From Chthoniobacteraceae bacterium (GTDB taxonomy: Bacteria > Verrucomicrobiota > Verrucomicrobiia > Chthoniobacterales > Chthoniobacteraceae), in the NCBI GenBank assembly GCA_031409655.1, contig JANNXQ010000202.1, forward strand, positions 1-15,231: 15,231 nt of DNA. Direction: 5' to 3'. Below the pieces are notes generated by a model, which saw nothing but the letters and a program-made list of their open reading frames with translations, was not told where the DNA came from and searched no databases. Positions 1-15,231 of this stretch are shown here, in pieces. Both the position numbers and the translations under genes were made by a program. Within the stretch, counting starts at the first letter, position 1, and every line of letters starts with the position of its first letter.

Positions 1-1
1 G

Positions 2-301
2 TGGGGCAAGCTGGTGATGCAAAACCTCGCGTGGACCATCGAGCGCAATGATCTCAAAGTTTACCTCGATGGCCATGCCTCCACCGCGAGTCTGGCCGCG
101 GATGGCGACGGCGCTTACGGCCCCTGGGAGCTGACGGCCGACCGCGCCAACGCGGCCCGGCGGCTGCTCGTAAAATACGCCGTGAATCCCAGGAAGATCG
201 AGCGCGTGAGCGGCTTTGCCGACACCAAGCCCCTCCCCAAACAACCGGGCTCCTCACCGGGCAACGAGCGGATCACGATCAGCCTTTCTCCTCATCGCTA
301 A
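2..301 (+). CDS. MotB-like protein, C-terminal OmpA-like domain (5'-truncated by window edge)
   Basis: Frame is open from base 2 (WGKLVMQNLAW...). Motifs LDGHA, WELTADRANAARRLL, VSGFADTKP and NERITI match the MotB/OmpA_C pattern (GHTD, NWELSxxRA, GYADxxP, NRRV). The N-terminal TM segment is outside the window, so flagellar MotB is not proven. Confidence 0.75.
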   Translation, partial: WGKLVMQNLAWTIERNDLKVYLDGHASTASLAADGDGAYGPWELTADRANAARRLLVKYAVNPRKIERVSGFADTKPLPKQPGSSPGNERITISLSPHR

Positions 302-304
302 CCT

Positions 305-580
305 ATGCTCCAGGACTTTCTCACCGGCCGAACCGCGCTCGACAACAACACCACCGCTCCGGCGCTCGCCACCGCGCGCCCCGGTCAATTTCAGCCTTTC
401 ACCACCGCGCGGGGCACCGATCTCACGAGCCTCGGCGGGCCTGGGCGACGGCCCTCCGCGTCCGAGTCCGAGCTGCTCGAAGCGCCGCAGGTCGAGCTCA
501 TCGAAGACGGCGGTAAAGTGCGCCGCATCGTGGTGACCTGCACCTGCTGCGCGAAGATCGAGATCGAGTGCGAGTACTGA
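305..580 (+). CDS. Small hypothetical protein (91 aa) with C-terminal CxCC-x6-C motif
   Basis: ATG 3 nt after the MotB-like stop. Low-complexity N-terminal half, then a beta-strand-like tail PQVELIEDGGKVRRIVVTCTCCAKIEIECEY. GC-rich third codon positions. Confidence 0.75.
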   Translation: MLQDFLTGRTALDNNTTAPALATARPGQFQPFTTARGTDLTSLGGPGRRPSASESELLEAPQVELIEDGGKVRRIVVTCTCCAKIEIECEY

Positions 581-598
581 GAGTGGTTCGCGAGGCAG

Positions 599-619
599 TC
601 ACCGGAAGGTGATCGTTTC
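599..619 (+). terminator. Possible weak intrinsic terminator/hairpin
   Basis: TCACC-GGAA-GGTGA (5-bp stem, GNRA loop) followed by TCGTTTC, about 20 nt after the stop at 580. Short stem and poor U-tract. Confidence 0.25.
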
Positions 620-711
620 GTCCTCGTCCGCAATCCGCATCCACGATGGGATTCGAGCCGGCGCGCCATTGACGGCACTCCGGCTTGTCTGGGACGCTCC
701 GCGCACCCCCG

Positions 712-2061
712 ATGTTTGGCCTTCTCAAACCGGCGCCTGCGACCGCCCCGCTCCCTCCCGAACGCATCGACGCCGAATACCGGCGCCTCCGCCGACGAGT
801 CTTTGCCGGCATCTTCCTCGGCTACACGGGCTACTACCTCGTCCGCAACAACCTCGCGCTCGCGATCCCGGACATCCTCAAAGCGCACCCGGAATACACC
901 AAGGCCCAGCTCGGCGCTGCGCTCACCGGCCTCTCGCTCGCCTACGGGGCTTCCAAATTTCTCATGGGCACTGTGTCGGATCGCAGCAACCCGCGCTGGT
1001 TCCTGCCAATCGGCCTGCTGCTTTCCTGCGTGATCATGGCCGTGAGCGGCTCCGTAAAGGCGCTCTACACCTCGCTCGCCGCGGTCATCGCCCTGCAGAC
1101 GCTGAATGGCTGGGTGCAAGGCATGGGCTGGCCGCCGTGCGGGAAGACGATGGTCCATTGGTTCAGCACGAAAGAGCGCGGCTTCACCGTCTCGGTCTGG
1201 AACTGCGCCCACAATCTGGGCGGCGCGCTGGTCGCGAATCTGGCGCTGGTCGGCGTGACGCTCTTCCACGATTGGGGCGCGAAATTTTACTTCAACGCGC
1301 TGGTCGCCGCGGTCATCGCCGCGGTGGCCTTTCTGCTCCTGCGCGATACCCCGCAATCCTGCGGCCTGCCACCCATCGAGGAGCATCGCAACGACTACCC
1401 GCCCGGCTACTCTGCGGACCACGAGCGCACCTTCACCTTCCGCGAAATCCTCCTCAGCCACGTGCTGAACAACAAGTTCCTGTGGGCCATCGCGATCGCG
1501 AATGCCTTCGTCTATTTCGTCCGCTACGGCGTCGTGAATTGGATCCCGACCTATCTCGAAACCGCGAAGGGTTTCTCTTTCAAACAAGCGAGCATCGCGT
1601 GGTCGCTCTACGAATACTCCGCGATCCCCGGCACCATCGCGTGCGGCTGGATGTCCGACAAAGTCTTCCAAGGAAAACGCGCGCCGGCCACGATGCTCTT
1701 CATGGGGCTCACCCTCATCGCCGTGCTCGTTTATTGGGGAAATTTGCACGGGCCGCTCTGGATCGATTACGCGGCGCTCATCGCGATCGGCTTCCTGATC
1801 TACGGCCCCATCATGATGATCGGCCTGCACGCGCTGGACCTCGTGCCGAAGAAGGCGGCAGGCACCGCGGCGGGCTTTACGGGGTTCTTCGGTTACGTCT
1901 TCGGTTCGTCCGTCGCCGGCGCGGGCGTCGGCTGGATCGCCGATCAGTTTGGCTGGAATGGCGTCTTCATCGCCATGGTCGGGTGCTGCGTTCTGACCAT
2001 CGTTTTCAGCGCCCTCACGCTCGGGCACCGGGCCGAGAGCGGAGAGCGCCCCGTTTCCTGA
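712..2061 (+). CDS. glpT: Glycerol-3-phosphate:Pi antiporter (MFS, OPA family)
   Basis: GIFLGYTGYYLVRNN, AYGASKFLMG..SDRSNPRWF, QGMGWPPCGKTMVHWFS.KERG, WNCAHNLGG, RDTPQSCGLPPIEE, PKKAAGTAAGFTG are GlpT hallmarks. Start taken at ATG 712 (MFGLLKPAP) rather than TTG 685. Adjacent to glpQ. Confidence 0.95.
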   Translation: MFGLLKPAPATAPLPPERIDAEYRRLRRRVFAGIFLGYTGYYLVRNNLALAIPDILKAHPEYTKAQLGAALTGLSLAYGASKFLMGTVSDRSNPRWFLPIGLLLSCVIMAVSGSVKALYTSLAAVIALQTLNGWVQGMGWPPCGKTMVHWFSTKERGFTVSVWNCAHNLGGALVANLALVGVTLFHDWGAKFYFNALVAAVIAAVAFLLLRDTPQSCGLPPIEEHRNDYPPGYSADHERTFTFREILLSHVLNNKFLWAIAIANAFVYFVRYGVVNWIPTYLETAKGFSFKQASIAWSLYEYSAIPGTIACGWMSDKVFQGKRAPATMLFMGLTLIAVLVYWGNLHGPLWIDYAALIAIGFLIYGPIMMIGLHALDLVPKKAAGTAAGFTGFFGYVFGSSVAGAGVGWIADQFGWNGVFIAMVGCCVLTIVFSALTLGHRAESGERPVS

Positions 2062-2064
2062 CTC

Positions 2065-3054
2065 ATGAAAATTTTCTCCTCCGTCCTGTTGCTCGCCTTT
2101 GCGGCCGCGTCCTGCGCCGCCGCTCCGGTCGTCATCGCGCATCGTGGCGCGAGCGGTTATCTGCCGGAGCACACCCTGCCGGCCAAGGCGCTCGCGCATG
2201 CCATGGGCGCCGACTTCCTCGAGCAGGATCTCGTGCTCACGAAAGACGACGTGCCCATCGTGCTCCACGACATCCACCTCGATACCGTCAGCGATGTCGC
2301 GACGCGCTTTCCGGATCGCCAGCGCGCCGATGGCCGCTACTACGCGCTCGATTTCACACTCGCCGAGATCAGGCAACTGCGGGCCACCGAACGCTTCAGC
2401 GCGAAGACCGGCAAGGCCGCTTTCCTAAAGCGTTTCCCGACCGGGCAATCGTCTTTCTCCATCCCGACCCTCGAGGAAGAGCTGCAGTTCATCGCCGGGC
2501 TGAACCACTCCACTGGACGCCAAGTCGGCATCTATCCGGAGATCAAGCAGCCGGCCTGGCATCGCCAGGAGGGCCACGACATCAGCCGCATCGTCCTGCC
2601 CATCCTGCAAAGTCACGGCTATCGCACCAAGGACGACGCGTGCTTTCTGCAATGCTTCGAGTTCGCAGAAGTGAAACGACTCCGCGGCGAACTCGGCTGG
2701 AAAGGCCGGCTCCTCCAGCTCCTCGGCAGTAAGAAGGGCGACGACGGCACGGACTTCGACTCCCTCCGCAGCCCAGCCGGCCTCGCGGAACTCGCGAAAT
2801 CCGCCGACGGCATCGGCCCGTCGATCAGCAGCCTTTTCACCGGTAAAACGCCCGCCGAACGCCAGCTCACCGATCTCGTGAAAAAGGCTCACGCCGCCGG
2901 CCTGCTCGTCCACCCCTACACCGTGCGCGTCGATGAATTGCCCGCGGCTGTCGCGTCCGTCGAAGAATTGCACCGCGTGCTCTTCAAGGAGGCGCAGGTG
3001 GACGGCGTCTTCACGGATTTCCCCGACGTGACGGTGCAATTTCTCCAGAAATAG
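2065..3054 (+). CDS. glpQ: Glycerophosphodiester phosphodiesterase, exported
   Basis: Signal peptide, then IAHRGASGYLPEHT, ADFLEQDLVLTKD, VLHD, GIYPEIK, VHPYTVR, DGVFTDFPD. Starts 3 nt after the glpT stop. Confidence 0.95.
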   Translation: MKIFSSVLLLAFAAASCAAAPVVIAHRGASGYLPEHTLPAKALAHAMGADFLEQDLVLTKDDVPIVLHDIHLDTVSDVATRFPDRQRADGRYYALDFTLAEIRQLRATERFSAKTGKAAFLKRFPTGQSSFSIPTLEEELQFIAGLNHSTGRQVGIYPEIKQPAWHRQEGHDISRIVLPILQSHGYRTKDDACFLQCFEFAEVKRLRGELGWKGRLLQLLGSKKGDDGTDFDSLRSPAGLAELAKSADGIGPSISSLFTGKTPAERQLTDLVKKAHAAGLLVHPYTVRVDELPAAVASVEELHRVLFKEAQVDGVFTDFPDVTVQFLQK

Positions 3055-3060
3055 CCAGCT

Positions 3061-3148
3061 GACGCTGCGCTAGCATTCCAAGAATGCTGACGTGGAGCGG
3101 AGCGGAACGAACGATGGTAACGCGCGTTTGGAATGCTTGCGCAGCGTC
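3061..3148. repeat. 21-bp inverted repeat (1 mismatch) with 46-nt spacer, REP-like
   Basis: GACGCTGCGCtAGCATTCCAA (3061-3081) versus TTGGAATGCTtGCGCAGCGTC (3128-3148), starting 6 nt after the glpQ stop. Confidence 0.85.
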
Positions 3149-3225
3149 TTCGGGTCGCTGCCTTCTGCCTACTTTTTGAGCACCCTAACATTCTCCCCTC
3201 CCCTCAGCTTCTCCATAGCCGGAAG

Positions 3226-5793
3226 ATGCGCCTCTCCCTCACTCACAGAATTCTTACCTCCATCACCCTCGGCGCAGCGCTTCTCCCCGCTCGCGCCTCG
3301 GCAGCGGAGGACGTGCAACCCTTCCTCGAAGAGTACTGCTTCGATTGCCACGACGCGGACTCAAAAAAAGGCGGGCTCGATCTCACGGCGCTGAAGGCAG
3401 ATTTCTCCACGCCGAAAAACTTTGCCGCGTGGGTGACGGTGCATGATCGCGTGAGCAGTGGAGAGATGCCGCCGAAGAAGAAGGCACGTCCGGAGCCAGC
3501 GGCGGCGAAGAATTTCACCGCTTCGCTCTCGGCCTCACTGGTCGCGACGGAGGAGGCGCAGATCGCCCGCGACGGGCGCTCCACCCAGCGGCGGCTGAAT
3601 CGCTACGAGTATGAAAATGCGCTCCGCGATCTGCTCCACGCGCCGTGGCTGCAGGTCCGCGACGCGCTTCCGGAAGATGGCGAGTCGCACCGCTTCAATA
3701 AAATCGGGGAAGCGCTCGATGTCTCGCATGTGCAGATGGCGCGGTATCTCAGCACCGCCGACTACGCCTTGCGGCAAGTGATGGCACGCAGCGTCGAGCG
3801 GCCGACGACGCAGACCGTGCGCTATTATGCGCGGGACCAGAAATCATTTGCCGGGAAGATGAAGTTCTCGGTGTTCAATCAAAGCCCGGAGCGCGCGACC
3901 TTTCCGCTGCTCGGCACCGTCGGCCAGCCAGAGGTCCGCGCGGGCAAGGCACCGATCACCGTCGGGATGAAAAATCCCGAAGTGCGCGAACAGGAAGCGA
4001 TGGGCGTGGTCGCGAGCAGTTATGAGCCGATCGAGTTGCGGTTCAGTGAATTCGAGGCGCCGGCGGCGGGGCGCTACAAGCTGCGCTTCAGCGGCTACTC
4101 CGTGTGGGTCGGGCCAGGCACGCCGTCGAAGTGGTGGCGGCCGAATCTCGACCACGTCGCACCGGGCCGGCGCCCCGAGCCGGTGACGATCTACTCCGAG
4201 ACGCCGCCGCGGCTGCTGCGTCGGCTGGGAAGTTTCGATGTGACGCCGGAGCCCGCGGTGCAGGAACTCGATGTGCTGCTCCTCGCCGGCGAAACGATCC
4301 GCCCCGATGCCGCGCGGCTCTTCCGCTCGCGCCCGCCGGCTTACCGCAATCCGCTCGCGCAGGAAGACGGGCAGCCGGGTGTGGCCTTCCGCTGGATGGA
4401 AGTGGAGGGGCCGATCCACGACCAGTGGCCGACCGCCGGGCACAAGCTCCTCTTTGGCGATCTGCCGCTGAAAAAGACGAGCGCGGGCGTGGAGGTGACG
4501 TCGAAAAATCCGCGCGCGGATGCGGAGCGGCTGCTCCGGAATTTTCTCCGCCAGGCGTATCGCCAGCCGGTCGCCGAAGCGGAGGTGAAGCGATTTCTGC
4601 CCGTCGTCGAGGGTGCGTTGAAGTCGGGTAGCGGATTCGCGGATGCGATGATTGCCGGCTACACAGCGGTGCTGTGCTCACCGGAGTTTGTCTGTCTGGA
4701 AGAAAAGCCGGGGAAGCTCGACGACCATGCGCTGGCGGCGCGGCTCTCCTTTTTCCTCTGGAATACCGCGCCGGACGACGAGCTCCGTGCGCTCGCGACG
4801 AATGGCCAGGTCCACGAGCCCGCCGTGCTGCGCGCGCAGACCGAGCGGCTGCTGAGCGATCCGAAGTCACGGCGCTTCGTCGAGGCCTTCCTCGACTACT
4901 GGCTCGATCTCCGCCGCATGGTCGCCACGTCGCCGGACTCCGCGCTCTATCCCGACTACTACCTCGACGATCTGCTCACCGAATCGGCGCAGGAGGAGAC
5001 GCTGCTCTTTTTCACCGAGCTGCTGCGCAAGGATCTGTCGGCGCGGAATCTCATCACTTCCGACTTCGCGATGCTCAACGAGCGGCTCGCGCAGCATTAC
5101 GGCCTGCCGCCAGTCGGAGGTGTCGCGTTGCAGCGCGTGAGCCTGCCCAAGGACAGTCCGCGCGGCGGTCTGATGACCCAGGCCAGCGTGCTGAAGGTGA
5201 CGGCCAATGGCACCACGACCTCACCCGTCGTGCGCGGCGCGTGGATCATGGAGCGCGTCCTTGGCCTGCCGCCTCCGCCACCGCCCGCGAGCGTTCCCGC
5301 CGTGGAGCCGGACACGCGCGGCGCGACGACGATCCGCCAGCAACTCGACAAGCACCGGAATCAGGAGACGTGCGCGGCGTGCCACGAGAAGATCGATCCG
5401 GCGGGCTTTGCGCTGGAAAATTTCGACGTGCTCGGCGGCTGGCGGGATCACTACCGCGCACTTTCGGAAGGCGCCGAAGCCACGCCCGGCATCGGGCACA
5501 ATGGCCAGCCTTTCACGTTCCATCAAGGCCCGCCGGTGGACCCGAGCGGCCAGCTCCCGGACGGGCGGAAATTCAGCGACGTCCGCGAACTCAAACAGCT
5601 CCTGCTCGAAAACGAGAAGCAAGTCGCCCGCAATCTCGCTCGTCAGTTCACCGTGTACGCCACCGGCTCGGCGGTGCGCTTCGCGGATCGCGCGGAGATC
5701 GAGCAGGTACTCGAGCACGCCAGTGCCAAAGAATTCGGAGTTCGTAGCCTCATCCACGAAGTCGTGCAGAGCGAACTCTTCCGAAACAAGTAA
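3226..5793 (+). CDS. PVC-type DUF1592/DUF1588/DUF1587/DUF1595/DUF1585 (PSD/PSCyt) protein with two haem-c motifs
   Basis: Sec-type signal from ATG 3226. CFDCH (3337-3351), [70 protein letters not shown] (5371-5385)..[12 protein letters not shown]. The ORF-track start at 3133 overlaps the inverted repeat and is less likely. Confidence 0.9.
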
Positions 5794-5807
5794 GCGACCC
5801 GTTCACC

Positions 5808-7118
5808 ATGAATCCCTCGTCCTTTATCTCCACCCAGCGCGCCCTGTCCCGCCGCAGCTTCCTGCGTGGCGCGGGCATCGTCCTCTCGCTCCCTTTCCTC
5901 GAAGCGATGCGGCCCGCTTTTGCCCGCGCGGCAACGGCAGCGACACCGCGGCGGATGCTCGGGATCTGCAACAATCTCGGGCTCGTGCCGGAGTTCTTTT
6001 TCCCCAAGGAAAGCGGACGCGGCTACAAGGCCTCGGAGTATCTCGAGCACCTCGAAGCGCATCGCGAGGACTTCACCGTCTTCAGCGGCGTGTGGCATCC
6101 CGACGTGGACGGCGGGCACCCGGCGGACAACTGCTTCCTGACCGCCGCGCCGCATCCGGGCAGTGGCGGCTTTCGCAACACGATCTCGCTCGATCAATAC
6201 CTCGCCGAGCGCATCGGCCACCTCACGCGCTTCCCTTCGCTCACGCTCGGCGTGAATGTGCAGCAGGGCATGCGTAGTCTGTCGTGGACGGGCTCGGGGG
6301 TGCTCATTCCCTGCGAGGAAAAGGCGGCGGACGTCTTCAAGCGCATGTTTATGCAAGGGACGAAGGCGGAGATGCAGACGCAGATGCACAAGCTGCAGCT
6401 CGGCGAGAGCATTCTCGACGCGGTGGCCGGCCAGGCGAAGGACCTCCAGCGCACCGTCGGCACGCGCGACCGCGAGCGGCTCGATCAGTATTTCACTAGC
6501 GTGCGCGACCTCGAGCAGCGGATGAAGATGTCGCGCGAGTGGGAGCGCAAACCGAAGCCGGTGGTGAAAGCGCCCGTGCCGCTCGATCCCGAAAGCCCGC
6601 GCGAGTACATGGAGAAGGTGAAGCTGATGTACGACATGGCGCGGCTGGCCTTTGAGACGGACTCCACGCGCTCGGTTTCCCTGCTCCTCGACAGCGTTAA
6701 CTCCCCCGCCATCGAGATCGAAGGCGAGCACATCACCGACGGCTACCACAACCTCTCGCACCACGGAAAATCCGAGAAGAAGCTGAGCCAGCTCAAGGCC
6801 ATCGACGAATGGCACATGAAGCTGCTGGCGAACCTTTTCTCCGAACTCAAGAGCGTGCAGGAAGGCGGCGAGACGCTGCTCGATCGCACGATGATCCTCT
6901 ACGGCTCGAACCTCGGCAACGCGAACACCCACGTGACGACGAATCTGCCCACGCTCTTCGCCGGCGGCGGCTTCCGGCACGGCCAGCACCTCGCCTTCGA
7001 CACCGAGCACAACTATCCCCTGCCGAATCTTTTCGTCTCGATGCTCCAGCGGATGGGGATCGAAGCGGAGAAGTTTGCCAGCAGCACCGGGACGATGCGC
7101 GGGTTGGAGATGGCCTGA
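5808..7118 (+). CDS. DUF1552 (HXXSHH) family protein, Tat-exported
   Basis: Twin-arginine [58 protein letters not shown]. Usual partner of DUF1592 genes, 14 nt downstream. Confidence 0.92.
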
Positions 7119-7187
7119 GCCGAGCCCGATTCGCCCAGCTTCTGAGGGCTTGCGCTCGCGGGGTGCCTTTGCAACCTTCCCCGCCCT

Positions 7188-8027
7188 ATGTCGTCCAGCC
7201 CCACCGAAACTCCGACCGAAACCGAGGCCGGATTCGACGCCCACACGTTCTGGATCCTGCACAAGAGCAAGGTCCTCCTGCTGGCGGGGCTTTTCGTGGT
7301 CGCGCTCGGCGCCTTCGGAATTTCAGAATGGTCGCGGCGCAAGACGATCGAGGAATCCGGGCGGCTGCTCGCCAACGCCAAGACGGACGATGCCTACCGG
7401 GCGGTCATCACGAAGCATCCAAAGTCCATGGCCGCCGCCAGCGCGCTGCTGCTGCTTGCGGACAGCCTGCGGACCAGCGGCAACGCCGACGACTCAACGG
7501 CGCAACTGAAGACTTTCATGGAACGCTTTCCCGCGCACCCGCTGGCGAGTGGCGCGCTGACGAGCCTCGGGGCAAATCAGGAAGCCCAAGGCAAAACGGA
7601 CGAAGCGCTCACGACGTATCAAAAGGTGATCAGCTCGCATCCGACGAGTTTCAGCGCCCCTTTCGCCCTGCTCGCCCAAGCCCGGTTGCTCAAGGGCCAG
7701 GGGAAAGTGGACGACGCCAAGCGCATCTACGAGCAAGTCATTCAGCAGTATCAGGGCACGGCTTTCGGGCAGGAAGCAACGGGCGAAAATCAGAAGCTCG
7801 CCAAGCCAACGCCACCACCTGCGCCCGCGCCGGCAGTTGAGGCAAAACCCGAGGCCACGACACCCCCGGTGACCACGCCCGCGCCGAGCGCCGAGCCAGC
7901 GAAGCCCGCCACGCCAACTCCGGTTCCCGCAAGCGAGGCTCCGCAGCCAGCGGCTCCCACCCCGCCGAAGGCAGCGCCAGCAGAGGCCGCGAAGCCGGCG
8001 CCGTCCGCGGAGCCAGCAAAGCCGTAG
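7188..8027 (+). CDS. Membrane-anchored tetratricopeptide-repeat protein (YfgM-like) with Pro/Ala-rich tail
   Basis: FW..HK, then one TM helix (VLLLAGLFVVALGAFGI), helical repeats with 'F..HP.A..AL..LG...E.QGK.DEA..Y..V' pattern, and a long P/A/T/E/K-rich tail. Confidence 0.8.
   Translation: MSSSPTETPTETEAGFDAHTFWILHKSKVLLLAGLFVVALGAFGISEWSRRKTIEESGRLLANAKTDDAYRAVITKHPKSMAAASALLLLADSLRTSGNADDSTAQLKTFMERFPAHPLASGALTSLGANQEAQGKTDEALTTYQKVISSHPTSFSAPFALLAQARLLKGQGKVDDAKRIYEQVIQQYQGTAFGQEATGENQKLAKPTPPPAPAPAVEAKPEATTPPVTTPAPSAEPAKPATPTPVPASEAPQPAAPTPPKAAPAEAAKPAPSAEPAKP
7878..8024 (+). repeat. Duplicated peptide PAPSAEPAKP in the TPR-protein tail
   Basis: Identical 10-aa unit encoded at 7878-7907 and 7995-8024 with synonymous codon differences. 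Confidence 0.8.
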
Positions 8028-8176
8028 TTCGAGACAAGCCCGGCCAAACCGGTGAACCGCCCGGGTGATTTGGTAAAGCGGCGCGCTCCCCACCCCACGA
8101 GACCGCCTCGGGCTTCGGCGCGTCGGGCTCGCATCGCGCGCCGCGGTTCCCTAATCATCCTACCCCCCTGTCCCCT

Positions 8177-9250
8177 ATGAAGAAGCCTTGGAAAATCGCC
8201 GGCCTCAATTTCGACCACTTTCACATGGGCGATCTGTTGCAAATGGCGCACGAGCATCCGCAGGCGGAGATCGTAGGCATCTTTGACGAACAACCGGCGC
8301 GGATGGAAGCGGCAGCGCGCGCGCATGGGCTGCAGAGCGACCGTGTTTTCACCGACTACCGTGCGTGTCTGGAGACGACGCGCCCCGACGTGGTGATCCT
8401 CTGCCCGGCGGCGACGGAGCACGGGTTGTGGACGACACGCGCGGCGGAATACGGCGTGCATGTGCTGATGGAGAAGCCCTTCGCCGGGTCGCTTGCCGAG
8501 GCGGATGAAATGATCGCGGCGCAGGCCGCGACGGGAAAGCTCCTGGCGATCAATTGGCCGCTCCGTTGGCTGCCCGTCTCGGTGACGGCGAAGCGGCTCC
8601 TCGATGAAGGTGTGATCGGCGAGGTGCTCGAGTTTCACCACTACGGCGGCAATCGCGGCCCGCTCTACCACGCGGCCGGAAAAGTGGAACTCACGCCCAC
8701 GGCGGCGGACAAGGCGGGGAGTTGGTTCTACAGTCGCGCGCGCGGCGGCGGCTCGCTCCTCGATTACGCGGGCTACGGATCGACGCTCGGCACGTGGTAT
8801 CAAGGTGGGCGCAAGCCGCTCGAGGTCACATGCGTGGTGGACGAGCCCGCGGGGCTCGAGGTGGACGAGCACAGCATCACCATCTGCCGCTACGCCCACG
8901 GCCTCTCGAAGATCGAGACCCGCTGGGGCACTTTCACCGATCCGTGGACGCAGCAGCCGACTCCCGCCTGCGGCTTCCAGATCGTGGGCACGGAGGGGAC
9001 GATCGCCGCGTTTGATTACGAGGCGCGTCTGCGGGTCCAGACGAGGACCCAGCCGGAAGGCGTTGCGGTCCCAGTCGATGAGGTGCGCGCGCCTTTCCAG
9101 GACCCTGTGCAATTTCTCCTCCACGTGCTGGAGGGCGGCGCGTGGCAGGGCGACCCGCTCCATCCGGAGATCTCGCGCATCGGCCAGCAGATCGTCGATA
9201 GCGCCGCGCTCAGCGCCCGGGAAAAGCGGACAGTCGCGCTGCTCGGGTGA
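8177..9250 (+). CDS. Gfo/Idh/MocA family oxidoreductase
   Basis: PDVVILC, HVLMEKP, INWP, LLDEGVIGEV, GGGSLLDYAGY, IVGTEGTI motifs; 357 aa. Substrate unknown. Confidence 0.9.
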   Translation: MKKPWKIAGLNFDHFHMGDLLQMAHEHPQAEIVGIFDEQPARMEAAARAHGLQSDRVFTDYRACLETTRPDVVILCPAATEHGLWTTRAAEYGVHVLMEKPFAGSLAEADEMIAAQAATGKLLAINWPLRWLPVSVTAKRLLDEGVIGEVLEFHHYGGNRGPLYHAAGKVELTPTAADKAGSWFYSRARGGGSLLDYAGYGSTLGTWYQGGRKPLEVTCVVDEPAGLEVDEHSITICRYAHGLSKIETRWGTFTDPWTQQPTPACGFQIVGTEGTIAAFDYEARLRVQTRTQPEGVAVPVDEVRAPFQDPVQFLLHVLEGGAWQGDPLHPEISRIGQQIVDSAALSAREKRTVALLG

Positions 9251-9251
9251 G

Positions 9252-9327
9252 CCAATGGTGAATGGTGACTCGTGATTGGCGAATCGGAGCAGGCCCCTTC
9301 CATTCACCAGTCACTCATCACCATGCA
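9252..9327. repeat. Inverted arrays of degenerate heptamers (consensus TGAATGG / CCATTCA)
   Basis: CCAATGG TGAATGG TGACTCG TGATTGG CGAATCG (9252-9286), a 13-nt spacer, then CCATTCA CCAGTCA CTCATCA CCATGCA (9300-9327). Lies between two convergent stop codons. Confidence 0.85.
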
Positions 9328-9338
9328 CACCCGCAGCA

Positions 9339-10037
9339 CTACCCGGCCATTGGGCGGTAGATCTTCGTCGTGCCGTTGACGGGATCGATCTGGAGCGTGA
9401 AAAAGTTCGCCGGTGGACGCAGCGTGCCGTCCACCTTCTCGGGCTTATCATTCGAGCCGTGCAAAGTGATGAACCATTGGCTGGCTGGTCCCAGCGTCGT
9501 CGAGCCATCGGGCAGGAAGCGGAAGGAAACGTAGTCGTACTGCTTCTTGATGCCGCGCGGGAGTTCCACGGCGGACTTGTCATTCTTCACCTCATCGGCC
9601 GTGACGATCGCCGAGAGCTTGCGATCGATGATCGTCGAGACACTGGACTCGGCATCGTCGGGACTGGAGCCGATCATCACGGAGAGCGGCAACTCCTCCA
9701 ACTTGCCCAGAGGCAGCGCCGCACCCGAGGAGAGCACCTCGAAAACCTGGAGCGCGCGGAACTGGCCCTTCTCGGGCTTCGTGACATCTTCACCGGGCGT
9801 GTCGGGATCGGAGAAGCGGTAGAAGCGCACCTCGACGGTGGCGTTTTTGCTCAGCGCAAATTGACGGGCCAGGTTCATCTGATCCACGAGCATCTGGGAG
9901 GCCTGGGTGAGGCTGGAGCCCTGGAGCATGGAGTTGACAGCGGGCACCGAAAAAGCGGCGAGAATCGCAATGACGGCGATGACGACGACGAGTTCGACGA
10001 GCGAAAAGGCGCGCGAGCGTGAGGGGGAGATAGTCAT
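9339..10037 (-). CDS. Verru_Chthon cassette protein D-like, prepilin-type N-terminal cleavage/methylation domain
   Basis: RA|FSLVELVVVIAVIAILAA type IV pilin-like N-terminus. ARQFALSKNATVEVRFY, YVSFRFLPDGST and NFFTLQIDPVNG..KIYRP match my recollection of the TIGR02596 family. Confidence 0.85.
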   Translation of the reverse strand: MTISPSRSRAFSLVELVVVIAVIAILAAFSVPAVNSMLQGSSLTQASQMLVDQMNLARQFALSKNATVEVRFYRFSDPDTPGEDVTKPEKGQFRALQVFEVLSSGAALPLGKLEELPLSVMIGSSPDDAESSVSTIIDRKLSAIVTADEVKNDKSAVELPRGIKKQYDYVSFRFLPDGSTTLGPASQWFITLHGSNDKPEKVDGTLRPPANFFTLQIDPVNGTTKIYRPMAG

Positions 10038-10137
10038 GGGGCGAAACGGATCAGAGGATCACGAATGTTTACAATGTATTGGCAGCGGACGGGGGCCTTG
10101 GCAAGTGGAGAGTCGGTGCATTCGCGGCCTGCGCTTC

Positions 10138-10166
10138 TTGCATGTTCGCTCCCGAGCCCGCACCCT
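10138..10166 (+). promoter_or_regulatory. Putative sigma70-type promoter for the permease operon
   Basis: TTGCAT-N17-CACCCT, 53 nt upstream of ATG 10220. The -10 matches the consensus only at A2 and T6. Confidence 0.35.
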
Positions 10167-10219
10167 AGCGCCTCTTTTTCCCACAAAGACTCTCCGCCGC
10201 GCAGACTCTCTCCCTTCCG

Positions 10220-11236
10220 ATGCCCTACTGGTTCTCGTTTCACTTTCAGGACTTCGCGTTTTCGTTCCTCAGCATTCTCCTGGAAGGGGTGCCTTTCGTG
10301 CTCCTCGGGTCGCTGATCTCCGGGGTCGTCGATGTCTTTGTCTCCTCGGAGCGCGTAGCGCGGATGCTCCCGAAAAACCAGGGCGTGGCCATCGTGCTCA
10401 GCGGCTTGCTCGGCCTCATCTTTCCGATGTGCGAATGCGGGAGCGTCATCGTCATCCGGCGCTTCATCCGCAAAGGGCTGCCGCTCGGCTGCGCGGTGAC
10501 CTATATGCTCGGCGCGCCCATCGTGAGCCCGATCGTGGCGTTGAGCACCTTTGCCGCATTCAAAGGACAGGATCCGCTGATGGTCACGGCGCTCCGGCTC
10601 GGCATCGGCTTTGCCCTGGCGGTTTTCGTCGGTTTCATCGTGCGGGGACTGCCACGGGCGGCGATTTTGCAGCCGGCGATGTTGGGTGAAGCGGGACGGC
10701 AGCGGGCTGGGTTGAGCGTCGCGCCGGAGCCGGCGATGCAGGAATTTTCCGCCGCTGCGGAGAAGGCCCCGCTCGGTCGCAAGCTGCTGCTCGCGATGCA
10801 ATCGGCGACCGCGGATTTCCTCGATGTCACCTTCTTCCTGATCATCGGCGCTGCGATCGCGAGCGTCTTCAATACGGCCGTGAATCAGGAAGTCATCCTG
10901 CCCTTTGCCCAGCATCAGCCGACGGCGATCGTGTCCATGATGATCCTCGCAGGCGGACTCGCCCTGTGCAGCACCACGGACGCTTTCATCGCCGCCACCT
11001 TTGTGGCCTTCGCCCTGCCCGCGAAGCTCGCCTTCCTGCTCTTCGGCCCGATGTTCGACGTGAAACTTTTCTGGCTCTACGGCCTCGTCTTCAAGCGCCG
11101 CGCCGTTGCGCTGCTCGGGCTGGGGCTCTTCATCGCCATCGGCCTCATCTGCTGGCAGCTCTCGTCGCTAGAGCTGGACGAGCGCCTGCCGGTGCTCCCG
11201 CAGCCCGCCTTTGATTCCGCGAAACCTTCGCCTTAA
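10220..11236 (+). CDS. Predicted permease, DUF318/ArsP_1 (YcgR/YraQ-like)
   Basis: FLSILLEGVPFVLLG, FPMCECG..VIRR..RKG, TYMLGAPIVSP, LCSTTDAFIAA, LAFLLFGPMFDVK; multiple TM helices in two repeats. Confidence 0.88.
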   Translation: MPYWFSFHFQDFAFSFLSILLEGVPFVLLGSLISGVVDVFVSSERVARMLPKNQGVAIVLSGLLGLIFPMCECGSVIVIRRFIRKGLPLGCAVTYMLGAPIVSPIVALSTFAAFKGQDPLMVTALRLGIGFALAVFVGFIVRGLPRAAILQPAMLGEAGRQRAGLSVAPEPAMQEFSAAAEKAPLGRKLLLAMQSATADFLDVTFFLIIGAAIASVFNTAVNQEVILPFAQHQPTAIVSMMILAGGLALCSTTDAFIAATFVAFALPAKLAFLLFGPMFDVKLFWLYGLVFKRRAVALLGLGLFIAIGLICWQLSSLELDERLPVLPQPAFDSAKPSP

Positions 11237-11254
11237 ACTGCCTGCGCACCGCCC

Positions 11255-12157
11255 ATGAACACCCTTTTCTCCCGCTGGCTGCCCTGTGCCACTCTCACCA
11301 CCTGGAGCGCGATCCTGCTCACGGTCTTTTACACTGGCCGCGTGCGCGCGCTGCTCGCGCCGGAATTCCACCCCGGCGTGCTCATCGCCGGGATCGTCAT
11401 GGCCTTGATGGCCCTCGTCTTTCTCCTCCTGCCAGTCGATGCGGGCTGCTGTTCGGCCACCGATTGCAGCCACTCGCTCTCCCGCCTCGCTTCCGGGAAA
11501 ATCCTCACCTTCCTGATGTTGCTCTTGCCGATCAGCGCCGCCGCCGTTTTCTCGCCGGAAGGTTTCAGTGCAAACTTGGTGAAGAATCGCGGCCTGATCA
11601 CCGACGTGACCCAGCTCGGTGGCTCCGCGCGCTTCAATCCTGCGCCTCCCGAAATGCCGCTGCCGGGCAAAGACGCGACTCCGCCGGCCGCGCCCGATGC
11701 GCCCGGCGATGCGGCCACCCCGTCAGTCGCCGCCGCCGCGCCCGCGCCTGCCCAGCCTGCCGAGATGGCCCCCGGCGATTATCTTCAGCGCACCGCCGAC
11801 GGCACGATCATGGCCGAGGTCCTCGACCTCCTTTACGCTGCGCAGGACAACACCCTCCGAAAAGATTTTGAGGGGAAGAAGATCGAACTCATCGGCCAGC
11901 TCATGCCCGACCCCGCAGCGACCGCCGGAGGCAAACGCTTCAAGGCCGTGCGCATGTTCATGACCTGCTGCGCCGCGGATGCGCGCCCGATCGCCGCCGC
12001 CATCGAATCCGCCGAACTCCCGAGCTTCCCGGAGATGACGTGGATCAAAATCACCGGCACCTCGACCTTCCCGATCGAGAATGGCCGCCGCATCTCCGTG
12101 CTGCAGGCCGACAAGGTCGAGAAGACCACGCCTCCGGAGGAGTCGATGCTCTATTGA
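11255..12157 (+). CDS. DUF1980 / TIGR03943 (YcgQ-like) membrane protein, putative permease partner
   Basis: Three N-terminal TM helices, then FEGKKIELIG, RMFMTCCAADA, TWIKITG and a C-terminal P..P....Y ending. 18 nt downstream of the DUF318 permease, the usual arrangement. Confidence 0.85.
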   Translation: MNTLFSRWLPCATLTTWSAILLTVFYTGRVRALLAPEFHPGVLIAGIVMALMALVFLLLPVDAGCCSATDCSHSLSRLASGKILTFLMLLLPISAAAVFSPEGFSANLVKNRGLITDVTQLGGSARFNPAPPEMPLPGKDATPPAAPDAPGDAATPSVAAAAPAPAQPAEMAPGDYLQRTADGTIMAEVLDLLYAAQDNTLRKDFEGKKIELIGQLMPDPAATAGGKRFKAVRMFMTCCAADARPIAAAIESAELPSFPEMTWIKITGTSTFPIENGRRISVLQADKVEKTTPPEESMLY

Positions 12158-12160
12158 ACC

Positions 12161-12275
12161 CCGGGAGCGCCGCCGTCCCGTGCGGCATCGCCCCGTGCGC
12201 GCGAAGCGCGACTGAAACGAAGAGGCGCTGCGCGGAGGGCGAGGGATGCCGCACGGGGACGGCGGCGCTCCCAGG
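12161..12275. repeat. Long GC-rich inverted repeat (REP-like), probable bidirectional terminator
   Basis: GGGAGCGCCGCCGTCCC-GTGCGGCATC (12163-12189) pairs with GATGCCGCACGGGGACGGCGGCGCTCCC (12245-12272) with one bulged base, plus an imperfect inner stem. Fills the gap between convergent stops at 12157 and 12285. Confidence 0.9.
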
Positions 12276-12284
12276 AAGCAGGCT

Positions 12285-13445
12285 CTACGTTTGGGCCGTG
12301 GCTGCGGGCGTCGCGTCGCGGTGGGTGGGCTCGGGTTTTCCGGGGCGGAAATGTTCGAGGTGATCGAGCTCGGCGGTGAGGCCGGGAAAGCGGATGGCGA
12401 GGGCGGCGACGGCGTCGCGGACGGCGTCGCGGAGGGCTTCAGGGGAGGCTTCGGCGCGGGCGTTGACGATGAGCTGGCCGCCGGTCACCGGGGCTTCGAG
12501 CGAGAGCGAGAGTTCGGGGACGAAATCGCTACGGACGAGATTGATCGCGGCGATGTCGCCGAGTCCGTCGTCAGGGCTGAGGGTCATTTTCAAGTGCGCG
12601 ATTTCTGCCGGAGCAAGGCGCTGCTGGATGTCGCTGGCGAGTGTTTTCAGGACAGCGTCGGAGTCGAAGCCGGTGGGGTGAGCGAGCTGCACGGTGGCGT
12701 TCAACCAGCCAAGCAGGGCCTCGCCTTCCGCGTAAATTTCGTAGTCCACTTCCATCGTCGTGCGAGCCTGCTGCTCGCTGGCCGCGAGGCGCTCGAACCA
12801 TTCGGCGACGCCGCGATTTTCCCGGACCGAGACGGCGAGGATTTCCGCGTGGGGAAACTCCGCCTGGAGCCGTGCTCGCAGTTGATCGAGCGCCGGCGCG
12901 TCGAGCAGTTCGCTCTTCGAGATGACGATGAGGTCGGCCTCCTCGAGCTGTTTGCGGTAGATGTAGAGGACTTTTTCGGAGAAGCGTCCGCCTTCCGCGA
13001 GGCCGAAGATGCGGGCGGCGCGGACGGGATCGACGAGCACGCTGAGCGGCGCGATGGCGAAGCGATCGCCGTAGATACGCCGCAGGGGATAGGTGACCGT
13101 GGCCACGAGATCGGTGCAGCTCCCGACCGGTTCGGCGATGAAGACATCGGGGCGCGTGGTCTCGTCGAGTTTGCCGGCAGCATCGACGAGCGAATTGAAC
13201 CGGCAGCAAAAACAGCCGCCGGGAATCTCCTCCGTGGCAAAGCCTTTCGAGCGCAGCATCGCGGTATCGACGAGTTCGCTGCCCTGGTCATTCGTGATCA
13301 GCCCGACGCGCGCACCCTGCCGGACCAGATGCTGCGCGAGCGCGGCGACGGCGGTCGTTTTCCCTGCGCCGAGAAAGCCGCCGATCATGATGTAGCGAGC
13401 GCGGGCGGATTTCAGATTGGGGATTTCGGATTTCAGATTGGTCAT
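12285..13445 (-). CDS. CobW/HypB/UreG (G3E, COG0523-related) P-loop GTPase, putative metallochaperone
   Basis: Walker A GGFLGAGKTT, ITNDQG..LVD, GGCFCC (Cys at 13203-13214), EPVGSC, KQLEEADLIVISKSE. ATG 13445 overlaps the upstream TGA (ATGA). The ORF-track start at 13652 lies inside the upstream gene. Confidence 0.9.
   Translation of the reverse strand: MTNLKSEIPNLKSARARYIMIGGFLGAGKTTAVAALAQHLVRQGARVGLITNDQGSELVDTAMLRSKGFATEEIPGGCFCCRFNSLVDAAGKLDETTRPDVFIAEPVGSCTDLVATVTYPLRRIYGDRFAIAPLSVLVDPVRAARIFGLAEGGRFSEKVLYIYRKQLEEADLIVISKSELLDAPALDQLRARLQAEFPHAEILAVSVRENRGVAEWFERLAASEQQARTTMEVDYEIYAEGEALLGWLNATVQLAHPTGFDSDAVLKTLASDIQQRLAPAEIAHLKMTLSPDDGLGDIAAINLVRSDFVPELSLSLEAPVTGGQLIVNARAEASPEALRDAVRDAVAALAIRFPGLTAELDHLEHFRPGKPEPTHRDATPAATAQT
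13407..13441. repeat. Five tandem heptamers inside the GTPase 5' end
   Basis: GGATTTC AGATTGG GGATTTC GGATTTC AGATTGG, encoding [12 protein letters not shown] on the minus strand. Confidence 0.85.
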
Positions 13446-13903
13446 GGGGATTCGTGGTGCTCCTGCTTTTCGAGAATGCGATCGATGGTCGTGTCGAGCA
13501 GCGCGCGGTAGGTGGCAAGGTCGCAGCATTTTGCATCGGGCGTGCCGTCCACGAGGTAGAGCCAGCCGGCGCCATACGGATCTTCGCCCACGGCCTCGAT
13601 CCGTTTGCCCAGCTCCGCATTGCCCCCGGCAAACTTTCCATCCGCCACGCAATAGATATCGCTGATCGCTTTGAAGCCTTCGATCGAACCGATGATCTCA
13701 CCGCTGGTCACCGTGTCGCCGGGCTTTTTCTCAAACTGCAAATCGACGATCTCTCCGAGCATCCGCGTCGCGAATTTCGTGAAACCCACGCGCCACGGGC
13801 CGTCCGCCTCGCGGGCCAGCCAGAAGTGCGACGGGCTGTAGAGACACTCGGTCGGGAGATGGGTGACGAAGTTGCTGCGCTTGTAGAAAGAGGTGGCCGA
13901 CAC
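13442..13903 (-). CDS. Glycine cleavage H-protein-like lipoyl-carrier protein (stand-alone, divergent)
   Basis: LP...[40 protein letters not shown] (lipoyl-Lys equivalent at 13670-13672), [13 protein letters not shown]. Start assigned to GTG 13903 (153 aa); the longer 273-aa ORF runs antisense into pyrH. Confidence 0.85.
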
Positions 13904-14066
13904 GGTTTTTGGGGATGCCGAAGGACTACGCGGGAACCGCGAAGGTCGTGAAGTCTTATCAACAAGCAACGCTGATGGTGGGGAACGAGAAAGTCCGCGC
14001 GTCGCCGCCCGCTGCGGCACATTTCCCCTTCCCATCGCGGGGGGCATTCGCTTCCATCGGCGCGCG

Positions 14067-14816
14067 ATGCCGAAGCCCAAGACCAAAGCCCAAAAACCGA
14101 AGCCAAAATTCCGTCGCATCGTCCTGAAGATCAGCGGGGAAGCGCTCAAAGCGAAGGGTAGCGGCGACGTCATCTCACCAGAAATCGTGCGCCAAATCTG
14201 CGAGCAGATTCGCGAAGTCCACGCCATGGGCGTGCAGATCGCGGTGGTGGTGGGTGGGGGCAATATCTGGCGCGGGCTTTCGGCCAGTCATCGTGGGATG
14301 GAGCGGACGACGGCGGACTACATGGGCATGCTCGCGACGGTCATCAATGGCATGGCGTTGCAAAGTCAGCTCGAGGCGCTGGGCGTGGTGACGCGCGTGC
14401 AGACGGCGATCCACATGGAAAATATCGCCGAGCCCTTCATCCGTCGGCGCGCCATGCGGCACCTTGAACTCGGCCGCGTCGTCATCTTTGTCGCTGGCAC
14501 GGGCAACCCGTTCTTTTCCACCGATACGACCGCAGCTTTGCGCGCCAACGAGATCGGTGCGGAGGTCATTTTGAAAGCGACGAAAGTGGACGGCATCTAC
14601 ACCGCCGACCCGATGAAAGATCCGAAGGCGAAGCGCTACGACCGCCTGACCTTTAGCGACGCGCTTTCCCAGCGGCTCTCCGTCATGGATTCCACGGCCT
14701 TCAGCTTGTGCCTGGACAATAGAATGCCGATCATTGTCTTCGACTTGATGACCCCCGATAACATCAAGAACGTCGTCCTCGGCCGGAAGGTCGGGACCCT
14801 CGTCAGCGACACCTAA
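14067..14816 (+). CDS. pyrH: Uridylate kinase
   Basis: [65 protein letters not shown]. Start at ATG 14067 with a short Lys/Pro-rich extension. Confidence 0.97.
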
Positions 14817-14860
14817 AGTGCCGCGTCAGACCGCTCCGACAGAAACTTTACCCCACATTT

Positions 14861-15231
14861 ATGGACCCCGATGAAATCCTCCTCGATACCGAGGCCACCA
14901 TGGAGAAAGGCTTCGACTACATGGCTCACGAGTTTGCCGCGGTGCGCACCGGCAAGGCCTCGCCGGCGCTCGTGGAAAACATCGATGTGGAATGCTACGG
15001 AGCGATGATGAAGCTCAAACAAGTGGCCCTCATCACCACGCCCGAGCCGCGCCTGCTCGTCATCCAGCCCTTTGACACCGCCACGGTGCAGGCCATCGAA
15101 AAGGCGATCAAGGAATCGAAGATCGGCATCAATCCCGCGGTGGATGGGAAGATCATCCGGCTCCCCATCCCGCAGCTCAGCGAAGAGCGCCGCAAGGATC
15201 TCGTGAAAAGCATCAAGCAGATGGCCGAGGA
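14861..15231 (+). CDS. frr: Ribosome recycling factor (3'-truncated by window edge)
   Basis: Not in the ORF track because it has no stop in the window. Translates MDPDEILLDTEATMEKG...EFAAVRTGKASPALVE..V.CYG..LKQVA..PEPRLLVIQPFD..IEKAI..GINP..DGKIIRLPIPQLSEERRKDLVK. Follows pyrH. Confidence 0.97.
   Translation, partial: MDPDEILLDTEATMEKGFDYMAHEFAAVRTGKASPALVENIDVECYGAMMKLKQVALITTPEPRLLVIQPFDTATVQAIEKAIKESKIGINPAVDGKIIRLPIPQLSEERRKDLVKSIKQMAE

Follow-up and report, generated by a model that had tools for sequence, protein, structure and literature searches.

A GcvH-like carrier and an arsenic-associated G3E GTPase form a detached arm of a conserved, probable terpenoid gene cluster in a Chthoniobacteraceae bacterium

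What might a relative of the glycine-cleavage H protein be doing in the company of a G3E-type GTPase? The question is raised by two overlapping genes on contig JANNXQ010000202.1 of a Chthoniobacteraceae bacterium (assembly GCA_031409655.1), the whole 15,231-nt stretch of which is called the window below. The first gene, H (positions 13442..13903, minus strand), encodes a GcvH paralogue of 153 aa with a GTG start, recognised by its open reading frame, a match to PF01597 and its conservation. The second, G (12285..13445, minus strand), encodes a COG0523-like two-domain G3E GTPase of 386 aa, recognised by its open reading frame, a match to PF02492, its fold and its genomic contexts. The stop codon of H and the start codon of G share an ATGA, visible in the sequence at positions 13442..13445 (minus strand), and we infer from it that the two genes are translationally coupled. 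An earlier note, made from the letters of this DNA alone, had described a GcvH-fold frame overlapping a CxCC-bearing P-loop GTPase in this way; both minus-strand frames were found as described, and G carries the sequence GGCFCC besides its PF02492 match. As 50 of the 69 loci in which the two genes are paired retain a 4-nt overlap, and H is identical to one orthologue at 93, 93 and 70% of first, second and third codon positions, respectively, we regard H and G as real coding genes.

H scores 69.9 bits against PF01597 (cut-off 22.2) and stays below the cut-offs of the gcvH equivalog TIGR00527 (73.5 bits, cut-off 115.85), the chlamydial H-like family TIGR03077 (17.7 bits, cut-off 144.05) and GcvH_rel_desulf NF045810 (33.1 bits, cut-off 150). 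An N-terminal YKRSxF extension and a C-terminal helix are specific to its subfamily. In an alignment, Lys78 of H (codon 13670..13672, minus strand), part of the motif EGFK, falls on the lipoyl lysine of canonical GcvH, which in the genome's own canonical protein lies in ESVK. All 121 close homologues and all 84 paired orthologues share this lysine of H. H is predicted from its sequence to be a lipoyl carrier, and lipA and an LplA/LipM-like ligase are present elsewhere in the genome. Since a canonical gcvH adjoins gcvT on contig C89 and gcvP is found on C300, H is a paralogue and not the glycine-cleavage H protein, as the earlier note had supposed. The absence of gcvT, gcvP, lipA and lplA from the unit, also claimed there, was borne out in that none of them was recognised among the window proteins scanned (8 in one scan, 5 in another); the genome's copies are on other contigs. 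H might still be imagined as a spare glycine-cleavage or lipoyl-relay protein of central metabolism, with G as a chance neighbour, given its GcvH fold, its retained lipoyl lysine and the position of one gene on C300, about 5 kb from gcvP, which is the genome's orthologue of a cysteine desulfurase described below. This we consider extremely improbable, because H is only 28% identical to the canonical GcvH, whose gene adjoins gcvT, falls under the equivalog cut-off, and occurs as this subtype (type A) in only 13 of 151 genomes of the class, always with G. H proteins outside glycine cleavage are exemplified by LbpA of sHdr sulfur oxidation and GcvH-L of sirtuin/macrodomain operons. These resemble H, as predicted, in being dedicated lipoyl carriers of GcvH fold, but the neighbours of H are terpenoid, Fe-S and GTPase genes, and the gene lists read showed no recognisable sHdr, sirtuin or macrodomain gene adjoining H.

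The pair had been taken for a stand-alone and complete two-gene operon, bounded by divergent pyrH and a large hairpin. Divergent pyrH is indeed found upstream of the pair in the window, and the hairpin (12160..12275, given without strand) is real. It is, however, a dispersed REP/MITE-like repeat, represented by 170 BLAST pieces on 72 contigs (both orientations counted). It does not belong specifically to the system and tells nothing about whether the operon is complete. Its candidature as a dedicated terminator was rejected, as the terminator scan makes no call and the repeat is dispersed through the genome.

The extent of the system became apparent from the 80 top-ranking genome loci for G out of 514 candidates (with loci L107 and L108 being duplicates within the counted set). 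H lies directly upstream of G in 69 of them, and in two of the other 11 hardly any DNA precedes G; the pairing, whose presence in relatives the earlier note had named as a point to check, is thus conserved. In relatives, G is followed in the 3' direction by genes for a small cysteine protein, a ferredoxin, a radical SAM enzyme, a fusion of a DUF116 domain with a polyprenyl synthase, a prenyltransferase-fold protein and a cyclase, cluster partners having been located by reference tblastn. The small four-cysteine protein is downstream of G in 53/80 of these best loci, the DUF116-polyprenyl synthase fusion is within 6 kb of G in 29/80, and in 54 of the 69 paired loci H has a divergent gene for a NifS-type cysteine desulfurase as its neighbour. 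All seven partners are present in the source genome, at 55–80% identity, scattered on five other contigs (C105, C32, C30, C167 and C300; the cyclase orthologue is on C167). The pair in the window is a detached carrier-and-chaperone arm of this conserved cluster of about nine genes, and not the self-standing system it had been taken for. The cluster contexts outside Verrucomicrobiota rest on metagenome contigs without a taxon.

Several of the partners could be characterised further. The ferredoxin is of the 2x[4Fe-4S] type, the radical SAM enzyme has three invariant auxiliary cysteines (C269, C288 and C328), and the prenyltransferase-fold protein is nearest to the beta subunits of GGTase and FTase. 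The small cysteine protein, in which an N-terminal domain of HdrA might be suspected, has a flavodoxin-like fold with no match at E ≤ 0.001 (HdrA, 7bkd, E 0.055; best VIA Z 6.5); an Atlas search with it gave unnamed clusters only. The cyclase retains DxDD, is about 600 aa long, scores below the cut-off for squalene-hopene cyclase (SHC) and has a polyprenyl synthase nearby; it found no match among plasmids. In its DxDD, its length and its synthase neighbour it resembles the 'SHC-like' cyclase clade, which the available text of two papers (PMC7306690; PMC12324236) lists as of unknown function and as accompanied by a polyprenyl synthase in Verrucomicrobiota. The same available text, including that of the supplement of PMC7306690, contains no H-like carrier, GTPase, radical SAM enzyme or arsenic. 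The cluster likely makes a cyclic isoprenoid.

Co-occurrence across 151 genomes of the class ties the pair to the cyclase. G was found in 25 genomes, the cyclase in 25 and both in 21, while this H subtype was found in 13, a second H subtype in seven and the radical SAM enzyme in 14, at thresholds set to shut out canonical paralogues and among related genomes that are not independent of one another. All 20 genomes with H of either subtype have G, and 19 of the 20 have the cyclase. The second H subtype belongs to a variant cluster whose radical SAM enzyme is another one, B12-domain-like. A self-contained two-gene system of H and G unrelated to the terpenoid genes could draw on the solitary state of the pair in the source genome and in several close relatives (e.g. 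L037–L039, L043 and L045), on the tight conservation of the overlap and on a weak co-folding signal between the two proteins (below). It is nevertheless very unlikely, since the full cluster follows the pair in many relatives and the seven partners are in this very genome, and it is largely refuted by the co-occurrence of H with the cyclase.

G scores 83.3 bits against PF02492 (cut-off 20.7) and is below the NCBIfam cut-offs of CobW (48.8 against 332 bits), ZigA (41/600), YjiA (34.7/361), CobW_rel_Se (74.4/180), HypB (42.7/121) and MeaB (31.2/241). It has the Walker A sequence GFLGAGKT and a CxCC motif, in this case CFCC (Cys78, Cys80 and Cys81; 13203..13214, minus strand), a metal site of COG0523 type that is invariant in 84/84 paired orthologues and kept in 114–118 of 124 members of the wide G family. 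An extra subfamily cysteine, Cys110 in EPVGSC (13116..13118, minus strand), is kept in 117/124 members of the wide family, is common to the G copies of arsinothricin-type clusters (below) and is absent at this position from the genome's ordinary COG0523 paralogue. The structure model (pLDDT 95.4) predicts a G-domain followed by a YjiA-like C-terminal alpha/beta domain, and its best Foldseek match is YjiA (368 columns, E 3e-13). The TM score is only 0.35–0.42 at an rmsd of 20 Å, so that the two domains are placed differently from those of YjiA. Thus, G shares Walker A, CxCC and the two-domain layout with the COG0523 proteins YjiA, ZigA, CobW and ZNG1, YjiA being its best match both by sequence and by fold, but differs from them in having NDQ in place of NE.G, the additional Cys110 and a motif of its own, DYxxYAxGExxLGWLN; the subfamily motifs are missing from the genome's ordinary COG0523 paralogue. 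It further differs from COG0523 members with known Zn or Co clients in that its neighbours are arsenic and terpenoid genes. COG0523 proteins serve client proteins with metals, and few bacterial members have a known cargo or client, according to the available text of PMC11672702. The family to which G belongs is broad, with 850 clusters when grouped at 50% identity (E ≤ 1e-30), and an Atlas search with G added generic CobW-domain clusters only. G is a member of an unnamed, arsenic-associated G3E subfamily. A literature search, outside subscription papers and bioRxiv supplements, found neither an arsenic-linked G3E GTPase nor an H/G pairing; the earlier note, too, knew of no characterised system with this pairing.

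The arsenic link of the subfamily is new here and was not foreseen in the earlier note. Full-length relatives of G, with 28–38% identity, occur in 37 plasmid records, many of them near-identical. Five of the six plasmid loci inspected belong to clusters of ArsM/ArsL or ars genes, and in these an aquaporin adjoins G: Priestia and Bacillus plasmids have ArsL-aquaporin-G-VcpD with ArsN1 and ars genes, an Alicyclobacillus plasmid has the same ArsL-aquaporin-G-VcpD core (the aquaporin located by tblastn), a Pantoea plasmid has ArsL...ArsM-G-aquaporin and an Enterobacter plasmid ArsM-G-aquaporin. On contigs of Verrucomicrobiota and on unassigned ones, the arrangement ArsR-G-MIP was found, and the genes are also fused, as MIP::G (P0266, P0367 and P0305), G::ArsF adjoining ArsG, ArsI::G and ArsR::G. 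A copy of G from Leptolinea (28% identity) has a non-arsenic context.

The two kinds of context, arsenic and terpenoid, meet in a few loci. At L103, a 679-aa MIP::G fusion lies inside an intact terpenoid cluster, and its G part is 67% identical to the G of the window. Families f19 and f65 likewise have a MIP (aquaglyceroporin) of the same clade within the terpenoid cluster, so that three lineages carry an arsenic-operon aquaglyceroporin in the cluster, one of them as a fusion with G. Four of five copies of this MIP clade that occur without G adjoin ArsM, ArsM and ArsS, ArsC or ArsR-ArsC, and G pairs with two separate MIP clades. Near the G of the window on the tree, two loci labelled Chthoniobacteraceae (L040 and L046) have ArsR divergent to H-G, in one of them accompanied by the second MIP clade. 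In the ArsR proteins adjoining G, an N-terminal Cys and a C-terminal CC are retained; by analogy, we take these to be an As(III) site.

The arsenic label changes eight times on the tree of G, at least five of these changes being forced by well-supported branches (quick IQ-TREE of 46 rows hand-picked out of 196; FastTree on all rows). It speaks against the arsenic reading that an arsenic gene is near G in only 7 of 88 loci linked to H or to the cluster, as compared with 19 of 31 loci without either, in a count of non-independent loci with flanks of at least 1.4 kb from which 63 short-flank loci and the plasmid loci were omitted. No arsenic gene is present in the window itself. ArsM, which would be required for the known dimethylarsinoyl lipids, is found in only 3/20 H-bearing genomes, compared with 15/151 overall, and its presence does not follow that of the cluster. 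The source genome has an ArsM paired with an ArsS-like gene on C272, and no ArsL match at 1e-8. The radical SAM enzyme of the cluster lacks an RCCLKC tail, is not significantly similar to ArsL and belongs to another class.

Arsinothricin biosynthesis, a close precedent, is made possible by ArsL and ArsM alone, with no GTPase mentioned in the available text (PMC8552651), and the RCCLKC tail of ArsL holds As(III), again with no GTPase in the text at hand (10.1101/2024.02.01.577332); nor is this GTPase mentioned in the accessible part of 10.1101/2022.07.06.499078. The characterised Burkholderia cluster needs no GTPase, whereas the plasmid clusters of this type (ArsL and ArsM) carry a full-length relative of G together with an aquaporin. 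Unlike the H-G cluster, arsinothricin-type clusters have no lipoyl carrier and no terpenoid enzymes. The C-As step considered below is modelled on their radical SAM chemistry with thiol-held As(III).

The classical target of trivalent arsenic is the lipoyl dithiol. As a cysteine-rich GTPase tied to arsenite channels is here coupled to a dedicated lipoyl carrier, we read G as a GTP-driven As(III) exchanger: G would bind arsenite through its cysteines and exchange As(III) with the lipoyl dithiol of the carrier, the pair being an arm of the isoprenoid cluster. To this reading, in which the exchange steps are deduced from gene content and context, we assign a probability of about 0.5. H would receive its lipoyl group at Lys78 either through the housekeeping ligase and LipA or by a route in which the cluster's cysteine desulfurase provides the sulfur. 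As(OH)3 would enter through an aquaglyceroporin, encoded within the operon in few lineages and elsewhere in most, be caught by Cys78, Cys80, Cys81 and Cys110 of G and be passed on to dihydrolipoyl-H at the cost of GTP. Arsenite-loaded H could then present As(III) to the radical SAM enzyme or to the prenyltransferase-fold protein, with the lipoyl group taking the place of the RCCLKC tail that retains arsenite in ArsL, and with the small cysteine protein and the ferredoxin supplying electrons for the arsenic-using step. The polyprenyl synthase and the SHC-like cyclase would build and then cyclise the chain. In one branch of this scheme, a C-As bond would be formed on the polyprenyl chain; in the reverse branch, G would strip arsenite from a poisoned lipoyl arm and so shield the pathway. 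Loading of arsenic as a substrate is slightly favoured over protective stripping, since the channel occurs without arsenate reductase in a biosynthetic operon, as in ArsL/ArsS clusters.

Whether H is the client of G bears directly on the exchange. Co-folding of H with G gave a score of 0.39 (runs 0.39, 0.01 and 0.52; best control 0.00), with a contact agreement between runs of at least 44% and a partner pLDDT of at least 81. The mark is reached by 116 of 157 solved complexes and by 2 of 215 mismatches; scores that reach it without exceeding 0.60 are seen in just 18 of the 157 solved complexes and in both mismatches, so that the models lend weak support to a direct contact. The earlier note's proposal of H as client or partner of G is in this respect weakly upheld. 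On the other side, the cluster is split in 3 of 13 genomes, H remaining with the radical SAM and Fe-S genes and G being on another contig, and in P0285 G is fused to a protein with the small cysteine protein and ferredoxin parts; H may thus not be the client. In arsenic operons, G occurs without any H.

The main rival reading, somewhat less probable in our view, is that G serves in general to mature thiol-metal or Fe-S sites and has the cysteine protein/ferredoxin, the radical SAM enzyme or the DUF116 domain as its client, that H is a lipoyl redox or sulfur shuttle from the desulfurase to the radical SAM enzyme, that the terpenoid is free of arsenic and that the ars neighbourhoods reflect a separate recruitment of G. 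The CxCC site and YjiA-like two-domain fold of G, the P0285 fusion, the frequent desulfurase beside H, the invariant auxiliary cysteines of the radical SAM enzyme and the 81 of 88 cluster-linked loci without an arsenic gene are all in keeping with it, as is the G relative at L120, which lies in a non-arsenic context beside the corrinoid genes MtaA and AcsV. COG0523 proteins act in this way for Zn, Co or Fe, and their clients are summarised in PMC11672702 (available text). Such a general factor leaves unexplained, however, the arsenic-operon aquaglyceroporin in the cluster of three lineages (in one case fused to a 67% identical G), the fusions of G to ArsI and ArsF and its pairing with two unrelated MIP clades; moreover, G is far below the cut-off of each named Zn, Co or Ni subfamily.

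Returning to the As(III) exchange between G and H, the product of the cluster might be an arsenic-containing lipid. The full claim, that the product of the SHC-like cluster in PVC bacteria is a cyclic polyprenoid bearing arsenic and that G loads As(III) onto the lipoyl carrier for C-As chemistry, appears to us rather unlikely. If true, G would be the first metalloid-delivering G3E GTPase, H would be the first case of a lipoyl arm that carries arsenic by design, and the cluster would be a bacterial route to a new class of arsenolipids. Isoprenoid arsenolipids are known and attributed to algae, with bacterial sources suspected and none identified, according to the available part of 10.1101/2021.03.22.436501. 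What product the SHC-like cyclase clade makes is a question that lipid-biomarker work acknowledges as open, as the accessible text of PMC7306690 and PMC12324236 has it, and the arsenic link offers a direct handle on this product and on the cargo of G. Should the terpenoid prove free of arsenic, it would still hold that the G subfamily, which has no name, turns up repeatedly in arsinothricin-type and ars operons. It may have been overlooked as an arsenite chaperone or as a factor that repairs poisoned lipoyl groups.

Two minor points concern the surroundings of the pair. A selenoprotein reading was rejected, the TGA flagged in G002 being an ordinary stop codon. A link of the pair to its flanking genes was likewise discarded: pyrH is beside G only in loci of the source genome itself, and the convergent permease pair (PF03773 and TIGR03943) is beside G only here and at loci L037 and L143.

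The DNA next to the GTPase gene carries a GC-rich palindromic repeat of approximately 115 nt (window 12160-12275), copies of which occur throughout the genome (170 BLAST pieces over 72 contigs) and which is REP/MITE-like. Convergent with the GTPase gene, on the forward strand at 10220-12157, lies a gene pair for an ArsP_1/UPF0718 permease and a TIGR03943/DUF1980 protein, found adjoining the GTPase only in the window and at loci L037 and L143. The GTPase N-terminus itself contains an exact 15-nt direct repeat (13406-13441) with the product NLKSEIPNLKS, and this region is not conserved. Elsewhere in the window's own genome lies an arsenosugar-type pair in which the gene after ArsM encodes an ArsS-like radical SAM protein (G000:C272:17447-19565), along with MIP-ArsC (contig C257), Acr3 (C21) and an ArsR gene adjoining a PiT-family gene (C131).

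Among the relatives, ArsR, the phosphate ABC transporter pstSCAB and the GTPase form a single run at L099 (2037-7110), which suggests an arsenate/phosphate link. Loci L179 and L180 (5978-8191) encode an ArsI/CadI-domain::GTPase fusion of 737 aa that ends in a Cys-rich tail; genes for ArsR and for a PiT-family transporter lie nearby. A PadR-family regulator, possibly a further metalloid sensor, lies upstream of the GTPase or is fused to it (L245, L246, L248 and protein P0307), with Cys-rich ends in L245 and L246. Extended arsinothricin-type clusters are present on plasmids of Enterobacter, Alicyclobacillus, Priestia, Bacillus and Pantoea (L235-L239); they comprise an ATP-grasp ligase, a carboxymuconolactone-decarboxylase-like protein, an aquaporin and a GTPase of the window's subfamily, together with VcpD in the Bacilli members, and their product may be a peptide-linked organoarsenical.

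The terpenoid cluster, headed by H and the GTPase in relatives, has a second version (L127, L128 and L138) with a PQQ-type propeller, a divergent H retaining the lysine, a fused Cys-ferredoxin, a B12-domain-like radical SAM protein, cyclase, polyprenyl synthase and prenyltransferase fold; L127 and L128 also hold a GT4 glycosyltransferase. The third version (L129 and L130) contains radical SAM, cyclase and polyprenyl synthase genes, and no H-like gene was found within that stretch. In two separate lineages, a variant radical SAM gene (NF045502) adjoins the GTPase (L110, 7185-8285; L123, 10053-11180). At L120 (4489-10489), a distant GTPase relative has an MtaA/CmuA methyltransferase on one side and, on the other, a corrinoid activator of the AcsV type.
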